Of a DNA stretch of 64,000 bases, positions 1-64,000 are shown piece after piece. Position 1 is the first letter of the stretch. The number at the start of each line of letters is the position of its first letter. The notes below the pieces were generated by a model. It searched no databases. It was not told the origin of the DNA and was given only the letters and a program-made list of their open reading frames with translations. Position numbers and translations under genes: made by a program. This DNA is from a virus (lineage: Duplodnaviria; Caudoviricetes): positions 1-64,000 of the IMG/VR virus record IMGVR_UViG_3300012983_000001; one strand, written 5' to 3'.

Positions 1-53
1 ATCTTAAATGTGAAGTGCCTATTGAAGAGGGCCAAGTAGCAGCTTTGTATTAT

Positions 54-123
54 AGAATATTAGCTTAACGGTAAAGCACACGACTGATAATCGTGGTCAG
101 CAGTTCGACTCTGCTATGTTCTA
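54..123 (+). tRNA. tRNA-Ile (GAT)
   Basis: Cloverleaf: acceptor AGAATAT/ATGTTCT, anticodon arm CACGA-ctGATaa-TCGTG, T-loop TTCGACT; CCA not encoded. Confidence 0.9.
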
Positions 124-383
124 CTATTACAGGATACTGACTAATCCTGTATAACACAGAAATCCAAAGCTTGTGCGGATGAAGTGATAAGAGGAGCAAG
201 CCCAAATAACACTGATGGTTAATGTGTTCGCCTCTTTTTGAGCACGGGATGCAGAAAAGAATAGACATCTCTTAAAGTTTAGGTAAATAAACGGCTCAGG
301 TTAGTCACCTCTTAGTCAGAAACGATAGGTCTGAACGTTGAACGTAGTAGCGAAAGCGAACTGGAAGAGTAGTAGGACCGCTT

Positions 384-455
384 TGGGTATTAGCTCAATG
401 GTAGAGCACACGGCTGTTAACCGTGGGGTTGTTGGTTCGAGCCCAACATGCCCAG
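384..455 (+). tRNA. tRNA-Asn (GTT)
   Basis: Acceptor TGGGTAT/ATGCCCA, D arm GCTC/GAGC, CACGG-ctGTTaa-CCGTG, GTTGG-TTCGAGC-CCAAC. Confidence 0.95.
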
Positions 456-657
456 TTTGAATCCATACGGTCATATGATTGTTTGATGGTTCATATGTAA
501 ACACTCCAAACCCAGGTAACTGGGTTGCCAAAAACAAATCCTTAACGGTTTGTTCCAATAACAACTTCTAGTGTATAGACCTCTGTTTTCGGACATGTTC
601 GCACATCGCTATCAAGGTTTTTGCGTAGCTTAGGCTTTGGTAGCGAAAGAAAAACCT

Positions 658-729
658 GGCTCCATGGTCAAGCGGTAAAGACATTGCCCTTTCACGGCAG
701 TAACACGAGTTCGAATCTCGTTGGAGTCA
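658..729 (+). tRNA. tRNA-Glu (TTC)
   Basis: Acceptor GGCTCCA/TGGAGTC, TTGCC-ctTTCac-GGCAG, ACGAG-TTCGAAT-CTCGT. Confidence 0.95.
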
Positions 730-841
730 TTTGGAGAAGAGGTAGGTTGGCGGAAAGGGAAAGTTCCCGTATGTAAGCAGTAGGCCAGAACGCTTTGACG
801 GCAGTGCCTCAGCTAAAATCAGTTTTGCTTCTCCAATACAT

Positions 842-915
842 AGCGGGGTGGAGCAGTTCGGCAGCTCGTCAGGCTCATAACCTGAAGGTCGTGAGTTCAA
901 ATCTCACCCCCGCCT
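842..915 (+). tRNA. tRNA-Met (CAT), initiator type
   Basis: GCGGGGTGGAGCAGTTCGG start typical of Firmicute fMet tRNA, unpaired 1:72, TCAGG-ctCATaa-CCTGA, T-loop TTCAAAT. Confidence 0.9.
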
Positions 916-971
916 CTGGCTGAAATGCCTTTTACCTCATTTCTGTATGTATGGTCGAGGGACATACGGAG

Positions 972-998
972 ACAGCCCTAGCAAAGCGCTAGGGCTGT
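972..998 (+). terminator. Hairpin, probable intrinsic terminator after first tRNA group
   Basis: ACAGCCCTAGC...GCTAGGGCTGT followed by T-rich tract. Confidence 0.6.
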
Positions 999-1007
999 TG
1001 TTATTTC

Positions 1008-1036
1008 TTGACAATTTTGCTGTAATATGTTATACC
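1008..1036 (+). promoter_or_regulatory. sigmaA-type promoter for tRNA-Lys/HU
   Basis: TTGACA-17 nt-TATACC with extended -10 TG, directly upstream of tRNA-Lys. Confidence 0.6.
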
Positions 1037-1051
1037 GTAATTAGAATATTT

Positions 1052-1124
1052 GGGATATTAGCTCAGTCGGCAGAGCACATGACTTTTAATCATGGTGTCT
1101 GGGGTTCGAATCTCCAATGTCCCA
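1052..1124 (+). tRNA. tRNA-Lys (TTT)
   Basis: Acceptor GGGATAT/ATGTCCC, CATGA-ctTTTaa-TCATG, T-loop TTCGAAT. Confidence 0.95.
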
Positions 1125-1151
1125 CTACCTTAAAGAAAGGAGATTAAAACA

Positions 1152-1424
1152 ATGAACAAGGCAGAATTAGTTGATGCTATTATGGCTGTAACCAATGATA
1201 GCAAGAAGAACACCGAAGCTCATCTTAAGGCATTCATGGATGTTGTAAGTGCAGAGCTCGCAAAAGGCGGTAACGTACAGCTGATTGGTTTTGGTACATT
1301 CACTACAGCTAAGAGAGCTGAAAAGAATGGTATCAATCCTGCTACCAAGCAGCCTATGGTTATTCCAGCTACTGTTGTTCCTAAGTTTGTTCCTGGTAAG
1401 GCACTGAAGGAAGCAGTAAAGTAG
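1152..1424 (+). CDS. hup: HU family DNA-binding protein
   Basis: MNKAELVDAI...VQLIGFGTF...GINPATKQPMVIPA..VPKFVPGKALKEAVK; AAGGAG RBS. Confidence 0.97.
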   Translation: MNKAELVDAIMAVTNDSKKNTEAHLKAFMDVVSAELAKGGNVQLIGFGTFTTAKRAEKNGINPATKQPMVIPATVVPKFVPGKALKEAVK

Positions 1425-1443
1425 TCATTGATTGACGAACATG

Positions 1444-1483
1444 AGACAGGGCATATTTCATAAGATTTATGCCCTGTCTTTTT
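1444..1483 (+). terminator. Intrinsic terminator after hup
   Basis: AGACAGGGCATA/TATGCCCTGTCT stem then T run. Confidence 0.75.
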
Positions 1484-1506
1484 GTTTTACAGAAAGGAGT
1501 GTTGTT

Positions 1507-1977
1507 GTGGAAACACATGAAAAAATTGATTTATGTTCTAAGTTATTTATCCACTGGAGCATTAAAGCCAGAGAAGACGAAGATATGACCAAGCACGATG
1601 AAGAAGTTGCTGAGATATTTACTTCAAAGATTATCCTTAAGAAATTCGAGGTATTCGGTATCAACATTGTATTACCTGATGATTTGTTGCTGATACTGTA
1701 TCTTTGCGTAGAGGGAAACCCTGGACAATTTCAGATTGTCCTTAAGGAATTATTGAAAAACATCGCAGAGAAGAACGGTCCGATTCCTGCTGGTTATGTA
1801 ATTACTCCCGATGATTTTGTCCGTGCATTTCCATTGCACTTTCCTGTGATGTCAATTCCTGAGATAAACAAGAAATACGAGGCATTATGGGAAGACCAGA
1901 AATACGAAACACCGCTTGGTATTAGAAACAACAGATGTGATACCGTTGAGTGGTGGCAGGAAGTGATGGCAAAGTGA
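1507..1977 (+). CDS. Hypothetical protein
   Basis: GTG start after AAAGGAG; stop overlaps next gene. Confidence 0.75.
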   Translation: METHEKIDLCSKLFIHWSIKAREDEDMTKHDEEVAEIFTSKIILKKFEVFGINIVLPDDLLLILYLCVEGNPGQFQIVLKELLKNIAEKNGPIPAGYVITPDDFVRAFPLHFPVMSIPEINKKYEALWEDQKYETPLGIRNNRCDTVEWWQEVMAK

Positions 1978-2402
1978 ATGTAAAAGACTTTATTGCTCAG
2001 CATAATCATAAATGCTATTGTGAGATTGTTATTTCTCCCGATGGCGATATTGAATATGCTGAACCTAGCCATCTTTATAAACTTATTCGTATTACTGGCG
2101 AAACCAAAGATGCACTTAATGCTAAAATACCAGACAGAGCTGCCCCTATGGAGTGGCTTGTTGAGTATACTGGCTATTGTGTATGTTGGTACGATAGCTT
2201 TGTTCTCCCTAACGGGTATACAACGCATCAAATTCATTGTATTAAAGAACTTATGCGTGTTGGCATTATGTACTCATATATCGAAGGACCTATCACTTGT
2301 GAAAAAACTGTGTGTGAACTCTTAGCTAAATACGAGGAAACTGGAGACAGGTCTTATTATGAGCAAATACCAGAACGACAAACATTAGAATTATGGAGGT
2401 AA
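1974..2402 (+). CDS. Hypothetical protein
   Basis: GTGA start/stop overlap with previous ORF. Confidence 0.75.
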   Translation: MNVKDFIAQHNHKCYCEIVISPDGDIEYAEPSHLYKLIRITGETKDALNAKIPDRAAPMEWLVEYTGYCVCWYDSFVLPNGYTTHQIHCIKELMRVGIMYSYIEGPITCEKTVCELLAKYEETGDRSYYEQIPERQTLELWR

Positions 2403-2409
2403 ATATAGA

Positions 2410-2784
2410 ATGCCAGAATTGATTCAAGTATATGATTTGTTTAGAATGTTCAGTGGTACTCATTGTTACTGGCACAATACTTATTTAACATTCGTTTTTC
2501 AATATAAGGACTCTGAAATACACTTACATAGTACAGCATCTATAAGTCCTTTGCCGTATTACGATGAAAATGGTAATGACTTAGATGAATATCCGCGAGA
2601 TATAGAAAACGAAATCTACGGGTTACTTAAAGATTGTGCAATGCTTAAAGCAATGGATTTTCTTATAGATTCTGATAAATATTACATTGTATGTAATTTG
2701 TATCGTGTTGACGAAAAAATTTGGAAACGTATTTTAAAATTAGCAAACGAGAACCAATGTAAATACAAATTAAGAAGGAAGTGA
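2410..2784 (+). CDS. Hypothetical protein
   Basis: GGAGGT RBS, operon packing. Confidence 0.75.
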   Translation: MPELIQVYDLFRMFSGTHCYWHNTYLTFVFQYKDSEIHLHSTASISPLPYYDENGNDLDEYPRDIENEIYGLLKDCAMLKAMDFLIDSDKYYIVCNLYRVDEKIWKRILKLANENQCKYKLRRK

Positions 2785-2787
2785 CTT

Positions 2788-3138
2788 ATGCAGATACCAA
2801 AAGGCAAGAATTGTTGGACATGTCATTGGTGCTGGCTGGGTAGATGTATGCATGGGTGTAATTACGGTGCAGATGTATCTAGTATTACTCAGTGTAATGA
2901 GTATATTACTAGAGAAGACTATCAGAAGCTTAAGAAACCAATAACCCGTGACCGCGCTGTAGAATTATTGAATGCAGTACTTAATCATATGTCTGTAGCA
3001 GAACGCAACGATGACGTGATTAAGACATTGCTTAGTATTGGATTTACAGAAGATGAATTAGTAGTTGATTTCAACTTCTGCCGTGAAGATATTCAATCAA
3101 TTATTAAAGAAATGGAGGCTGAAAATGAAGATGCCTAA
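2788..3138 (+). CDS. Hypothetical protein with N-terminal Cys cluster
   Basis: CWTCHWC...C motif, AAGGAAG RBS. Confidence 0.75.
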   Translation: MQIPKGKNCWTCHWCWLGRCMHGCNYGADVSSITQCNEYITREDYQKLKKPITRDRAVELLNAVLNHMSVAERNDDVIKTLLSIGFTEDELVVDFNFCREDIQSIIKEMEAENEDA

Positions 3139-3232
3139 AAAACCTAACAGCAATCAAACAGATTGGGGCGAAGTCATTATGGTTGTTTCAATGTTTGCTA
3201 CTTTAGCCTTAATTATTATTTTTGGTACATAG
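3125..3232 (+). CDS. Small membrane peptide (35 aa)
   Basis: GGAGG RBS; MKMPKKPNSNQTDWGEVIMVVSMFATLALIIIFGT, one hydrophobic helix; below ORF-track cutoff. Confidence 0.55.
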   Translation: MKMPKKPNSNQTDWGEVIMVVSMFATLALIIIFGT

Positions 3233-3244
3233 GAGGTAAACCAA

Positions 3245-3751
3245 ATGGCAATCATAGGCGAATGGATTCCGCAATGTGGATTCAAATCTAAAGCTGATGC
3301 TCATAAAGTAGCATTAGAACTTGAAAGTATCGGGTATAGCAATGGTACCGATGAATTCAATACACAGGAGATTGTAGACTTTGCTCGTAACAATCCTACC
3401 TGTGAAATGTATAACTTATTTGAATGGAACGATACTATTGCCGCTGAAGCTCACCGAAATGAGCAGGCAAGAGACATACTTCGTTTTCTTAAGATTACAG
3501 TAGTCAAACAGGAAGAAGATACTGTTTCTATGCAACCAACTGTCGTGCGATACTTTGTTAATACAGGTAAACGAGATGGTACATATAAGAAAACCGAAGT
3601 AATCTTTCAGAATGCTAGTGAAGCAGACAGAATTATGGAAGGAATGAAGCGTGATGCTGAGAATTTTATTAATAGATATCAGATTTATGCTCATCTTAAT
3701 CCAAATATTCCAGCTGCAATCCAGGCATTACAGGCAGTAATTAATCCTTAA
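3245..3751 (+). CDS. Phage protein, putative accessory protein of the RAMP/RNA-array locus
   Basis: AGGAGG RBS; motif IVDFAR..P...Y.LFEWNDTIAAEAHR.EQAR.ILR; stop lies 5 nt before the array. Confidence 0.8.
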   Translation: MAIIGEWIPQCGFKSKADAHKVALELESIGYSNGTDEFNTQEIVDFARNNPTCEMYNLFEWNDTIAAEAHRNEQARDILRFLKITVVKQEEDTVSMQPTVVRYFVNTGKRDGTYKKTEVIFQNASEADRIMEGMKRDAENFINRYQIYAHLNPNIPAAIQALQAVINP

Positions 3752-3755
3752 TATA

Positions 3756-4620
3756 TAATCTTACCGTAGATATATTGGCTTTAATGGTCAATGAGAAGAA
3801 TGCAACAAAGGTCAGAATATGACAGGACAGTGCAGCGTATATCATTACATCATATTTCAAATGGCTTTTAGAGCCTTTATATCTGCGGTAAGATTACTGC
3901 GAGTACAATATAGGATAGAATTGCTCATATCAGACCATATCAGTAGAATGCAGAATAACAGAAAATACTACAATACAAGTCTTTTATTCTTTTACATGCA
4001 TATTGGCTTTATGGCTAATAACCACACTACAAGTTCGAACAGGACAGAACATTTCAGAAACACGAGACCTGAGAACAGAATAGCGTATATCAAAGGCTTT
4101 AGAGTCAATATTCATGTAAAAGAGGACAGGACAACTCAGTGCATTTCTACCACAACAAATGACAATTTATATCATGATAAGACAGAGGGGCGGTTAAATT
4201 ACCGCCCTATTTTTATAAGCATAAATATTGGCTTTAATTAGTCAATAAAATAGTACAGAACAGGTCAGGATACGTCAGCAAAAAAACAGCTAATCTCACT
4301 ACAACACAGCGTATTGCATAAGTTAACAGGACAGTATAGCACAAAGTACCAAATAACAATACATAGGCTCATTAGAGCCTTTATTTATGCTTATAAATTT
4401 AGTGGGGCTAACGCCCCACTAATGATTATGAATACATATATTGGCTTTAATTGGTCAATAAGAACAGGATAGCTTAGGAGAAGTCAAAACAGTTCTCAAT
4501 ACAGCTTACGTCCGAACATTACATATCAAATGGCTCTTAGAGCCTTTATATGTGTTCATAAACACAAGCACAAAGACAGCAGAATACATGTCAGTGCAAC
4601 GTAGGACATTACAAAACAAA
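3756..4620 (+). ncRNA. Array of structured RNA cassettes with 5-nt periodic (NN + D-Y-A) tracts; putative guide RNAs
   Basis: Four cassettes (3756-3896, 3988-4123, 4212-4397, 4426-4561), each with a long outer inverted repeat, a 5' hairpin ATTGGCTTTA..RGYYAAT and a 3' hairpin GGCTY.TTAGAGYC; pentamer tracts inside and between them; G-U pairs support + strand. Confidence 0.85.
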
Positions 4621-4661
4621 ATCCTACTAAAGTAAGTAGGTAGAAAGTGAGGACACACATT

Positions 4662-5348
4662 ATGGCAGCTAAGAAAGCTCAGACAAGTGCAAACCCAGAA
4701 GTACAGGTAGTAGAAACTGAATTACAGAATAAGATTCGTTTTGCTACAGCAACAATCACCATTCAGGGGGATAGTGATTTAATTCTTAACAAAATGAGAG
4801 ACAGTACAACTCAGCAGCTCGCAGATAAGCAGGAGGGCAAGGTTCAGGGTACCAAGGCTCCTGTAAACATGTATGAGCATCTTGTTGGTTCCATCCACTG
4901 GTTAAAGGGCGAGGAAACCAACTATACCGAAGAAGGCTGGAGAAACGCATTAGCAAACAATGTTCCAGGTTATCCGTCTTCTGGTTTAAAGAAAGCTCTG
5001 TGTGATGCAGTTGTTCGTGTACTGGGCGAAACATACAGTACAAAGTTTAATGCAAATATGCAGATTCTTGACAGTTTCCTGCCGATTACATTCGCAGCGA
5101 GTACATATGACAAGTCTCTGTTTAGCCCGCAGAAGGGTAGCCCTGTTCTTTGTTACAGAAATGTATTTAAGGACTGGGAAACAACGTTTACTATTAAGTA
5201 TATTCCAGACAACTATTCTTTAGACCAGATTCTGGAAGTTATCAACTGTGCAGGTTTTGCATGTGGTATCGGTAGTCATAGACCATCCAGTAAGGGTGGT
5301 TCTAACGGCATGTTCCATGTTGCAAAAGTTGTAGAGATGGCTGCATAA
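4662..5348 (+). CDS. Stand-alone RAMP / Cas7-like protein
   Basis: N-terminal strand TITIQGDSDLILNK, PGYPSSGLKKAL (cf. RAMP P.IPGSSLKGAL), C-terminal Gly-rich loop AGFACGIGSHRPSSKGGSNGMFHV; ATG at 4662 after GAGG. Confidence 0.8.
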   Translation: MAAKKAQTSANPEVQVVETELQNKIRFATATITIQGDSDLILNKMRDSTTQQLADKQEGKVQGTKAPVNMYEHLVGSIHWLKGEETNYTEEGWRNALANNVPGYPSSGLKKALCDAVVRVLGETYSTKFNANMQILDSFLPITFAASTYDKSLFSPQKGSPVLCYRNVFKDWETTFTIKYIPDNYSLDQILEVINCAGFACGIGSHRPSSKGGSNGMFHVAKVVEMAA

Positions 5349-5360
5349 GGAGGGATTATT

Positions 5361-5810
5361 TTGATTACTAAAGTTCAGCCATATGAAAAACTGGTGGACT
5401 ATGTAAAACAGAATCCCCAGAAAGGACAATTGATTCCACATGTAGATATCGAGCAGATTATCGGCATACCTTATCGTAAAGCGTGTGGATGCTTAAATGG
5501 TAAGTATTCTCGTGAGGTTGCAAAAGCAATCGAGAAACTCACCTCTATGGCATTAAGATTAGACCCAATTCAGGGCTATGGTTATCGTATTCTTGAAGAT
5601 AACCAATATGTCGACGTCATGGGAAGACTGTATAATACCAGTATAACATTCATGGAAAAGGCAAGATTTGTTGCCGATGGTGCTGATGTATCTAATTTGT
5701 CAGCACAAGATTTAAAGAACTTTAACGATGTTTACAATCGTATTGTAAGTGCTCAGACAGCCTTACATAGAATTCCGAAACCAGTAGCGACTCTTAAGAG
5801 TACACCATAA
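5361..5810 (+). CDS. Phage protein, possible winged-helix; putative accessory protein of the RAMP locus
   Basis: AAGGAGG RBS 12 nt after RAMP stop; helical N-terminus and wing-like LDPIQGYGYRIL. Confidence 0.7.
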   Translation: MITKVQPYEKLVDYVKQNPQKGQLIPHVDIEQIIGIPYRKACGCLNGKYSREVAKAIEKLTSMALRLDPIQGYGYRILEDNQYVDVMGRLYNTSITFMEKARFVADGADVSNLSAQDLKNFNDVYNRIVSAQTALHRIPKPVATLKSTP

Positions 5811-5819
5811 GGAGGACAT

Positions 5820-6287
5820 ATGGCTATTACAACAAAGTACAATTACGATGGCACTGTGGATTTACTGAAGAAGGTTGCAGATACCACACAGATTATCACC
5901 AGAGCTGAATTAATGCAGATTTTATGTGGACACATAGTAACGGACAGAGCAGAAGTCACACGTTTCTTGTCTGCCGTACATACGCTGAGAACAGGTAGGC
6001 TGAAAAAGGCAGGTATCGGCATCGAAGCAATCACAGTTGGCAAAAAGCAGGCCAAAGGAGAGGTTGCTGATTACAAAGTATATTATCTTCAGGCTACCAC
6101 CAAGCCTGTTAAGGTAGACAACAATATACATGCCCTGGAGAAAGACAATCAGAGATTGTTCTTAGAACTGGAAGAGCTCAAAAAGAATTATGATATTCTG
6201 GAGCGTGAATACCGTGAAACAGTTCGTCGTGAAGCAAGCTACAAAGCATTGGTGCAGACTTATCATGCGTTAGCTATGGGAGTGTAG
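5820..6287 (+). CDS. Hypothetical protein with C-terminal coiled coil
   Basis: AAGGAGG RBS; heptad LEKDNQRLFLELEELKKNYDILE. Confidence 0.75.
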   Translation: MAITTKYNYDGTVDLLKKVADTTQIITRAELMQILCGHIVTDRAEVTRFLSAVHTLRTGRLKKAGIGIEAITVGKKQAKGEVADYKVYYLQATTKPVKVDNNIHALEKDNQRLFLELEELKKNYDILEREYRETVRREASYKALVQTYHALAMGV

Positions 6288-6295
6288 GAGGTAAT

Positions 6296-6619
6296 ATGCA
6301 GGAATTGCGTAAGGCAAATATGGAAGGTGTGTATTTCACAACAGCTTATGCAGACGAGTACGGACAAAAAGTTACAGCCTTCGTTACAGCTAATACTTAT
6401 CACGATAAGTTATATCATGCTGATTGCGTAGCAATGGAATATATGGTCGATGTGCCTTTCTACGAAACTGATGAAAAGGTTGCTCAAATTATATATAATG
6501 TACCAGGTGTAAAAGTTCTTGACGATGGCATTCTTGAGCCAGTAAATACCACATTAAAACGGGCTATTTCTAAAGCATTGCAAAAAGAAAACTTTGTGTT
6601 TGCTGAAATTTACATTTAA
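6296..6619 (+). CDS. Hypothetical protein
   Basis: AGGAGG RBS. Confidence 0.75.
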   Translation: MQELRKANMEGVYFTTAYADEYGQKVTAFVTANTYHDKLYHADCVAMEYMVDVPFYETDEKVAQIIYNVPGVKVLDDGILEPVNTTLKRAISKALQKENFVFAEIYI

Positions 6620-6626
6620 ACTTTAT

Positions 6627-7080
6627 GGGAAGGAAAACCCTATAATAAACCGCTAAGATAGGGAAGACATTGCTAGTGGAACCCGCAGAACCCAAACTTA
6701 GAGCCGTATGGCACATGCAACAAAACAAAATAAGTGAACACTGGTCTCGCATATGAGGACCGTATGTCACCAGATTGCTGACTGGGCGTATAGTTAAACA
6801 GGATGATAGAGAAGGATACTCTGAAATAAACCGCTAAGACATTATCAGCCACGGACGCACCCATGCGTACAAATCCGTATGAAATATGACGTAGGCCAAG
6901 TTCACTTAGATGTAATAAAGAACTTAAGCGTGGGAACATATGTATATTTTTGAGAAGGAAAACTCGTTATCAAACCGCTAAGTGTTTTAGAAGACATGGT
7001 GAAAAAGCAGCGCATAGCCTCAACACCAAATGCTTCGGGAACGTTACTTGTTTTGCCTACCAGGCCCACTTAGATGTAAC
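6627..7080 (+). repeat. Three dispersed repeat units in a non-coding region; candidate ncRNA
   Basis: GRG-AAGGAWA(A)-CYC hairpin plus AAACCGCTAAG at 6647, 6828, 6972; each followed downstream by CTTAG (CACTTAGATGTAA twice). Confidence 0.7.
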
Positions 7081-7248
7081 CAGAAAAAGACCGATAAAAC
7101 CTAAACAAGTTATAGTTGGTAGTATACGTAGTGTCGGGTTAAAAGCAGAGATGAGACAAATCGACCATTCACTGTCTATTAGATAGGGATAAACGACGAG
7201 GAACTACAAGTACATAAGAGCGAGTGTGCGAGCCATAAGGCTACTAGG

Positions 7249-7280
7249 ACAGGGGATGTCATATGCTCCATCCCCTGTTT
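7249..7280 (+). terminator. Intrinsic terminator
   Basis: ACAGGGGATG/CATCCCCTGT stem then TTT. Confidence 0.7.
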
Positions 7281-7305
7281 ATCGCTGAAAATTCTGAAAA
7301 GAGCA

Positions 7306-7334
7306 TTGCAAATTTTACCGAAAGGTATTATAAT
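7306..7334 (+). promoter_or_regulatory. sigmaA-type promoter for second tRNA group
   Basis: TTGCAA-17 nt-TATAAT. Confidence 0.75.
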
Positions 7335-7347
7335 GCATTCATAACCT

Positions 7348-7419
7348 TGGGCTATCGCCAAGCGGCAAGGCACAGCACTTTGACTGCTGCATCCGTAAGT
7401 TCGAATCTTACTAGCCCAG
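7348..7419 (+). tRNA. tRNA-Gln (TTG)
   Basis: Acceptor TGGGCTA/TAGCCCA, CAGCA-ctTTGac-TGCTG, T-loop TTCGAAT. Confidence 0.95.
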
Positions 7420-7423
7420 CTAT

Positions 7424-7583
7424 GCATCTTCGTCTAGCTTACGAGATAGAGTACTCAATGTCAACTAAGTGAACTCGGTGAAAGCACCCTGATTAGGGTG
7501 TGACGGGTGAACGCCAAGCAGCAATGAGTAGCGCTCCATGTCGCCTTGGCAAGTAGTTCTGGGTTCGACTCCTGGGGGATGCA
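7424..7583 (+). ncRNA. tRNA-like RNA with 67-nt insertion in the anticodon loop
   Basis: Acceptor GCATCTT/GGGATGC+A, D stem TCTA/TAGA, stem TACTCA/TGAGTA enclosing 7458-7524, T arm CTGGG-TTCGACT-CCTGG. Confidence 0.6.
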
Positions 7584-7597
7584 TTCAAGAGTTTCTT

Positions 7598-7669
7598 GCA
7601 CGGGTAGTTGAGCGGGACAACGCCAGGCCTGGGGCTTGGAAGTCGCGAGTTCGAATCTCGTTCTGTGCG
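7598..7669 (+). tRNA. tRNA-Pro (TGG), atypical
   Basis: Acceptor GCACGGG/TCTGTGC, D stem GTTG/CAAC, CCAGG-ccTGGgg-CTTGG (C at position 33), T-loop TTCGAAT. Confidence 0.7.
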
Positions 7670-7772
7670 GAAAAAGAAACTTTGACACCAGGCATAGTCA
7701 TTCGGCGGGTGGATACTACTATACAGCACAAGATGCAATGGACGGTATCGAAAGAACTGTTGACTAATAATA

Positions 7773-7806
7773 AGAGCCCAGGGACCGCCTGGGCTTTATT
7801 TATTTT
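7773..7806 (+). terminator. Intrinsic terminator after tRNA group
   Basis: AGCCCAGG/CCTGGGCT stem then TTATTTATTTT. Confidence 0.7.
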
Positions 7807-7819
7807 GAGGAGGACAATT

Positions 7820-8344
7820 ATGACAACAGAAAAAGTATTATTGATTATTTGTATCTTAATTGAGGTGTATCATGTATGTTTACATGATTACATACAAACG
7901 ATTTCTAAACCTATCTTGGAACGGCATAAGTGGGCAGATGCTTACAAAAACATGACTGAAAGTGTAATGACTTTGTCGGAATCTATTAGTAAAAACCCTG
8001 ACCTTAATAAGCATTTGGACATAAACATTTTACTGCTTATGTTAAAGGGCATTTCGGCAATTGGTGGCCCGACAAGATTCAGGGATAGCGTATTCAAGGA
8101 AATTCCACCGAAACAGCTAGGTATGTTTATACTGCTCCAGCTTGTTGAGCTCATATACTGGGTAATTTCCTTTATATTAGCATGTATATTGCCACACGGT
8201 ACTGGTTTTATCATGTTCTTAACGCTTATGTTGTTGAGCTGGATACAATCTAAAAACAACAAAGCCAAGAATCCGATAAAGTATTGGTACTTAGCAGACA
8301 GTCTTATCTGTAATACTATGTTCATCGCACTTTGTTGTATGTAA
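7820..8344 (+). CDS. Membrane protein
   Basis: ATG 7820 after GAGGAGG; several hydrophobic segments. Confidence 0.75.
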   Translation: MTTEKVLLIICILIEVYHVCLHDYIQTISKPILERHKWADAYKNMTESVMTLSESISKNPDLNKHLDINILLLMLKGISAIGGPTRFRDSVFKEIPPKQLGMFILLQLVELIYWVISFILACILPHGTGFIMFLTLMLLSWIQSKNNKAKNPIKYWYLADSLICNTMFIALCCM

Positions 8345-8350
8345 CACGAT

Positions 8351-8376
8351 AGCCCCTTCCTAGCGGAAGGGGCTTA
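8351..8376 (+). terminator. Hairpin / probable terminator
   Basis: AGCCCCTTCC-TAGC-GGAAGGGGCT. Confidence 0.6.
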
Positions 8377-8397
8377 AATATTTAAGGAGGTATCATA

Positions 8398-9102
8398 ATG
8401 GCCAAGCTTTCAAAACGAGTTAGTAAGGGCTTAGGCTCTGCTATCAAAGAAGCCAAAGATAAAATCAATGGCACTGTAACAAACATCAATGACACTGAAG
8501 ATATCGAGAATACTACTGAACAATCTGATGCGGAAGCCTTACTTAATACAGGAGTCAAGGCACAGAAGAAGCGTAGAAAGGGAACAAAGACAACTGACGC
8601 TCAACCAGTCGAAGTTCATGATAATTCATTATTCGAAGCCTTAGATATTCCAGAGGAAGGACCAGAGCCACAAACATTTGAAGAGTTTTGTGAGCGTGAA
8701 TTTCAAAAAGCGAAAGAGAAAGGATTGCCTGAGCCAGATTTTGATTTTAGAAACTTCTATGAGAGAGGTCAGACAATTTTCTTTGTACACGTTCTTGCAG
8801 CATACGGTACTAAGGAAATCATTAATTTGAAAGTACGTACCGTATATCCACGTATGATTGTTGGCACAACCAAGGCTGGATGTTATTGTATCAGCTATAA
8901 TGAACGTGACCAGGTATTCTTCAAGCATTATGAAGCAGAAGCATATGCGGCAACGCTTAACTTGACACCGAAATATACCCTTAAATCGTCCAAATCCGCG
9001 TCTGACAAGGAAGAGGATACAGATGACAGGGTAGAAGATGAAAACTCAGAATTTGAGGCAAATACAAGCCCAGAGGAGGTCATAAATGGGAAAGAAGATT
9101 AA
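8398..9102 (+). CDS. Hypothetical protein with charged low-complexity termini
   Basis: AAGGAGG RBS. Confidence 0.8.
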   Translation: MAKLSKRVSKGLGSAIKEAKDKINGTVTNINDTEDIENTTEQSDAEALLNTGVKAQKKRRKGTKTTDAQPVEVHDNSLFEALDIPEEGPEPQTFEEFCEREFQKAKEKGLPEPDFDFRNFYERGQTIFFVHVLAAYGTKEIINLKVRTVYPRMIVGTTKAGCYCISYNERDQVFFKHYEAEAYAATLNLTPKYTLKSSKSASDKEEDTDDRVEDENSEFEANTSPEEVINGKED

Positions 9103-9265
9103 AAACTTTATATGTAACAGTATCGGTTCCATTTCTGCTGTCGAAAAACAGATAAATGAATTCGGAGCAACACATAACATACTGGATATTAAAGTATGTA
9201 CAACTGTACACAAACCTCATATTGAGTTTTTGGTTATTTATACTGTTATCTATCAGGAGGATTAG
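9086..9265 (+). CDS. Small hypothetical protein (59 aa)
   Basis: GAGGAGG RBS, MGKKIKNFIC...YQED; fills gap between genes. Confidence 0.6.
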   Translation: MGKKIKNFICNSIGSISAVEKQINEFGATHNILDIKVCTTVHKPHIEFLVIYTVIYQED

Positions 9266-9269
9266 TGCA

Positions 9270-9560
9270 ATGAGTAGATTTGTATCGAATAAATCCTGTG
9301 AGATGTGTCATAAAATCGAAACAGGTTTAACCGAAATGGTTGTTGGAAAGATAAAGCATTATCTGTGTTATAAGTGTATGGCTGTATTTGCATTTGATAT
9401 ATTCGAATTTGCATCACATAATCTGCGTAATGAATTTGAAGCAGAAGGTTATACTATTGATTCTGAATACGGAGGTTATACCGTTAAAGCAATACCAAGA
9501 GCAAGTATAGCATTTGCGAAAGGAGAGGTAGCTAATGGCGAATCAACTGAGAGTACCTAA
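9270..9560 (+). CDS. Zinc-finger-like hypothetical protein
   Basis: AGGAGG RBS; CEMC...CYKC. Confidence 0.7.
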   Translation: MSRFVSNKSCEMCHKIETGLTEMVVGKIKHYLCYKCMAVFAFDIFEFASHNLRNEFEAEGYTIDSEYGGYTVKAIPRASIAFAKGEVANGESTEST

Positions 9561-9723
9561 TACAGACAGTTATCTTACCTGGGTACGAACAACAGACAAT
9601 AAGACAGGTGAAGAATCACTGTCATTTACGGTACGAGAAAAGAACGGCAATCCAATTGCAAAAGCTAAGATAACAGCAGAACAGCTTCATGCATATGTAT
9701 GCTTACATAATACCATGAAATAG
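9535..9723 (+). CDS. Hypothetical protein
   Basis: GGAGAGG RBS. Confidence 0.65.
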   Translation: MANQLRVPNTDSYLTWVRTTDNKTGEESLSFTVREKNGNPIAKAKITAEQLHAYVCLHNTMK

Positions 9724-9733
9724 GAGGTACCTT

Positions 9734-10351
9734 ATGTCAATCATACGTCCATTACGAGCTACTGATTTTAAGCATCGTGAAGTAATTCCAGCTATGTATC
9801 GTGGTAAATCCAGATATCTAAAAACAGGAGAAATGTATAATGTTACTGCTACAAATGACCCATATTTGGTCACAGTCAAGCGTTCGTTTAATCCACAGCT
9901 ATATATGAGCAATGGTGGAGTACGATTTGCAATACATACATTTGGTATAGAGGAGGAGGAAAGACCAATGGTTGTTTCATTTAAAGATTTGAGCCCTGAA
10001 GACCAAGAGATTTTATTGGCAGAAGCTCGTGAAATGGTTGAACAGGAAAACATTCAGAAGAATGCTAGAGCAGTATTTGCACAGAAAAAGAGAGAATTGA
10101 CGGAACAAAATGTTAATGTAATATGTAGTGACTATGGTATCAAAGCCAAGAAGCACGAAACTGCTATGCATCAGAGATACATTAACGTTGTTAACTTGAT
10201 ATATCGTGTAAATTTAATCGGTTCTGCTGGTCTTGATGCTACAGGTCTTAATTCCATTACATCTAAAGATGAATGGGAACTGTATGAAAAGATTGCTAAT
10301 GCAACTGCGGAGTTCTTTATTAACTGTCATACAATGTTCCGCAAGAAATAG
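9734..10351 (+). CDS. Hypothetical protein
   Basis: AGGAGG RBS. Confidence 0.8.
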   Translation: MSIIRPLRATDFKHREVIPAMYRGKSRYLKTGEMYNVTATNDPYLVTVKRSFNPQLYMSNGGVRFAIHTFGIEEEERPMVVSFKDLSPEDQEILLAEAREMVEQENIQKNARAVFAQKKRELTEQNVNVICSDYGIKAKKHETAMHQRYINVVNLIYRVNLIGSAGLDATGLNSITSKDEWELYEKIANATAEFFINCHTMFRKK

Positions 10352-10360
10352 GAGGCATTC

Positions 10361-10537
10361 ATGAGGAAACTTATTAATAGAATCATTTATCGTCTTAAGT
10401 ATCGTGCAAGACGTAAGAAATTCGATGCATTGTGTCCGCATATTCCATGTCAGCAATGCGAAGAATTCTTTGATATCGGAGGTAAATGTGTGTGTTCGCT
10501 TTTTGAACAGACAAGATTGGAGGAAAACAATGGCTAA
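10361..10537 (+). CDS. Small basic Cys-rich protein (58 aa)
   Basis: AGGAGG RBS; MRKLINRIIYRLKYRARRKK...CPHIPCQQC...CVC. Confidence 0.6.
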   Translation: MRKLINRIIYRLKYRARRKKFDALCPHIPCQQCEEFFDIGGKCVCSLFEQTRLEENNG

Positions 10538-10961
10538 GTATAATATTTATGCTGTTGCTTATGGTTTAGACCCTAAGACCCAACAGCCAGTATGTAATCT
10601 TAAATTCCGCAAGTGGGAAGATTGCAAGCCTTATGTTGTTGATGTTAAAGGAGCTAGATACAAAGGCTTCTTAACCGAAACTGAAGCTGATGAATGGTTA
10701 GCAAAAACCATTGCTATTCCATTCGAAAAGAACGTTGAAACCTTAAGACCATCGGAAGTTAAGGCCGAGCCTGTTTCTGCGCCGAAGGAAAATAAGGAAT
10801 CATTTTATGACCCTGATTTCCATCAGTTATGCGTAGACCTTGGCATTCTGCCTTCCGCTATGGTTATGTATCTCCAGAGGAAGTTTGTAGAACAGCAGAA
10901 AGCAATCAAGTCAATGCAGGATGGATTGGCAGCACTGAAGAGCGATTTGCCATTCGTTTAA
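10530..10961 (+). CDS. RNase H1 N-terminal hybrid-binding (viroplasmin/Cauli_VI) domain protein, no catalytic domain
   Basis: YAVAYG...F.KWEDCKPYV..VKGARYKGF.T..EA..WL; GGAGG RBS. Confidence 0.8.
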   Translation: MAKYNIYAVAYGLDPKTQQPVCNLKFRKWEDCKPYVVDVKGARYKGFLTETEADEWLAKTIAIPFEKNVETLRPSEVKAEPVSAPKENKESFYDPDFHQLCVDLGILPSAMVMYLQRKFVEQQKAIKSMQDGLAALKSDLPFV

Positions 10962-11003
10962 TGACTAAAGTCTATGACTAAACTAGGGTTTTTAATGACT
11001 AAA
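10961..11003. repeat. Three ATGACTAAA direct repeats
   Basis: Copies at 10961, 10974, 10995 at the start of a ~950-bp gene-free region. Confidence 0.7.
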
Positions 11004-11695
11004 TGTACTTGTCTTGAGCTGTAAGAAGACATAGTTTCTCCCCCTAGCCCCGAAAATGAACTAGGGGGAGGTCTATGTCAGTGCTTGTCTCTCGCATTTT
11101 GACAGTATCTTTAGTTTGGTTATCATTTCAGATAACCCTCATACCCACATCCATGATATTCCGTATGTGTTATCTCTAAATATCAGTATCCAGTATATGC
11201 ATCCATATACCATCCAAGTATTGATATTATCATCGAGATAGTGGTATGAGCTCCCTATGTTTACATCATGGCCCACGAACCCATCGTCTGTTTTGCTTTT
11301 GGAAAAGCGAGGATGACCGATGTAGCTTCCTCAGTACAGGTGTGTAAGATACGCCACAACCTGTCTGCCGAGATTCTACTGAAGGGGCTCTCAGCGCCAC
11401 CACCGTTTATTATCCTGTGTACGTCTCCACAGTTATTTATTATTATACAGGTTTAATCCTGTCGTATGTGCTGATAATCTAGGAAATCACTTTAGAGCTG
11501 ATTGGCACTCAATGTCTATCTGGGTTAGTTTATTACTCGCAGCGTATAGACTTTATCTACGAGACGATTACAAGCATTGATACAGTTTTACTATGTATGT
11601 GCATGTCTACACAATTTTTTGCAATAAAAAAACTTATACCGAATGGTATAAGTCGACAAATGTACACAATTATCATAGTTACACTGTAAAGATTC

Positions 11696-11724
11696 TTGAC
11701 ATGTAGAAACGATGGTGTTATAAT
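11696..11724 (+). promoter_or_regulatory. Consensus sigmaA promoter
   Basis: TTGACA-17 nt-TATAAT with extended -10 TG. Confidence 0.85.
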
Positions 11725-11730
11725 CTATGT

Positions 11731-11880
11731 AAACATACAATTCTATGTGTGGTAGTGCTTGTACCATTCAGAACCTATTTCGATACTGCTAATATCGAAT
11801 AGGAGTTTTGTATTAACTACATGGTAGCATAGCTACCACGAAAAGTCAAGCCTGTTCTTCGGAACAGGCTTTTACTTTTT
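11731..11880 (+). ncRNA. Candidate ~150-nt small RNA or attenuator leader
   Basis: Between a perfect promoter and terminator AAGCCTGTTC-TTCG-GAACAGGCTT; folds as one long interrupted hairpin 11749-11839. Confidence 0.55.
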
Positions 11881-11917
11881 CTGTTTATTCCTAACGGAAT
11901 CATTGTAGGAGGTTAAT

Positions 11918-12475
11918 ATGAATCAATATATTTGGAAGGATGTCGTAAGAATCCATGACCAAGTCTATGCTGAAGAACACCCTATTAGTGGCGAGGCCGA
12001 TGCCTTTGGTGTGTATAATCTTGATGATTTTTTCTCAGCAGTTGCAGAAAAATATGGCGTTGATTATGACGATATCGAGACATATACTATGGATGATATT
12101 GACTTCGACGCACGCAAAGTCCGTTTTGGAGCAGAAGACTGCGGTTGTTATATCAATGGTGTAGCAGAATGGATGCTGGACCAAAGAATCTTGTCTGATA
12201 GAAACGAAGAGAAATTAGATGCATTTGCAAATACCAAACAGCAATTATTATCTTCATCATCAGATATTCTTCATGGTATTGAATGTCATTTTGGAATGCC
12301 TTCACGTAGGTTATGTTACGATTGTCCATATGGGCCTCATTCTGACCAGTGTGAAAAGCTTTTAGCTAATGAATTAAAATTCTTTGTCAGTCTAACCAAG
12401 ATGTTGGTAACTGCACAAGCTCCAGTATCTGAAATGCCAACGCTTATAATTCCCAACAAGAAGGAGGATAAATAA
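11918..12475 (+). CDS. Hypothetical protein with Cys cluster
   Basis: AGGAGG RBS; C...CYDCPY...C. Confidence 0.8.
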   Translation: MNQYIWKDVVRIHDQVYAEEHPISGEADAFGVYNLDDFFSAVAEKYGVDYDDIETYTMDDIDFDARKVRFGAEDCGCYINGVAEWMLDQRILSDRNEEKLDAFANTKQQLLSSSSDILHGIECHFGMPSRRLCYDCPYGPHSDQCEKLLANELKFFVSLTKMLVTAQAPVSEMPTLIIPNKKEDK

Positions 12476-12840
12476 TGTTATCATCAGTTGATACACTCAT
12501 TGGTACTACTGTTGGTCAAATAGCAACAGAATTATATCCAGAATTGGAACCAATAGAGATTGAATTTGAATACACCGACGCTAAAGAAGGTGTACAGTTA
12601 CTTGTTGGCTATGAAGAAGATGAAGGTAAGTATAAGATTGCGTTTAACCGTAGTGATGACGGTATGGTTATTGCATCATTTTTTGCAGCTGGTTTTGCAA
12701 TGCTTATCTTTCATCTGCATACAGGCCAATATACTCATCCTGTATTGCGCAGGGCAGAAGCTGAAACTTCAAGTTACAAAACTATTTTTGAGAACATCAT
12801 GAGCGAATGTCGTAAGCGCAAGGAAAAGGAGGTAAAATAA
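12475..12840 (+). CDS. Hypothetical protein
   Basis: TAATG coupling, AAGGAGG RBS. Confidence 0.75.
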   Translation: MLSSVDTLIGTTVGQIATELYPELEPIEIEFEYTDAKEGVQLLVGYEEDEGKYKIAFNRSDDGMVIASFFAAGFAMLIFHLHTGQYTHPVLRRAEAETSSYKTIFENIMSECRKRKEKEVK

Positions 12841-13079
12841 TGGAAGACAACCAACAAGTAGAATTTCGTAATCTTGATGGTGTTTACTTCCGTATGACAC
12901 GTAATGGAAAGCACCAAAATATTTGTTTTTCTGACATGACAGAAGAAGAAATGGATAGTATCCTAAACAAACAGGATGCACCATGGTTACGTCAGATGTG
13001 TAAACTTTTAGGCAAAACACTAAGAGACATTGGTGACCAGTTAAATATTATTTCAGGCGACGAGGAGGAAGATAACTAA
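12840..13079 (+). CDS. Hypothetical phage protein
   Basis: TAATG coupling; RNLDGVYFR..R.GK..NICFSD. Confidence 0.75.
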   Translation: MEDNQQVEFRNLDGVYFRMTRNGKHQNICFSDMTEEEMDSILNKQDAPWLRQMCKLLGKTLRDIGDQLNIISGDEEEDN

Positions 13080-13264
13080 TGTTTACGCAGATTTGTGTCG
13101 GTATTGTTATTCTGATTTTGTTATTTATTGTTACCAGCATTATAGCACTGCTTTTAGCAGGCAAAGACGAAGAGTGCATTGGTACAATCGCCTGGATTAT
13201 TAGTACTTTAGGCTTTGGAATATGCCTTACGATACTATTGTATCAAAACGGAATAATCAAATAG
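13079..13264 (+). CDS. Small two-helix membrane protein
   Basis: Two hydrophobic segments; TAATG coupling. Confidence 0.7.
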   Translation: MFTQICVGIVILILLFIVTSIIALLLAGKDEECIGTIAWIISTLGFGICLTILLYQNGIIK

Positions 13265-13274
13265 GAGGTACAGC

Positions 13275-13715
13275 ATGATAAGAGAAATTGTTACCGATGT
13301 AGACGCTTTATCCAAACCATGTGATATGATTGCTAAGAAAGACTTTAAAAGAGCCCGTGCAATCGTACAGGATTTAATGGAAACAGCTATACATAATAAC
13401 GAAACTAACGAGAAGAAATGCTGTGGTTTGGCGGCGAATCAGATTGGCGAGAATGTTAAGATATTCATCGCACAGATGCCAGATGGCAGATTTGAGCCAT
13501 TCATTAACGCAGTCATTGTAGCTCATTCCAACAGCACGCATGAAAGCACAGAGGCGTGCATGTCATTGGAAGGCGAGCGTACCGTTACACGCTATGATTC
13601 TATTAGCGTTATGTATCAAACAATGGCTGGCAAGTATGTGAAGCGAAACTTTGGTGGCTTCACTGCTGTAGAATTACAACATGAAATTGACCACACCAAA
13701 GGTATTTTGATTTAG
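13275..13715 (+). CDS. def: Peptide deformylase
   Basis: Motifs CGLAANQIG, EACMS, QHEIDH. Confidence 0.95.
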   Translation: MIREIVTDVDALSKPCDMIAKKDFKRARAIVQDLMETAIHNNETNEKKCCGLAANQIGENVKIFIAQMPDGRFEPFINAVIVAHSNSTHESTEACMSLEGERTVTRYDSISVMYQTMAGKYVKRNFGGFTAVELQHEIDHTKGILI

Positions 13716-13725
13716 GAGGTTATCC

Positions 13726-14367
13726 ATGATTAAAATGCTAAGCAGAATTTCTCCTACCCATTTGTCAATTATGATTACAATGGACGGATATCCGTTTCCA
13801 TTGGGTAGTGCCGAATGCAGTAAGTATTACGGTAAAAGAGAAATGTATTTTAATAGGCTCTACGTGAGGCCAGAGTGTCGTAGAAAGGGCTACGGTACCA
13901 AGATGCTACAACGATTACTTGACATCATCAAGAAGAGTCAGTTTGCGCTTCAGCTAGATATCAATCCTTATGGTGATATGAGCTATGCTGAGCTAGAACG
14001 ATTTTATATGAAACACGGGTTTAGGAAATATAAGGACGATGATGGAGATTTCCATACTTACTATTACAACAAGGAGGTATTGGAAATGGAACTAAATCAT
14101 GAAATGAGCTTAGATAAGAATACTGTTGCTATCGTTATGGAGGAGCAAACATTCTGGATTGGTGATAATGCCAATGTAGAAGTAAAAGCAACTCTTTATG
14201 AGTTAAGCGATGGTACTTATCAGTTAGCAACTTGGTTAAATGGCGGAACAACGCAATTTAATTCTATTGCGTATACTGGTTCTGTTGAGAATCAGGAAGA
14301 GATTCTGGCCGCAATGGAAGCTCTTATTTACGATAATGAAACAGACATTTTATCATGGAGCAAATAA
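13726..14367 (+). CDS. GNAT acetyltransferase with C-terminal acidic extension
   Basis: LYVRPECRRKGYGTKML and FYMKHGF; internal AAGGAGG plus in-frame ATG at 14086. Confidence 0.85.
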   Translation: MIKMLSRISPTHLSIMITMDGYPFPLGSAECSKYYGKREMYFNRLYVRPECRRKGYGTKMLQRLLDIIKKSQFALQLDINPYGDMSYAELERFYMKHGFRKYKDDDGDFHTYYYNKEVLEMELNHEMSLDKNTVAIVMEEQTFWIGDNANVEVKATLYELSDGTYQLATWLNGGTTQFNSIAYTGSVENQEEILAAMEALIYDNETDILSWSK

Positions 14368-14368
14368 C

Positions 14369-14590
14369 ATGGGTATATTGCATCAAGAAAGACCAGCAAG
14401 ACAATTTGTTGAAGATATGCATAGCAGGCGGGTGACGTTAGATTCGTTCATCCGCCTGCTTAATTTATGGTCTCAACTAAATTCGACTGAGAGACAAGAA
14501 GTATTTGATATATGTGAATTAGAACATGCAGATATGTATCGAGGAGTATTTCCTTCGGAGGATAGCGATGAAGATAATTACAACTCATGA
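14369..14590 (+). CDS. Hypothetical protein
   Basis: GGAG RBS, operon packing. Confidence 0.6.
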   Translation: MGILHQERPARQFVEDMHSRRVTLDSFIRLLNLWSQLNSTERQEVFDICELEHADMYRGVFPSEDSDEDNYNS

Positions 14591-14798
14591 TGAAGCAGTA
14601 TTGCTCTATACAAGATGTCAAAAACTTGTATGTGAACAATGTGTGCTTGAGCCTTTATGCAAACCTAGTTTGCCTAGTGTTACCATCAGAAGTAACAAAG
14701 GTATTGTTAGAGAATCCATTATGAGTGAGATTCCAACGCTTTTGATACAGAAAGGTGATGATAATGAAAATACTCATGGAAACCAAAGAAGAACGTGA
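14568..14798 (+). CDS. Small Cys-rich protein (paralog A)
   Basis: GGAGG RBS; C-x4-C-x2-C-x5-C; ends SEIPTLLIQKGD. Confidence 0.7.
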   Translation: MKIITTHDEAVLLYTRCQKLVCEQCVLEPLCKPSLPSVTIRSNKGIVRESIMSEIPTLLIQKGDDNENTHGNQRRT

Positions 14799-14967
14799 TG
14801 CTTTCCTTGAGAGGTGTGATAGCAGAGATTGTGTTGATTGCATTCTGTATAATGAATGCAGTGATGAACTCTTTGTACTTGAGCGAGATTACAAAATGAG
14901 TAAGATACAATCACGAATACCAACAGTAATGATTCAGAAAGGAGATGGAAAGGTAAATGGCACTTAA
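14764..14967 (+). CDS. Small Cys-rich protein (paralog B)
   Basis: Same Cys spacing; ends SRIPTVMIQKGD. Confidence 0.7.
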   Translation: MKILMETKEERDAFLERCDSRDCVDCILYNECSDELFVLERDYKMSKIQSRIPTVMIQKGDGKVNGT

Positions 14968-15826
14968 ACATTATGCAGATACGATAGTGGAAAAACTAAA
15001 GGGTCAAGGATTTGTAATTCAAAGATATGACGCCTATAGTACCTCTTCTATCTACTTAAAGTTGGATTACGGAGTATGTAATACTATCCGTATTAGTGAC
15101 CACGAAGGAAAGGAATACTTGCAGTATCGCTATAATCTTATTATCGGTGGTGAAGACAATATCATCGAAGATAAATATATGCGTTACTATTATAACGAGA
15201 ACAGCATTAAGGCTATGCTAATGCAAATACTTCTCGATAGACAGGAAAAACTTCAGAAATATGGCAAAGAACGATATCGCGGATACATGGTTAAAAACAT
15301 GAATGAACATAAGAATGACCGAGGGTTTTGGCATGGAGCTAAGCTTGTCACTCATGACATTGATGTATTGGACCATATTGCAACACAGCGATATAATGCT
15401 TCACAAGGACACGGATATCGTGCAACTCAGGTTTTTGTTGACGAAGACGTTGTCCGTACATTTGGACAACAGGTTACGCCAGAAAAGATAGAGGATGGCA
15501 TATATGCTATTGGTCCTCAGATTGCGATAGACCTTACAAAACAGGTTTTTGCAAATCAGCATCAATTAGATAATTCCGTAAGGTTTAAGCCAGGTGACAA
15601 AGTCAAAGTAACAGTATCATTTCGTGAACTTGTAAGATACTTTATGACATGTGATGAAACAGATAAACAAGCAGAAACACATGCATTACAAATCCTTGGA
15701 AAAGCGGAATACAATGTAGGCACCAACTTAGGTGCGACAAAGTGTGATGAAGGTATCTTTTACACCATAGAGTTTCCATTGGTTCCAATGGAATTTTTGC
15801 CTGAAGATTTTCTCGATAGAGTATAA
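14957..15826 (+). CDS. Hypothetical phage protein
   Basis: Long ORF with SIYLKLD...IRISDH motif. Confidence 0.8.
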   Translation: MALKHYADTIVEKLKGQGFVIQRYDAYSTSSIYLKLDYGVCNTIRISDHEGKEYLQYRYNLIIGGEDNIIEDKYMRYYYNENSIKAMLMQILLDRQEKLQKYGKERYRGYMVKNMNEHKNDRGFWHGAKLVTHDIDVLDHIATQRYNASQGHGYRATQVFVDEDVVRTFGQQVTPEKIEDGIYAIGPQIAIDLTKQVFANQHQLDNSVRFKPGDKVKVTVSFRELVRYFMTCDETDKQAETHALQILGKAEYNVGTNLGATKCDEGIFYTIEFPLVPMEFLPEDFLDRV

Positions 15827-15838
15827 GGAGGTAGTTAC

Positions 15839-16627
15839 ATGCTATTATTAAAGTGGATTTGTCTTTTAGTATATGGCTTAGCAATATTGATATTCGTGTC
15901 GATAATTGCCAGAGGCTTAAAATACAGAGACAAGCCAATATATACCGAATTTAAACTGACAGAAGACGATGTAGATTTCTTACAGGATTTACAATTCGAA
16001 ATGCTTACTCAGGACCACGTTGGACAAGCAGCACCAAGGTTTTGGGTAGTAGAAGGTACAGAAAGAATATTCTGCGGTACTGAATATGGTACTGATGGTG
16101 AGATTCTGTATCAAGACACAGATGAATGTGCAGACGGTCTTGATGATGCCGTAGAATATTTCCTGAACAACTATGTTGCAGAACTTGAAGAAAAAGATAT
16201 TGTTATCGAAAAAGACGATGTCATGAATGGCTATGCCGTAAAACATACTGTGATAGATGATGATGGCGACGATTTATCTGATACGGTAAATGTTTGGACC
16301 ATTGAAGAGCTGATTGAAGCACTGGAAGAACATGATATTATTGATTCAGGTTCATACAGTTCGGCTTGTTATAAATTAGCGCCACACATTTATCCAAATA
16401 CTTTGTTTTTAACAAATCGTAGCTGTAAAAGCCATATTCAGTGGAATCATTATCATTATTCTTCTGATGCTCATTCTTACGCTATGACTGCATGGCGTTC
16501 ACCTGAGGTAGAAAGACTTTGGGGCATTCTTGACAAAATTGATTGGGAGGCGATGAGATGCAATCAGTTCGGGACCAAAGCACATCCGAAATGCTCAAAA
16601 AAGCAGCGGAAGTCATCACAAGAGTAG
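15839..16627 (+). CDS. Hypothetical phage protein with N-terminal TM helix
   Basis: AAGGAGG RBS; QDHVGQAAPRFWVV...HIQWNHYHY...AWRSPEV. Confidence 0.8.
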   Translation: MLLLKWICLLVYGLAILIFVSIIARGLKYRDKPIYTEFKLTEDDVDFLQDLQFEMLTQDHVGQAAPRFWVVEGTERIFCGTEYGTDGEILYQDTDECADGLDDAVEYFLNNYVAELEEKDIVIEKDDVMNGYAVKHTVIDDDGDDLSDTVNVWTIEELIEALEEHDIIDSGSYSSACYKLAPHIYPNTLFLTNRSCKSHIQWNHYHYSSDAHSYAMTAWRSPEVERLWGILDKIDWEAMRCNQFGTKAHPKCSKKQRKSSQE

Positions 16628-16779
16628 ATGACATAGAGCTGGAAGAAATGTTATATCGTTTAGATAATACACCAGCTCCAGAAACAGAATTCGACGTTAA
16701 TGACCAAATTAAGATTTATAACTGGTTACAAGAATTGAAGTTATACCGCAAATTATGCGGCCCACTTGACCAGTGTTAG
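16558..16779 (+). CDS. Hypothetical protein
   Basis: GGAGG RBS; WLQELKLYR motif. Confidence 0.6.
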   Translation: MQSVRDQSTSEMLKKAAEVITRVDDIELEEMLYRLDNTPAPETEFDVNDQIKIYNWLQELKLYRKLCGPLDQC

Positions 16780-16788
16780 GAGGATAAT

Positions 16789-17289
16789 ATGCAGGAATTT
16801 ACAAGATTAAGCAACGGATACACTTTAAGTATCATTATTGATGATGAAAAATTACTGGGTATGATTGATAAGGAAATCAAGAAATACCAGGATTTACAGG
16901 CAAAATACAAGGCCTACGAAGAAGAAAGAATTGCAGCTGAAGAGAACGGCGAAGACTATGATGATTGGAGATGGGAATACGACATGAGTTCCGTTTACGG
17001 AGACCCTGAATCCGATTGGTGTACACCTGATGAGATTCTCAAAGACCTTGAAGGATTTAAGCAGGTTATTATTGATGCCGTAAACGGTGATGGCTCTAAA
17101 CTTTGGGATATGGTAGCACTTAAGAAGAACGGTACGTTCAAGAAGAACTGTAAGCCAATGCTTAAAGAAGCAATCAATGGTACCTATTGGGAAGACAGCT
17201 ATGGCTGGAACGCTCAGGTGTTACGGTTGGAACCTTCGGACGATACTCATGTTTATATGCAACTTGATAAGATTGTTCTTCATTACTAA
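16789..17289 (+). CDS. Hypothetical protein
   Basis: AGGAGG RBS. Confidence 0.8.
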   Translation: MQEFTRLSNGYTLSIIIDDEKLLGMIDKEIKKYQDLQAKYKAYEEERIAAEENGEDYDDWRWEYDMSSVYGDPESDWCTPDEILKDLEGFKQVIIDAVNGDGSKLWDMVALKKNGTFKKNCKPMLKEAINGTYWEDSYGWNAQVLRLEPSDDTHVYMQLDKIVLHY

Positions 17290-17458
17290 TTGCCTAACGG
17301 CATTATAATCCGCAAAGGAGAATGATATGGCAGTATTCATGAACATTATTGGACTTTTGCTTTGGGGCTATGCATGTTTATTTGCTAAAAAACACCGAGG
17401 CAAGCTTATTTTATTATCATTATTGCTAATGGTTATACGTTAGCACAAAGGAGGTCTT

Positions 17459-18043
17459 ATGGGATTCTTTGATGAACTATATGAAATCCCCGAACCCGAT
17501 GGATATACCTTCTTATATGAGGATGAAAATCAAGGTTGGTGGCTTAAAATCAGCACTATCGAAGAACTTGGTAACTATTATATGAAAACCAATCAACGTT
17601 GGGGCGATTGTCTTGCTGAATATATGCATCATGCCAAAGAATACGAAGAAGACGGCAATTACATGAGATTTAGTCAATTACTTCAAGCTATCGTAATGCT
17701 AGGAGAAAGGCGTCGATTAAATATCTTTGATGCTATTACTCAGTTCAAGCTCATGTGCTTCTCACAACAGTGTGAAATATTACGTCAATCCGAATACTTA
17801 GTATTCAATCAAGTTGGTGGCTATCATCGTGGGCCTGTTAATCATTCTCAATTCGTTACTCGTAAAACTTTCACATGGCCAGATTTTAAAGAACATGATA
17901 TTCGTGTAACTCAATTCCCAGGTGGTGCTCATTATTATGTGCGTATCGGCGATATGGAATTGCATGAGCACGGAAATATCAAATGGAATAGCTATGATGA
18001 AGCTTATCAGGTAGCATTGCGATATATAGCAAAGGAGGATTAA
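17459..18043 (+). CDS. Hypothetical protein
   Basis: AAGGAGG RBS. Confidence 0.8.
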   Translation: MGFFDELYEIPEPDGYTFLYEDENQGWWLKISTIEELGNYYMKTNQRWGDCLAEYMHHAKEYEEDGNYMRFSQLLQAIVMLGERRRLNIFDAITQFKLMCFSQQCEILRQSEYLVFNQVGGYHRGPVNHSQFVTRKTFTWPDFKEHDIRVTQFPGGAHYYVRIGDMELHEHGNIKWNSYDEAYQVALRYIAKED

Positions 18044-18044
18044 C

Positions 18045-18257
18045 ATGGCAGTTACCAAGAAAGATGACGATGTTTATATCAGTTCCGTATCTCCAACGAT
18101 TGATGTAAGACAACAACGAGGATTGCTTGATGTTACCAAAAACGTTATGCCATTATTGACTCTTGACGAATGGATGAGAATCATGGACATTTATCATGAA
18201 GCCATCAACAGAATCTTTAGAGAAAACGGATTACCAGAAGAGGAGGAGAAAAAATGA
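18045..18257 (+). CDS. Hypothetical protein
   Basis: AAGGAGG RBS. Confidence 0.7.
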   Translation: MAVTKKDDDVYISSVSPTIDVRQQRGLLDVTKNVMPLLTLDEWMRIMDIYHEAINRIFRENGLPEEEEKK

Positions 18258-18964
18258 AACTTCAGTCATTGAATACAAACGTTGAAAAATACGGATATCC
18301 ATTTCATATGGAATATACCGCTACTAGCTTCAATGGCCACCGTCTTGGTGTTGCAGTTTGTATTAAGAATGCAAATACTGGCGAAATTGAAAGAAACTTC
18401 ATCAAGGAAAGTCTGGGAGATGAAGAGGTCAGAAGCCAAATACTTCAGGACTTATTGAACGATAAGACGATTATTTTAACCAAGGAACAGGTAACACAAT
18501 TTGACGATGTCAACGGCACGCTGGTATTTAAGGATATATATTACATGCCGTATTATGTCCTTGACCATGTCATGCACAGACCAACCATTATACATGACAA
18601 CATCTTTCCTTGTATGAACGCTCATTATAGCGTAGAGGTAGAAGTAATTCTGGTTGAAGAAGGACTTACCAGATATCTGGTGTTGCCATTCCAAACCAGG
18701 AATATGTCAGTTATGGATTTGGTACATGATTTCTTTGAGTTCGATTACTCTTCAGACGGGGACTTAAAAAGTATCGGTATCGGATATCAGAATCGTACCG
18801 AATACGATGAAGCAGGATATACGCTTGATTTCTATGATGATTTTGGTCATCGTCACGACCTGGTATTTGGTAGCGTAGAAAGAATACGAGACGCCATTGT
18901 GTCTATGCGTCTGGTGAAATTTGAAAGACACATCGAGGACGACGAAGATGGAGACAAATCTTGA
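18254..18964 (+). CDS. Hypothetical protein
   Basis: ATGA overlap, GGAGGAG RBS. Confidence 0.8.
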   Translation: MKLQSLNTNVEKYGYPFHMEYTATSFNGHRLGVAVCIKNANTGEIERNFIKESLGDEEVRSQILQDLLNDKTIILTKEQVTQFDDVNGTLVFKDIYYMPYYVLDHVMHRPTIIHDNIFPCMNAHYSVEVEVILVEEGLTRYLVLPFQTRNMSVMDLVHDFFEFDYSSDGDLKSIGIGYQNRTEYDEAGYTLDFYDDFGHRHDLVFGSVERIRDAIVSMRLVKFERHIEDDEDGDKS

Positions 18965-19646
18965 TGCTGTTAGAGCAACAGCCAAAACGTTTCTGTATTT
19001 GCCATTTGAGTTGGTAGAAGGTTTTTCTCCAATATTATTTGTTCAGCACCCATTTCTTGCATCTTGCATAATACCGTTAAAATCTGGTTTTGTAAATGCT
19101 CTTGATGACCCAAAAGCATTGGAAGAATACCAGAAGGCGGTGTCAGACCAAATAGATAAAAGCGATTTAACAGGAATCTTCATGTTAATGCGTAAGCCTT
19201 ATCATCTTGCATTTTTAAAGTATTGCTATCAGTATTTGTCTGAAAAAGACTTAGCAGAATATTTTGCTTATGCATGGGTTAATAGTGAAAATCCAAATCA
19301 AGATGTTAATTGTCCTATTAGCTATTTGATACGCATGTTTAAGAAGTGTGACAAAAAGCTTTTGATGACAGAGGAAGATTATGCTATCTATGAGTCTTTA
19401 CCAGAAACGTTTACGATATATCGTGGCGTAGCAGTAGGAAGAAATCCAAAAGGATTATCATGGACACAGAATCTTGAAACAGCTAAATGGTTTGCTCATC
19501 GCTTTGACCGTAACGAAAAGCAAGGCTATATACAGACTGGTATTGCTGAAAAAAAACACGTTTTGGCGTATTTTAATACACGCAACGAGGACGAAATAGT
19601 GTATAATACTCCTAAGTTAAAGATTACGATTCTTGAGGAGGTATAA
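18948..19646 (+). CDS. Putative ADP-ribosyltransferase-fold protein
   Basis: C-terminal TIYRG...GLSWT...AKWFA...RNEDEIV matches the R-S-E ART signature. Confidence 0.6.
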   Translation: METNLDAVRATAKTFLYLPFELVEGFSPILFVQHPFLASCIIPLKSGFVNALDDPKALEEYQKAVSDQIDKSDLTGIFMLMRKPYHLAFLKYCYQYLSEKDLAEYFAYAWVNSENPNQDVNCPISYLIRMFKKCDKKLLMTEEDYAIYESLPETFTIYRGVAVGRNPKGLSWTQNLETAKWFAHRFDRNEKQGYIQTGIAEKKHVLAYFNTRNEDEIVYNTPKLKITILEEV

Positions 19647-19648
19647 TC

Positions 19649-21439
19649 ATGATTACGATTACTCAGTTGCCAAATAAACAACTTAGCCTTAAGGCTGATT
19701 ATTTTTATCGTGACCGCATTAAGCAAATACCAACAGCGACATTTAATCCGCTTACTAAGCAGTGGATAATCGAATCATGTATGCTGGGAACGCTTGAAGC
19801 TAAGTTTGCTGGTGAGCTGGTTTATAAAACACCACGCTGGGTGATTATGGACCAACCAATGCCAGACATGTCTGCAATGTATAAGATATCAGACCAGTCT
19901 ATCATTGCACCGACTTTAAAGCTGCAACCATATGATTATCAGGATTATGGTATGCGTTTTATGATAGATAAGATTCAGCAAGAAGGTTTCGTATTGAATG
20001 CAGACGATGTTGGTCTAGGTAAAACCATTCAAACTATCGGTGTGCTGAAGTGGTTTATTAACCACAAAAATGTACACAAGATACTGATTATCTGTAAAAA
20101 ATCCATTAAGAAACAATGGCTTGATGAGATTAATAAGTTTACGGATTTGAATCTTATCTTTGCAATGGACAAGACTGGGACCACTCCTGCACAACGTAAG
20201 AAATCCTATGCCAATTTTGCATTGGCTAAAGATGCTATTCTTGTTACCAATTACCATACGTTCTTGAATGATACTGCACTGTTTCAGCAAATGCAAATTG
20301 ACTTTGTCGTTATTGATGAAGTACATAGTATCAAAGCACGTACAGGTAAAATGAATAATAACATAGCTAAAATCGTTAAGGGTAGACCAACAGTATTTTT
20401 AACAGGTACGCCGATTATGTCTAAACCAGAAGATATCTTTGGTATTGTACAGATGGTATCACCTGGATATTTCGGTAAATGGACAGATTTCTCAAAGCAT
20501 TTCTTGACCATAGATTACAATGGTAAGTTTGGCCAACGTGTCGTTGGAGCAAAGCATTTGGATGAATTACGTACTTTGGTACAAAATATCGTTATCCGTC
20601 GTACCGAATATGAGGTATCTATTCAGTTACCATCTACCATTGTCAATCGTATGGATTGTCAGATGGATAATACTCAGGAAGCGATTTTACAAGAAATATC
20701 AGCTACGCAAGACACCATCATGGATGCTATGGAGAAGCTGAAGGTAAATGGTAAGATTCCTGATTTCAATCAGGATAAGGCAGAGCAACTGGAAGGCAAA
20801 GCAAAGGGATTAATTGCCGCACGCCAGGCAGCGTCAACAGACCCTAGACTGTTCTTACGTAGTTATTCGAAGATGATGAAAGATGTCTTTGGCAAACTGG
20901 TACCTGTAAGTTACAAAATGTCTAGCAAAACAGAAGGCATTCTTGACTTGGTTGAAGATATTGTCTTGAATGGCGATAAGGTTATCTTATTCACTAAATT
21001 CAGAACATGTGCAGACATGATTGCTGAAGACATTCAGGATAAATTAAATGAACCTGTGTTGAAGTATACTGGTGCCGAAGACGATAATAAGCGTGATGAA
21101 GCGGTAGACTTATTCAAGAATACCACGACTTTTAATGTACTTGTAGGTACTGAGGCAATGGCAGAAGGATTGAATTTACAGTGTGCTAAGTATGTTATCA
21201 ATATTGACCAGCCAGATACGCTGGCAATTAAAACACAACGTATCGGTAGAGCAAGAAGAGCTGGTTCAAAATACGACAATGTGGTAGTATATGATATGAT
21301 AACCACTAGTACACCAAAGGCAAATTCTAAGGACGAAGAGCGTCTTCAGAACATCTTAAACAATCAAGACCTTACTGATGCACTTGTCACCATTGATGAG
21401 GCACAAAGACAAGCGTTGATTGCGGCTATGAAAGGATAG
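19649..21439 (+). CDS. SNF2-family helicase
   Basis: ADDVGLGKT, IDEVH, LTGTP, EGLNLQ, QRIGRARRAG. Confidence 0.95.
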   Translation: MITITQLPNKQLSLKADYFYRDRIKQIPTATFNPLTKQWIIESCMLGTLEAKFAGELVYKTPRWVIMDQPMPDMSAMYKISDQSIIAPTLKLQPYDYQDYGMRFMIDKIQQEGFVLNADDVGLGKTIQTIGVLKWFINHKNVHKILIICKKSIKKQWLDEINKFTDLNLIFAMDKTGTTPAQRKKSYANFALAKDAILVTNYHTFLNDTALFQQMQIDFVVIDEVHSIKARTGKMNNNIAKIVKGRPTVFLTGTPIMSKPEDIFGIVQMVSPGYFGKWTDFSKHFLTIDYNGKFGQRVVGAKHLDELRTLVQNIVIRRTEYEVSIQLPSTIVNRMDCQMDNTQEAILQEISATQDTIMDAMEKLKVNGKIPDFNQDKAEQLEGKAKGLIAARQAASTDPRLFLRSYSKMMKDVFGKLVPVSYKMSSKTEGILDLVEDIVLNGDKVILFTKFRTCADMIAEDIQDKLNEPVLKYTGAEDDNKRDEAVDLFKNTTTFNVLVGTEAMAEGLNLQCAKYVINIDQPDTLAIKTQRIGRARRAGSKYDNVVVYDMITTSTPKANSKDEERLQNILNNQDLTDALVTIDEAQRQALIAAMKG

Positions 21440-21442
21440 TGT

Positions 21443-22036
21443 ATGAGAAAAGAATGGACTGAAGAAGAGGTAGCGTTTTTGGAAAAATATTATGAGAGAC
21501 GTGGAGTGGACTATATAGCAAAACGGTTAAATAGAACACTCCACTCTGTTAAACGTAAGGCTCAGAAGCTAGGATACAACTCTTATGTTGTTCCAGATTT
21601 GTATGTTCGAACGGTTGCCGCATGTTTCAATTGTGATTCTCGTGTAATCAATCGTTGGATAGATAAATTCGATTTACCAGCATTTACAGTGAAGAGAGGA
21701 CAACTTACGTGTAAGCTTATCAATGCAAAAAAATTCTGGAAATGGGCAGAACATCACAAGAAACTTATCCCATGGGAAAAATACACTCGTAGCTCCATAT
21801 TGCCAGAACCAAAATGGTTACCTGAAACATTAAAAGAATATAGTGTGCAGAATAACCGCAAACGTATTACAGATTGGGATATCCGTACTGTTATCAGAAT
21901 GAAACATCAAGGATATCGCGATAAAGACATTGCCGAAGTCTTAAATCGTACATTGGATTCGGTAAAGCATATCTGGAAACAGGTAAAGGAGGACGAAACA
22001 TGGAACAAACCATTGGAGAAATCGTCGAACGATTGA
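21443..22036 (+). CDS. Multi-HTH DNA-binding protein
   Basis: WTEEEVAFL...IAKRLNRT..SVKRKA and a second IAEVLNRTLDSVK. Confidence 0.8.
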   Translation: MRKEWTEEEVAFLEKYYERRGVDYIAKRLNRTLHSVKRKAQKLGYNSYVVPDLYVRTVAACFNCDSRVINRWIDKFDLPAFTVKRGQLTCKLINAKKFWKWAEHHKKLIPWEKYTRSSILPEPKWLPETLKEYSVQNNRKRITDWDIRTVIRMKHQGYRDKDIAEVLNRTLDSVKHIWKQVKEDETWNKPLEKSSND

Positions 22037-22521
22037 TTTATATTAAGGACAACTACGGTATTGAAGACCGTGGCGATATAGAAGCAATTAACAATGCATG
22101 TAACTTGCTAAGTCATAACTTTGATAGAACTGGCGTTGTTAGTAATTATCTTATGAGAGGAGGAAGACCAATGAATGCAATCGCTATTTCAAACGGCTAT
22201 ACATCTGGCAAGGTATATGTCATCTGGGAAATTCCGCATGATGATATTACAGGTTATGAAGTTTTCCGCAACGGTGAGCTAATTGCAACATCTTTACCAG
22301 ATGCAATTGAACCATCTGTATTCGAGCATCCAACAATGTTCGATAGTGACCATCACACCAATCTTTTCAAGAAAGACTCTACACATAAGCTGATGTTCAC
22401 AGATGAGGCAGTGCAGCAATATCAGACTTATGTTTATCAGGTTATTGCTACCAGAGTTAATGAGCTTAATGTACCTGTGGAGATTATTGCATCCGATAAG
22501 GTTACTATTCAGGCTCAGTAA
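22000..22521 (+). CDS. Protein with C-terminal fibronectin type III-like domain
   Basis: VIWE...GYEVFRNGELIAT...FTD..V...YVYQVIA; internal GAGGAGG plus ATG at 22171. Confidence 0.65.
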   Translation: MEQTIGEIVERLIYIKDNYGIEDRGDIEAINNACNLLSHNFDRTGVVSNYLMRGGRPMNAIAISNGYTSGKVYVIWEIPHDDITGYEVFRNGELIATSLPDAIEPSVFEHPTMFDSDHHTNLFKKDSTHKLMFTDEAVQQYQTYVYQVIATRVNELNVPVEIIASDKVTIQAQ

Positions 22522-22530
22522 GGAGGCAAT

Positions 22531-22818
22531 ATGTCCAACGAAGAAATGTTTTACAAGTTATGTGAAAACATGGCCAACTTAGAAGACGTTCTTAAGACAT
22601 TCGAAAGTATTGGCTTGAATGTTGAACCAGACGAAGGTGTCGGATATAAACTTTTTGATACATGCAGTTCGCTCTATCGTATAGCAGCTGACATGCTTGA
22701 CTGTCCTGACACACAAACAGACGATGAAGTATGTAATGCAATACTGTCTGCAAATAGTAACAACGTGGTAGAAGTCTCAAGAAAGATATGGAGTCAGTAT
22801 GGAAAGAAACCTGAATGA
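22531..22818 (+). CDS. Hypothetical protein
   Basis: AAGGAGG RBS. Confidence 0.75.
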   Translation: MSNEEMFYKLCENMANLEDVLKTFESIGLNVEPDEGVGYKLFDTCSSLYRIAADMLDCPDTQTDDEVCNAILSANSNNVVEVSRKIWSQYGKKPE

Positions 22819-23356
22819 AATTTTTGCTAAATATTTCAAACCAGTCAATTATGAAATACTGAAATACAATCCAGAGCTTTGTCGTGGATGTGGCGGTCTT
22901 TGTTGTAAGACAATGGGCTGCCACATATCACCTGAGGACTTGAAGGATGAGATAACAGTTGAGTCAATTATTCGCCTTATTGACGAAACTGGTTGTATTT
23001 CTATTGACTGGTGGGAGGGTGACCCATCAGAGAACAATGCTGTTTCACGAGGTTTATTTTTACGTATCAAAAACGTAAATGCAAAAATCATCGACCCATC
23101 ATATGGAGATGAGTGTAGTATCTTAACAGACAAAGGCTGTCCGCTGATTTACTCTTATCGTCCGAAAGGAGCAAGAGAGTTAATTCCAGCAGAAACGGAA
23201 TGTCTTGTTGGATACAGCAAACAACAATGTGCTATTGATTGGTTGCCATATCGTGATATTCTTGAAGAGGTATATGAGTATTACGAAAACAAAGGCGAAG
23301 TAACACCACGCTTTGACCCATTAGGGTTGATGGAAAGCTGGTGGGGCAATGAATAG
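22799..23356 (+). CDS. YkgJ-like CxxCxxCC cysteine-cluster protein
   Basis: CRGCGGLCC...CSILTDKGCPL.YSYRP. Confidence 0.75.
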   Translation: MERNLNEIFAKYFKPVNYEILKYNPELCRGCGGLCCKTMGCHISPEDLKDEITVESIIRLIDETGCISIDWWEGDPSENNAVSRGLFLRIKNVNAKIIDPSYGDECSILTDKGCPLIYSYRPKGARELIPAETECLVGYSKQQCAIDWLPYRDILEEVYEYYENKGEVTPRFDPLGLMESWWGNE

Positions 23357-23681
23357 AGTAGAGCAATTTATTGATGATTTCAAAGAATTGTTTGCAGAAG
23401 AGTTAGAAACTGTTTTTTATCGAGGCTATTGTTATTGGTTTGCATTGATTCTTGCAGAAAGGTTTAAAGGAGAGATATGGTTCAATGCTAAGATTGTTCA
23501 CTTTGCAACTAAGATAGGTGACCAATTATATGATATCTTTGGAGCCGTATGTCCAGGCATCAATCCATTTACTGGGGAAGAAGATAATAGTGAAAACTAC
23601 TGGACAAGTTGGAGTGCATTCCAAATTGAACATCATGAGGCTGTAGAATCTATCGTGAACTCCTGTATTAAAAAGGTATGA
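23349..23681 (+). CDS. Hypothetical phage protein
   Basis: GYCYWFALIL...HF...LYDI.G (papain/transglutaminase-like C-H-D spacing possible). Confidence 0.75.
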   Translation: MNRVEQFIDDFKELFAEELETVFYRGYCYWFALILAERFKGEIWFNAKIVHFATKIGDQLYDIFGAVCPGINPFTGEEDNSENYWTSWSAFQIEHHEAVESIVNSCIKKV

Positions 23682-24091
23682 TGGATAATAAAGATTTAAG
23701 TTATTCATGGGACCAACAAAGATTCGATGCACGAATTGAACAACGACAGCGAGATGATGGTTCCATAGAATACGTGGAAATATTAACTGATAGTAACGGT
23801 ATGCAACATGAGCACCCGTTAATGCCAGGACAAGAACCGCGAGATGAGCGTATATCTAGGTTAGAGTCTGAGTTATGGGTTACCAAACGCCAACTACATG
23901 ATGCCCAAAAAGACATGGAGAGATTGGCATGTATTGTCAATGAATTACAAGAACATATTCTTAATGAGATACGTTATGTTAGCTATGAAATAACCGATAC
24001 ACGAGACAAGGTGAACGAACACACCAAGGCATTTCATGCCAGCTTAATTATCGGTAACAAGGAGGGCAAAAATGAAAGTAATATTCCTTGA
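23678..24091 (+). CDS. Coiled-coil hypothetical protein
   Basis: ATGA overlap; heptads. Confidence 0.7.
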   Translation: MMDNKDLSYSWDQQRFDARIEQRQRDDGSIEYVEILTDSNGMQHEHPLMPGQEPRDERISRLESELWVTKRQLHDAQKDMERLACIVNELQEHILNEIRYVSYEITDTRDKVNEHTKAFHASLIIGNKEGKNESNIP

Positions 24092-24641
24092 TGTTGACGG
24101 AGTATTAAACTCCGAACACTGGTATGTCAAGAATCACAAAAAACATCCAGAGCGATGCAGAGCCGATAATGCAATCAATCCTAGATTTGTACGCAATTTG
24201 GCTAAGATTGTACGCAAAACTGGAGCTAAAATTGTTTTATCTGCAACATGCCGTGGCAGTGTGGCGGTTAATCTTAAGCACTATTTGAGAAAAATTCTCA
24301 AACAATATGGGCTTGAAATTTATGATTATACACCACGTACTGGCATGGAACGTGGCATTGATATCCAGGAGTGGTTAAATCATAATCGCGATGTTACCAA
24401 TATCGTTATTATTGATGATGACTCTGATATGATGCATTTAATGGAGTATCTCGTGAAGACCCACGCTCATCCTGCTATCAAAATCAAAGAGAAATGGTAT
24501 AGATTTCCGATACCATTCATTTGGTTTTTCCGTGAAGGGCTTACTGGATACAAGGCAAGACAAGCAATTAAAATGCTTAAGAAGCCATTCATTAACAAAA
24601 TGGCAAAGCAGGTAACTGGCAATATAAGAGCATTATTTTAA
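24072..24641 (+). CDS. HAD-superfamily phosphatase (Swiss-army-knife RNA repair type)
   Basis: KVIFLDVDGVLNS, IVLSAT, RGIDIQEWL, VIIDDDSDM. Confidence 0.85.
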   Translation: MKVIFLDVDGVLNSEHWYVKNHKKHPERCRADNAINPRFVRNLAKIVRKTGAKIVLSATCRGSVAVNLKHYLRKILKQYGLEIYDYTPRTGMERGIDIQEWLNHNRDVTNIVIIDDDSDMMHLMEYLVKTHAHPAIKIKEKWYRFPIPFIWFFREGLTGYKARQAIKMLKKPFINKMAKQVTGNIRALF

Positions 24642-24663
24642 AACTCCCTATCGGGAGTTTTTT
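24640..24663 (+). terminator. Intrinsic terminator
   Basis: AAACTCCC-TATC-GGGAGTTT then TTT. Confidence 0.75.
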
Positions 24664-24692
24664 GATTTAAAATTCGTGAAAGGAGTGATGTA

Positions 24693-25442
24693 ATGTCTGC
24701 ATTACAAATTGCAAGTATTGACCTTAAGCTTCCTGTACAGGCTTTTGAAAATGAATTACAGGACGCTGTTAGCAATTGGGGCGAGCCGATGCGTTACGAG
24801 TTAAAACCAATGAGTACACGTATGGGTAAATCCATGTTCAAACTGATAATCACAAATGATAACAGTGATGAACTTGAAGTAATTGCTGAAAGAGATGATA
24901 CTTCTGGCGATATCATCTTTCATCCATTAAAACTGTCCAATTATCGTAACAGTTTTTATGTATATAATGGAAGCCAGGATGTTGAAGGTGAACAGGAAGA
25001 CCCTTGTATGTTCTTTTGCTGGGCTATGTCACGCATATGCCAGAATCATAAAAGCAACTTTGCTTATGTTGACACAAAAGGACAGCCGTTTGTTCTTAAG
25101 AAAGGTTCACATGTTAGTGGCGTAACCGTTGCATTGGTTGACGGAGACGGCAACGTTTATTCATGTGCTGGTGCTAAATCCGTAAAGGGTGCATCAGAAA
25201 GCATTGATTTCTCAGTGCAAAAGCCGATTGGCGAATGGCTTAATGAGAACCCAGAAGTTCAGAGGGAGGTAGCACAGCTTACCACTATCACAGATAAGAT
25301 GAACTACGTGGGCAAGTTCTTAATTAACGCCAGAATCAAAGAAGACATTGATGCAGATGAGTTCATGGATATCTTCCGTCAGGCGGGAGTAATCGGTTTC
25401 TCAGAACCATCTGTCATGAATATTTACAAATTACTTATGTAG
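24693..25442 (+). CDS. Hypothetical protein
   Basis: AAAGGAG RBS, long ORF. Confidence 0.8.
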   Translation: MSALQIASIDLKLPVQAFENELQDAVSNWGEPMRYELKPMSTRMGKSMFKLIITNDNSDELEVIAERDDTSGDIIFHPLKLSNYRNSFYVYNGSQDVEGEQEDPCMFFCWAMSRICQNHKSNFAYVDTKGQPFVLKKGSHVSGVTVALVDGDGNVYSCAGAKSVKGASESIDFSVQKPIGEWLNENPEVQREVAQLTTITDKMNYVGKFLINARIKEDIDADEFMDIFRQAGVIGFSEPSVMNIYKLLM

Positions 25443-25454
25443 GAGGGCATTATT

Positions 25455-25856
25455 ATGCGTGTTAGATTTTTTGTTGATGAAGAAAAGAAAATTGTTGTTT
25501 GTAAGCTTGAAAACGTTGCAGGTGAGTTAATGTGCGACATGTGTCATCTTGACTGGCCGCACCATCCGTCCCTGGAAATTGCTGATTCCTTTGTCGGTAA
25601 GGCAAAGTTGCATCCAGATGATACCTTCGATGAAGAGAAGGGTAAGAAGATTGCGTTCAGACGTGCAATCGCTAAGCTCAACAAGGCTAAGGCAAGAACA
25701 ATCAAGAATTTCATGAACGACCAGCTTGCGTTCATTGATGCGTTAACCAAGGATGTAAACAAGCTGACTAAGAGATACGAGTACAATATCGACAGAAGAG
25801 ATGCCGATATTCAGTACATCATCGAAACCCCAGCTACTGTTGCTGAAGAAGAATAA
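25455..25856 (+). CDS. Hypothetical phage protein
   Basis: GKAKLHPDDTFDEEKGKKIAFRRA motif common in phage proteins. Confidence 0.8.
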   Translation: MRVRFFVDEEKKIVVCKLENVAGELMCDMCHLDWPHHPSLEIADSFVGKAKLHPDDTFDEEKGKKIAFRRAIAKLNKAKARTIKNFMNDQLAFIDALTKDVNKLTKRYEYNIDRRDADIQYIIETPATVAEEE

Positions 25857-25869
25857 TTGGAGGTAAATT

Positions 25870-27216
25870 ATGGCCGCTACAAACTTAGATTTAAGCGAAT
25901 TTGATGGTTTATTTGACGACCTTGGCACTACTGCCACTGAAGCAACTCAAGTTGCAAACGAAGCAAACGTAACAGCTCAGCCAGTAAAGACAGAAGGTAT
26001 CGAGATTGAGCCAATCAATGCACCGCTCAACACGTCTACGCTTCAGTCTGCTCAGGCAAAGATGCAGCAGATTTTCGTCGAGATGAACAATCTCTTCGTA
26101 GAAAGAGATGAACTCATTAAGTTGATGATGCTTGCTGTAACCACAGGTACCAACTTACTTATGTTAGGCCCGCCTGGTACCGCTAAGTCCGCGATTACTT
26201 ATGAACTTTGCGGAAGAGTTGAGAATGCCAACTACTTCCAGTGGATGCTGAATAAGACTTCTGACCCGTCTGAAGTATTCGGCCCGTTCTCCGTTAAGGA
26301 AATGGAAAACGATAAGTTCCTTAGAATTACCAAGGGTAAGTTACCTGAGGCACACATTGCTTTCATTGACGAAGTATTTAAGTCCAATGCACCTACCTTA
26401 AATGCATTGTTGACTATCATGAATGAGCATATTTTCTACAACGACGGTAAGGCACAGCCTGTTCCGTTAATCTCCATGTTCGGTGCTTCTAATGAGCCAC
26501 CTGAAGATGAGACCCTGGATGCTATGTATGACCGTTTCATTTTCCGTATGAATGTTAAGTATGTTCACGATTCTGGTAACAAGAAGCGGATGCACAGCAA
26601 TTACATCGACAACAGAGCTGGTTTGCTCGGTCTTGCAGGTAAGACAACCATTAGTCTTAATGAGTTACTTACATTACAGCAGGCAACTAAGGGCGTAACA
26701 GTTCCGAAGACCATTATCAACAATTTCATTCGTCTTATCAATGACCTTGAGCGTCAGGCTATTCATGTGTCTGATAGAAGACAGAATGAATGTTTCAAGG
26801 TTATGCAGGGCTCCGCAGTACTTGCAGGTAGAAACGTTGTTGGTCTGGATGACTTTAAGTCTCTTGTATATGTTCTCTGGGAGAAAGAAGAGCATATTCC
26901 GATTATCGAATCCGCTATCCTTAAGATGGTTAATCCGTATGATGACCGTTTCAAGGACTTAAAGGATAACTTCAACCAGGTGAAGACCGATATCGAATCC
27001 ATTACTGATTCTTCCTTGAAGTCCAAGAAGGCTATCGAATCCAAGGGCGTTATTGAAAAGATTGTTGGTAAGGCAAATAAGCTCATCAACGAAGCTTCCA
27101 AGAGCGGTAAGGATACTCAGGATTTCGTAAACTTCAGAGATATGATGATTCAGTATAATCAGCAGCTTGTTGCCGCTGCATTAGGTACAACCTTCGGTGG
27201 TGCATTTGATATTTAA
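25870..27216 (+). CDS. MoxR/RavA-type AAA+ ATPase
   Basis: GPPGTAKS, FIDEVFKSN, LNALLTIMNE, GASNE, YDRF, SDRR. Confidence 0.92.
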   Translation: MAATNLDLSEFDGLFDDLGTTATEATQVANEANVTAQPVKTEGIEIEPINAPLNTSTLQSAQAKMQQIFVEMNNLFVERDELIKLMMLAVTTGTNLLMLGPPGTAKSAITYELCGRVENANYFQWMLNKTSDPSEVFGPFSVKEMENDKFLRITKGKLPEAHIAFIDEVFKSNAPTLNALLTIMNEHIFYNDGKAQPVPLISMFGASNEPPEDETLDAMYDRFIFRMNVKYVHDSGNKKRMHSNYIDNRAGLLGLAGKTTISLNELLTLQQATKGVTVPKTIINNFIRLINDLERQAIHVSDRRQNECFKVMQGSAVLAGRNVVGLDDFKSLVYVLWEKEEHIPIIESAILKMVNPYDDRFKDLKDNFNQVKTDIESITDSSLKSKKAIESKGVIEKIVGKANKLINEASKSGKDTQDFVNFRDMMIQYNQQLVAAALGTTFGGAFDI

Positions 27217-27235
27217 TCCAGAAAGGAGATAGTAC

Positions 27236-29053
27236 ATGGGAAACGTAGGTTTTGACGACGATTTGTTTGATGACCTGCTTGATGATTTGGATGATTTAAA
27301 CAATCCTGCTCCCACCCCAGTAAGTCATCATGGTGGGTTTCAGGATATGACATCCGAAGAAATCGAACAGTTTCAGCAGTCCCAGGAGTACAAAGAATAC
27401 AAGGCAGATATCCAGCACGCAACAGACACCCCTGCAAACATGCAGGGTAAGTCTGTACAGGAAATCTTAGGTTTGACCAACCGCAAAGAAGCCGTTGGTT
27501 ATTCCTATAATGCACTGGAGCACTATGATATTGACATTGAAACATATGAGGATATCGTAGCACAGTCACCTGTTATGCAACAGACATTATGGGACGGAGA
27601 ACAGCTGTTACCGACGTTCAAATATCTGCATCAGGATATCTTCTTAAGTCTTTATAAGTATAAGGCAGTTGTATTGCCTGAGACTCAAATGCATATTTCT
27701 ACCCGTATGAATCGTGGTATTATCGGTAACTTAATCAATACACCAGAGTATATCTCTTTACGTCAGACTTGTCGTATGGACCAGTTTAACGCCGCTCTGG
27801 GTACCGAAATTATCGGTAGAGAAGCGATAGAAATCTTGAAGGAAGCACTGAAGCAAGTACAAGACCTTCAGAAGAAGAAAGATGCGATGGACAGACTCAT
27901 CGAAGAGGAAGAGAAGATTGACTCCTTAATGGAAGAAATCGGAGACATTGATGAGTTAATTGACCAAGCAAAACGCCAGGGTAATGGTGCATATGCCGCT
28001 CAGCTTCAGGCAGAAAGAGAAGCAAAAGAACAGGCGGCGGCTACACTCAAGGCTATGGCAAATAAGATTGCCGAAGAGTGTGATGAATTGATTGATGAGA
28101 ACGACTCTCTTGCACAAGAAGTAAGCGTTAGCATGGGTAAGACACTTGATGCAACTTCTCAGGAAGTACAGCAAGTGTCTGATTTATGTGAAGCCTGGGG
28201 TCTTGGCACAGGCGAAAATGGACGTGTTGCTTTCCAGAACAAGAAAGACGCTATCGAAAAGATTAGACGTTCTTCCAAGCTGAATAAGCTTACCGATTTG
28301 GTTGGTAGATTTAAAGAATCTGCTATTACTGAACAGAAGAAGAAAGCTAAGCATGGTGCAGTTGAAATCAAATCTGTTACTGTAGGTGACAAGATTGAGG
28401 ATACGTTACCATCTGACCGTATGAATCTCTGTAATGATTCTACGAAGAAAGACTTCTATCGTCGTATGACAGAACATCAGTTATTGACATACAGTAAGGA
28501 AGCGCACAAACAGAAGAACAAAGGTCCTATTATCGTGTGTGTTGATACCTCTGGTTCTATGAATGGCGATGAAGAAATTTGGAGTAAGGCTCTTACTGTC
28601 GGTATTCTTGAAGTTGCTCAGATGCAGAAACGTGACTTTGCTTGTATCATCTACAGTAGCAGTGCAGATGACCCGATTGTCATCAAGAAAGATGAAATTG
28701 CTCCACAGAAGATTATCACCTGTGCTGAAAAGTTCCATGGCGGTGGTACATCTTTCGAATCTCCTTTGAACAAGGCTCTTGAGTTAATCAAGGATTCTAC
28801 GTTCAAAGAGGCAGATATTGTATTCATTACGGATGGTGACTGTTATGTATCCGATGAATTTACTCGTAAGTTCAAGGCTACCAAGGAAGATAAGGGTTTT
28901 AAGACTCTCGGCGTTCTGGTAAACATGGGTAGAGGACATTGTTCCGATAGTAGCTTGAAAGAATTCTGTGATAGTATTACACTGGTAAGTGATATTGCAG
29001 ACTTAAAGGATAGTCAGTCCACTGTTAACAAGTCTATTTTCGGTGCGTTGTAA
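27236..29053 (+). CDS. VWA domain protein (ViaA-like partner of the AAA ATPase)
   Basis: [14 protein letters not shown] (MIDAS), [14 protein letters not shown]. Confidence 0.92.
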
Positions 29054-29088
29054 TATACGCACCGAAATATTACGAGGAGGACACATTA

Positions 29089-29457
29089 ATGTGTGATGTA
29101 CGAAAACTTGATACAATCCAGACCAAGGAAAACTTAAACAAGGTATTTGCAATAGACGAGATTGGTCCTGGCAATGCAAACCATGAATACGAAATCAGAA
29201 TCGTAGAAGGCGGTTGTGTAGTTGGCCATATTCAGCTTCAGAAAGGACCAAGAAACTTGGATAATTCCGTTCATGGAGTTATCGACAGTGATTTGCTCGA
29301 AATTGTAAGAGACCGCTTAATAGGTTTCCAGGCTGGACCATACGCAAGTGATTACAATGCTCAGGCTTTGTATCACGTAGAAGAGGCATTAAAGGCGCTG
29401 AACGCCAGAGTCGAAGACCGTATTGCAAGAAACGTTCTCGGCACCAACAACCAATAG
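29089..29457 (+). CDS. tad1: Tad1 (Thoeris anti-defence 1) family signal-sponge protein
   Basis: GPGNANHEY...QKGPR...[21 protein letters not shown]...HVEEAL...RVEDRI.RNVLGTN closely matches clostridial Tad1 as I recall it. Confidence 0.88.
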
Positions 29458-29467
29458 GAGGTTTAAT

Positions 29468-30082
29468 ATGCAAGCACGCGAAATTATTGCTAAAGCGGAA
29501 GCATTTGCGATAGATTTTATTGCAAAGATTAGCAGTCCAAATGAACAGCCTGAACGAAAGCAGGTGTATTTCCTGGACACTCAGGATGACCTGAAGAAAT
29601 ATATGGGCGCATTACAGAAGGTTGTAAGCAGTCTCAACAATCCGACTGAAGAAGATGAGGGCGTTGATGAAGAAGCTTTGACATTAATTGCCAAGGCAAA
29701 TGCTGTCATCACTCAGTTAAAGACAGCGATTGCCGAATTCCAGAAAGAACTGGCTATCAGTGATGATGTTACTGAAGAAGAAACCACAGCGGTATTTACT
29801 CAGGAAACATTATCTGATGCAATGGCAAACAACGCTACAACCAAGGAAATTGCCGCAAACATGAATGCTATTGCTGAACAGCAGGCAGTTGCGAGCCAAC
29901 TCACATACAACTATGCATTAGTTTGTGATGGCCAGATTAACATGATTGCAGCCACAACCAAGAGCCAGTTAAACGATTCCATTAACGCAATCGCAAATAC
30001 TGGTAATTATCAGAGTATTCAGCTATACAAGATGCAGTTTACTCCTGTACCGTTAAAGCAGAAGACAGTTCTTAGCGTATAA
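29468..30082 (+). CDS. Hypothetical protein
   Basis: AGGAGG RBS. Confidence 0.8.
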   Translation: MQAREIIAKAEAFAIDFIAKISSPNEQPERKQVYFLDTQDDLKKYMGALQKVVSSLNNPTEEDEGVDEEALTLIAKANAVITQLKTAIAEFQKELAISDDVTEEETTAVFTQETLSDAMANNATTKEIAANMNAIAEQQAVASQLTYNYALVCDGQINMIAATTKSQLNDSINAIANTGNYQSIQLYKMQFTPVPLKQKTVLSV

Positions 30083-30093
30083 GGAGGGATGGT

Positions 30094-31059
30094 ATGAGTA
30101 ATGCATTATGCAAAACGAACCAGGAAATCCCTCAGGACATGCTTTTAGGTAATTTGTTGTTCACCAATCTTATCGACATGAAGATACCAGTTAGCGATTT
30201 AACTGGTATCTTTCAGGCGAACAATATTCCCGAAAGCTACGTTAGGAATATCTCACAGGCAGATGCTTTTCGTAGAGCATCTTCCAGTATTAAGAACAGC
30301 ATTATATACGTAAGCGGCACTAATGGCAACGATAAAGTTCGTGTCGAAGTTGATGAAGTCCGCAATGAACCAGACTCTATTAAACGAATCATTGGCGTTA
30401 AAAGAGTTGACGAGGTTCAGGAAGATATTCAGTATGAGCCAGTAGCAGAGATTATTTTTAATCGTGCAGGCGGTGTATGTGTAGCAACACCGTATGCTCA
30501 GCCAGGAGATGCTGATTATCAAACATTCAGAGATTTATGTGATATGGTAGAAAACCGATATGCAGAATGGTCTGTGTATCACAATAAAGATACGGTTAGA
30601 AACATTATCAATCGTATTATTACCGACACACATCCTGTAAATTTAATGCCTACAGGCTTATGTAAGTTCATTCCGTCAGGGTTTACTGATATGGTATACA
30701 ATTTAAGAACTGCACTCGGAGAGATGTCAGCATATGCTGTCAATCCAAACTCAGGCAGAAACGTGATGGAAGTTATTCCAGTTATAGATACCGAAGAACA
30801 GAGAGACTTGATTGAGAAGAATTTCACTGCCGAGATTACCAATGAGTTATTCAATTTTACACAGGAATTAAAGGACGTCTTAGCTAAAAAGCAGACGTTA
30901 AGTGTTCGTACCGCTGCTTCTTATATTGACAAGTTCAATCTTCTGAAATCCAAAGCAAAGGAATATGAGTCACTTTTGGGTATTTATGTGAACTCTATTC
31001 ATCAGCAAATTACAGAATCCATTGAGCTTGTGGATAACAGCACAGATGCCGATGAGTAA
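30094..31059 (+). CDS. Hypothetical protein (type often found beside AAA/VWA pairs)
   Basis: AAGGAGG RBS; DAFRRAS motif. Confidence 0.8.
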   Translation: MSNALCKTNQEIPQDMLLGNLLFTNLIDMKIPVSDLTGIFQANNIPESYVRNISQADAFRRASSSIKNSIIYVSGTNGNDKVRVEVDEVRNEPDSIKRIIGVKRVDEVQEDIQYEPVAEIIFNRAGGVCVATPYAQPGDADYQTFRDLCDMVENRYAEWSVYHNKDTVRNIINRIITDTHPVNLMPTGLCKFIPSGFTDMVYNLRTALGEMSAYAVNPNSGRNVMEVIPVIDTEEQRDLIEKNFTAEITNELFNFTQELKDVLAKKQTLSVRTAASYIDKFNLLKSKAKEYESLLGIYVNSIHQQITESIELVDNSTDADE

Positions 31060-31456
31060 ATTTACATATCGGTATATTAAAGGCCAAGAGGTGTTTATGG
31101 AGGAACACATGCTGTCCGCAACGGAATTAGCAAAAATGTTTGGTCTTTATACGCTGAACAATAATCCTAACGGATTATTAGTAAGCCATATTCTTAAGGA
31201 TTATGTAAGAGACAGCAACCTAAATGTATCTGAATACTATTACCCTCATGGCCGTGGTGTCATGAGGGTATATCCTTCTATTGTATATCAGAAAGCACTT
31301 AATGATTTCGTCTTTGACTTAGAAGAAGGCAAAGAGTATGCTTATGTAATCAATACAGAACGTGGCAAAAGCAAGATGCATTTCAAACATCAAAAAAGAA
31401 AAAGCGGTAAGATTATATCCATGACAGAAAGGAGAGGGGCAGATGTCAGAAAATAA
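31052..31456 (+). CDS. Hypothetical protein, possible DNA binding
   Basis: LSATELAKMFG HTH-like start; start codon uncertain. Confidence 0.7.
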   Translation: MSKFTYRYIKGQEVFMEEHMLSATELAKMFGLYTLNNNPNGLLVSHILKDYVRDSNLNVSEYYYPHGRGVMRVYPSIVYQKALNDFVFDLEEGKEYAYVINTERGKSKMHFKHQKRKSGKIISMTERRGADVRK

Positions 31457-32231
31457 ATTATGTCCGCATTGTGGCGGTAAAATGTTTATGGCGACTATCA
31501 CACGAGCATGTCTTGTAGAAGTCTCTACTGATAAAGAAAACCCTTACAAGATTATGAAGGAAGGCAAGGACAAGTTCGATATTGCCATCCTGAAGTGTGC
31601 GAGATGTCGCGAAGACATCACCGAAGAGCAGTTAGTATCTGCTGTCGCATGTAAAGAATGCGGTAGATTAGTTACACCTGCGGATGTAGATGAGAACGGT
31701 GTATGCGACGTATGTAACGCAATGAAACAGCGTACAGAACTTGCCAATGCATCCAAGGAAGACCTTGTTAAAATGTTACTGGAAGCTGAAAAGCGTAGCA
31801 ATCCTGTAGCAGCTAAAATGGCTGAAAAGCAGAATGTTGCAACTGACAACACGACAGGTGGTGGATTTACTTTAACGCCAGTTGAAGATGAGACACCAGC
31901 CGAAGAAGATGTTGTGCCAGTAGAAGAAGCACCTGCACAGCCAAAGAAACGTGCAAGACGCAAGAAGACAGATAATGCTGTTACAGAAGCAACAGAAGAT
32001 ACTGTAGCTGAAACCGAAGAGGCGGCAACTGAAGAAGAAGCTCCAGCAGTAGAAACTGAAGTTCCAGTAGAAGAAGCCGTTGCAGACCTTGCAAATCAGC
32101 AGGAAGCTCCGTTTCCTGACATGAATTTACCTGAGGAAATGGTAGCTACACCAGAGCCACAGCCAGTTCAGGAAGAACAGGCAGTTGGAGCTGTTTTCCC
32201 GATGTTTGATGAAGACGGAGGGTCATTCTAA
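31443..32231 (+). CDS. Double zinc-ribbon protein with acidic tail
   Basis: CPHC, CARC, CKEC, CDVC; tail ends FPMFDEDGGSF like the SSB tail. Confidence 0.8.
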   Translation: MSENKLCPHCGGKMFMATITRACLVEVSTDKENPYKIMKEGKDKFDIAILKCARCREDITEEQLVSAVACKECGRLVTPADVDENGVCDVCNAMKQRTELANASKEDLVKMLLEAEKRSNPVAAKMAEKQNVATDNTTGGGFTLTPVEDETPAEEDVVPVEEAPAQPKKRARRKKTDNAVTEATEDTVAETEEAATEEEAPAVETEVPVEEAVADLANQQEAPFPDMNLPEEMVATPEPQPVQEEQAVGAVFPMFDEDGGSF

Positions 32232-32240
32232 GAAGGAGTA

Positions 32241-32268
32241 GGCAGGGAGTAACATCCCTGCCAATTTT
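32241..32268 (+). terminator. Intrinsic terminator
   Basis: GGCAGGGA/TCCCTGCC then AATTTT. Confidence 0.65.
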
Positions 32269-32273
32269 ATTTT

Positions 32274-32528
32274 ATGGCAAGACAATATACCTTAAGCCGT
32301 GAGATGTATCGCGGTATCAAACAGATGAACGCAACAGAAATGGGTGCGTTCTTAGGTAGTGTATATGATGAAGGATTCGCAGCGGCGCTGAAGAATACCG
32401 ATAACATTACTACCGAAGATTTACACAATGCCATTGGCACCGTTAAAGGTATTGGTGACAAACGAATGGCAGAGATTGATGATGCAATACGTAAACTATT
32501 TGAGGAGAGAAGGAATGACCGTGGATAA
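32274..32528 (+). CDS. Small helix-hairpin-helix protein
   Basis: TVKGIGDKR HhH motif. Confidence 0.7.
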   Translation: MARQYTLSREMYRGIKQMNATEMGAFLGSVYDEGFAAALKNTDNITTEDLHNAIGTVKGIGDKRMAEIDDAIRKLFEERRNDRG

Positions 32529-33282
32529 TACCATGATTATATCAGAGATGATACAGGAAGAATTATCTTCCAAAATTGTCAAGACTGAATCTGGTGATTA
32601 TAAAGTGGTACTCAGGCCATCTGCAATTTCTAAATCATTAGAAGATAAATTATCTACTGATGATATTTCTGTTGGAATGAATGTCGTTTTACGACAAATG
32701 AAATATTCCAATTTAATGTCTAATTTGCACAGTCAGTGTTGTAATATTAATTGTATTTCCAAGGATAAATGTGCCTTCCGTGCATTACCTAATGGCAATA
32801 CGAATGCCGATGTTATGTTCATCAGTAAAATGCCGACAGATTATGAGGTAGCAACAATGACTAGTCATACAGACAGAGTGGGCGTATTACTATCCATGAT
32901 TTTAAAGAAAATGAATGTATCACGAGATTCTATTTACTGTACAGATATGATTAAATGCAATACTCAGTTAGATGAGACATCTTATTATGAATGTATTCAC
33001 TCATATTTGGATAATGAGATAGAACATGTTGCACCAAAGGTCATTGTTTGTAATGGTTTATCTGTACTGAAAGCATGTAGTAGAACAGGTACATTAAAGA
33101 GCTTGCCAGTTGACGTAACTTATGGTAAGATATATGACGCAAGGACTGCATCAGATGTACCAGTAAAAGTTATTGCAGTATACGATTTAGATACTGTATT
33201 ACAAAAAACAGGTGACGACTATACAAAGTGTAAGTCGGAGCTCTGGAATCAGTTAGTATCTGCATTCCAAGCAACCATTTAG
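32515..33282 (+). CDS. Family-4 uracil-DNA glycosylase-like protein, catalytic motifs degenerate
   Basis: GNTNADVMFISKMP (for GEAP), G.LL..IL, IYCTDMIKC, C..YL..EI..V.PKVIV..G; YHP replaced by YDL. Confidence 0.7.
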   Translation: MTVDNTMIISEMIQEELSSKIVKTESGDYKVVLRPSAISKSLEDKLSTDDISVGMNVVLRQMKYSNLMSNLHSQCCNINCISKDKCAFRALPNGNTNADVMFISKMPTDYEVATMTSHTDRVGVLLSMILKKMNVSRDSIYCTDMIKCNTQLDETSYYECIHSYLDNEIEHVAPKVIVCNGLSVLKACSRTGTLKSLPVDVTYGKIYDARTASDVPVKVIAVYDLDTVLQKTGDDYTKCKSELWNQLVSAFQATI

Positions 33283-33297
33283 AAAGGACGAAAGGCT

Positions 33298-33486
33298 TTG
33301 GTAAGATATATTATTGAAAAAACCATTTGTGATGATTATGCTCACGGGCATTTTACCTTAATGGGTGACAATGGTAAACCAAAAACATTCACTACTGAAA
33401 GCGAAGCAATGAATTTCTTGAAGGATTCGGGCGTTTCTGAACAAGAAATCGCAAAGCTTTATAATATCAAACCATATGTAATCTAG
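33298..33486 (+). CDS. Hypothetical protein
   Basis: TTG start after AAAGGA. Confidence 0.6.
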   Translation: MVRYIIEKTICDDYAHGHFTLMGDNGKPKTFTTESEAMNFLKDSGVSEQEIAKLYNIKPYVI

Positions 33487-33496
33487 GAGGTGCAAC

Positions 33497-33805
33497 ATGG
33501 ATACAAGCAAGATTCGTATTAACGGCGCAAGAGTGCTCGTTAAAGAAGAAAAGCTTAGTGCAGCAACAGAGTCTGGTATTATTATGCCAGGTAGAGACAA
33601 GCAACAGACCAACAAAGGTACGGTATTAGTTGTTGGTGATGGTGCGTTACTTGAGAACGGTACAAAAGTACCAGTGGCCGTAAAGGTAGGAGAAACAGTT
33701 ATTTATTCCAGCTTTAGCGGTTCACCTATCAAACAGGATGAAAAAGATGAGGATACATATCTTATCTTAAATGAAAGAGACATCCTCTGTGTAGTCGAAG
33801 ACTAG
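33497..33805 (+). CDS. groES: Co-chaperonin GroES
   Basis: RVLVK...TESGIIMP...GTVLVVGDG...VKVGETVIY...YLILNERDIL. Confidence 0.95.
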   Translation: MDTSKIRINGARVLVKEEKLSAATESGIIMPGRDKQQTNKGTVLVVGDGALLENGTKVPVAVKVGETVIYSSFSGSPIKQDEKDEDTYLILNERDILCVVED

Positions 33806-33809
33806 TGAG

Positions 33810-33837
33810 GAGCCCTGCGGTAAGCGGGGCTCTTTTT
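33810..33837 (+). terminator. Intrinsic terminator
   Basis: GAGCCCTGC/GCGGGGCTC then TTTTT. Confidence 0.75.
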
Positions 33838-33853
33838 CGTTTCTGGAGGTTAT

Positions 33854-34159
33854 ATGGATTACATTATTAAACGAAGCGTTATTCAGATAAAGGATACCGC
33901 TGAATATACGCTCGTATCATTGGAGCAAGGGTATCCTACTATTCAAGATGCGATTGAAGCATTGGATAAGCTTTGGAAAGCAGACAAAGCTATGTATCGT
34001 TTAGCAATACAAGAAGCACCAGTTAATACATTTTGTGATGATTGTCACGATAATGCGTCTTATATGTTCCGTATCGGCAATGTTGTTATTGAAGGAGAAC
34101 TGGTTGACGCTAAACGTTACGCACGCAATATTTTTGGACTTGAGGAGGTAAAACAATGA
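33854..34159 (+). CDS. Hypothetical protein
   Basis: GGAGG RBS. Confidence 0.7.
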   Translation: MDYIIKRSVIQIKDTAEYTLVSLEQGYPTIQDAIEALDKLWKADKAMYRLAIQEAPVNTFCDDCHDNASYMFRIGNVVIEGELVDAKRYARNIFGLEEVKQ

Positions 34160-34359
34160 AACTTACCGATAACTATTTAAAGAACATATGTAAGATTGGA
34201 CAAGGAAAGGCTTGTTGTCGTTATCTTACATGTTCAGCAGATGGTTTTAAGTGTGAAAAGCTTGGCCCCTTAAAAGGTGTTCTTGACAGTCGAGTAATGT
34301 ATATGACTGCTCAAGGAGATAACTGTGAAGGAGTTGATAATCGTGAAAAAACGCATTGA
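34156..34359 (+). CDS. Small Cys-rich phage protein
   Basis: CKIGQGKACCRYL...C...NCEG. Confidence 0.7.
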   Translation: MKLTDNYLKNICKIGQGKACCRYLTCSADGFKCEKLGPLKGVLDSRVMYMTAQGDNCEGVDNREKTH

Positions 34360-34531
34360 TGAATTTCTCTATCGTTATATAGTTACAGTTCTTATAGTGT
34401 TCGGATTACGTTATCCCATTGCTTTATTGAAGCCAGTTACATTAACAGACATTGCAACAACATGTATTACTGTTCTTATTGTAAATTGCTTACAGGAGGT
34501 GTTTCGCAAACATGATGATAAAAATAACTGA
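34343..34531 (+). CDS. Small membrane protein
   Basis: GTG after AAGGAG; two hydrophobic segments. Confidence 0.6.
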   Translation: MKKRIDEFLYRYIVTVLIVFGLRYPIALLKPVTLTDIATTCITVLIVNCLQEVFRKHDDKNN

Positions 34532-35261
34532 AAAGTGCTCTATGGGCTGTACACACTGTATGAACTGTGCAACACCAGAAGGTCAGCATATGGACTTCGA
34601 TACTTTTATGAAAGCAATTGCTTTTCAAAAGCGGTATGGAGGTTCTTTTTGTTTGATAACGGGTGGAGAACCAACAGAGCATCCTGCATTTGCTTTTTTC
34701 TTAGGATATGCAGTTAAGGCATTGCCATATTGTTTTATTACGGTTGCCACGAATGGATTATGGTTAATGGAAAACTGTGATATCGTACAATCTATTTGTA
34801 AGCATCATGGTGACAGGATTTTATTCCAGGTAACCAACGACCCTAGATATTATCCAATACCATTAGATACTACGCATCCTGTTTTTCAGCTGGACAACGT
34901 AATGTTGTGCGATGAGGTGCCACAGATATATCCGCAGGGTAGAGCTCTTGAAAATAATTTACCGTGGACCGCAAAGGCGTGTAAATGTTTCAATATTCGT
35001 GCTATACCTCAGCAGATTCAAGTAAAGGCATTAGAGATAATAATATCTATGATGGCCCTTAAGGGTAAGTACTGCACGCCACATATTAGTATAGATGGGC
35101 ATATTAAACTTGGTGAAAGTGATTTATGTCCTAACTGTAGCCATATTGATAAGACAGGAGATGAAATCGTACAGGATATATTAAACTTTACATGTAGCGA
35201 TTGTAATCATGTTACATGCAATTTAAGCAAGGAACTTAGAAATCTGATAGGAGAAGAATAA
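34512..35261 (+). CDS. Radical SAM protein
   Basis: CSMGCTHC (CxxxCxxC), ITGGEPTEHP, TNG; C-terminal Cys cluster. Confidence 0.9.
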   Translation: MMIKITEKCSMGCTHCMNCATPEGQHMDFDTFMKAIAFQKRYGGSFCLITGGEPTEHPAFAFFLGYAVKALPYCFITVATNGLWLMENCDIVQSICKHHGDRILFQVTNDPRYYPIPLDTTHPVFQLDNVMLCDEVPQIYPQGRALENNLPWTAKACKCFNIRAIPQQIQVKALEIIISMMALKGKYCTPHISIDGHIKLGESDLCPNCSHIDKTGDEIVQDILNFTCSDCNHVTCNLSKELRNLIGEE

Positions 35262-35262
35262 G

Positions 35263-36033
35263 ATGAAATACAATGACGAAAAAGACTTGCAAAATTTTAA
35301 AAAACTGAATACGGCATCCTGGGATACAGTCAAAGACAGTGTATTTGTGAGATTGATGAACGAGAAGTACGTTAGTAAGTATAACGAGAATATTGCATAT
35401 GTTAAGTTCTTGGATTTGGCAATGACTTTTTCGGTTCAGGAGAAATCCAATGACACTATTCTGTCTCACATGATTACCAAAGACGATTTATCGAAATGGA
35501 ATGTTGACCTTGAAACAGTGCAACATATTGCCAAGCACAACACTGAATATGACAGAAAGAAACGCATTATGACATTTAAGCAAAGTGCATTAAAGAATAA
35601 CATAATGTACCCTCTATTGCAGGTTCCACAAGGATTGACAATGGGTGTTGGTGGAAATTCCGCGGCTGAGTGTGGCATTATTCAGGATGTGGACGAACAA
35701 ACAGGCAACAATAACATTATTGTTCTTTGTAACAAATATGATGTCTTTGGAGCCGCTTATATGACCATTCCAGAAGTATTGGAAGAAGTTTGGTCTCGTT
35801 TTAACGGCGAAAACTTTTACATTATCCCATTGTCTGTTCATCAGGTTATATGTGTAAGAAATAGTTATGTTACTCATGACAATGAAAAGCCAGTATATGA
35901 AGTTGAGGATGATTTACTGGACATGATAGAATCCTTTAATGATAGTAACAACAAGTCGTGGAAGGATATACTATCGTATAAAATTTATTATTATTTTGGT
36001 AATGATGGGAAGAAACTATTTCTCATCAAATAG
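35263..36033 (+). CDS. Hypothetical protein (DUF5688-like)
   Basis: FLDLA...FGAA...FYIIPLSVHQVI...LSYKIYYY pattern. Confidence 0.7.
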   Translation: MKYNDEKDLQNFKKLNTASWDTVKDSVFVRLMNEKYVSKYNENIAYVKFLDLAMTFSVQEKSNDTILSHMITKDDLSKWNVDLETVQHIAKHNTEYDRKKRIMTFKQSALKNNIMYPLLQVPQGLTMGVGGNSAAECGIIQDVDEQTGNNNIIVLCNKYDVFGAAYMTIPEVLEEVWSRFNGENFYIIPLSVHQVICVRNSYVTHDNEKPVYEVEDDLLDMIESFNDSNNKSWKDILSYKIYYYFGNDGKKLFLIK

Positions 36034-36047
36034 AAAGGAGATTAGAT

Positions 36048-37244
36048 ATGTTTAGTATCAGTATCGAACAGCGAGTACTGATGAAGGCTTTAGAATACTT
36101 AGAGCCCACAGTCGGTAAAAACGCTACAGGTCAGGGCGATAACTGTCTCTGCATGAAAACGACTGGTAATGGTTCCGTGGAAATGTACACAACCAATACT
36201 ATCGAATTTACTAAATTAGAGGCGATTGTTGCTTTGGGCGGTAACACACAAGAAGTTGCACCACATGTTGACTTCAAGAGATTTAAAGCCATTATCAGTT
36301 CCATTCCAAGCCATGAGATAATTTCTTTAGAAGCACAAGTAAATGATTTGCTTATCAACTTTGCTCTAAAGAAAACTCCAATCAAGTTGGTTGGTTGTAC
36401 CAATGGTATGATGGCTTTACCGCAGAACCAGTTCCCATCTTCTACCATGGTAACGCTGAACAAAGATGCCATTAAGCAAGCAGTGGAAAACGTATGTAGT
36501 ATTGTAACTGAAAATTCTACAACGCCAATTTACAACTGTATGCGTATCTACACAAATGGTATGAATGCTGAAGTAACTGCACTGGATACCACTCATAAGC
36601 GTACATTTGCAAAGAACTGGTTGGCCACAGGTAATAATCCAAATCAGGAAATCTTACTTGAGGCAAATAAGTTCAAAAAGTCCATCAAGCTCTTTGAGGA
36701 TTATAACGAGTTAGAGTTCTATATGGACCAGAATATGGTTCGTGTAGACGGAACAGATATGGTAGCAAGTTATTATCAGAAGACTCAGGGTATGATTATG
36801 AATATCAGTTACTTCGCTAGACGTCTTGCTGGTGCGTTTCCTACTAATATCAGTGCTAACTTTACCAGTGCTCCACCAACAGAATATGTTGAAATCAACA
36901 GAGAAGAACTTGCAAACTGTTTTACACGTATCAAGGCTATTGAAGACCAGACAACAAACGGTCTTGTAGGCTTTGAAGTAAGTGGAAATGGTATTGCTGT
37001 CACTATGAATTCCGCTTACGGAAATATCGAAGACAATATCACTGCCGAGAACACTGTCTCAAGAACTTTCAAAACAGTGTTTAAATATGACAATCTTAAT
37101 GATATAATGAGAGTGATTGGTACTGATACATTCCAGTTAGGTGTCTTACCAAATCATCCAAACAATTATGTTGTTAAATCAAAGGGTAGCAATGATGTTA
37201 TGTTTACGGTTTCTGGAATGGTAAATGCGTCCGCTACCCCATAA
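36048..37244 (+). CDS. dnaN: DNA polymerase III beta sliding clamp
   Basis: ~400 aa three-domain pattern, ALDTTHKR (cf. ATDGHRL), RRLAGAFP (cf. RLIEG.FP); next to dnaE. Confidence 0.8.
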   Translation: MFSISIEQRVLMKALEYLEPTVGKNATGQGDNCLCMKTTGNGSVEMYTTNTIEFTKLEAIVALGGNTQEVAPHVDFKRFKAIISSIPSHEIISLEAQVNDLLINFALKKTPIKLVGCTNGMMALPQNQFPSSTMVTLNKDAIKQAVENVCSIVTENSTTPIYNCMRIYTNGMNAEVTALDTTHKRTFAKNWLATGNNPNQEILLEANKFKKSIKLFEDYNELEFYMDQNMVRVDGTDMVASYYQKTQGMIMNISYFARRLAGAFPTNISANFTSAPPTEYVEINREELANCFTRIKAIEDQTTNGLVGFEVSGNGIAVTMNSAYGNIEDNITAENTVSRTFKTVFKYDNLNDIMRVIGTDTFQLGVLPNHPNNYVVKSKGSNDVMFTVSGMVNASATP

Positions 37245-37261
37245 GGAAAGGTGGAGGCTAA

Positions 37262-37789
37262 ATGGCAGCAAAGCGAACAATAGCTGTATTTGGACCCGAT
37301 AATACGTACTTAAGTCACTGTACGTGGCAGAGAGCCTTAGGATTACTAGAATCTGGTAGAGCCATAAGAATCAATGCCACTACAGTCAGACTGAAGCAAA
37401 CGAAAAAAGAACGGGTACAAAAAAAGCATAGTATTATTGCCGACTCTAAACGAATCTGCTATATTTGTAATAAGCGAATTCCAGACGAGGATATTGCAAC
37501 CATTGACCATATTATACCTAAGTCAAGAGATAGAAGGGCAGATACTTACAGCAATATGAAATGTTGCTGTACACGCTGTAATAATGATAAAGGAAACTTG
37601 ACACTATCTGAGTATGTTAAACACATCTCTGAGCATAGAGATGAGTATCCATACATAACAGATAAGAGATTAGGATATCTGGCAGGATTTGCAGAAATGT
37701 ACGAAGAAGAGTTCTATGCTAGGGCTCGTTTGAACATTAAACCACCATACAAGAATTCGCACAAAAAGAGGAGGAAGAAGCGGAAATGA
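37262..37789 (+). CDS. HNH endonuclease with N-terminal PLMP/RRXRR-like segment
   Basis: CYIC...TIDHIIPKSR...N...CC..CNNDKGN; N-terminus VFGPDNTYLSHCTWQRALGLLESGRA. Confidence 0.88.
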   Translation: MAAKRTIAVFGPDNTYLSHCTWQRALGLLESGRAIRINATTVRLKQTKKERVQKKHSIIADSKRICYICNKRIPDEDIATIDHIIPKSRDRRADTYSNMKCCCTRCNNDKGNLTLSEYVKHISEHRDEYPYITDKRLGYLAGFAEMYEEEFYARARLNIKPPYKNSHKKRRKKRK

Positions 37790-40700
37790 TAGAATATGCT
37801 CATTTACATTGTCATACACGATACTCTATCCAAGATGCCATTCCAACCCATAAGGCGTATGTTGATGCTATTTATGAACAGAATCAGAATAGCATTGACT
37901 ATCACTGTATCGGCTTTGCCGCAACAGACCATGGAAACATGTTTGGTTTAGTTAAGCATTATAATGCTTGTGTTAATCCAGACCACAAGGAAAGGGCTAT
38001 CAAACCTCTATATGGATGTGAAGTATATCATTGTCTTGACGTTGATAACAATCCAAATGAAGATAGGTTTCATCTTCCATTGATTGCTGTTACGCAAGAA
38101 GGTTTGGCAAACCTATATCAGATAGTATCTCATGCAGGTACTCATGTTATACAGGGTAGGCAAAAGGCATTCCCTGTAACGGATTTGAAATTTATGCAAC
38201 AACACGGTAAGGGTATTGTTGCGTTAACCGCATGTGTAGGCGGTATCGTGCCGCATTGCATCTTAAATGGTCAAGACGTAGATGCGGTGAAATATATTGA
38301 CACGCTTGCAAATATCTTTGATGATGTGTATCTTGAAGTACAGCCTCATGATTTTCCAGAACAGTTACTTGTAAACAGTGCATTGGTTGATATTGCACAA
38401 AGAACAGGGTATAAGTTAGTAATGACTGCTGATAGTCATTATATCAATCAGGGTGACAGTCAGTATCACAACATCTTAAAGAACATGTGTCATCAAAAGG
38501 TATTTACAACTAACAATCGTTTGTTTACACCAGAAGAAATGGAAGAATATTGTCTCAAGTATGGCATTCCCACCGAATGTATTAGCAATACAGCAGAGAT
38601 TGCCAACTTAGCAGATGTTAATCCAAAACCGAAAGACCATCGAGCATTATTGCCAGTCTTTCCATGTCCGCCTGGATATGATGAAGCATCTTATCTTCGT
38701 AAGTTATCGTATGAAAAACTTCAGGAAAAGATAATCAAGAATAAGATTGACAATCCTGTTAAATATCTTAAACAGATTACTTATGAACTTGATGTTATCT
38801 GTAATGCAGGATTTGCAGGCTATTTCTTAATCTTGTGGGACTGGTTCAAGTGGTGTAGAGATAACGATATTTTGTGTGGACCAGGTAGAGGTTCTGCCGC
38901 TGGTAGTGCTGTATCTTATGTTTTGAACATCACTAAGGTAGACCCTATTAAACATGGCTTTTTCTTTGAGCGTTTCTTGAACGCAGGAAGACTTGAGTTC
39001 CCCGATATTGATACCGATATTCCGCGTAGTCGTAGAGCTGATGCCATTAAGTATCTGTTAGGCAAATACGGAGTACGAAACGTTAGCCAGATAATCACTT
39101 TTCAGGAATATAAGCTTAAGAATACAATCAAAGCTATTATGTCGTTCTTAGGTTGTTCATTCCAAGAAGCAAACGAAGTAACCAGAGACATTCCAGATAT
39201 TGTCGACGGCCATACTGTTACGTATGAATTGATTGAAGATGTAAGTAACAATCCAGACAATGATAAATATGCAACCATGTCTGACCGTGAAAAACAAGGA
39301 CTGAAGAAGAACTATGATAAACTGCAAGAGATATTTCAGAAATATCCTGTTGTTTATGCTGGTATTCAGAACATCTGTGGTTGCTTATCCAGTACTGGCA
39401 TTCACGCTGGTGGCGTTGTAATATCTAACAAGCCAATCAACGAAAACGCAGCAATTATTGACGGAGGAGATACTGCTGTTCTTCCGCTTATTCAGTTTGA
39501 GATGGCAGACTTAGATTTCTTTGGTTTTCTTAAGATTGACGTATTGGGATTAAAGACTCTGGACGTTATCAAAGAAACCATGGATTTAGCAGGACTGGGT
39601 TACGACTGGTATGATTCTGAAGATTATAGTGACGCCGCAGTATACGATATGTTACGTGCAGGCGAAACCACTGATATATTTCAGATGTCCAGTTATACAC
39701 CGACTGCTATGTTGGCAGACTTTGATGTGCGAGACATTGACGGTATATGTGCGGTAAACGCTGGTAACCGTCCTGGCCCACTAGAGAAAGATTTAAAAAC
39801 AGGCAAGTCAATGGTTGATTTGTATGTCGAACGAAAGAAAACTGGTGTTATTGACAGTTGGCATCCAGATATCGACCCTATTCTTAAAGATACTATGGGT
39901 TGTATTTGGTATCAGGAACACTGTATTAAGATTGGTCAGGTTATGGCTGGTTATGACCTTGGTAGTGCGGATTTACGTATTCGTAAACCATTGGGTAAAA
40001 AGCTCAAGAAAAAGATTCCAGAGATTCGAAATGAATTTATCTATGGTAAGCAATCTGAATATGATGAAGACCATAATGTAACTGGTGTTAAAGACGAAGC
40101 GTCTCAGTATTGCGTTGGAAGTTTAGCCAGAGGTTATTCACAAGAATTATCTGAAAAGGTTTTTGAATCCATGGAGGCATTTGCAAAGTATGCATTTAAC
40201 CGTAGTCATGCGTTCTGTTATGCAGTAGTGGCATACAAGACTGCGTATTTGTCACTGCATCATCCAGCTGAATTTGCAACTGCAAACTGTACGGTTAATG
40301 AAGACCAGGAAAACGTTACAGCTACATTGTCTCTGGCAAAGAAACGTAAGATTGATGTATTACCGCCAGATATCAATCATTCTGGTATAGGATTTACCCT
40401 AGAGAACAATGCTATTCGTTATGGATTAAAGGCTATCAAAGGCGTTGGCACGTCTGTACTGAACTTTATTAGTGAGTATAAAAAGATAGACCCAGTTCCA
40501 TTCAAGAATTTTGATGACTACTATAATCGTATTCATGATAGTAACAACAATGCCGTTGCAACATTATTAAACAATCTTAGATTGCAGACTGGTAAAAACA
40601 GTCCGAATCCAATGAAAAAAGATGTTGAGGTTGCTTTAATCTTGTCTGGTGCGTTTGATTATTGTGAGCCAAACAGATATAAGCTTCTGAATCATTATCT

Positions 40701-41250
40701 TGTAGACATCAAGAAGGAAAAGGAAATCAAACTTATGGGTGCCGACAAGCCTACGGCATTGCCATTACCAGAAGCAGATTATAAGCGAAAAGTTAAACTT
40801 GCGCTTGAAAAGCATTATATGGGTAGTTATATTTCCGAACATCCATTAGACCCATTTCCATATGCAGATTTTGATTCTGCTCAAGAAAACGAAGTTATTC
40901 GTACAACTGGTATCGTAACAGGTATGGTCAGTAAGCTTACCAAGAAAGGTAAAGAATATATCACCATTAAGTTTAAAACGAAAGATGATGTAGAGCGTAC
41001 TGTTAATGTATTTGATACCGACTTATCTAGTACCTTAAAGAATGTAGTCAAGAAGAATCAGATTATCATTGTTAAGGGTAGGGTAAGTAAAAAATACAAT
41101 AACATCAATGCTTCTGATGTATCGCCTGTGGCATTCAAGAAGCAATCTATTGATACCGAGAATCTTGATATCGAGGATAGAACTAATGTTACACCAGTGA
41201 CAGATTTTACTCAGCCAGTGACTCCTGTTGAGTTCGGAAGTATCTTTTAA
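37786..41250 (+). CDS. dnaE: DNA polymerase III alpha subunit
   Basis: PHP HLHCHT/TDHG/DSH, GPGRGSAAGS, FERFLN, PDIDTD, GIHAGG, KIDVLGL, YAFNRSHA, C-terminal OB fold. Confidence 0.98.
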   Translation: MIEYAHLHCHTRYSIQDAIPTHKAYVDAIYEQNQNSIDYHCIGFAATDHGNMFGLVKHYNACVNPDHKERAIKPLYGCEVYHCLDVDNNPNEDRFHLPLIAVTQEGLANLYQIVSHAGTHVIQGRQKAFPVTDLKFMQQHGKGIVALTACVGGIVPHCILNGQDVDAVKYIDTLANIFDDVYLEVQPHDFPEQLLVNSALVDIAQRTGYKLVMTADSHYINQGDSQYHNILKNMCHQKVFTTNNRLFTPEEMEEYCLKYGIPTECISNTAEIANLADVNPKPKDHRALLPVFPCPPGYDEASYLRKLSYEKLQEKIIKNKIDNPVKYLKQITYELDVICNAGFAGYFLILWDWFKWCRDNDILCGPGRGSAAGSAVSYVLNITKVDPIKHGFFFERFLNAGRLEFPDIDTDIPRSRRADAIKYLLGKYGVRNVSQIITFQEYKLKNTIKAIMSFLGCSFQEANEVTRDIPDIVDGHTVTYELIEDVSNNPDNDKYATMSDREKQGLKKNYDKLQEIFQKYPVVYAGIQNICGCLSSTGIHAGGVVISNKPINENAAIIDGGDTAVLPLIQFEMADLDFFGFLKIDVLGLKTLDVIKETMDLAGLGYDWYDSEDYSDAAVYDMLRAGETTDIFQMSSYTPTAMLADFDVRDIDGICAVNAGNRPGPLEKDLKTGKSMVDLYVERKKTGVIDSWHPDIDPILKDTMGCIWYQEHCIKIGQVMAGYDLGSADLRIRKPLGKKLKKKIPEIRNEFIYGKQSEYDEDHNVTGVKDEASQYCVGSLARGYSQELSEKVFESMEAFAKYAFNRSHAFCYAVVAYKTAYLSLHHPAEFATANCTVNEDQENVTATLSLAKKRKIDVLPPDINHSGIGFTLENNAIRYGLKAIKGVGTSVLNFISEYKKIDPVPFKNFDDYYNRIHDSNNNAVATLLNNLRLQTGKNSPNPMKKDVEVALILSGAFDYCEPNRYKLLNHYLVDIKKEKEIKLMGADKPTALPLPEADYKRKVKLALEKHYMGSYISEHPLDPFPYADFDSAQENEVIRTTGIVTGMVSKLTKKGKEYITIKFKTKDDVERTVNVFDTDLSSTLKNVVKKNQIIIVKGRVSKKYNNINASDVSPVAFKKQSIDTENLDIEDRTNVTPVTDFTQPVTPVEFGSIF

Positions 41251-41292
41251 ATGTAACATCATATTGCACTTCTCCGCTATTTATTGTATAAT
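41249..41292 (+). promoter_or_regulatory. sigmaA promoter with upstream AAATGTAACAT box
   Basis: TTGCAC(41264)-17 nt-TATAAT(41287). Confidence 0.7.
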
Positions 41293-41322
41293 AATAGTAT
41301 GTATAGAAAGGAGAAGTGCTTT

Positions 41323-41583
41323 ATGTTGAACGAGAATATTATGGGCTATATGCTAACTAATGCCTATAAAAAATCAACCATGTCACAGGAAAGAAACAAT
41401 GTAAAGGCAGACATCTCAGAAGAAGAGGCGTTGGAAATATACAACGAGATTCTGGATGTTTACAAGAAACACAATGTCTCTTATCAGTGTGCATGTAGGC
41501 TTAGCATTGCATTAAATGAAGCGTTCATGACAGGTGCAGTCGAGCTATACAGACAGGAACAACTCAATCCCTATCGGGATTAA
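41323..41583 (+). CDS. Hypothetical protein
   Basis: AAAGGAG RBS. Confidence 0.7.
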   Translation: MLNENIMGYMLTNAYKKSTMSQERNNVKADISEEEALEIYNEILDVYKKHNVSYQCACRLSIALNEAFMTGAVELYRQEQLNPYRD

Positions 41584-41615
41584 AGGGCTATCATTAAAGA
41601 AAGGAAGTAGAAAAC

Positions 41616-42194
41616 ATGCTTAACTTAGCTAACTTATGTATCTTCGAAGGAAGAATGGCAAGAGACCCACAGTATAGTACTGTTCAGTTTGGACAGGAAA
41701 CAGTCGAAAAGGCAATGTTTACCATTGCAATCGACAGAGCATTAAGTTCTCAACAGAGACAGAAAGTAAAGAACGGAGACCAGTCCATTAAGACTGCTGA
41801 TTTTGTTCCATGTTCTTTATTGGGAGCACAGGTTGCTACGCTGAGACAGTATTTCCCGCAGGGTAAGGCTATTCGTGTTGAGGGTCACTATACTGAATAC
41901 CAGACTACGGACCAGCAGACAGGTCAGAAAAAGTATGGTCATGTATTTGAAATTGATTCCATTAGTTTCCCAACTCAGGATGCGAAGAGTTTACAGCAAA
42001 ATCAGGGTCAGCAGAATAACGGTGGTTACCAGAATAACAACGGTTATCAGAACAATAATGGCTATCAGAACAATGGCGGTTATCAGGCACCACAGAATAA
42101 CTATCAGCAGGCACCTCAGTATCAGCAACCAGCACAGCAGGCTCCAGCTCCAGGCGGTTTCTCAATGTTCGATGAAGGAGAATCTCCATTCTAA
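41616..42194 (+). CDS. ssb: Single-stranded DNA-binding protein
   Basis: GRMARDP, FTIAIDR, TADFVPC, Q/N/G/Y-rich linker, acidic tail DEGESPF. Confidence 0.95.
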   Translation: MLNLANLCIFEGRMARDPQYSTVQFGQETVEKAMFTIAIDRALSSQQRQKVKNGDQSIKTADFVPCSLLGAQVATLRQYFPQGKAIRVEGHYTEYQTTDQQTGQKKYGHVFEIDSISFPTQDAKSLQQNQGQQNNGGYQNNNGYQNNNGYQNNGGYQAPQNNYQQAPQYQQPAQQAPAPGGFSMFDEGESPF

Positions 42195-42208
42195 GATAGG
42201 AGGACAAT

Positions 42209-42577
42209 ATGGAAAGTAATAAGATTTCAGGTGCAAAACATGGCGTGCAGACAATGATGTTTTATTATCTTTCTTCCTTGATTGGTTCTGTTGAAGACCC
42301 TAAACAACACATTGCAACTGAATTAGGAAAGATGATTAACCTTTCCGAAGAGCAGATACAGTATGTACGAATGCAAGTTGCCAATGAGAATAAGATGTTA
42401 GTGAACCTGTCTTCTTCCATAGCCTTGTTAGAGAATATGGAAAAGACAGGTAAACTTGACCTTGAATCTATTGGTATAGTTAAGGGCATTTTAACAATCA
42501 TGCAAGAACAATGCCAAAAAGCTCTTACAGAATATACAGATACGGAAGATGAAGAGAGCGATGAAGAAGATGAGTAA
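42209..42577 (+). CDS. Hypothetical protein
   Basis: AGGAGG RBS. Confidence 0.75.
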   Translation: MESNKISGAKHGVQTMMFYYLSSLIGSVEDPKQHIATELGKMINLSEEQIQYVRMQVANENKMLVNLSSSIALLENMEKTGKLDLESIGIVKGILTIMQEQCQKALTEYTDTEDEESDEEDE

Positions 42578-43076
42578 CAGTATGAAATTTACTTTTACGC
42601 TCCCATCGTCTACTATGAATGGAAGCAATGGTAATTATATCTATTACAGTAACCTTGCAGATGTAAGCTACACTATGATATCAGATGAATGGATGGTAGA
42701 TGAAGAAATGGAATGGATGCCACCAAGTAAGCTTACACCTCAGGATGTTGATGTACTTAAGTGTGCTTTACAAGCAGAAGAGACTCTTGAGCAATGGTTA
42801 ACAGATAATTACGACAGATATGAACTTATGGACTGTGGTGGTTATATCTATGATATCACACAAGAACAAGCATATACTGTTGTTAGTGATATCATTGAAA
42901 AATTAGCCAAAGATGTCAATATGGAATGTGAAGATGAAGAAGCTATCATTCAAGCTGTATTAGAAAACATTGATTTTGATTCACTGTATACTGTAGCCGA
43001 AGACATTATCAATGCACCAATTACTATGGAAGAAAAACTAGCAGAAGTCGGCATGTCTTATCGAGACTTCTTATAG
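42570..43076 (+). CDS. Acidic hypothetical protein
   Basis: Very D/E rich; ends VGMSYRDFL. Confidence 0.75.
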   Translation: MSNSMKFTFTLPSSTMNGSNGNYIYYSNLADVSYTMISDEWMVDEEMEWMPPSKLTPQDVDVLKCALQAEETLEQWLTDNYDRYELMDCGGYIYDITQEQAYTVVSDIIEKLAKDVNMECEDEEAIIQAVLENIDFDSLYTVAEDIINAPITMEEKLAEVGMSYRDFL

Positions 43077-43088
43077 AAAGGAATTGAC

Positions 43089-44264
43089 ATGGATAAAGAC
43101 AAAATGAAACGGTTACAGGCATCTATGGCGCAAATGAACAAGCGTTATGGTGCAGGTACTGTAATGAGCGCAGCTGAAGCTGCGGCTCAAGGAAAGCTTA
43201 CCAAAAAAGTTATACCAACACCATCCCTTGAGTTGAATGATGCACTGCATTGCGGTGGCTTTTCGGGCATTGTTGAACTTTATGGTCCAAACTCTTCTGG
43301 TAAAACCAGTCTTGCTATTGACACACTGGTAAAGAGCCAGAGAGATGATGAAAATTTCGTTGCCGCATGGCTTGAAACTGAGGGCTCTGTAACTCTTGAT
43401 ATTTTACGAGACCATGGTGTTGACCTTGCAAGATTACTGTATTGGAGACAGGAAGATGTCGGCAATGCAGAAAACGCTTTGGATATTGCCAGAGGCTTTA
43501 TTGTCGGTGGAGATGTTGACATGATAATTGTTAACTCTGTTGCTGGCTTGGCACCAAAGACTGAAACTGAAGACGATTTAGAGAAACAGAATATTGCATT
43601 AACGGCAAGACTGTTATCTAAGTTCTTCCGTGTTGCTAATGGATATGCATCTAAGAATGATGTTACAATGTTATTTATCAATCAAGTACGTGACAATGTT
43701 GGTCAGATGTTTGGTGATACTACAACCACTACTGGTGGTAAGGCATTAGCATTCTATGCATCTCAGCGTATTAAGATGAATCGTAATAAGATTATGGCTT
43801 CCGACCCTATTAAGGAAGAGGATGGCGTAAAGATTTCTTGTATTATTCACAAGAATCGTTTCGCTGGTAAACACAATCCATTTACGAAGTGTATCTATTA
43901 TGCAACATATGCAGGCGGTATTGATTCTGTTGTTGCATTACCACAGATGTTACTGGAAGCTGGCATTATGCGTCAGGCTGGTGCATGGTGGTATTATGAA
44001 GACGCACAGGGTAATTTAATTACTGTTGACGGTATCGTCGGTAAGTTCAGCAGTAAGAATAACTTCTTAGATGCGTTACGTTCAAGTGAAAAACTTTATA
44101 ATGAGTTGGTTAATAAACTTGGCCATCTTGCTGACAATCAGAACCAGGAAGAAATTGCAGCTATCGAAGCAGAAAATGCACAGCTCAATGCTGACATGGA
44201 TGAGATTAACAGAATCGAAGCCGCAGAAGACATTAATGAAGTACTGGAACAGAATAACCAGTAG
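43089..44264 (+). CDS. recA: RecA recombinase (divergent)
   Basis: IVELYGPNSSGKTS, FINQVRD.VG.MFG, TTGGKALAFYAS.RI, AGAWW. Confidence 0.95.
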   Translation: MDKDKMKRLQASMAQMNKRYGAGTVMSAAEAAAQGKLTKKVIPTPSLELNDALHCGGFSGIVELYGPNSSGKTSLAIDTLVKSQRDDENFVAAWLETEGSVTLDILRDHGVDLARLLYWRQEDVGNAENALDIARGFIVGGDVDMIIVNSVAGLAPKTETEDDLEKQNIALTARLLSKFFRVANGYASKNDVTMLFINQVRDNVGQMFGDTTTTTGGKALAFYASQRIKMNRNKIMASDPIKEEDGVKISCIIHKNRFAGKHNPFTKCIYYATYAGGIDSVVALPQMLLEAGIMRQAGAWWYYEDAQGNLITVDGIVGKFSSKNNFLDALRSSEKLYNELVNKLGHLADNQNQEEIAAIEAENAQLNADMDEINRIEAAEDINEVLEQNNQ

Positions 44265-44270
44265 TAAGCA

Positions 44271-44304
44271 AGCACGGGGCGAAAGTCCCGTGCTAATTTG
44301 TTTT
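44271..44304 (+). terminator. Intrinsic terminator
   Basis: AGCACGGGGC-GAAA-GTCCCGTGCT then T-rich tract. Confidence 0.75.
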
Positions 44305-44318
44305 GAAAGAGGTGGCAT

Positions 44319-46219
44319 ATGCCTACAGATTTGAATACTTTAAATGACCAGCAGAGAACTGCTGTCTTAGAATCTATGAATCATAATGTGGTTCTACTTG
44401 CAGGAGCAGGTAGTGGTAAAACTGCCACCCTTGTAAAAAGAACGCAATATCTCATAGATGATTTAGGTGTTTCACCTGATAACATTATGATAATTACGTT
44501 TACAAACAAGGCCGCTGGAGAGATTCGTGAGCGTGTTTCTACTGTATCTACTCAGGCATATAAGATGTGGATTGGTACATTCCATCGTATTTGTACACGT
44601 TTAATGCGTATGTTCGGTAGTAGATTAGGTATTCAGAATTTCACAATCATGGATACTAAAGAAAGCAAAAACCTTGTCAAAGAAATTCTTGATGCACAAG
44701 GCGTTGAATATACGTCATATATGGTAACTGATTTGGTCTCTAAGATTAGTACTTACAAGAACAATCTTATAAAACCTGTTAAGGTATTAGCAGACCCAAA
44801 CGAAAAGAAACTTAATGCAACGGTGTATCAGGAATATCAGAATATATCCTGGAGACGTAAAAGTTTTGACTTTGATGATTTGATTATCTATACCATCTTA
44901 TTGCTGTCGTCATATGCAGACGTGTTGCAATGGGTACATGATAACATTAAGTATTTGATGGTAGATGAAAGCCAGGACACCAATAGTGCTCAGTTCCAGC
45001 TCATTCAGCTGATTGCTGGCGACAATAACATCATGATGGTTGGCGATACATGTCAATCCATTTATGGATTCAGAAATGCTAAGCCGAAATACTTAGAGTA
45101 CTTTGCCGACAATCATCCGAATACAGTAAAACTTAAGCTAGAACAGAATTATCGTTCTACTAAGACAATCATTGAAGCAGCAAACCACGTGGTTAACAAG
45201 AATCAATTTGGTACTAAGCTTCAAATGTTTTGTGCAAACGAAGTCGGTGAGAAGATTCAGGTATTTGAAGGCCTGGACGCTTACAATGAAGCGAGATGGA
45301 TTGCTTCAGAGATTCTCATGAATGGCAACAAGAACCTATCTAACTATGCTGTAATTTATAGAGCAAACTTCCAGTCTCGTATACTGGAAGAAGAGTTTAC
45401 TAAGTGCGGTATCGGTTATACTGTTTTTGGTTCACAGTCATTCTATTCCAGAAAAGAAGTTCGCGATTTGTTGGCATACTGTAAGTTAGTAGTGAATCCA
45501 TATGATATCGAAAGCTTTAAACGTATCTTAGGCACACTTAAGGGAGTAGGTAAAGTAACAATAGATAATATTGTTAACAATGCTCAAGATAACTGTATTA
45601 ACTTCCACGACGCTATCAATGCATATTTACCAAATATGAAAGCAGGAGTTATCAGTCATCGCTTACAGACAGTGTCTAGTATCATCAACAAACAGTACGA
45701 TAAATGTAGTGACATTGTTAAGGATGTTCTCTTCCTAACGGAATATAAAACAGAACTTACTAATGTACAAACAGAAGAAACGGACGAGAAGCTTGCTATC
45801 ATTGATGAATTTGTTGAAATGATGCTTAGCATGGAAGCGAATGATGCAAATGATAATATGACCGAAATCATTGACCAGATTGCATTACTTTCTGATGCAA
45901 AAGGTGCTGAAAAAGCTAATCTTAACGCAGTCAAACTCATGACTGCTCATGCATCAAAAGGACTGGAGTTTAATACTGTATTCATTGTAGGAGCCGAGGA
46001 GGGATTATTCCCTCATGCAAATGCATTAAACGAAAATACAACTGAAGCCATTAAGAAGAACGTCGTCTGTTCTATGTAGCCATGACTAGAGCTCAAAAGA
46101 AACTGTATATCAGTCGAGCATGTCAGAAACGTGCAGGTAAAGAAGGCGGGCTTATTATTTCAAAGGCCAGCAGATTCCTTCGTGAAATACCAAAACATTT
46201 GACAGAAGAAGCGTTTTAG
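44319..46219 (+). pseudogene. pcrA: PcrA/UvrD helicase with a frameshift near 46053 (pseudogene or sequence error)
   Basis: AGAGSGKT, TFTNKAA, DESQDT, LEQNYRS, TAHASKGLEF; motif VI EERRLFYVAMTRA continues in the -1 frame to TAG at 46219. Confidence 0.9.
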
Positions 46220-46238
46220 TATATAAAGGAGGGAAAGA

Positions 46239-46688
46239 ATGTATATAGCATGGCAGAATGATGACAATATCTGTGATGTATATGATAATGGACCAAATTA
46301 TATGTTTTCGTTAATATGTGATTACGAAAAATACGTTAAGGAATTTGGATATATATCCATTACAACGTTCCTACATGGATGGTCATGTATTCCACGAAAT
46401 CAGTTTCAATTCTTGTCGTCAGGAGAACGTGTATACGACCCACAAGGTAGATGCTATCAAGTGATTGAAGACGCAAGAGAAACAGATGATGAAAGTTATG
46501 TTGTCGAGGTCGCTATGGTTAAAGCAGGTGGTATTATTTCTGATTTAACCCAAACATTATCTACTGGTGATTTATACAGTGAAGAATTCGTTCATTACGA
46601 TTATCAGTGGAAAAAGCAACAATTACAAGAAAGTGAGGAAAAACCATGTCCGATTTTAATTACAAAGACAAGTCAGCCCCAAAGTTAA
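46239..46688 (+). CDS. Hypothetical protein
   Basis: AAGGAGG RBS. Confidence 0.75.
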   Translation: MYIAWQNDDNICDVYDNGPNYMFSLICDYEKYVKEFGYISITTFLHGWSCIPRNQFQFLSSGERVYDPQGRCYQVIEDARETDDESYVVEVAMVKAGGIISDLTQTLSTGDLYSEEFVHYDYQWKKQQLQESEEKPCPILITKTSQPQS

Positions 46689-47254
46689 GCGATGAATTTA
46701 AACAGAAATTCAGCGTAAACATCAAGGGTAAGGATGCTATTAAGCTGGAGGGCTTGACTGCATTCGCACACGAAAAGGGAATGTGGAAGTTCGAAACGAT
46801 TATTATTCAGTTCCCAAGTGACCAGAATGGTTGGACTGCTATCTGCCAGACTACCATTGGTGGTTATGATTACGACCCTATCACAGAAAAGGTTCGTGAA
46901 GTTCTCTATTCCGACATTGGTGATGCAAATGTTAGTAACTGCGGTAAGATGGTGGCGGCATCTTATATCCGTATGGCTTCTACACGTTCCCAGGCAAGAG
47001 CGTTAAGAAAATATACCAACATTGATATGGTATGTTCTTCTGAACTTAGTGATGTTATGGATGAAGCTCCAGAACCACTTATCTCTGTTGAACAGTTAAC
47101 GGAAGTTAAACAGTTATTATCAGCAAAGGGTATTAATAAGGAAAAGTTTGGTGAAATCTTATTCCAGTTGTTCCAGCATACGAATTATCAGGGACTGACT
47201 GGCAATCAGGGTAACGTACTGCTCGAAACTCTGAAGAACTATGCGGTGAGCTAA
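46646..47254 (+). CDS. Rad52/Red-beta superfamily single-strand annealing protein
   Basis: GDAN..N...YIRMASTRSQARALR helix typical of phage annealases. Confidence 0.65.
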   Translation: MSDFNYKDKSAPKLSDEFKQKFSVNIKGKDAIKLEGLTAFAHEKGMWKFETIIIQFPSDQNGWTAICQTTIGGYDYDPITEKVREVLYSDIGDANVSNCGKMVAASYIRMASTRSQARALRKYTNIDMVCSSELSDVMDEAPEPLISVEQLTEVKQLLSAKGINKEKFGEILFQLFQHTNYQGLTGNQGNVLLETLKNYAVS

Positions 47255-47262
47255 GCATAGCC

Positions 47263-47976
47263 ATGCATATAGTAAATAAGCGATTTCATCGAAACGGATT
47301 ATTATTCGTTATAATTGCCATCACTGTGGCAGCCATTACAGGCGGCTGTAGTGATGGTGACGATGAAATTGTAATTCCAAGCATTACTGCTACTTCGACA
47401 CCTACTCCAACATTTTCACCAACACCAATTCCGACTAATACCCCTACTCCAAGTCCTACACCAACCAATACGCCAACGCCAACATTAAGTCCCACACCAA
47501 CACCAAGTCCTACGTCTATACCTACTCCTAGACCAAATAAGCTTTATCATATGTACTCTACTAAGGGTACGGAATATACTTTGGAAATAGAGTACCAAGA
47601 CTATTTATACGAAATGTGTGTTAAGTATGAGATTCCAGAGCACTATGAGTTACTTATGGCACAGATGTGGCATGAATCAAGGTTTAATCCAAATGCTTAC
47701 AGTGACACAAAGGATTATGGCTTAATGCAAATCAATGTATGTAATCATGCAAGCCTAAGCAAAAGGTTTGGTAAAGACAACTTTTTTGACCCTTATTTTA
47801 GCATGGAATGCGGAACGTACATGATGAGTAAATATTTAAAAAAATATAATGATGTACAAAAAGCATTAGTATGTTATAATAGTGGTGAAAGCAAAGTAAA
47901 AAAAGGTACATATTCAACAAAATACAGTCGTTGTGTGCTTGAAGACATGGAACGACTTGTTGAAATGGAACAATAG
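47263..47976 (+). CDS. Membrane-anchored lytic transglycosylase (SLT) with Pro/Thr linker
   Basis: Signal/lipobox-like N-terminus, (TP)n linker, HESRF, GLMQIN, YNSG. Confidence 0.9.
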   Translation: MHIVNKRFHRNGLLFVIIAITVAAITGGCSDGDDEIVIPSITATSTPTPTFSPTPIPTNTPTPSPTPTNTPTPTLSPTPTPSPTSIPTPRPNKLYHMYSTKGTEYTLEIEYQDYLYEMCVKYEIPEHYELLMAQMWHESRFNPNAYSDTKDYGLMQINVCNHASLSKRFGKDNFFDPYFSMECGTYMMSKYLKKYNDVQKALVCYNSGESKVKKGTYSTKYSRCVLEDMERLVEMEQ

Positions 47977-47991
47977 AAAGGAGTAAAGATT

Positions 47992-48540
47992 ATGATACTT
48001 GAGTACAATTACGACAACGGCAACCTTGTGCTTGACTTATTCAAGAAATCAGCATTAGCAACCCTGGAAATCAAAACAGTACAGGAGAAACGAATTGACG
48101 CACCGCTGAGATTTGTAATGGAGTACACTCTTGTAGAAGACTACCCAGAAGATAAGCAGGTAGCTATTCGTAAAATCTTGTCAGAGTCTCTTAATGAGAG
48201 ATTGCAGACAGTGAACGTTATCAACAAGTTCATCGAGAACGCTATCTTGAATAACGTCAAGGCTTTCAATTTAAGCTTTAACACTGTCATGGTACGCAAA
48301 TGTGAGATTTTCTATTCTTCTTCTTACGGCGCAAACAGCGTAGCGACACCACAAAGCGATATTGCAAAGTTAACTCAGTGCCTTGAACAGTTCGATAGCA
48401 TTATCACGTCTATGGGTGTGGCACAGGAAACTGTTCCAGGTGTGTTTAAACGCGAAGGAACAGGTAAGAACAAGAAGAACGTACCGTTAAACATTGCAGA
48501 CTTGGCAGCAGCTTTACGACATGCATTAGTGGAGGAATAG
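47992..48540 (+). CDS. Hypothetical protein
   Basis: AAAGGAG RBS. Confidence 0.75.
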   Translation: MILEYNYDNGNLVLDLFKKSALATLEIKTVQEKRIDAPLRFVMEYTLVEDYPEDKQVAIRKILSESLNERLQTVNVINKFIENAILNNVKAFNLSFNTVMVRKCEIFYSSSYGANSVATPQSDIAKLTQCLEQFDSIITSMGVAQETVPGVFKREGTGKNKKNVPLNIADLAAALRHALVEE

Positions 48541-48546
48541 CATAAT

Positions 48547-48945
48547 ATGGCATTTGTTACTTATAAAGAAGACCCAATACTTGAAGTAACGCCAGTCGAT
48601 AGTGATATCCCATCTCTCTCTAGTTTTATCGGAGTAGAGATGGGATATTATTTATGTGCGTTAAAAGATAAGTGGGTATTACCATTTAAACGTACCAAGG
48701 TAAGATTGAATATCGCATCTATTACGCTACCAAACAATACGTTTGGAATTCTTAGTGCAAACTGTACGGATTACCGTTCAGAAACTACGAAAGTTATTGG
48801 TAGTTACGAATTGTACGAAATCGCAATTACCTCTAAAAGATTATTGCCTTTCAAGATTTGCCAGGGTGACGCAGTTGCAGTACTATCTGTTATACCTTTT
48901 GTTGAATGTCATACACTGATTCACAACAAAGCAGTTGAAAGGTAA
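48547..48945 (+). CDS. Degenerate trimeric dUTPase-like protein
   Basis: Size and strand pattern (ITLPNNTFGIL; FKICQGDAVAVL.VIP) resemble dUTPase but catalytic motifs are absent. Confidence 0.4.
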   Translation: MAFVTYKEDPILEVTPVDSDIPSLSSFIGVEMGYYLCALKDKWVLPFKRTKVRLNIASITLPNNTFGILSANCTDYRSETTKVIGSYELYEIAITSKRLLPFKICQGDAVAVLSVIPFVECHTLIHNKAVER

Positions 48946-48977
48946 AGTATTTTATTATATAATGGAGGTGTAATATA

Positions 48978-49241
48978 ATGTTACAGATTAAGATTATACA
49001 CGATGGTCATTACATGTATATTCAGGAAATCAAAGACGACGACCAGGTGCTCAGCACATTTGATGAATCTGCTAACAAGATTGAGTTAGCACTTATGGTT
49101 CCATTCATTGGACGTAAGGTAATGATTTCTCATTATGTAAAAGAAGGCGAAGACTTGTACTTTGACTACGAACATGAACAGACTATCGTTGCTGTAGCTC
49201 AAGAAGAAGATGGCAACTGGTTTATTGAATGGAGTGAATAG
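48978..49241 (+). CDS. Hypothetical protein
   Basis: GGAGG RBS. Confidence 0.7.
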   Translation: MLQIKIIHDGHYMYIQEIKDDDQVLSTFDESANKIELALMVPFIGRKVMISHYVKEGEDLYFDYEHEQTIVAVAQEEDGNWFIEWSE

Positions 49242-49243
49242 GC

Positions 49244-49678
49244 ATGGCAATTTTAAATTACACTACAACAATAGACGCTTACAAAACAGTCAGCGAGATT
49301 GAACACATTCTTGTTAAGCACAAGGCAAAATCTATTATGAAAGATTATGATGGCGAATCCATTATCGCTTTGAGCTTTTTGATTGATGTTGGATATAATC
49401 AGCTACCAATTAAATTGCCAGCAAAGATTGATGAGTGCTATAAAGTTTTATGTACGGAGAAAGCCAATGGCACTAAGAATATCAAAGCAACACATGAGCA
49501 GGCAGAAAAGGTGGCATGGAGAATCCTCAAAGACTGGGTTGAAGCTCAAATGGCATTGCTAGATATCCACATGGTTAAGTTCGAGGAAATCTTTATGCCG
49601 TACATTGTTGATACTCAAGGTAAGACATTATTCGAGAAACTTGAGGAAAGACAGTTTTTACTAACACAAACTGACTAG
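49244..49678 (+). CDS. Conserved phage protein
   Basis: NYTT.I...KT..EI...QAEKVAWRILKDWVEAQMA...FMPY motif. Confidence 0.8.
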   Translation: MAILNYTTTIDAYKTVSEIEHILVKHKAKSIMKDYDGESIIALSFLIDVGYNQLPIKLPAKIDECYKVLCTEKANGTKNIKATHEQAEKVAWRILKDWVEAQMALLDIHMVKFEEIFMPYIVDTQGKTLFEKLEERQFLLTQTD

Positions 49679-49687
49679 GAGGACCAT

Positions 49688-52072
49688 ATGAGAATTTTAC
49701 ACATTACAGACTCACATGGTACCGCTAAGGGTCCTGAAAGCAGAAAGGACGTTTACTATATCACATTCTTGAAGAAACTGTATGAGTTAGGTTTTGTTAT
49801 CAAAAAACTTAATGTTGATATGGTTATCCATACTGGTGACTTGTTTCATACAGCAAGAGTGTCTGATAAGTTTGCTGGCCAGGTATCTGCAATGATTAAG
49901 TCTATGGGAGTACCATTTTATGTAGTTCCAGGTAATCATGACATTGAAGGCTATACTACAGATACTATTGACCAGACAAAACTTGGGTTGCTCGCTAAAG
50001 CAGGTGTCGTTACGATACTTGATAGAGATAATCCTATTCGTATTACTGCAACTCAGAACGGTGAGGAATTTACAGTAGCCATTAGCGGTCAAGAGTATTA
50101 CGCTCATATTGATGAAGGCAACATGCGTGATTTCGAAATGCAACAGGATGAGGCAGATTTAAACATTCTTGCTATCCATGGTTACATTGCCGACACTCCG
50201 CAACATCCCGACATTAAATGTACAATGGCCAATGACATTGTTACAGATGCTGACCTTATTTTGACAGGTCATTACCATCGGTCCTTTGAGTGGAGCGATG
50301 GACAGAATCTTGATATTTTTAATCCAGGTTCAATGATGAGAGTTGAACAAACGGATTATAACAAGACGCATACACCACAGTATGGTATATTAGATATCAA
50401 TCTGGATGAGAATGGTAGCATTGAATGGGACTATAAGTTCCATCAGTTCCGCATAGCGCAGCCATCTACAGTAATATTTGATTATGCGTCAAAATATAAA
50501 GCTAAAGCGGCTTCGATTACACTGGATGGATTTAAGACAAGCATTGCCAATACCATGACAGCGGTACAGCCGTCTATGACAATCGACAAAATTATTGGTG
50601 ATATTTGTACTACAGGCAAGGTAGATGCCAAGGTAGAACAGCTTGCCTTTAAGATGTATCATGATACATTGCAAGCAATTCCAGATGAATTTGAAGCTCA
50701 GCAAGGCTATATTGAAGCTCAAAAGACAAAGAAAATTTCCAAAGTTATTCTGGAGAATTTTCAGTCTCATGCACATACCGAAGTAGAATTTGATGATGGA
50801 TTAAATATCATTGTAGGTGAATCCAACAATGGTAAGACATCTATTCTTCGAGGTATCATGTGGGTTATTGATAATCAGCCGTTAGGTACTGATTTCATTA
50901 TGGCAGGTCAGGATAATTGTTATGTTCGCATTGAATATAATGATGGTACATTTATTGAGAGGGGACGAACCCTCAAAGATACTGGCTATTACAAAGTAGG
51001 TTTCATTGACGAGAATGGTAACTTAACTCATCAAATGTATCGTGGCTTTACCAATGCAGTTCCTGTTGAGGTTGCTAATGTACACCAGATGCCTAAAGTT
51101 AATATCACTAAAGATATTGAGACTCATCTTAATGTATTGTCTCAGTTAGATGCTCCATTCTTGCTCACAGAAAGCCCGCTGGTGAAAGCTTCTGCTATTG
51201 GTAGAATAACAGGTACCCATGTGGTAGATGCGGCCATTAAAGAGGCAAATAAGACGATTCAAGGTGGACGCAAATCCATTAAGCATTATGAACAAGAACT
51301 TACAGAGAAAGAAAATGAGTTAAAGGCGTTGCCAGACATTGCGTTGATGACTCAGTTTACCGCGGCATATGCTGCACTTGTGGCAAGAATGAAGTCTTTG
51401 AACGAAGGTATTGAGAAAATTGAAAACTTCATAGTGTGCAATGACCAATATGAACGACTTATTGCACAGGACGAAGTGCGTTATGCCCAGTACCGTGTAT
51501 TAAGCAATCTTCAGAATGTAGTAAGCTTAGCAGAAACTAAGCTGACTCAAACAAAGCCTTTGCATCTTGCTTATGAAGAGTTACAGATTACTCAAATGTC
51601 TATTGGTCATCATCAGAATACATTGAATAGAACACAGAGCTTGCTTCATTTCAAACCGATTGTAGAGCAGGCATGTGATTTAAAACAATCTATTGACCAG
51701 TTACAAAGCAAATATGATTTGTGCGTAAACATTGAGCAAAACTTATCTTCATTTGAATCTAATGCCAATGCTCTTATAGAGTACAATCGGCATTTGAATG
51801 CAATCCATATTTACTGTGGATTACTCAATGATTATATCCAGCGAATGGCACCAAAGATTATACAAATTGCAGATATCGCAACGAAGCAAAGTGCTGTTGT
51901 TGATAACATTGCAATTCTTAAGCGTACCACAAAGAAGCTGGATAGCCAGGTCAAGGAAGCACAGCAACAAAAGAATGCCTTTATTTTAGATAATGGTATT
52001 TGCCCATGCTGCGGACAGAAAGTTGAAGAATCTCATATACCAGCAATTACATCATTTATGGAGGGACAATAA
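49688..52072 (+). CDS. Fusion of SbcD/Mre11 nuclease and N-terminal half of SbcC/Rad50
   Basis: DSH, GDLF, GNHD, GHYH, NPGS; then LENFQSH, Walker A GESNNGKTS, Q-loop SQ, coiled coil, Zn hook CPCCG. Confidence 0.92.
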   Translation: MRILHITDSHGTAKGPESRKDVYYITFLKKLYELGFVIKKLNVDMVIHTGDLFHTARVSDKFAGQVSAMIKSMGVPFYVVPGNHDIEGYTTDTIDQTKLGLLAKAGVVTILDRDNPIRITATQNGEEFTVAISGQEYYAHIDEGNMRDFEMQQDEADLNILAIHGYIADTPQHPDIKCTMANDIVTDADLILTGHYHRSFEWSDGQNLDIFNPGSMMRVEQTDYNKTHTPQYGILDINLDENGSIEWDYKFHQFRIAQPSTVIFDYASKYKAKAASITLDGFKTSIANTMTAVQPSMTIDKIIGDICTTGKVDAKVEQLAFKMYHDTLQAIPDEFEAQQGYIEAQKTKKISKVILENFQSHAHTEVEFDDGLNIIVGESNNGKTSILRGIMWVIDNQPLGTDFIMAGQDNCYVRIEYNDGTFIERGRTLKDTGYYKVGFIDENGNLTHQMYRGFTNAVPVEVANVHQMPKVNITKDIETHLNVLSQLDAPFLLTESPLVKASAIGRITGTHVVDAAIKEANKTIQGGRKSIKHYEQELTEKENELKALPDIALMTQFTAAYAALVARMKSLNEGIEKIENFIVCNDQYERLIAQDEVRYAQYRVLSNLQNVVSLAETKLTQTKPLHLAYEELQITQMSIGHHQNTLNRTQSLLHFKPIVEQACDLKQSIDQLQSKYDLCVNIEQNLSSFESNANALIEYNRHLNAIHIYCGLLNDYIQRMAPKIIQIADIATKQSAVVDNIAILKRTTKKLDSQVKEAQQQKNAFILDNGICPCCGQKVEESHIPAITSFMEGQ

Positions 52073-52395
52073 TGGATTTTAAAGAACAGTATCAGAGTTA
52101 TGATAAGACTCTTAACGATTTGAAGAATCAATGTGCAGAAGCCGAGAAGCAGGCAATTATTGCAGAAACAAATCTGAATAACTTGCGCAAGCAAAGAGAA
52201 CAGCTTATCGAAGAATGCGAAGCATTCGCTGGTGTATCAATGGGACAGGTCCCTGAGATACTTGCACAGAAAAAGGAAGAACTGGATGCTATCATGGCAA
52301 AATTATCTGCCATTGATGTTACTGGTCCAATTACACAGGATAAGCTCGATGCAATCAAGGCAATTACCGATGAATTCGCAGTACCTGTAGCGTAG
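52072..52395 (+). CDS. Coiled-coil protein (possible middle segment of split SbcC)
   Basis: TAATG coupling; heptads. Confidence 0.75.
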   Translation: MDFKEQYQSYDKTLNDLKNQCAEAEKQAIIAETNLNNLRKQREQLIEECEAFAGVSMGQVPEILAQKKEELDAIMAKLSAIDVTGPITQDKLDAIKAITDEFAVPVA

Positions 52396-52404
52396 GAGGC
52401 TTGT

Positions 52405-53115
52405 ATGAGTATAGAGACATTTGAACAAACCTTGAAACAGTTAGAAACAAATGTCATCATTGCTAAGCAAAACGAGGCTAATTTGCAGAAAGATATTGCA
52501 AATATTAAGCTACATGCGGCTAATTACGAAGAAATGTGCCAGAACTTAGAAAAGGTTATTGTTATATTAACTCAGGCTGCTACAGCTTCCAGAGATAATG
52601 CCAGAGCCCACTTTGAGAAGATAGTTACAGATGCATTGCAATTTGTAACTCAAAGTAAGGATTACGAATTCATTGTCAAAGAGCTACCAAATCGCGCTAA
52701 AGCTTCATATGAATTCTATATCAAGAGTACAGTTAATGGTGTAGAATGCATTCAGAAACCAGAAGACGCTAATGGCGGTGGCTTCGTAGACATTATCTCT
52801 GTAGCTTCTAAGTATGCATATAGAGAAATATTTAATGACCCTAAGATTATGAGTGACACATTGCTGTATGATGAACCTGGTAAAATGGTATCTGAGCAAA
52901 TGTCTATTAAGTTTGCTGAGTATATCAAGTTCCTTGGGAATCATTATGGAAGACAGACAATCATGATTACTCATAATGAGCACCTTTCTAATGTTGCAGA
53001 CAAGACATTTGTGGTACGCAAGGGTAATGATGGTATAAGTACCGCAACGGAATTAACTTCTGCAAGTGTAAGCTTTGATGATGTGGAGGGATTATTTGAT
53101 GAAAATCTCAATTAA
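52405..53115 (+). CDS. C-terminal half of SbcC/Rad50 ABC ATPase
   Basis: Coiled coil, signature ANGGG, Walker B LLYDEP, H-loop IMITH. Confidence 0.88.
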   Translation: MSIETFEQTLKQLETNVIIAKQNEANLQKDIANIKLHAANYEEMCQNLEKVIVILTQAATASRDNARAHFEKIVTDALQFVTQSKDYEFIVKELPNRAKASYEFYIKSTVNGVECIQKPEDANGGGFVDIISVASKYAYREIFNDPKIMSDTLLYDEPGKMVSEQMSIKFAEYIKFLGNHYGRQTIMITHNEHLSNVADKTFVVRKGNDGISTATELTSASVSFDDVEGLFDENLN

Positions 53116-53833
53116 AGACAGAGGGATGCTTGTAGCTATTGAAGTAGATAGTCATCCCACTAAAAAGCAGGCTTTAAAGCTATTTGAGTCTATGTATGAC
53201 ATGTACAAAGATTTTGTTGGCGATGAAGATAAAGTTGTTGCTTGTGATGATGAATGCAAGGCAGCATCAGAACCTGCTGTAAAACCTGTACAAGTTGCTA
53301 GAGATGATTTTAATATTAGACAGCGTTTGCCAAATAACGTTGTCGACATTAAAGAGCTCGATATTAAGCAGGCAGTAACCCAAAAGGCATTGGTGCGTTG
53401 TCCAAAATGTGGACAGGCGCATTGTCTAGCTGTAAATTCTGGACAAAAAGTTTATCTTATGGAGCGTAATTTCAGCACTGACGACTTTAATGTTATTGCA
53501 GAGTTTGACTCCTTAAATAGTCAGGATTTTGCTGATGTATGCTGTACAGAGAATACAGATAGACTTGCATATTTCAATGATTTGCAGAGTGCAGAAGTTA
53601 TTAGTCGCGATGATTTTGCTGCTGATAACGATACAGAATTATTCTGTCCTGTGTGTTGTTCGTCGAATGCATTCTTCTATTGGAAAGATGCATTTGAAAC
53701 GCCATTAAAGTATTTTGAAACAGAGCACCTTTGTGATGTATGTGGCGGTGAGAAAATCGAAAGATTTATCAAGAAAAAACATGTACATCAGTGCGATAAA
53801 TGTGGTCATCAGACCGATTATAAGGAGGAATAG
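53099..53833 (+). CDS. Multi zinc-ribbon protein
   Basis: CPKC, CPVC, CDVC, CDKC. Confidence 0.8.
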   Translation: MKISIKDRGMLVAIEVDSHPTKKQALKLFESMYDMYKDFVGDEDKVVACDDECKAASEPAVKPVQVARDDFNIRQRLPNNVVDIKELDIKQAVTQKALVRCPKCGQAHCLAVNSGQKVYLMERNFSTDDFNVIAEFDSLNSQDFADVCCTENTDRLAYFNDLQSAEVISRDDFAADNDTELFCPVCCSSNAFFYWKDAFETPLKYFETEHLCDVCGGEKIERFIKKKHVHQCDKCGHQTDYKEE

Positions 53834-53836
53834 ACA

Positions 53837-54124
53837 ATGGCTAAAACGTTGCAAGAAGTGTTGAACACTGACCTGTCACCAGACAAGATGGGAGATTTTA
53901 CCCCAAATGAGCTTGCAGACTTTCTTGTTAAGAATGGTATTGTAAGCAATGCTGCGGATGTTAATCGTCTTGTTATTGAAGGAATTCAGAGAGCATTACG
54001 CGATGATGATGAATTCCCTATTCGTTATTACGGTAAAGACGAAGAGATGTCTGAAGAAGGCAGAGCTGCTGACCCAGGCCCATGTTTAACCGATGAGTAC
54101 ATTGAAAACGAAATGAACTCCTAA
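53837..54124 (+). CDS. Hypothetical protein
   Basis: AAGGAGG RBS. Confidence 0.7.
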   Translation: MAKTLQEVLNTDLSPDKMGDFTPNELADFLVKNGIVSNAADVNRLVIEGIQRALRDDDEFPIRYYGKDEEMSEEGRAADPGPCLTDEYIENEMNS

Positions 54125-54132
54125 AGCAAGGA

Positions 54133-54156
54133 TAAAGCCCCCTGACGGGGGCTTTA
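54133..54156 (+). terminator. Hairpin / terminator
   Basis: TAAAGCCCC...GGGGCTTTA. Confidence 0.65.
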
Positions 54157-54179
54157 AACTATTTAATCGGAGGTAGCAT

Positions 54180-55388
54180 ATGGATATAGATACAGATGAA
54201 CTTAAAGCGTATGCCCCACTAATTCCATATGTCAAGCAATTCTACAAAGACAAAATTCAGATTGTTAGAGAGACTCAAAATGTAGCGTTTGCTCCTTGTA
54301 TATGGCATTCTGAAAAGACGGCTTCTTTGGCATTATTTGCTAACGGTAGTTATAAATGTTTTGGATGCGGGGAACATGGCGATGTGATTACATTAGTCCA
54401 AGACATTGAGAATTTACCATTTCAGGAGGCGTGTAAAGTGATAGGAGATAATGTTGGTTATGAAGTTATTCTTGAAGAACCTAATCCAGTACATGAAGCG
54501 TATAAAGATACTCTTGATAATCATACGAGAAGGTACTGGAGTAACTTACAGAATCATGGTGAGGCATTGCGATACTTGCTATGTGAACGTGGTATCTCAA
54601 AAGAAATGATTGATTTATTTCGTTTGGGATATACAGATGCAGAAGAATATAAGTATCGTACAGACATGGGGAGCATATCAAACAAGATTGTGTTTCCAAT
54701 TTTGGAACACAAGAGACGTAACGCAAAATGCGTTGGTATGGCGTATCGTGGACTAACAAACGATAAGCCGAAGTACATTAATGATGTTAACCAGGATGGA
54801 AGAGAAGGACAAGACCCACAACTTGCAGGCTTGTTCATCAAAGGTGATTTATTATATGGCTTACCTTTGGCGTATGAAAGTATTGCAAAGCAAGGTCATG
54901 TTATTTTGGTGGAAGGATATTTTGACGTAATTGCTATGCATCAAGCAGGCATTACAAATGTTGTTGGCTCTATGGGAACAGCAATTACTGAAAATCAAAT
55001 CAATGCTATAGCTAGGATTACAAAGAATGTAATTCTGTTTTTGGACAGTGATAAAGCTGGAACCAATGCTATGGTAAGATGTATTAAGGATTTATATACT
55101 GCTGGTATTAATGTTGCTGTTTGTATTATTGAAAACAATATGGACCCAGCAGATTTATGCAAAGCAATGAACTTTGACAGCACGGCGATTGGTATGGAGA
55201 TTAAATCTCATACAAAGCAAGGCATAGAGCTGGTTATCAATAGTTCAGTAGAGCGTTATGAAAATATCGCTACGATTGAAAGGACAAGAGCACTACGCAC
55301 TGCCATGCCAATTATTGACGCAGTTCAGGACAGTGCGATTAGAGAGCTATATAAATCCAAGTTGTTTAAGCGACTGGATATCATTTAA
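54180..55388 (+). CDS. dnaG: DNA primase
   Basis: CHC2 finger CIWHSEKT..CFGC, PKYIN, TOPRIM VEGYFDV, DSDKAG, DPAD. Confidence 0.97.
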   Translation: MDIDTDELKAYAPLIPYVKQFYKDKIQIVRETQNVAFAPCIWHSEKTASLALFANGSYKCFGCGEHGDVITLVQDIENLPFQEACKVIGDNVGYEVILEEPNPVHEAYKDTLDNHTRRYWSNLQNHGEALRYLLCERGISKEMIDLFRLGYTDAEEYKYRTDMGSISNKIVFPILEHKRRNAKCVGMAYRGLTNDKPKYINDVNQDGREGQDPQLAGLFIKGDLLYGLPLAYESIAKQGHVILVEGYFDVIAMHQAGITNVVGSMGTAITENQINAIARITKNVILFLDSDKAGTNAMVRCIKDLYTAGINVAVCIIENNMDPADLCKAMNFDSTAIGMEIKSHTKQGIELVINSSVERYENIATIERTRALRTAMPIIDAVQDSAIRELYKSKLFKRLDII

Positions 55389-55398
55389 GGAGGTTTAT

Positions 55399-56280
55399 AT
55401 GGAAACACACGACAACGAAATGCAGGATATGTTAGAACACGTAAAGGAATTTGTTGGTGCAGGTGATGTTCAGGTTATCGGATTAGACGATACCTTTGGA
55501 TTCAAATGTCAACAATGTGGTCAGTGTTGTATGTACAGAGAAGACATTGTACTGAATCCTTTTGATGTTTACAATGGAGCTCAGTATTTGGGCATTACGC
55601 CATCAGAGTTTATTCAGCAGTACGCCCATGTTGAATTGGGAGCGGAATCTAAGATTCCAATGGTTCTGTTAAAAAGCACAGATAATGGCTTTTGTCCGTT
55701 GCTGAAATTCGATATTAAGGACGGCTGTAAGTTCAAGTGTATGATTCACGAAGCTAAGCCTGGTGCATGTGCTAATCATCCTATTGGCGTAATGCGTTCC
55801 CGTAAAAAGGACGAAGGTATGGACAAAGAAGTTATGACCTTTATTAAGGTTGACCAGTGTCCGAACAGTGTATCTGATGAGCAACAGGTTGTAAGAGAAT
55901 GGGTAAAGTCTTATCTTGACCATGAAGAAGAGATTGCATATGCACATCAGATGCAAACCATGGTTACAAATTATTTTGATACCAAAGAATTTTGGGCAAT
56001 GATTCAGAAACTGTTAGTATTTGCTCGTGGTGCAGAATCTGAAGAAATCATGGAAAAGTTCTTATCATTACCAAAGTCTTATATCGGTACTGTTATTGCA
56101 TTAGGTTATGCAGATTTTGATATCAACCAGCCATTCATTGAACAGGCTAAGGTAAATATCGAAAAGCTTGATGAGTTCTTTACGAAGACCAAAGAACTTT
56201 ATGACCATCTGAAGCTAGTTGCCGACCTTGCAGACGAACATGCATCAGAAGCTTTCAAACGAATTTTCAAGGAGGATTAA
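55399..56280 (+). CDS. YkgJ family cysteine-cluster protein
   Basis: FKCQQCGQCC, CPLL, CMIHEAKPGACANHP. Confidence 0.88.
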   Translation: METHDNEMQDMLEHVKEFVGAGDVQVIGLDDTFGFKCQQCGQCCMYREDIVLNPFDVYNGAQYLGITPSEFIQQYAHVELGAESKIPMVLLKSTDNGFCPLLKFDIKDGCKFKCMIHEAKPGACANHPIGVMRSRKKDEGMDKEVMTFIKVDQCPNSVSDEQQVVREWVKSYLDHEEEIAYAHQMQTMVTNYFDTKEFWAMIQKLLVFARGAESEEIMEKFLSLPKSYIGTVIALGYADFDINQPFIEQAKVNIEKLDEFFTKTKELYDHLKLVADLADEHASEAFKRIFKED

Positions 56281-56281
56281 C

Positions 56282-56683
56282 ATGGGAACATCAGTTGATG
56301 CAACATTGCATTTTGACCAACAGAAAATCAAGGATATGGAATCTTTGGTGGCTATCAATGAAGAGCTTAAGAAGCTTGAGGCCAAGAAGAAAGACCTGGT
56401 AGAGCTTGTTAAGCAACATATGTTAACTGCTAATATTGACAAAGTTGATGTAAACGGTAGCACAATCATGGTTACGGAATCTGAACGTAGAACCGTAACA
56501 AAGGCTACCAAGGACCAGTTTATTGCGGAGTTAGTAAGTATGAACAAGAAACATCTTGTTATTCATACGCTTGACCCAGATGTAGACAGCATCTTCGCAG
56601 AAGTAGATGCAGGTACATTGCCTAAAGACTTTGTTGATAAATATGTAAAAGTCTCTTCAGTAAAGACATTGCGGTGCAACTAA
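56282..56683 (+). CDS. Hypothetical phage protein with coiled coil
   Basis: AAGGAGG RBS. Confidence 0.75.
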   Translation: MGTSVDATLHFDQQKIKDMESLVAINEELKKLEAKKKDLVELVKQHMLTANIDKVDVNGSTIMVTESERRTVTKATKDQFIAELVSMNKKHLVIHTLDPDVDSIFAEVDAGTLPKDFVDKYVKVSSVKTLRCN

Positions 56684-57237
56684 TGCTTGATGAGATGAAA
56701 CAGCATCTTTCTGCTCTGTCAATTCCAACAGAGCAGAAACAGTATGCCATGAACTTCTGCAAAAAGATGGAATATCTTGATTCGCTTCATAAGATTACAG
56801 CCCAAGAAGTAAATGAATACGTAGCTACTGGTTTTGGTAATTTCAATTCAAAGATATGTTTTGTATTTAAAGACAAGATTACGTATGAAATAGTACGGCC
56901 ATTGCTTCAAGAAACATTAGAAAAGTTTCATATCAACGCATGGGATATTTATGTAACGTTTGTCAATAAAACAAAAACTGAGTATAATAAAAAATACATG
57001 TTCCTAGTGAATGAGCTTCATGCTATTAATCCAGGAATTATGTATGTCTTTGATAATGATACAGTATTGTATGATACTATCTTGAAAGAATTCCAAACCA
57101 ATAATGTTACTGCGCCAGGAAAGCATTTCCTGGTTGATATTCAAAAGCTGGGCTCTTTAGAAGTTGAAGTACGCAAAGACTTATGGAATATATTCAAGTA
57201 TCTCATTAATTTTAAAGAAATCACACAGGAGGATTAG
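56683..57237 (+). CDS. Second degenerate UDG-fold-like protein
   Basis: GFGNFNSKICFV, LL...L, DIYVTFVNK, FL.NEL..INP..MYVF echo family-4 UDG topology without catalytic residues. Confidence 0.5.
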   Translation: MLDEMKQHLSALSIPTEQKQYAMNFCKKMEYLDSLHKITAQEVNEYVATGFGNFNSKICFVFKDKITYEIVRPLLQETLEKFHINAWDIYVTFVNKTKTEYNKKYMFLVNELHAINPGIMYVFDNDTVLYDTILKEFQTNNVTAPGKHFLVDIQKLGSLEVEVRKDLWNIFKYLINFKEITQED

Positions 57238-57239
57238 TC

Positions 57240-57848
57240 ATGGACCAGAATTTAACTCAGCAACCGCAACAGGTTGTAGTTGCACAGCCTGTTATGTTTA
57301 ATCCAGCAGTACCACAACGCACATACACAAACCCTCAATGGAGCATTAAGGAAGATTGGTATACTCAACAGTGTAACAGTATTCAGTTATCTGACAGTCC
57401 TACACCAGCACAGATTCAGCAAGCTGCGTTACAGATTGACACATTGCTTACAGTGGCTCGTATTGATTATGCATTTGTTAGTCAGATGTATGATAGATAC
57501 AGTATGCAACTTAAGATTGAGGAAAAGCGTAACTTCGTTGACTTGAAGATTTCTCCGCCAACTACTTACAATACATTGAAGTTAACTGTTGACGAGATGA
57601 AGGGCGTTGTAACATCTGTTATTCAGAAGAACCCATGGGCAGGAACCAAATATTCATTGTATGAGCTTGTAGAAATGTCCAGCGGTAGAAACATCTTCAT
57701 GGAAGCAATCATTAAGATTCTTCAGGACAAGAAGGATTTGCTGATTACTCACAGCGGTATGCTTAAGATTGAAAACAGCTTAAGTGGTATGCAGTCTAAT
57801 GCACCAACTACACCACGTCACGGTTATAATAATGCAATGGAGGAATAA
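57240..57848 (+). CDS. Hypothetical helical protein
   Basis: AGGAGG RBS. Confidence 0.8.
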   Translation: MDQNLTQQPQQVVVAQPVMFNPAVPQRTYTNPQWSIKEDWYTQQCNSIQLSDSPTPAQIQQAALQIDTLLTVARIDYAFVSQMYDRYSMQLKIEEKRNFVDLKISPPTTYNTLKLTVDEMKGVVTSVIQKNPWAGTKYSLYELVEMSSGRNIFMEAIIKILQDKKDLLITHSGMLKIENSLSGMQSNAPTTPRHGYNNAMEE

Positions 57849-57851
57849 GAC

Positions 57852-58418
57852 ATGAGTTGTGCATATGAAAGTTCTTGTATGAACTACGGCAAGTGTTTCC
57901 GCTGCACAAACGAAAGTCTTTTGAAACTCAAGGGACAGAAAGGCCAGCGGAAAACCGCTGGTCTTTTTAGTACTCATGATAATAAAACAGCTCAGGCTGA
58001 AGATTCATGGAAAGACCTAGAACAACAAGTAGCGGATAAATTAAACAACATCCCGACCATGCAGGAAGCAAGACGCAGTCGAGCGTCTGGAGCCTTATGG
58101 TTTGAGAAGGGTGATATTGTTGACCGAATTCTCCATCCAGAATGTAAGGAACGTAAAGGTAATGAATTGAAGTCTGGCGAAAAATCTATCTCTATTAAGA
58201 GAGAATGGCTTGAAAAAGCCGCTGACGAATGTAAATTCGAAGACAAAACAATGTGTCTGCCATTCAGGTTCAAAGGCGACGAGAATATTTATTGCATCTT
58301 TAGGAACGACGATATCGCAGAGCTCATCACTATAATGAAAGCTTATATGCTAGATAACGAACTGAAGGACCAGGAAATAGCCAGACTAAAAACCATTATT
58401 GAAAGAAAGGAGAGTTAA
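57852..58418 (+). CDS. PD-(D/E)xK nuclease, Holliday-junction-resolvase-like
   Basis: E..VA...SGALWFEKGDI...ECK...SISIKREWLEK. Confidence 0.75.
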   Translation: MSCAYESSCMNYGKCFRCTNESLLKLKGQKGQRKTAGLFSTHDNKTAQAEDSWKDLEQQVADKLNNIPTMQEARRSRASGALWFEKGDIVDRILHPECKERKGNELKSGEKSISIKREWLEKAADECKFEDKTMCLPFRFKGDENIYCIFRNDDIAELITIMKAYMLDNELKDQEIARLKTIIERKES

Positions 58419-58419
58419 A

Positions 58420-59739
58420 ATGCCTCGTAAACCCGAATATGAAAAAGAGTTGCTTGCGTTAATCAAGCAACCACAAGGGACAGCTAATGCAGATGAGAAT
58501 GGCCAAGATACCCTTTCTCTTGTTAAAGAAATTATAACAGAGTATACTGACCCAGAAACAAATCAAACAAGTGCTGAGACACTGTATGTGTATCATAATC
58601 GTAAGAATGGTGGCATATATATTCCTGTTCAGAACATGCTGAAAAACTATCTTCATGCATCTATGGAAAATAAGAAGCTGTTTTCGCTTGCATATCCACG
58701 TATCATGTATGTGCGTTTGGAACATGATTATCGTAAGGATATGCAAAGCAAGACATTGCAACTTATGATATCTATTGATGGAATACAGGAATTTGTAAAC
58801 TCAAAACTACTTTGTAGCCGTCAGGCAAAAAAGGAAGAATTGTACGCATTACTCACTGAAACCATGAAGTCAATACATATTGTGCCTGTGTTGACAAATC
58901 CTGGTATAATGACTGAAAGTGGTGTGCAAGATATCTTAACAGTAAAGACCAGTGAAACTGTGACAAGTATATTACCAACAGATTTCGCAGCGCCACAAGA
59001 AGAAACATCGGCAATTCAGCAACCAGAAGAAACTTCAGAAGAACCAGCAACAGAAGAAGTTGCGACTGAACAAACATCAGAAGACGACTTACATGTCGAC
59101 ACAATGCTTCTTGGAATACCAAGTAAGTATATAGAAAGCCATGTTAAACCAATGGTAGAAATGATTCAGGCATGTTGTAATGCTGAAAGTACAGTACAGA
59201 ATCAAGCTAATGAAGTCGAATATTTAAGGTCAGAGAATCAAAGATTGCAGAAAGAGCTGGATGAAGTACTTAAAACACGTGCTTCAAGTAAACATATTAC
59301 ACATGCTGATACTGCTGGTGTTTTTGATGACATTGCAAAATTAAGTCACCATTGCCAGCATATACAGACTATTGTAGGTGATACTATACGTATATGGATT
59401 AATCTTGAAAAAGGTGTTGTGAATCAGCACGACACTGATGCACAGCAACAAACAAATCTTATATATGATGAGCTTGCAGTAATCATTGGACAAAGAGTGT
59501 ATAAGACTCAGGGATATGCAGGTTCTACATTAAACTATATTGTTACACAAACCAACTACGCTGTTGAGCTTCTACAAGCATGTTATCAAGTATTTGAGAG
59601 ACAAGGTTGTTTGAAGTATTTACTGATAGCTATTAAGGATTGTTTTAAGCTTAAATATTTAAACACTTCCATATACTATCTGAATCGGATGTTAAAGAAA
59701 CTGGATACTCCAATCCCGTTATTAAAAGACGAAGAATGA
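58420..59739 (+). CDS. Hypothetical protein
   Basis: AAAGGAG RBS; acidic linker and coiled coil. Confidence 0.8.
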   Translation: MPRKPEYEKELLALIKQPQGTANADENGQDTLSLVKEIITEYTDPETNQTSAETLYVYHNRKNGGIYIPVQNMLKNYLHASMENKKLFSLAYPRIMYVRLEHDYRKDMQSKTLQLMISIDGIQEFVNSKLLCSRQAKKEELYALLTETMKSIHIVPVLTNPGIMTESGVQDILTVKTSETVTSILPTDFAAPQEETSAIQQPEETSEEPATEEVATEQTSEDDLHVDTMLLGIPSKYIESHVKPMVEMIQACCNAESTVQNQANEVEYLRSENQRLQKELDEVLKTRASSKHITHADTAGVFDDIAKLSHHCQHIQTIVGDTIRIWINLEKGVVNQHDTDAQQQTNLIYDELAVIIGQRVYKTQGYAGSTLNYIVTQTNYAVELLQACYQVFERQGCLKYLLIAIKDCFKLKYLNTSIYYLNRMLKKLDTPIPLLKDEE

Positions 59740-59748
59740 GGTGAATAA

Positions 59749-60933
59749 ATGAGTTACACTGCACTATATCGTAAGTACAGACCAACAGTCTTTGATGATG
59801 TACATGGGCAGTCCGCTATAGTGCAGACTCTCAAGAATCAGATTACATCTCATAGAATTGCACATGCTTACTTGTTTAGTGGCCCACGAGGAACTGGTAA
59901 GACCAGTATTGCAAAAATTTTTGCAAAAGCCATTAACTGTAAGTCGCCCGTAAATGGCAGTCCATGTTTACAATGTGAATGTTGTCAAATGAATAATACA
60001 GATGTTGTCGAGATAGATGCTGCATCAAATAACGGCGTGGACCATATACGAGAACTAATCGAGGAATCAAAGTATATGCCACAGCATGGACAATACAAAG
60101 TCTATATTATAGACGAAGTACACATGTTATCTTCTAGTGCCTTTAATGCCTTATTGAAGACATTAGAAGAGCCGCCAGCACATGTTGTATTTATCCTGGC
60201 TACAACTGAAGATTACAAAGTGCCTGCCACGATTACTTCACGCTGTCAGCGTTATACTTTTAGGTTGATTAACGACGTAGGTATCGTACAGGCATTACAG
60301 CAGGTTCTTATTCAGGAAAATATAGAATGGGAAACTGACGCTGCATTGTTGCATATTGCCAAGCTTGCACATGGAGGTCTAAGAGATGCCTTGAGTCTCT
60401 TAGACCAATGTGTAACGTTTGCCAATGGAAAAATTACCTTGGCATTAGTTAAAGAAGTGTTTGGAGAAATTGAGAATACAACACTTACTTGCATGGCAAA
60501 TGCAATTCAAACTAAGGACGTTACACAGTTGTTAGATATTATTGCCGAAGAAGAACAAAGTGGCAAATCACTAGCAAAGATATGTGTTGACTTATATGAA
60601 TACTATCGCGATATATACTTCAGCAATCCAGATGCAGATACAATAATTTATCAAAGATATATGAAAATTCTTGCTGAATTATCTGAGAAAATGAGGTATA
60701 ATAATAATCGTAGTATGTTCGAAATAGAAATAATTAAGATGTGTACTCCACAAATGGAAACGGATTATTCAGCATTGTACCATCGAATACAGCAACTGGA
60801 AAACATTGTTGAAAGATTATTAAATAATCAGCCAGTGTGTTATCAAAAGCCAGAGCCTGTTGATGAAAGTGAATTCATTTCATTTTGTGTTAAAGCACCG
60901 TATCATGTTTCTACAGAACTGTATTATATCTAA
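59749..60933 (+). CDS. dnaX: DNA polymerase III gamma/tau clamp-loader subunit
   Basis: ALYRKYRP..F, GPRGTGKTS, EIDAASN, IIDEVHML, ALLKTLEEPP, SRCQ. Confidence 0.97.
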   Translation: MSYTALYRKYRPTVFDDVHGQSAIVQTLKNQITSHRIAHAYLFSGPRGTGKTSIAKIFAKAINCKSPVNGSPCLQCECCQMNNTDVVEIDAASNNGVDHIRELIEESKYMPQHGQYKVYIIDEVHMLSSSAFNALLKTLEEPPAHVVFILATTEDYKVPATITSRCQRYTFRLINDVGIVQALQQVLIQENIEWETDAALLHIAKLAHGGLRDALSLLDQCVTFANGKITLALVKEVFGEIENTTLTCMANAIQTKDVTQLLDIIAEEEQSGKSLAKICVDLYEYYRDIYFSNPDADTIIYQRYMKILAELSEKMRYNNNRSMFEIEIIKMCTPQMETDYSALYHRIQQLENIVERLLNNQPVCYQKPEPVDESEFISFCVKAPYHVSTELYYI

Positions 60934-60945
60934 AGGAGGATTAAG

Positions 60946-61410
60946 ATGAGCAACAGTATTAAGTTGAGCCCTAAACATGGGGTAAATCCAACCATGCCAG
61001 TTTGTTTCTGGTGCGGACAACCGAAAAACGAGATTGCACTGTTAGGTAAGCTTCCAGATGATGCGGAAGCACCAAAACATATCATTATGGACTATGAGCC
61101 ATGTGATGCATGTCGTGAAATCTTTGGTAAAGGTATTCATGTAATTGGTGTTACTGAAAAGCCAATGGTTCCTAACATGTTCCCGATTGTTAGTGACGAA
61201 CACAACACCCTTTACCCAAGTGGTTCTATGTTTGTTGCACGACCAGAATGGGCAGAAAGATTTCTTACTGCCAATGACCAGCAGGATATGGTTACGGATG
61301 TCTTAGAAAAGAAAGCCTTGTTGTTACCAGATGAAATCGTAAATGAAATCATTAAGGACGCTAAGGCAGTAGAAGAAAGCGAAGGAGGACAGGACAATGC
61401 AGATAATTAA
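60946..61410 (+). CDS. Conserved phage zinc-binding protein
   Basis: LSPKHGVNP..CFWCG...YEPCDAC. Confidence 0.8.
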   Translation: MSNSIKLSPKHGVNPTMPVCFWCGQPKNEIALLGKLPDDAEAPKHIIMDYEPCDACREIFGKGIHVIGVTEKPMVPNMFPIVSDEHNTLYPSGSMFVARPEWAERFLTANDQQDMVTDVLEKKALLLPDEIVNEIIKDAKAVEESEGGQDNADN

Positions 61411-62482
61411 TGCAGGTTATCAGCTCATTGAAGAGCCAAACGTGACAAAGAAAATCGAACGTGTTGCTCGTGTATGCTACAAGTCCGAAGATAAAATCGG
61501 TGAAGGTACCGACCTTAAAATGGTAAACGCTCTGATTGAGCGTCAGCATACTGCAATGCTTGAACATGCAGATGTTGCTCTGGTAGTTACAGGTGCAGAT
61601 TATAACTTTATGAAGAAAGTTGCTGAGACAATGGCGACACAGTGTCATAGCGAATCTACACCAAGACCTTGTTATTTACGGATGACTTATCATTCTGCTC
61701 AGGAACCATATGATGGTATCTCAAGCTATGGCCAAAGATACGTAGTCTCTGGTAACATTAGAGCTTGGCATGATTACTTTGATTTTGCAACTGCATATGG
61801 CTATGGTATTCAGAAGCCAGTATTTGACCTGGTAAACGAAGCAGCTAACCATATCTTTGATAAGTTTGCCGATGGTGTTGGCGTAGCAGATGGAGTAGCT
61901 CATTACTTTAAGAATGACACTCCAGATGCAAGACTTGTCAAAGATTATAGCACCTTGTCAGACGCAGAACGCATGGTGCATGAAACCCTTAGCATCCTGT
62001 TTACTGTAGACCGTGGCGTTACTCATGAACTGGTTCGTCATAGACCTGTAAGTTTCGCTCAGGAGTCTACTCGTTATTGTAATTACTCTTTAGGTAAGTA
62101 TAATAACGAAATTACTGTTATTGAGCCTTGTTTCTTTGCACGTCCAGAAGGCGGCGATTATGATGCTGAAGCATGGGCTGAAACTTATGGCGCATGGAGA
62201 CATGCGTGTGAGGAAGCTGAAAGAATGTACTTCCGTCTGTTAGAAGCAAAGGCAACTCCGCAACAGGCAAGAGATGTATTGCCAACATCGGTTAAGGCAG
62301 ATATCGTAATGACTGCCAATCTTTGCGAGTGGAAGCATATTTTCGCATTAAGAGCATGTGATTCTACTGGTCCAGCACATCCGCAGATGGCTGAAGTAAT
62401 GCGTCCATGCCTGAAGGAATTAAAGTCTAGCAAGTATGCATTTGCGTTCAAAGATTTGATAACGCCTGACGAAGTTATTTAA
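61397..62482 (+). CDS. thyX: FAD-dependent thymidylate synthase
   Basis: HTAMLEH, THELVRHR..SFAQESTRY, ARDVLP, AHPQM. Confidence 0.95.
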   Translation: MQIINAGYQLIEEPNVTKKIERVARVCYKSEDKIGEGTDLKMVNALIERQHTAMLEHADVALVVTGADYNFMKKVAETMATQCHSESTPRPCYLRMTYHSAQEPYDGISSYGQRYVVSGNIRAWHDYFDFATAYGYGIQKPVFDLVNEAANHIFDKFADGVGVADGVAHYFKNDTPDARLVKDYSTLSDAERMVHETLSILFTVDRGVTHELVRHRPVSFAQESTRYCNYSLGKYNNEITVIEPCFFARPEGGDYDAEAWAETYGAWRHACEEAERMYFRLLEAKATPQQARDVLPTSVKADIVMTANLCEWKHIFALRACDSTGPAHPQMAEVMRPCLKELKSSKYAFAFKDLITPDEVI

Positions 62483-62487
62483 TCTAC

Positions 62488-62516
62488 TTGAATTCTCTGT
62501 CTATTTGTGATACTCT
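62488..62516 (+). promoter_or_regulatory. Possible sigmaA promoter for spoVG
   Basis: TTGAAT-17 nt-TACTCT with extended TG. Confidence 0.5.
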
Positions 62517-62546
62517 TATAGTATCATAATAAAGGAGGACGCAGCT

Positions 62547-62816
62547 ATGAACATCACAGATGTACGGGTTAGACCTGTAGAGAAGGAAGACAGCAAGATG
62601 AAAGCTGTAGCTTCAATTACTATTGATGGCGAATTTGTAGTTCATGACATCAAGGTTATCGAAAGCGACAAGGGCTTATTCATTGCAATGCCTTCTAAGA
62701 AGGATGGTAACGGCGAGTACAAGGACATCGCTCATCCTATCAACACAGCTACCAGAACACGTATCCAGGATGCAGTACTTGCTAAGTACGAAGAAGTCGT
62801 TGGCGATACCGAATAA
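62547..62816 (+). CDS. spoVG: SpoVG nucleic-acid-binding regulator
   Basis: MNITDVRVR...[20 protein letters not shown]...GLFIAMPS...YKDIAHPIN. Confidence 0.97.
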
Positions 62817-62830
62817 GAAGGTAGTTACAT

Positions 62831-62867
62831 ACACCCGCTTATCGTAAGGATAGGCGGGTGTGTTTTT
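62831..62867 (+). terminator. Intrinsic terminator after spoVG
   Basis: ACACCCGCTTA/TAGGCGGGTGT then TTTTT. Confidence 0.75.
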
Positions 62868-62883
62868 ATTTAAGGAGGTAGAA

Positions 62884-63312
62884 ATGAATCCGTTTTATTA
62901 CATACAGGAAATGAAACAAACACTTGAAGCAAAGAAACAGGAAGTTGCTGGCACTCCAACTCGTATATCAGCAGAACAACACTATCAGGAAATGCTTAAC
63001 ATGTTGAATATCTTAGACATGGAAATGCAGGAAGCAGAATATCATTACCAAGTTGAAGCTGTAGACCATAGTGTCAGAACCTTTGATGAGCTTACTGTGT
63101 TACAGAAAGAGTTAACTGAAGAGGTAATCATTTTCCAGCCGATTGCTATTGGTGAAGCCGAACTGTCCGCAGTGGACATGCAAAGCTTAGCTGAAGTACT
63201 TACTCAGTTGCGTGATAACGGTACGATTAAAGAGAACATGTTGTTGTTGCCACCAAACATCAATGTATTCAGGGCTAAGCTTGCACCATTAAATGCTGAA
63301 GATGAAGAATAA
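62884..63312 (+). CDS. Hypothetical protein
   Basis: AAGGAGG RBS. Confidence 0.75.
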   Translation: MNPFYYIQEMKQTLEAKKQEVAGTPTRISAEQHYQEMLNMLNILDMEMQEAEYHYQVEAVDHSVRTFDELTVLQKELTEEVIIFQPIAIGEAELSAVDMQSLAEVLTQLRDNGTIKENMLLLPPNINVFRAKLAPLNAEDEE

Positions 63313-63355
63313 AATGTAACATATTGTTGCAAAATATATTGTCATGTGGTATAAT
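63312..63355 (+). promoter_or_regulatory. sigmaA promoter with upstream AAATGTAACAT box
   Basis: TTGCAA(63327)-17 nt-TATAAT(63350), extended TG. Confidence 0.75.
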
Positions 63356-63389
63356 ATAACTATCTTAAACAGAAAGGTAGTGTATAACC

Positions 63390-63545
63390 ATGACAGAACC
63401 AGAAGTAGTAAACAACAACAGAAAATGCCCAGTATGTGGGTCTGATACTAAGAGAAATAGCTCAGATAGCCCTCACGATATTTGCAAAGAGGAGCATACC
63501 TGTGTTAATCAGCAATGTGCAGTGTCGGTAATCTTTAGAAACTAA
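63390..63545 (+). CDS. Small zinc-ribbon protein (51 aa)
   Basis: AAAGG RBS; CPVCG...CVNQQC. Confidence 0.55.
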   Translation: MTEPEVVNNNRKCPVCGSDTKRNSSDSPHDICKEEHTCVNQQCAVSVIFRN

Positions 63546-63592
63546 GAAACACCCAGGTAACCCCTGGGTTGTTTTCATGTAAGGAGAAGGAT

Positions 63593-63760
63593 ATGAAACA
63601 GCCAAAGAAATTGATTCGAAGCCAAAAAGAGGTCTTAAAGAAGAATGGTCTGGATTGGAATAACTATATGTTATTAACCGAAGATAAAGACACATTCACA
63701 GTGATAGCGAAGAATGCAGATGAGCATGGTTATAGAGAACAGTTAACCTATGCGAAATAA
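63593..63760 (+). CDS. Small conserved phage protein
   Basis: MKQPKKL.RSQK..L.K.GL...NY motif; AAGGAG RBS. Confidence 0.7.
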   Translation: MKQPKKLIRSQKEVLKKNGLDWNNYMLLTEDKDTFTVIAKNADEHGYREQLTYAK

Positions 63761-63765
63761 GAATA

Positions 63766-63800
63766 ACTCCCCCCGTAGCGATTTGTGCTACGGGGGGAGT
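63766..63800. terminator. Bidirectional terminator between convergent genes
   Basis: ACTCCCCCCGTAGC/GCTACGGGGGGAGT perfect stem. Confidence 0.8.
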
Positions 63801-63806
63801 GGTCTT

Positions 63807-63998
63807 TTACTCTTCTATTTGTTCTTTTTTCTGCTTAGCAACTTCTGCCTCAGCCAGAATACGTTTCATTTCTGTAAGAGCGTCTTCAATGAGTGTTTTC
63901 AGTGCTTTCTCTGAAATGAAAAACGTGATAATCGGGAACTGGGTCTTCAGATAAGTATAAACTTCAGCAAACTTAATCTGGCCTGTCTTAGAGCCCCA
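63807..63998 (-). CDS. Partial holin-like protein (C-terminus only)
   Basis: Open frame runs off the window: WGSKTGQIKFAEVYTYLKTQFP...FIS...LIEDALTEMK, like LL-H-type holin C-termini. Confidence 0.55.
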   Translation of the reverse strand, partial: WGSKTGQIKFAEVYTYLKTQFPIITFFISEKALKTLIEDALTEMKRILAEAEVAKQKKEQIEE

Positions 63999-64000
63999 GG

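What the first reader, a model, noticed from the sequence alone, without database searches (positions are those of the whole stretch)
3245..5810. Stand-alone RAMP/Cas7-like gene with a 5-nt-periodic RNA array: candidate non-CRISPR RNA-guided system
Seen: 3756-4620 is non-coding and holds seven tracts (about 100 pentamers) of the form variable NN + semi-constant (A/T/G)(C/T)A. Examples: 3795-3859 gaaga atgca acaaa ggtca gaata tgaca ggaca gtgca gcgta tatca ttaca tcata tttca; 3903-3977 has 15 in-register pentamers; 4248-4363 has 23 pentamers with one extra A. The next gene (4662-5348) has RAMP hallmarks: TITIQGDSDLIL, PGYPSSGLKKAL and a C-terminal Gly-rich loop GIGSHRPSSKGGSNGMF. No cas1/2/3/5/6 or CRISPR repeats are present. 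Known: Cas7-type RAMPs polymerise on RNA with a fixed nucleotide step. From memory, phage VIPR systems pair one such RAMP with RNAs of alternating GGY/NN motifs in which the NN dinucleotides specify a gapped DNA target. Inference: this locus is that kind of system, one subunit per pentamer, but with a different constant motif (ACA/TCA/ATA-like, not GGY on either strand) and its own cassette scaffold, so possibly an undescribed subtype.
Basis: partly seen in the sequence, partly recalled or inferred. Interest (0 to 1): 0.97.

Follow-up and report, generated by a model that had tools for sequence, protein, structure and literature searches.

The report
Phage VIPR variant aimed at restriction genes
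A complete 208-kb phage carries a divergent VIPR system (a lone Cas7-like protein plus guide RNAs written in five-base steps) whose fixed letters are A-Y-A instead of the published GGY, and one of its guides spells a conserved motif of bacterial type I restriction-modification methylase genes, which suggests RNA-guided silencing of a defence system.

Summary
Window 3756-4620 is a period-5 array of about 100 pentamers, NN + A-Y-A, far above chance.

- **Protein:** 4662-5348 is a Vipr-family RAMP. Its profile hits the solved SUSP1 Vipr at E 1.7e-8, and its fold matches Csm3/Cas7.
- **Locus:** 91 relatives keep the order accessory gene (3245-3751), array, vipr. The downstream gene 5361-5810 is not part of it.
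- **Strand and motif:** Wobble pairs, covarying stems and a terminator put the RNA on the gene strand. The constant motif is therefore G-free, outside the published consensus.
- **G-loop:** The G-loop triad co-varies with the motif: S/A/T-x-R with A-Y-A, D/E-W-R with GGY.
- **Cassettes:** Four guides sit in loops closed by long covarying stems.
- **Target:** Guide 3903-3952 and its orthologues in two related phages match the hsdM motif xIGDAYEYxI in frame. They match only under the published 1-nt-skip rule (19/20, 20/20, 22/24). All three whole-genome hits in 201 Clostridia genomes are hsdM.
- **Unknown:** Targets of the other six guides.

VIPR is known from 2026 preprints, and one lists a "TGH/NN" class that is the reverse complement of this motif. 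So this is a new variant of a known kind. This scan has found other VIPR loci on other DNA, but this clade only here.

The parts
3245..3751 (+). Conserved accessory gene (168 aa), candidate vap. The model shows a possible winged-helix-like N-domain plus a C-terminal helical hairpin.
   Evidence: Homologues lie upstream of the array in 89 of 91 related loci. The gene is also present in the distant A-Y-A locus L096 (hhalign 99.6%) but not in the GGY-type relatives L098 and L094. It hits PHROG 15946, of unknown function. AF2 pLDDT is 75. Only weak winged-helix rows appear: Foldseek E > 0.6 and VIA Z 5-6.
3756..3896 (+). Hairpin cassette 1: a long closing stem (5' box TATTGGCTTTAAT..GGTCA, 3' box GGCTYTTAGAGCC) encloses guide g1 (3795-3859, 13 units).
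   Evidence: Inverted repeat I3; MFE fold; RNAalifold and pair counts on 11 cassettes.
3903..3977 (+). Guide g2 (15 units), lying between hairpins 1 and 2. The core 3903-3952 reads V-[IM]-G-[DE]-A-Y-[DE]-Y-V-[IM] as NN-x codons and matches hsdM genes.
   Evidence: 19/20 NN match to hsdM in L105 and L120, in frame and sense, only at skip 1. All 3 whole-genome hits with at most 1 mismatch in 201 Clostridia genomes are HsdM genes, against 0 for the reversed control.
3979..4132 (+). Hairpin cassette 2, enclosing tracts 4022-4056 and 4073-4092 (guide g3).
   Evidence: Inverted repeat I2; fold; tracts.
4114..4184 (+). Guide g4 (6+8 units), conserved in related phages.
   Evidence: 97% identical in L001 and L002. 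Most substitutions fall at pentamer positions 3 and 4.
4187..4208 (+). Intrinsic-terminator-like hairpin followed by a T run on the + strand.
   Evidence: 8-pair stem with 6 GC pairs, tail ATTTTTAT. The opposite strand has no T run.
4209..4400 (+). Hairpin cassette 3, enclosing guide g5 (4243-4277 and 4284-4363; 23 units with one phase slip).
   Evidence: Inverted repeat I1; fold; tracts.
4422..4565 (+). Hairpin cassette 4, enclosing guide g6 (4462-4528). It is preceded by a GC hairpin at 4402-4425.
   Evidence: Fold; cassette alignment A3; tracts.
4574..4618 (+). Guide g7 (9 units), directly upstream of the vipr ribosome-binding site and conserved in related phages.
   Evidence: 89-96% identical in L001, L002, L083 and L084. 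All differences fall at pentamer positions 3 and 4, and none in NN.
4662..5348 (+). vipr-like gene: a 228-aa minimal RAMP with G-loop G-I-G-S-H-R-P (202-208) and a second glycine stretch (212-218).
   Evidence: phmmer to PDB 36pp 'SUSP1 Vipr protein' E 5e-5; family profile E 1.7e-8. AF2 pLDDT 85. Foldseek top hits are Csm3/Cas7 of type III and type VII complexes, E 1.6e-7. 4153 cluster representatives match the family profile at E <= 1e-3.

Best explanation
Window 3245-5348 is a divergent VIPR (Viral Interference Programmable Repeat) system of a complete 208-kb phage with direct terminal repeats.

Shown:
- A Vipr-family RAMP gene.
- An upstream array of about 100 pentamers on the gene strand.
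- A clade-specific accessory gene.
- Long covarying RNA stems that close four of the guide tracts into loops.
- One guide whose NN dinucleotides match hsdM genes under an NN-x code.

Inferred by homology with SUSP1 VIPR:
- The array is transcribed rightwards, perhaps from the accessory gene's promoter, with a terminator after cassette 2.
- Vipr protomers polymerise one per pentamer, bury the constant A-Y-A trinucleotide and present the two variable bases.
- The filament binds double-stranded DNA, skipping every third base, and blocks transcription.
- The change of constant motif from GGY to A-Y-A goes with replacement of the G-loop triad that reads the two guanines in SUSP1 (D177-W178-R179). 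Here it is S-H-R, and S/A/T-G/Q/C-R in relatives.
- The long stems probably serve as processing sites (RNase III-like) or as 5'/3' handles. This step is the least supported.

Target: guide 3903-3952 pairs with the template strand of the conserved xIGDAYEYxI codons at the start of the methylase domain of type I restriction-modification hsdM. In the one operon examined, hsdM lies upstream of hsdS and hsdR. The likely effect is polar silencing of a restriction-modification operon, carried by the host or by a rival element. Targets of the other six guides are unknown.
For: Protein:
- Profile hit to solved SUSP1 Vipr, E 1.7e-8.
- Csm3/Cas7-like fold.

Association:
- 385 tracts of at least 8 units lie on the gene strand within about 1.25 kb upstream of the gene in 81 loci, against 4 on the other strand.

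Strand:
- Flank duplexes are more stable on the + strand in 115 of 149 distinct cassettes.
- In Watson-Crick-seeded stems there are 324 G-U against 98 A-C; composition alone predicts a 44% G-U share.
- Invariant U-G pairs occur in the alignment of 11 cassettes.
- There is a + strand terminator.
- GGY arrays of the relatives L094 and L098 also lie on the gene strand.

Structure:
- 29 pairs, 11 with compensatory changes.
- 97.8% of cells paired against 83.7% in shuffles (0 of 500) and 32-53% when slid.

Motif:
- Position 3 is A in 64-81%, position 4 is C/T in about 90-95%, position 5 is A in 96-98%. Positions 1-2 are near-uniform.

G-loop and motif co-variation:
- SHR, SGR, SQR and TCR loci have A-Y-A/DCA arrays.
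- Two EWR loci have GGY/NN, and SUSP1 (DWR) has GGY by paper 10.64898/2026.04.26.720927.

NN function:
- In orthologous guides g7 and g4 substitutions fall mainly at positions 3 and 4. In g7 none of the differences is in NN.
- NN composition fits sense codon positions 1-2 best among 7 models. Bootstrap CIs exclude 0.

Target:
- Three positionally orthologous guides (window, L002, L081) match hsdM at 19/20, 20/20 and 22/24. Other skip rules give 14-17; unit-order shuffles reach at most 17-20.
- 75 window hits against 2 for shuffled guides.
- An unbiased search of 201 genomes gave 3 hits, all HsdM, with about 0.05 expected and 0 for the reversed control.
- Operon order in L132 is hsdM-rhuM-hsdS-hsdR.
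- The phage has no N6_Mtase gene and no self-target.
Against: - No transcript, RNP or binding data exist, so transcription, processing and filament formation are inferred.
- The last five units of the window's guide g2 do not match any sampled hsdM (21/30 overall, below the 80% threshold used in the VIPR paper).
- Its only exact 10-unit match in JGI metagenomes lies in a spermidine-synthase-like methyltransferase (25/30).
- The host is unknown. The hsdM-bearing genomes are a sample of Clostridia, not shown to be hosts.
- Silencing hsdM after entry would not remove enzyme already made, so the benefit to the phage is unclear.
- Six of seven guides have no identified target.
- P-values from cassettes and guides of related phages overstate independence.
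Confidence: 0.8

Rival explanations
1. The array is transcribed from the opposite strand. The RNA units would then be T-R-H/NN ('TGH/NN'), a mild variant of GGY/NN that keeps G at position 2 and mostly a pyrimidine at position 3.
For: On the - strand the unit reads T, then G (58-71%), then mostly T, followed by NN. This is closer to GGY. A TGH/NN class is listed in preprint 10.64898/2026.10.21.760802, although its orientation came from strand-agnostic embeddings.
Against: - G-U against A-C is 324:98 in strand-symmetric stems.
- The invariant U-G pairs would be A-C mismatches on the - strand.
- The + strand fold is stronger: -257 kcal/mol, z -13.7, against -238, z -9.2.
- The terminator T-run is on the + strand only.
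- GGY arrays of relatives lie on the gene strand.
- All surrounding genes are on the + strand.
Confidence: 0.08
2. This is an ordinary VIPR role. The hsdM-directed guide aims at restriction-modification cassettes carried by rival prophages, satellites or plasmids (inter-element competition), not at the host's own defence.
For: Published VIPR targets are satellites, prophages and other VIPR loci (paper 10.64898/2026.04.26.720920). Type I R-M systems are often mobile. In L132 a RhuM-family gene sits inside the operon.
Against: The guide is written against the most conserved motif of the family. It hits chromosomal hsdM genes of several unrelated genomes. None of my viral-contig scans returned an hsdM gene, but none of them searched the 10-unit hsdM core. 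Nothing distinguishes host from mobile copies here.
Confidence: 0.3
3. The hsdM match is coincidental (a motif lottery), and the real targets of all guides are elsewhere.
For: The idea came from recognising a familiar motif. The distal third of the window's guide is unmatched. An equally good or better full-length match (25/30) exists in an unrelated methyltransferase.
Against: - A whole-genome search gave only hsdM hits: 3 against about 0.05 expected, and 0 for the control.
- Two orthologous guides that differ in NN fit other natural hsdM variants better: AFGDAYEYLM 20/20 and DVIGDAYEYMIG 22/24.
- Only the 1-nt skip works.
Confidence: 0.1
4. The A/C-rich periodic tracts are not guides. They would be protein-binding spacers, leader or attenuator RNA, or a sponge, and the RAMP would be an RNA chaperone or autoregulator.
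For: Tract g7 abuts the gene's ribosome-binding site, so binding there could autoregulate translation (sequence).
Against: Homology to a solved guide-binding Vipr. NN is conserved while the 'constant' positions drift in orthologous tracts. NN composition is codon-like. The hsdM match.
Confidence: 0.03

Closest known systems
Type II VIPR systems of Escherichia phage SUSP1 and the Pseudomonas fulva prophage (bioRxiv 10.64898/2026.04.26.720920; structures 10.64898/2026.04.26.720927; PDB 36pp)
   Same: - Phage-borne minimal locus with one small RAMP, homologous by profile at E 1.7e-8.
- No cas genes and no CRISPR array.
- Multi-guide array of 5-nt units: three constant plus two variable bases.
- Guides of 9-23 units.
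- One accessory gene.
- A natural target in a coding sequence, with the skipped base on the wobble position.
   Different: - The constant trinucleotide is A-Y-A, with no G, instead of GGY.
- The G-loop triad is S-H-R instead of D-W-R.
- The array lies upstream of vipr, between the accessory gene and vipr.
- Four guides sit in loops closed by roughly 30-bp covarying stems, instead of tract plus 3' pseudoknot tail.
- The accessory protein is unrelated to those of GGY-type relatives examined here.
- The predicted target is a restriction-modification gene, not a satellite or prophage regulator.
Non-canonical Vipr-associated pentamer clusters (GAC/NN, CAC/NN, WGT/NN, TGH/NN) in bioRxiv 10.64898/2026.10.21.760802
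   Same: TGH/NN is the exact reverse complement of the NN-DCA units seen here. Those clusters also lie beside a Vipr-like fold.
   Different: That survey oriented sequences with strand-agnostic embeddings and gave no strand, scaffold, accessory gene or targets in the text I could read. I could not check whether this clade is among its 21 clusters, because no supplement is held.
CRISPR class 1 backbone RAMPs (Csm3/Cmr4 of type III, Cas7 of types I and VII)
   Same: RRM core, thumb and G-loop fold. These are the top Foldseek hits (6xn3_F E 1.6e-7; 4qyz_I). One subunit binds per fixed RNA step.
   Different: The step is 5 nt, not 6 nt. There is no CRISPR repeat-spacer array, no Cas5, Cas6 or large subunit, and no adaptation genes. 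The guide is noncontiguous.
Protein anti-restriction factors against type I R-M systems (T7 Ocr; ArdA of plasmids and conjugative transposons); from general knowledge
   Same: A mobile element that disables type I restriction-modification systems.
   Different: Those are DNA-mimic proteins that inhibit the enzyme. Here the proposed action is RNA-guided transcriptional silencing of the operon. It would be programmable and written against a conserved protein motif.

Membership tests
VIPR system | Vipr protein: a minimal RAMP (RRM core, thumb, G-loop) homologous to described Viprs | tested here: met
   Profile against PDB 36pp SUSP1 Vipr, E 1.7e-8 over the thumb and G-loop region. AF2 pLDDT 85. 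Foldseek Csm3/Cas7 E 1.6e-7.
VIPR system | Minimal locus without a CRISPR array or cas genes, borne by a virus | tested here: met
   No 20-mer in 3 or more copies in the genome. No cas hits in neighbouring ORFs. The genome is a 208-kb record with direct terminal repeats, 100% complete by CheckV. A whole-genome cas search was not run.
VIPR system | Adjacent non-coding array of tandem 5-nt units, three constant and two hypervariable positions | tested here: met
   Conserved in 81 loci.
VIPR system | Constant motif GGY, or the listed related consensus NNNGG / YNNNG / NNNNG | tested here: not met
   On the RNA strand the constant positions are A (64-81%), C/T, and A (96-98%). G is at most 10% at any of them. 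Strand assigned.
VIPR system | NN dinucleotides specify a DNA target with one skipped base per unit | tested here: met
   Computational only, and for one guide family: 19/20, 20/20 and 22/24 at skip 1 against 14-17 at skip 0, 2 or 3. Whole-genome hits were all hsdM. Other guides have no target found.
VIPR system | Conserved structured 3' tail after the repeat tract (a pseudoknot in the SUSP1 clade) | tested here: inconclusive
   A conserved 3' box exists, but it pairs with a 5' box to close the tract into a loop. Three tracts lie outside hairpins. Mature RNA ends are unknown.
VIPR system | Accessory vap gene (vap1-6), predicted to interact with DNA | tested here: inconclusive
   A conserved accessory gene is present in 89 of 91 loci. 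It has no family hit.
VIPR system | vrRNAs are expressed and co-purify with Vipr; the complex represses transcription | not testable with these tools
   Needs sRNA-seq, pull-down and reporter assays.
CRISPR-Cas class 1 effector (Cas7/Csm3) | RAMP backbone subunit encoded with a CRISPR array and other cas genes | tested here: not met
   The fold is similar, but there is no repeat-spacer array, no neighbouring cas genes, and no Pfam or NCBIfam Cas7 model hit.

The most novel reading that the evidence does not exclude
The A-Y-A clade is a distinct, not yet typed kind of VIPR. It has its own G-loop reading head, a hairpin-caged guide architecture and a private accessory protein. Phages use it as a programmable anti-defence weapon. 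Its guides are written in the sense of conserved protein motifs, with the wobble base skipped. One guide can therefore silence type I restriction-modification operons across many host strains.
Probability: 0.4. Interest if true: 0.85.

Novelty: new variant of a known kind. Interest (0 to 1): 0.72.

Why it matters
VIPR was described only in 2026, with GGY as the anchor that Vipr reads. This locus adds four things.

- **Anchor and reading head.** A natural clade reads a G-free anchor, and the reading-head residues change with it. That gives a direct handle on how the protein recognises the constant bases. It also suggests orthogonal Vipr/guide pairs for engineering.
- **Guide architecture.** The hairpin-closed cassettes are a different solution to guide definition and processing.
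- **Code.** The hsdM match shows computationally that the 1-nt-skip code holds in a distant clade.
- **Biological role.** The match points to a role not reported in the VIPR papers I read: a phage silencing a restriction-modification operon with a guide RNA. This is directly testable with a reporter and plaque assays in laboratory strains.

Tried and rejected
- **Self-targeting.** No guide matches the phage's own genome above shuffled-guide level at skip 0-3.
- **Cross-targeting among held loci.** Nothing apart from a locus fetched by the pattern itself.
- **Exact gapped-pattern scans of IMG/VR.**
  - g1, g2 (off-consensus units masked), g5b and a guide conserved in the far clade gave 0 hits.
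  - g7 gave one hit, in a DndB-family ORF of a 43-kb viral contig (L085), phased to the wobble position. About one hit is expected by chance, and three other DndB loci match only at chance level.
- **Metagenome scan of the g2 10-unit core.** One exact hit, in a spermidine-synthase-like gene (L093, 25/30 over 15 units). This is about the chance expectation.
- **Full 15-unit g2 with at most 3 mismatches.** None in 401 Bacillota genomes.
- **g1, g5b and g7 in five hsdM-bearing genomes.** None.
- **20-kb R-M neighbourhoods.** Only the hsdM motif is hit repeatedly. A far-clade guide (L030) matches a putative hsdR gene at 16-17/24, too weak to claim.
- **Known RNA families.** No Rfam family, including hammerhead, in 3600-4800.
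- **Similar phage records.** No similar record in INPHARED phages.
- **Accessory protein.** No Pfam, PADLOC, NCBIfam or PDB-sequence hit.
- **Complex prediction of Vipr with the accessory protein.** It returned no verdict.
- **Promoters.** Reading by consensus gave fewer sites than shuffles and was not used.
- **Supplements.** Supplementary tables of the VIPR paper are not held, so I could not check whether this clade is among its 667 systems.
Full report
**Observation.** The 865-nt gap between the genes at 3245-3751 and 4662-5348 has the strongest period-5 signal of the window.
- It parses into seven tract groups of about 100 pentamers of the form NN + (A/T/G)(C/T)A on the + strand.
- 87 units lie in tracts of six or more, against 4.5 +/- 5.5 in dinucleotide-preserving shuffles.
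- The window is the first 64 kb of a single 208,433-bp contig with 38% G+C. It is classed as a complete virus record with direct terminal repeats.
- tRNA genes flank the locus.

**The protein.** The 228-aa product has no Pfam, NCBIfam or PADLOC hit.
- phmmer finds the solved 'SUSP1 Vipr protein' (PDB 36pp) at E 5e-5. A profile of 26 homologues raises this to 1.7e-8, aligned over the thumb and G-loop.
- An AlphaFold model (pLDDT 85) matches Csm3/Cas7 backbone subunits of type III, VII and I complexes (E 1.6e-7 and weaker).
- An exhaustive profile search finds 4153 cluster representatives at E <= 1e-3, so this is one branch of a large family.

**What VIPR is, from the papers.** Preprint 10.64898/2026.04.26.720920 describes the system.
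- Loci are phage-borne and hold one RAMP (Vipr), an accessory vap gene, and vrRNAs of 9-16 YNNGG units followed by a structured tail.
- The NN dinucleotides read double-stranded DNA with one skipped base per unit.
- There are seven types, using GGY/NN or NNNGG, YNNNG or NNNNG.

The structural paper 10.64898/2026.04.26.720927 assigns recognition of G1 to H17 and D177, of G2 to R138 and W178, and of Y3 to a pocket that includes R179.

Preprint 10.64898/2026.10.21.760802 lists 21 clusters of non-canonical pentamers beside Vipr-like folds, for example GAC/NN, CAC/NN, WGT/NN and TGH/NN. Their orientation was set by strand-agnostic embeddings. TGH/NN is the reverse complement of NN-DCA. This clade has therefore probably been seen in bulk, although I could not verify it.

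**Conservation of the module.** In 81 loci from IMG/VR and other assemblies, at 34-96% protein identity, there are 385 tracts of at least 8 NNN-Y-A units on the gene strand. Nearly all lie within 1.25 kb upstream of the gene. Only 4 lie on the other strand.
- The upstream 168-aa gene is present in 89 of 91 loci. The downstream genes are not conserved.
- The same accessory gene accompanies a distant A-Y-A locus (L096, hhalign 99.6%). It is absent from the GGY-type relatives L094 and L098.
- Its fold is uncertain. There are weak winged-helix-like rows plus a helical hairpin, none above the noise level stated by the tools.

**Which strand is the RNA.** Five lines agree on the + strand.
1. Duplexes between the two flanks of each tract are more stable on the + strand in 115 of 149 distinct cassettes.
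2. In stems found with a strand-symmetric score, transition mismatches are G-U 324 times and A-C 98 times. Composition alone predicts a 44% G-U share.
3. RNAalifold on 11 cassettes gives 29 pairs, 11 with compensatory changes, and invariant U-G pairs. 97.8% of cells are paired, against 83.7% in shuffles (0 of 500) and 32-53% when slid.
4. The whole region folds better as + strand RNA, z -13.7 against -9.2.
5. A terminator with a T-run is present on the + strand only, and the GGY arrays of related loci lie on the gene strand.

The RNA therefore carries A (64-81%), C/T and A (96-98%) as constant bases. This falls outside the consensus given in the VIPR paper.

**Reading head and anchor change together.** In the alignment, SUSP1 D177-W178-R179 corresponds to S-H-R here (residues 205-207). 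It corresponds to S-G-R, A-H-R, S-Q-R or T-C-R in the rest of the clade.
- Loci with these triads have A-Y-A or DCA arrays: the window clade, the far clade, L095 and L096.
- The two E-W-R relatives fetched (L094, L098) have plain GGY/NN arrays.
- The sample is small: six clades, counting SUSP1 from the paper. The link to base recognition is an inference from the SUSP1 structure.

**Cassette architecture.** Four tracts (g1, g3, g5, g6) are loops of 55-115 nt closed by stems of about 30 bp.
- The inner part of each stem is a conserved box pair. The outer part differs between cassettes but stays complementary.
- Three tracts (g2, g4, g7) lie between or after hairpins.
- Loop guides have no counterpart of at least 70% identity in six closely related loci. 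g4 and g7 are 89-97% conserved.
- I infer that the stems define or process the guides. No data bear on this.

**Do the NN bases carry information?**
- In the conserved guide g7 every difference among four relatives lies at pentamer positions 3 or 4, within the allowed A/T/G and C/T sets. None lies in NN. g4 shows the same bias.
- Across 181 distinct guides (2325 units), NN composition fits sense codon positions 1-2 better than antisense, other registers or background. Bootstrap intervals exclude zero.

**A natural target.** I tested this.
- In 30 N6_Mtase loci from 41 Clostridia genomes, the first ten units of the window's guide match 19 of 20 NN positions of the codons for VIGDAYEYMI. The match is in frame and in sense, with the skipped base on the wobble position.
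- The positional orthologue in L002 matches AFGDAYEYLM 20/20. The orthologue in L081 matches DVIGDAYEYMIG 22/24.
- Other skip rules give 14-17. Unit-order shuffles reach at most 17-20. The phage's own genome reaches 15-18.
- Over all guides there are 75 eight-unit windows at 15/16 or better, nearly all at this site. Shuffled guides give 2.
- In an unbiased search of 201 whole genomes with at most one mismatch there were three hits and none for the reversed control. About 0.05 hits are expected. All three lie in proteins with HsdM_N and N6_Mtase domains.
- In L132 the gene order is hsdM, rhuM, hsdS, hsdR on one strand. A block at codon ~162 of hsdM could therefore be polar on the whole operon.
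- The VIPR papers I searched do not mention restriction-modification targets.

**Limits.**
- The last five units of the window's guide do not match any sampled hsdM (21/30).
- The mismatch within the core falls in a unit whose own anchor is off-consensus (GTAGA).
- An unrelated methyltransferase in one metagenome contig matches 25/30.
- The host is unknown. Shine-Dalgarno sites and the hsdM hits suggest Clostridia, but MAG bins holding relatives are mixed.
- Six guides have no target.
- Nothing about expression, processing or binding has been measured.

**Verdict.** This is a real VIPR-family system. It departs from the described family in anchor motif, reading-head residues, guide scaffold and accessory gene, and it has a computationally well-supported target in a defence gene. 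Other agents of this scan reported VIPR loci on other DNA, mostly GGY/NN with a few odd anchors. A sequence look-up found this clade only in this genome.

Noticed in passing
L095:3001-3160: The called 281-aa product P0094 has an N-terminal extension rich in N, T and Q that is really the pentamer array read as protein. NNACA units continue to about 3065. The true start is probably the later MAKTKE. Gene callers can swallow these arrays.
   Followed up: partly
window 3819-4241: A mechanical 140-aa ORF lies inside the array on the + strand. It is likely spurious for the same reason.
   Followed up: no
L085:1773-1798: Guide g7, which is conserved in the window's clade, has its only exact IMG/VR match (18/18) in a DndB-family (PF14072) gene of a 43-kb viral contig. 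The match is antisense, with skipped bases on wobble positions. It is compatible with chance, and other DndB loci do not match. It is still worth a mismatch-tolerant search.
   Followed up: partly
L135:3930-7049 and L139:3763-6891: A guide of a far-clade phage (L030 2023-2082, also in L062) matches 16-17 of 24 NN positions of the codons for PKDFKAKGNI in a roughly 1040-aa ORF. That ORF lies downstream of hsdM in two genomes and is probably hsdR. The match is too weak to claim.
   Followed up: partly
window 54-1125 and 7348-7670: Seven tRNA genes (Ile, Asn, Glu, Met, Lys; Gln, Pro) flank the VIPR locus in this jumbo phage.
   Followed up: no
L094:1480-1950 and L098:2686-2975: Relatives with an E-W-R G-loop carry long canonical GGY/NN arrays downstream of the gene, not upstream. 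They lack the accessory gene of the A-Y-A clade.
   Followed up: partly
L132:8417-9430: A RhuM-family gene sits between hsdM and hsdS in the type I R-M operon of a Lachnospiraceae MAG.
   Followed up: no

What the first reader, a model, noticed from the sequence alone, without database searches (positions are those of the whole stretch)
3756..4561. Four guide cassettes with sequence-variable but complementary outer stems and two conserved hairpins
Seen: each cassette is closed by a different long inverted repeat: TAATCTTACCGTAGATATA/TATATCTGCGGTAAGATTA; TCTTTTACATG/CATGTAAAAGA; TTTATAAGCATAAATA/TATTTATGCTTATAAA; TTATGAATACATATA/TATATGTGTTCATAA. Inside each, a conserved 5' hairpin (ATTGGCTTTA..RGYYAAT) and 3' hairpin (GGCTY.TTAGAGYC) bracket the periodic tract. 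The imperfect pairs in cassettes 1 and 4 and in the 5' hairpins are G-U on the + strand, which fixes orientation. Three further tracts (3903-3977, 4124-4184, 4562-4618) lie outside the stems, and GC hairpins at 4186-4208 and 4399-4422 punctuate the array. Inference: structure rather than sequence is selected. The stems could be RNase III-type processing sites that release capped guides, giving two classes of guide (enclosed and trailing).
Basis: partly seen in the sequence, partly recalled or inferred. Interest (0 to 1): 0.82.

Follow-up and report, generated by a model that had tools for sequence, protein, structure and literature searches.

The report
Helix-closed guide RNAs of phage VIPR
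The four "cassettes" are guide-RNA genes of a VIPR system (a CRISPR-like, RNA-guided DNA-binding system of phages first described in 2026), and each guide is enclosed by a 26-base-pair RNA helix whose sequence differs from cassette to cassette but always stays paired, an array layout the VIPR papers I could read do not describe.

Summary
Window 3752-4661 is non-coding and holds four units. Each is closed by a long helix, carries conserved inner motifs, and encloses a tract with a strict 5-nt period.

The gene just downstream (4662-5348) is a Vipr protein. Its profile matches the SUSP1 Vipr structure at E 6e-8, and its model has a Cas7/Csm3 fold. The region is therefore a VIPR guide-RNA (vrRNA) array. 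This scan has met canonical SUSP1-type VIPR loci on other genomes, but none of this clade.

What differs from published VIPR:
- **Repeat:** it reads WYA/NN, not GGY/NN.
- **Closing helix:** in 28 cassettes from 10 related phages the helix is 25-27 bp in 24 cases. It is 93% paired, 17 of 26 pairs show compensatory changes, and there are 56 G·U against 2 A·C cells. It is therefore an RNA structure on the + strand.
- **Distant clades:** they have 22-33 bp helices of other sequence.
- **Two folds:** the two conserved hairpins are real, but they exclude the inner third of the helix.
- **Guide turnover:** outer arms are conserved by position between phages, while the enclosed guides are unrelated.

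Processing by RNase III is plausible but untested. No targets were found.

The parts
3245..3751 (+). 168-aa gene that ends 5 nt before cassette 1. It is a candidate accessory (vap-like) gene of unknown fold.
   Evidence: Matches phrog_15946, unknown function, and no Pfam family. Homologues occur only in the close phage clade, always just upstream of the array. The AF2 model has pLDDT 71 and no PDB fold match.
3756..3896 (+). Cassette 1 (enclosed guide E1). Closing helix: 3759-3784 with 3868-3893. 5' hairpin: 3774-3792. Periodic tract: 3787-3862, 15 units. 3' hairpin: 3863-3875.
   Evidence: I3; z = -8.65.
3897..3982 (+). Trailing guide T1, about 16 YANNW units between cassettes 1 and 2.
   Evidence: Register parse and period scan. 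The counterpart in L008/L010 shares the NN of its first five units, by eye from the sequence printed.
3987..4124 (+). Cassette 2 (E2). Closing helix: 3987-4012 with 4099-4124, continuous with no internal loop. Tract: 4015-4094, with one 6-nt unit.
   Evidence: I2; z = -6.62. At the same place L010 has a 25-bp hairpin with a 4-nt loop and no tract.
4122..4215 (+). Trailing guide T2 (4122-4186) ending in a GC hairpin plus T run (4187-4215).
   Evidence: Terminator-like site. The tract is conserved in L009, L010 and L063, and the hairpin stem covaries.
4212..4397 (+). Cassette 3 (E3). Closing helix: 4212-4237 with 4372-4397. Long tract of 25 units with a break at an A run.
   Evidence: I1; z = -4.34.
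4399..4422 (+). GC hairpin between cassettes 3 and 4. It is absent from L007/L009 at this place.
   Evidence: I9, 10 bp, 100% complementary; sequence of L007.
4425..4562 (+). Cassette 4 (E4). Closing helix: 4425-4450 with 4537-4562. Tract: 4453-4531. 3' hairpin: 4532-4544.
   Evidence: I4; z = -6.75. The same outer arms occur in L009, L010, L060 and L063 around unrelated tracts.
4562..4641 (+). Trailing guide T3 (4562-4618) with its own 3' hairpin (4623-4640), lying in the 5' leader of vipr.
   Evidence: In L009, L060, L061 and L063 every substitution falls on unit positions 1 or 5 and none on the NN positions. The hairpin covaries.
4662..5348 (+). vipr gene: a 228-aa RAMP protein, the partner of the guides.
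   Evidence: Profile against PDB 36pp_D 'SUSP1 Vipr protein': E 5.9e-8; single sequence: E 5e-5. AF2 pLDDT 87. Top Foldseek hits are Csm3/Cas7, E about 4e-7.

Best explanation
The region is the guide-RNA array of a VIPR system. It is transcribed on the + strand, upstream of and probably together with the vipr gene. It holds seven guides made of 5-nt units. In each unit three positions are fixed (W-Y-A, mostly ACA) for binding by Vipr protomers, and two are free (NN) for reading DNA. Four guides are each enclosed by a 25-26 bp RNA helix formed by their flanks. The inner 8 bp of this helix are the same in all cassettes, and the outer 15-16 bp are specific to each position in the array. I infer that these helices are processing signals that fold each guide as its own domain. 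The unique outer arms make each 5' flank pair with its own 3' flank and not with a neighbour's. The double-stranded helix is then cut, most likely by the host's RNase III. This releases both the enclosed guides and the trailing guides that lie between helices. Once the outer arms are gone, what remains of the helix is no more stable than the two local hairpins. These hairpins can then form and leave a linear guide with a hairpin at each end, on which the Vipr filament assembles. Shown here: the family assignment, the period and its logo, the helix, its fixed length, its covariation and its strand. Inferred: cleavage, the enzyme, the refolding and the filament step.
For: Family. The Vipr homologue matches the solved SUSP1 Vipr and has a Cas7-like fold. 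VIPR is defined in bioRxiv 10.64898/2026.04.26.720920 as Vipr plus RNAs of 9-16 pentanucleotide repeats with a conserved 3' tail.

Period. CA-CA distances peak at 5, 10, 15 and 20 nt (29, 29, 24, 25 against about 6). The logo of 443 units is Y(0.84) A(0.93) N N W(0.88). The composition of the NN positions matches codon positions 1 and 2 of this phage's ORFs, as expected if a 1-nt-skip rule is aimed at coding DNA.

Helix. Across 28 cassettes from 10 phages it is 93% paired, 17 of 26 pairs have compensatory changes in 116 cells, 0 of 500 shuffles reach this, and slid controls give 32-56%. Pairing falls from about 100% to about 30% beyond position 25. Length is 25-27 bp in 24 of 28, mode 26. There are 56 G·U against 2 A·C cells. 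RNAalifold finds the same helix on its own.

Breadth. Vipr clades at 36-48% identity have 22-33 bp helices of unrelated sequence around 50-100 nt periodic loops, with 177 G·U against 39 A·C.

Helix without a guide. L010 has a 25-bp hairpin with no tract at the place of cassette 2, so the helix is kept there without a guide.

Switch. The extended fold is favoured by about 7 kcal/mol in the intact cassette (-39.8 against -33.0). The two folds are nearly equal once the outer arms are removed (-19.5 against -17.9). The local hairpins are 98% paired with 4 compensated pairs.

Geometry (from the literature). The published Vipr filament has a pitch of about 72 A per 6 subunits. A 14-unit guide would span roughly 170 A, so its ends could not stay paired to each other.
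Against: Cleavage, RNA ends and the enzyme are therefore all unshown. The phage encodes no RNase III domain, so a host enzyme must be assumed, and the host is unknown. The T run after the T2 hairpin overlaps the 5' arm of cassette 3, so the helix of cassette 3 needs read-through of a terminator-like site. The 3' hairpin followed by UUUAU also scores as a weak terminator; if transcription stopped there, the helix could not form. Inner-helix pairing could be a by-product of the two hairpins sharing one stem sequence. The 3' local hairpin is not evident in every distant clade (by eye in L043), so the switch may be clade-specific. No target was found for any guide, so guide function rests on homology.
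Confidence: 0.55

Rival explanations
1. The helices are not cut. They act as permanent clamps or insulators that keep each guide as a closed loop. They would set the boundaries of Vipr loading, protect against exonucleases, or hold the guide inactive until something melts the helix.
For: The fixed helix length and covariation fit a structural role as well as a cleavage role. The extended fold is the most stable state. The published type II vrRNAs are capped by a structured 3' tail, not by a cleavage product.
Against: A guide of about 14 units inside a helical filament cannot keep its ends paired (inference). Without cleavage, the trailing guides would have no defined ends. The helix with no tract in L010 clamps nothing.
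Confidence: 0.22
2. The layout is CRISPR-like. The two conserved hairpins are direct repeats of one hairpin (WTGGCTYTTA...) flanking each guide, and they are bound or cut by a RAMP (Vipr itself or an accessory protein) as Cas6 cuts CRISPR repeats. The inner helix would then be a by-product of the repeat being self-complementary.
For: The 5' and 3' motifs share the half-site TGGCTnTTA (picks up 3' copies with the 5' pattern). Both hairpins keep pairing through compensatory changes, and their loops vary in length. Vipr is a RAMP.
Against: This reading does not explain 15-16 further base pairs of position-specific, covarying outer arms. It does not explain the continuous 27-33 bp helices of distant clades, where by eye I saw no 3' hairpin in L043. 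The published Vipr is not reported to cleave RNA.
Confidence: 0.12
3. The inverted repeats act on DNA. They would be recombination or cruciform sites (attC-like) that allow guide cassettes to be exchanged.
For: Cassettes with the same outer arms in different phages hold unrelated guides, so some exchange mechanism must exist.
Against: There are 56 G·U against 2 A·C cells in the close clade and 177 against 39 in distant clades, which shows selection on one RNA strand. No recombinase lies beside the array. The exchange can be explained by homologous recombination in the shared inner motifs.
Confidence: 0.04

Closest known systems
Type II VIPR system of Escherichia phage SUSP1 (bioRxiv 10.64898/2026.04.26.720920; structures in 10.64898/2026.04.26.720927; PDB 36pp)
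   Same: It is phage-encoded, with a small RAMP protein homologous to the one here. Its guides are tandem 5-nt units with three fixed and two free positions, 9-16 units long, followed by a conserved structured 3' element. The arrays lie in long intergenic regions next to vipr.
   Different: The fixed trinucleotide is WYA here, not GGY. SUSP1 residues D177 and W178, which read the two guanines, align to S205 and H206 here, while R138 and R179 are kept. The 3' element is a 5-bp hairpin, not a pseudoknot. Four guides are enclosed by 26-bp helices, which the four VIPR papers I searched do not mention. The structural paper 10.64898/2026.04.26.720927 was read only in two sections and was not searched for those terms.
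Other published VIPR array layouts: staggered arrays, hammerhead-ribozyme-interspersed arrays, single-guide loci (same preprint, figs S18-S20)
   Same: These are arrays of several guides that must be separated into units. The ribozyme arrays show that VIPR arrays can carry built-in processing elements.
   Different: Here there is no ribozyme (no Rfam hit). Separation would rely on long double-stranded helices and a host enzyme.
Non-canonical VIPR repeats found by a genomic language model (bioRxiv 10.64898/2026.10.21.760802)
   Same: That paper reports 21 clusters of 5-nt arrays next to Vipr-like folds with fixed trinucleotides other than GGY, such as GAC, CAC, WGT and TGH.
   Different: WYA/ACA is not among the motifs named in the text I could read. 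The supplementary figure may include it, but I could not see it. That text describes no closing helices.
RNase III processing stems of bacterial rRNA operons and of phage T7 early transcripts; tracrRNA:pre-crRNA duplexes (from general knowledge, not tested here)
   Same: In these cases long-range or intermolecular duplexes of roughly two or more helical turns flank the functional RNA in a multi-unit precursor. A host double-strand-specific nuclease cuts them to release the units.
   Different: No cleavage has been shown here. The helix has a conserved inner third and a position-specific outer part, and the conserved part can refold into two hairpins.
CRISPR arrays processed by Cas6
   Same: Conserved hairpin-forming elements flank variable guide segments, and the partner protein is a RAMP.
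   Different: The guides are internally periodic, and there is no regular repeat-spacer spacing. No CRISPR repeat family reaches threshold, and no cas genes lie nearby.

Membership tests
VIPR system | Vipr protein: a minimal RAMP (RRM core, glycine-rich loop, thumb) homologous to the described Vipr proteins | tested here: met
   Profile of 36 homologues against PDB 36pp_D SUSP1 Vipr: E 5.9e-8. AF2 pLDDT 87. Foldseek matches Csm3/Cas7 at E about 4e-7, probability 1.0. The G-rich C-terminal loop is conserved.
VIPR system | Guide RNAs made of tandem pentanucleotide units with fixed and hypervariable positions, 9-16 units | tested here: met
   Strong 5-nt period. Logo Y-A-N-N-W over 443 units. Most guides have 12-16 units and one has 25. 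The canonical GGY consensus is not met; the fixed trinucleotide is WYA.
VIPR system | Conserved structured element after the last repeat (3' tail) | tested here: met
   A GGCUC-loop-GAGCC hairpin directly follows the last unit (CAAAU/G) in 27 of the 28 enclosed guides (the W2 copy is a weaker 4-bp variant), with compensatory changes. T2 and T3 carry other covarying hairpins. The shape differs from the SUSP1 pseudoknot.
VIPR system | Guide RNAs are expressed and bound by Vipr as a filament | not testable with these tools
No complex prediction was attempted.
VIPR system | The NN positions specify DNA targets by the 1-nt-skip rule | tested here: inconclusive
   No match better than chance in the phage's own genome or for relatives' guides against this genome. 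Zero exact hits for six 10-12-unit patterns in the viral, genome and metagenome collections. Indirect support: NN composition equals codon positions 1-2, and only the NN positions are conserved in T3.
RNase III substrate | Double-stranded RNA helix of about two helical turns or more | tested here: met
   25-27 bp in 24 of 28 cassettes and 22-33 bp in distant clades.
RNase III substrate | Staggered cleavage within the helix that depends on RNase III | not testable with these tools
   This needs RNA end mapping in rnc+ and rnc- hosts or an in vitro assay. The phage itself has no RNase III domain.
CRISPR array | Regularly spaced identical direct repeats separated by unique spacers, with cas genes nearby | tested here: not met
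   No tandem array. No CRISPR repeat family above threshold. The neighbours have no Cas families.

The most novel reading that the evidence does not exclude
This Vipr clade has its own way of maturing guides. Position-specific 'address' arms make each guide of a polycistronic precursor fold into a 26-bp helix that a host double-strand RNase cuts. A built-in two-state element (inner helix against two hairpins) then opens the loop so that the Vipr filament can load. The shared inner motifs double as recombination handles, which lets guides be swapped within conserved frames and gives the phage a modular, exchangeable guide library.
Probability: 0.3. Interest if true: 0.72.

Novelty: new variant of a known kind. 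Interest (0 to 1): 0.6.

Why it matters
VIPR was described only months ago, and how its multi-guide arrays are matured is largely open. The published text names staggered and ribozyme-interspersed arrays, but no helix-based layout. This locus and its relatives offer a third layout that is well defined and backed by covariation. It makes three questions directly testable.

1. Does guide release depend on a host double-strand RNase, as crRNA maturation does in type II CRISPR?
2. How does a filament-forming RAMP load onto a guide that starts out as a closed loop?
3. How does Vipr read a fixed trinucleotide other than GGY? The two guanine-contacting residues of the solved protein are replaced here.

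Conserved frames around unrelated guides also hint at how phages renew their guide sets without an acquisition machine. For engineering, orthogonal closing helices could be a simple way to express several guides from one transcript.

Tried and rejected
- **Rfam** (permissive E-value threshold, E up to 10): only chance-level hits, no ribozyme, CRISPR repeat or known sRNA. Tandem Repeats Finder found nothing.
- **blastn** against 50,697 phage records: no match.
- **My first idea**, a CsrA or TRAP-like protein sponge with GGA/CAG words, was dropped once the period-5 logo and the Vipr homology were clear.
- **DNA-level reading** (origin iterons, attC-like sites): rejected on the strand asymmetry of wobble pairs.
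- **Target search:** own genome at skip 0-3 gave only the guides' own loci at skip 3. Relatives' guides against this genome did no better at skip 1 than at skip 0 or 2. Six exact 10-12-unit patterns in IMG/VR, GTDB genomes and JGI metagenomes gave 0 hits. Exact matching is insensitive, so this is no evidence against targeting.
- **Phage-encoded RNase III:** none.
- **168-aa upstream protein:** no Pfam family, only an unknown-function PHROG, a moderate AF2 model and no PDB fold match. Its role stays open.
- **Downstream intergenic regions of relatives:** no periodic tracts.
- **Quantisation:** the distance between the 5' and 3' motifs is not a multiple of 5 (values). Register shifts occur inside guides as 6-7 nt units.
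- **VIPR type (I-VII)** could not be assigned, because the papers' supplementary tables are not held.

Full report
**What is there.** Window 3752-4661 is a 910-nt gene-free stretch between a 168-aa ORF (3245-3751) and a 228-aa ORF (4662-5348), all on the + strand. The window is the first 64 kb of a complete 208,433-bp virus record with terminal repeats. The region has no Rfam family, no tandem repeat in the usual sense, and no relative among deposited phage genomes.

The repeat finder returns the four long inverted repeats (I1-I4, arms of 28-45 nt). It also returns a family of four exact ATATTGGCTTTA copies, which are the only exact copies in the genome. Each cassette folds into a closed structure far more stable than shuffled sequence on the + strand (z = -8.7, -6.6, -6.8, -4.3). 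The - strand folds less well. Inside and between the cassettes, the dinucleotide CA recurs at distances of 5, 10, 15 and 20 nt about five times more often than at other distances. A windowed scan shows seven tracts with one dominant phase.

**What it is.** A profile of the downstream protein and 35 homologues matches one solved structure, 36pp chain D, 'SUSP1 Vipr protein', at E 5.9e-8. The single sequence gives E 5e-5. Its AlphaFold model (pLDDT 87) matches Csm3/Cas7 RAMP subunits of type III and VII CRISPR complexes (Foldseek E about 4e-7, probability 1.0).

Vipr is the protein of the VIPR systems described in 2026 preprints. These are phage-encoded, with guide RNAs (vrRNAs) of 9-16 pentanucleotide repeats in which GGY is held by the protein. 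The NN dinucleotides read double-stranded DNA while skipping every third base. A conserved structured 3' tail follows the repeats. The locus is therefore a VIPR array. This scan has met canonical SUSP1-type VIPR loci before on other genomes, but none of this clade.

**The repeat is not the canonical one.** I parsed 28 enclosed guides into 443 five-nt units. The logo is position 1 Y (C 0.50, T 0.34), position 2 A (0.93), positions 3-4 variable, and position 5 W (A 0.59, T 0.29). The fixed trinucleotide is thus WYA (mostly ACA), and NN are positions 3-4. The discovery paper names YNNGG, NNNGG, YNNNG and NNNNG. A later preprint names GAC, CAC, WGT and TGH as non-canonical cores. WYA is not named in either text, and I could not see their figures.

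In the HMMER alignment to SUSP1 Vipr, the residues reported to read the two guanines (D177 and W178) align to S205 and H206. R138 and R179 are kept as R166 and R207. This fits a changed specificity, but that is an inference.

The NN positions have the base composition of codon positions 1 and 2 of this phage's long ORFs:

| Position | A | C | G | T |
|---|---|---|---|---|
| NN position 3 | .35 | .12 | .34 | .18 |
| Codon position 1 | .34 | .15 | .32 | .19 |
| NN position 4 | .40 | .19 | .19 | .23 |
| Codon position 2 | .38 | .21 | .14 | .28 |

This is what a 1-nt-skip code aimed at coding DNA predicts.

**The closing helix.** I collected the arrays of nine related phages with Vipr 60-96% identical. 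I anchored 28 cassettes, without gaps, on the 5' motif ATTGGCTTTAA and the 3' motif TTAGAGCC. Counting pairs from the inside outwards:

- Positions 0-7 (GGCTTTAA with TTAGAGCC) are 93-100% paired and conserved.
- Positions 8-9 are a UU/UU internal loop in about two thirds of cassettes and are paired in the rest.
- Positions 10-24 are almost always paired, with three to five pair types per column.
- Position 25 is 75% paired.
- Positions 26-30 drop to about 30%, the chance level.

The helix is therefore 25-27 bp long in 24 of 28 cassettes, with a mode of 26. On a MAFFT alignment, 93% of cells pair. Seventeen of 26 pairs show changes on both sides, in 116 cells. No shuffle out of 500 reaches any of the observed measures, and sliding the partner by 1-3 columns gives 32-56% pairing. 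RNAalifold returns the same helix independently. Wobble pairs are one-sided, with 56 G·U cells on the + strand against 2 A·C cells. The helix is therefore selected in RNA of the vipr-sense strand, not in DNA.

**Generality.** Vipr homologues at 36-48% identity, mostly from 30-60 kb phages but also from larger ones, also have 5-nt periodic CA/TA/AC tracts upstream of the gene. These tracts are enclosed by helices of 22-33 bp (median 27) with unrelated sequences, and G·U outnumbers A·C 177 to 39. The helix-closed cassette is thus a trait of this whole Vipr clade. The arrays lie only upstream of vipr in the close relatives.

**The two hairpins.**
- The 5' hairpin ATTGGC-loop-GYCAAT has 6 bp, loops of 5-8 nt, and compensatory or wobble-to-Watson-Crick changes in four columns.
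- The 3' hairpin GGCTC-loop-GAGCC has 5 bp, with GACTC/GAGTC twice and GGCTT/AAGCC once.
- Together they are 98% paired, and 0 of 500 shuffles reach the observed covariation score.

However, they use the same nucleotides as the inner third of the long helix, so the two folds exclude each other. With RNAfold constraints, the extended fold wins by about 7 kcal/mol in the intact cassette (mean -39.8 against -33.0). The two folds are nearly equal once the outer arms are removed (-19.5 against -17.9). By eye, distant relatives repeat the design with other sequences, as in L043 and L011, although the 3' hairpin is not evident in all of them.

**Frames and guides.** Outer arms are specific to a position in the array and are conserved between phages at that position, with occasional compensatory changes. 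The enclosed tracts are unrelated: 26 cassette pairs from different phages share arms (3 or fewer mismatches in 30 nt), yet their median tract identity is 0.605 against a background of 0.58. Guides are therefore replaced inside conserved frames, and the shared inner motifs are the obvious recombination points (inference).

By contrast, the trailing guides T2 and T3 are conserved. In T3 every substitution among five phages falls on unit positions 1 or 5 and none on NN. Its 3' hairpin covaries, as does the GC hairpin plus U run that ends T2. At the place of cassette 2, L010 has a 25-bp hairpin with a 4-nt loop and no tract, so the helix is kept there without a guide.

**Mechanism.** The most economical reading is that the helices are processing and folding signals of a multi-guide precursor.
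1. Unique outer arms make each guide fold on itself.
2. The helix of about 26 bp is a substrate for a double-strand-specific RNase. The phage has none, so the host's RNase III is the likely enzyme.
3. Cutting releases the enclosed and trailing guides.
4. The remaining inner helix gives way to the two hairpins.

The published filament geometry (about 72 A per six subunits) means that a 14-unit guide cannot stay a closed loop once it is coated with Vipr. Some opening step is therefore required.

Three rivals remain:
- uncut structural clamps;
- a Cas6-like reading of the hairpins as direct repeats;
- DNA-level recombination sites, which the wobble asymmetry disfavours.

**Targets.** No target was found. 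There were no self-matches and no matches of relatives' guides to this genome. Exact 10-12-unit patterns gave no hits in three collections. Exact matching is a weak test.

**Novelty.** The system belongs to a family published in April-October 2026. The terms stem, hairpin (other than the tail), inverted repeat and RNase III do not occur in the main text of three of the VIPR papers I could search. The fourth, the structural paper, I read only in two sections. My term search of the language-model paper failed on a malformed query, so only its VIPR passages were read. The array layouts the papers name are simple, staggered, ribozyme-interspersed and single. I therefore class this as a new variant of a known kind. 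The caveat is that supplementary figures I could not see may show loci of this clade.

Noticed in passing
window 4562-4641: Trailing guide T3 sits in the 5' leader of the vipr mRNA, about 20 nt before the ribosome-binding site, and is the most conserved guide. Vipr binding to its own leader could autoregulate the gene.
   Followed up: partly
L010:2492-2530 (same DNA as L008:3492-3530): A cassette without a guide: a 25-bp hairpin made of the usual arms and inner motifs, with a 4-nt loop, at the position where the window has cassette 2.
   Followed up: partly
L014:1791-2662: In a 218-kb phage with a 40%-identical Vipr, one arm of about 26 nt alternates in orientation along the array. Each arm can therefore pair with either neighbour, and every tract is enclosed. 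This resembles the 'staggered' idea but works with helices.
   Followed up: no
window 6627-7280: A second gene-free region downstream of the VIPR operon, before tRNA-Gln. It has no 5-nt YA period, so it is not a further guide array of this type.
   Followed up: partly
window 54-1125 and 7348-7670: Seven tRNA genes (Ile, Asn, Glu, Met, Lys, Gln, Pro) flank the VIPR locus.
   Followed up: no
window 3863-3885, 4365-4390, 4532-4554: The 3' hairpin followed by UUUAU scores as a weak intrinsic terminator in three cassettes. If it ever terminates transcription, it would compete with formation of the closing helix.
   Followed up: no
window 5361-6287: Two small genes directly after vipr (149 and 155 aa) have only weak PHROG hits of unknown function. 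They are absent or replaced in several relatives (L060, L062), so they are not a fixed part of the system.
   Followed up: partly
window 4662-5348, residues 201-207: The G-loop reads C-G-I-G-S-H-R where SUSP1 Vipr has C-G-V-G-D-W-R. The two guanine-reading residues are replaced in a clade whose repeats lack guanines.
   Followed up: partly
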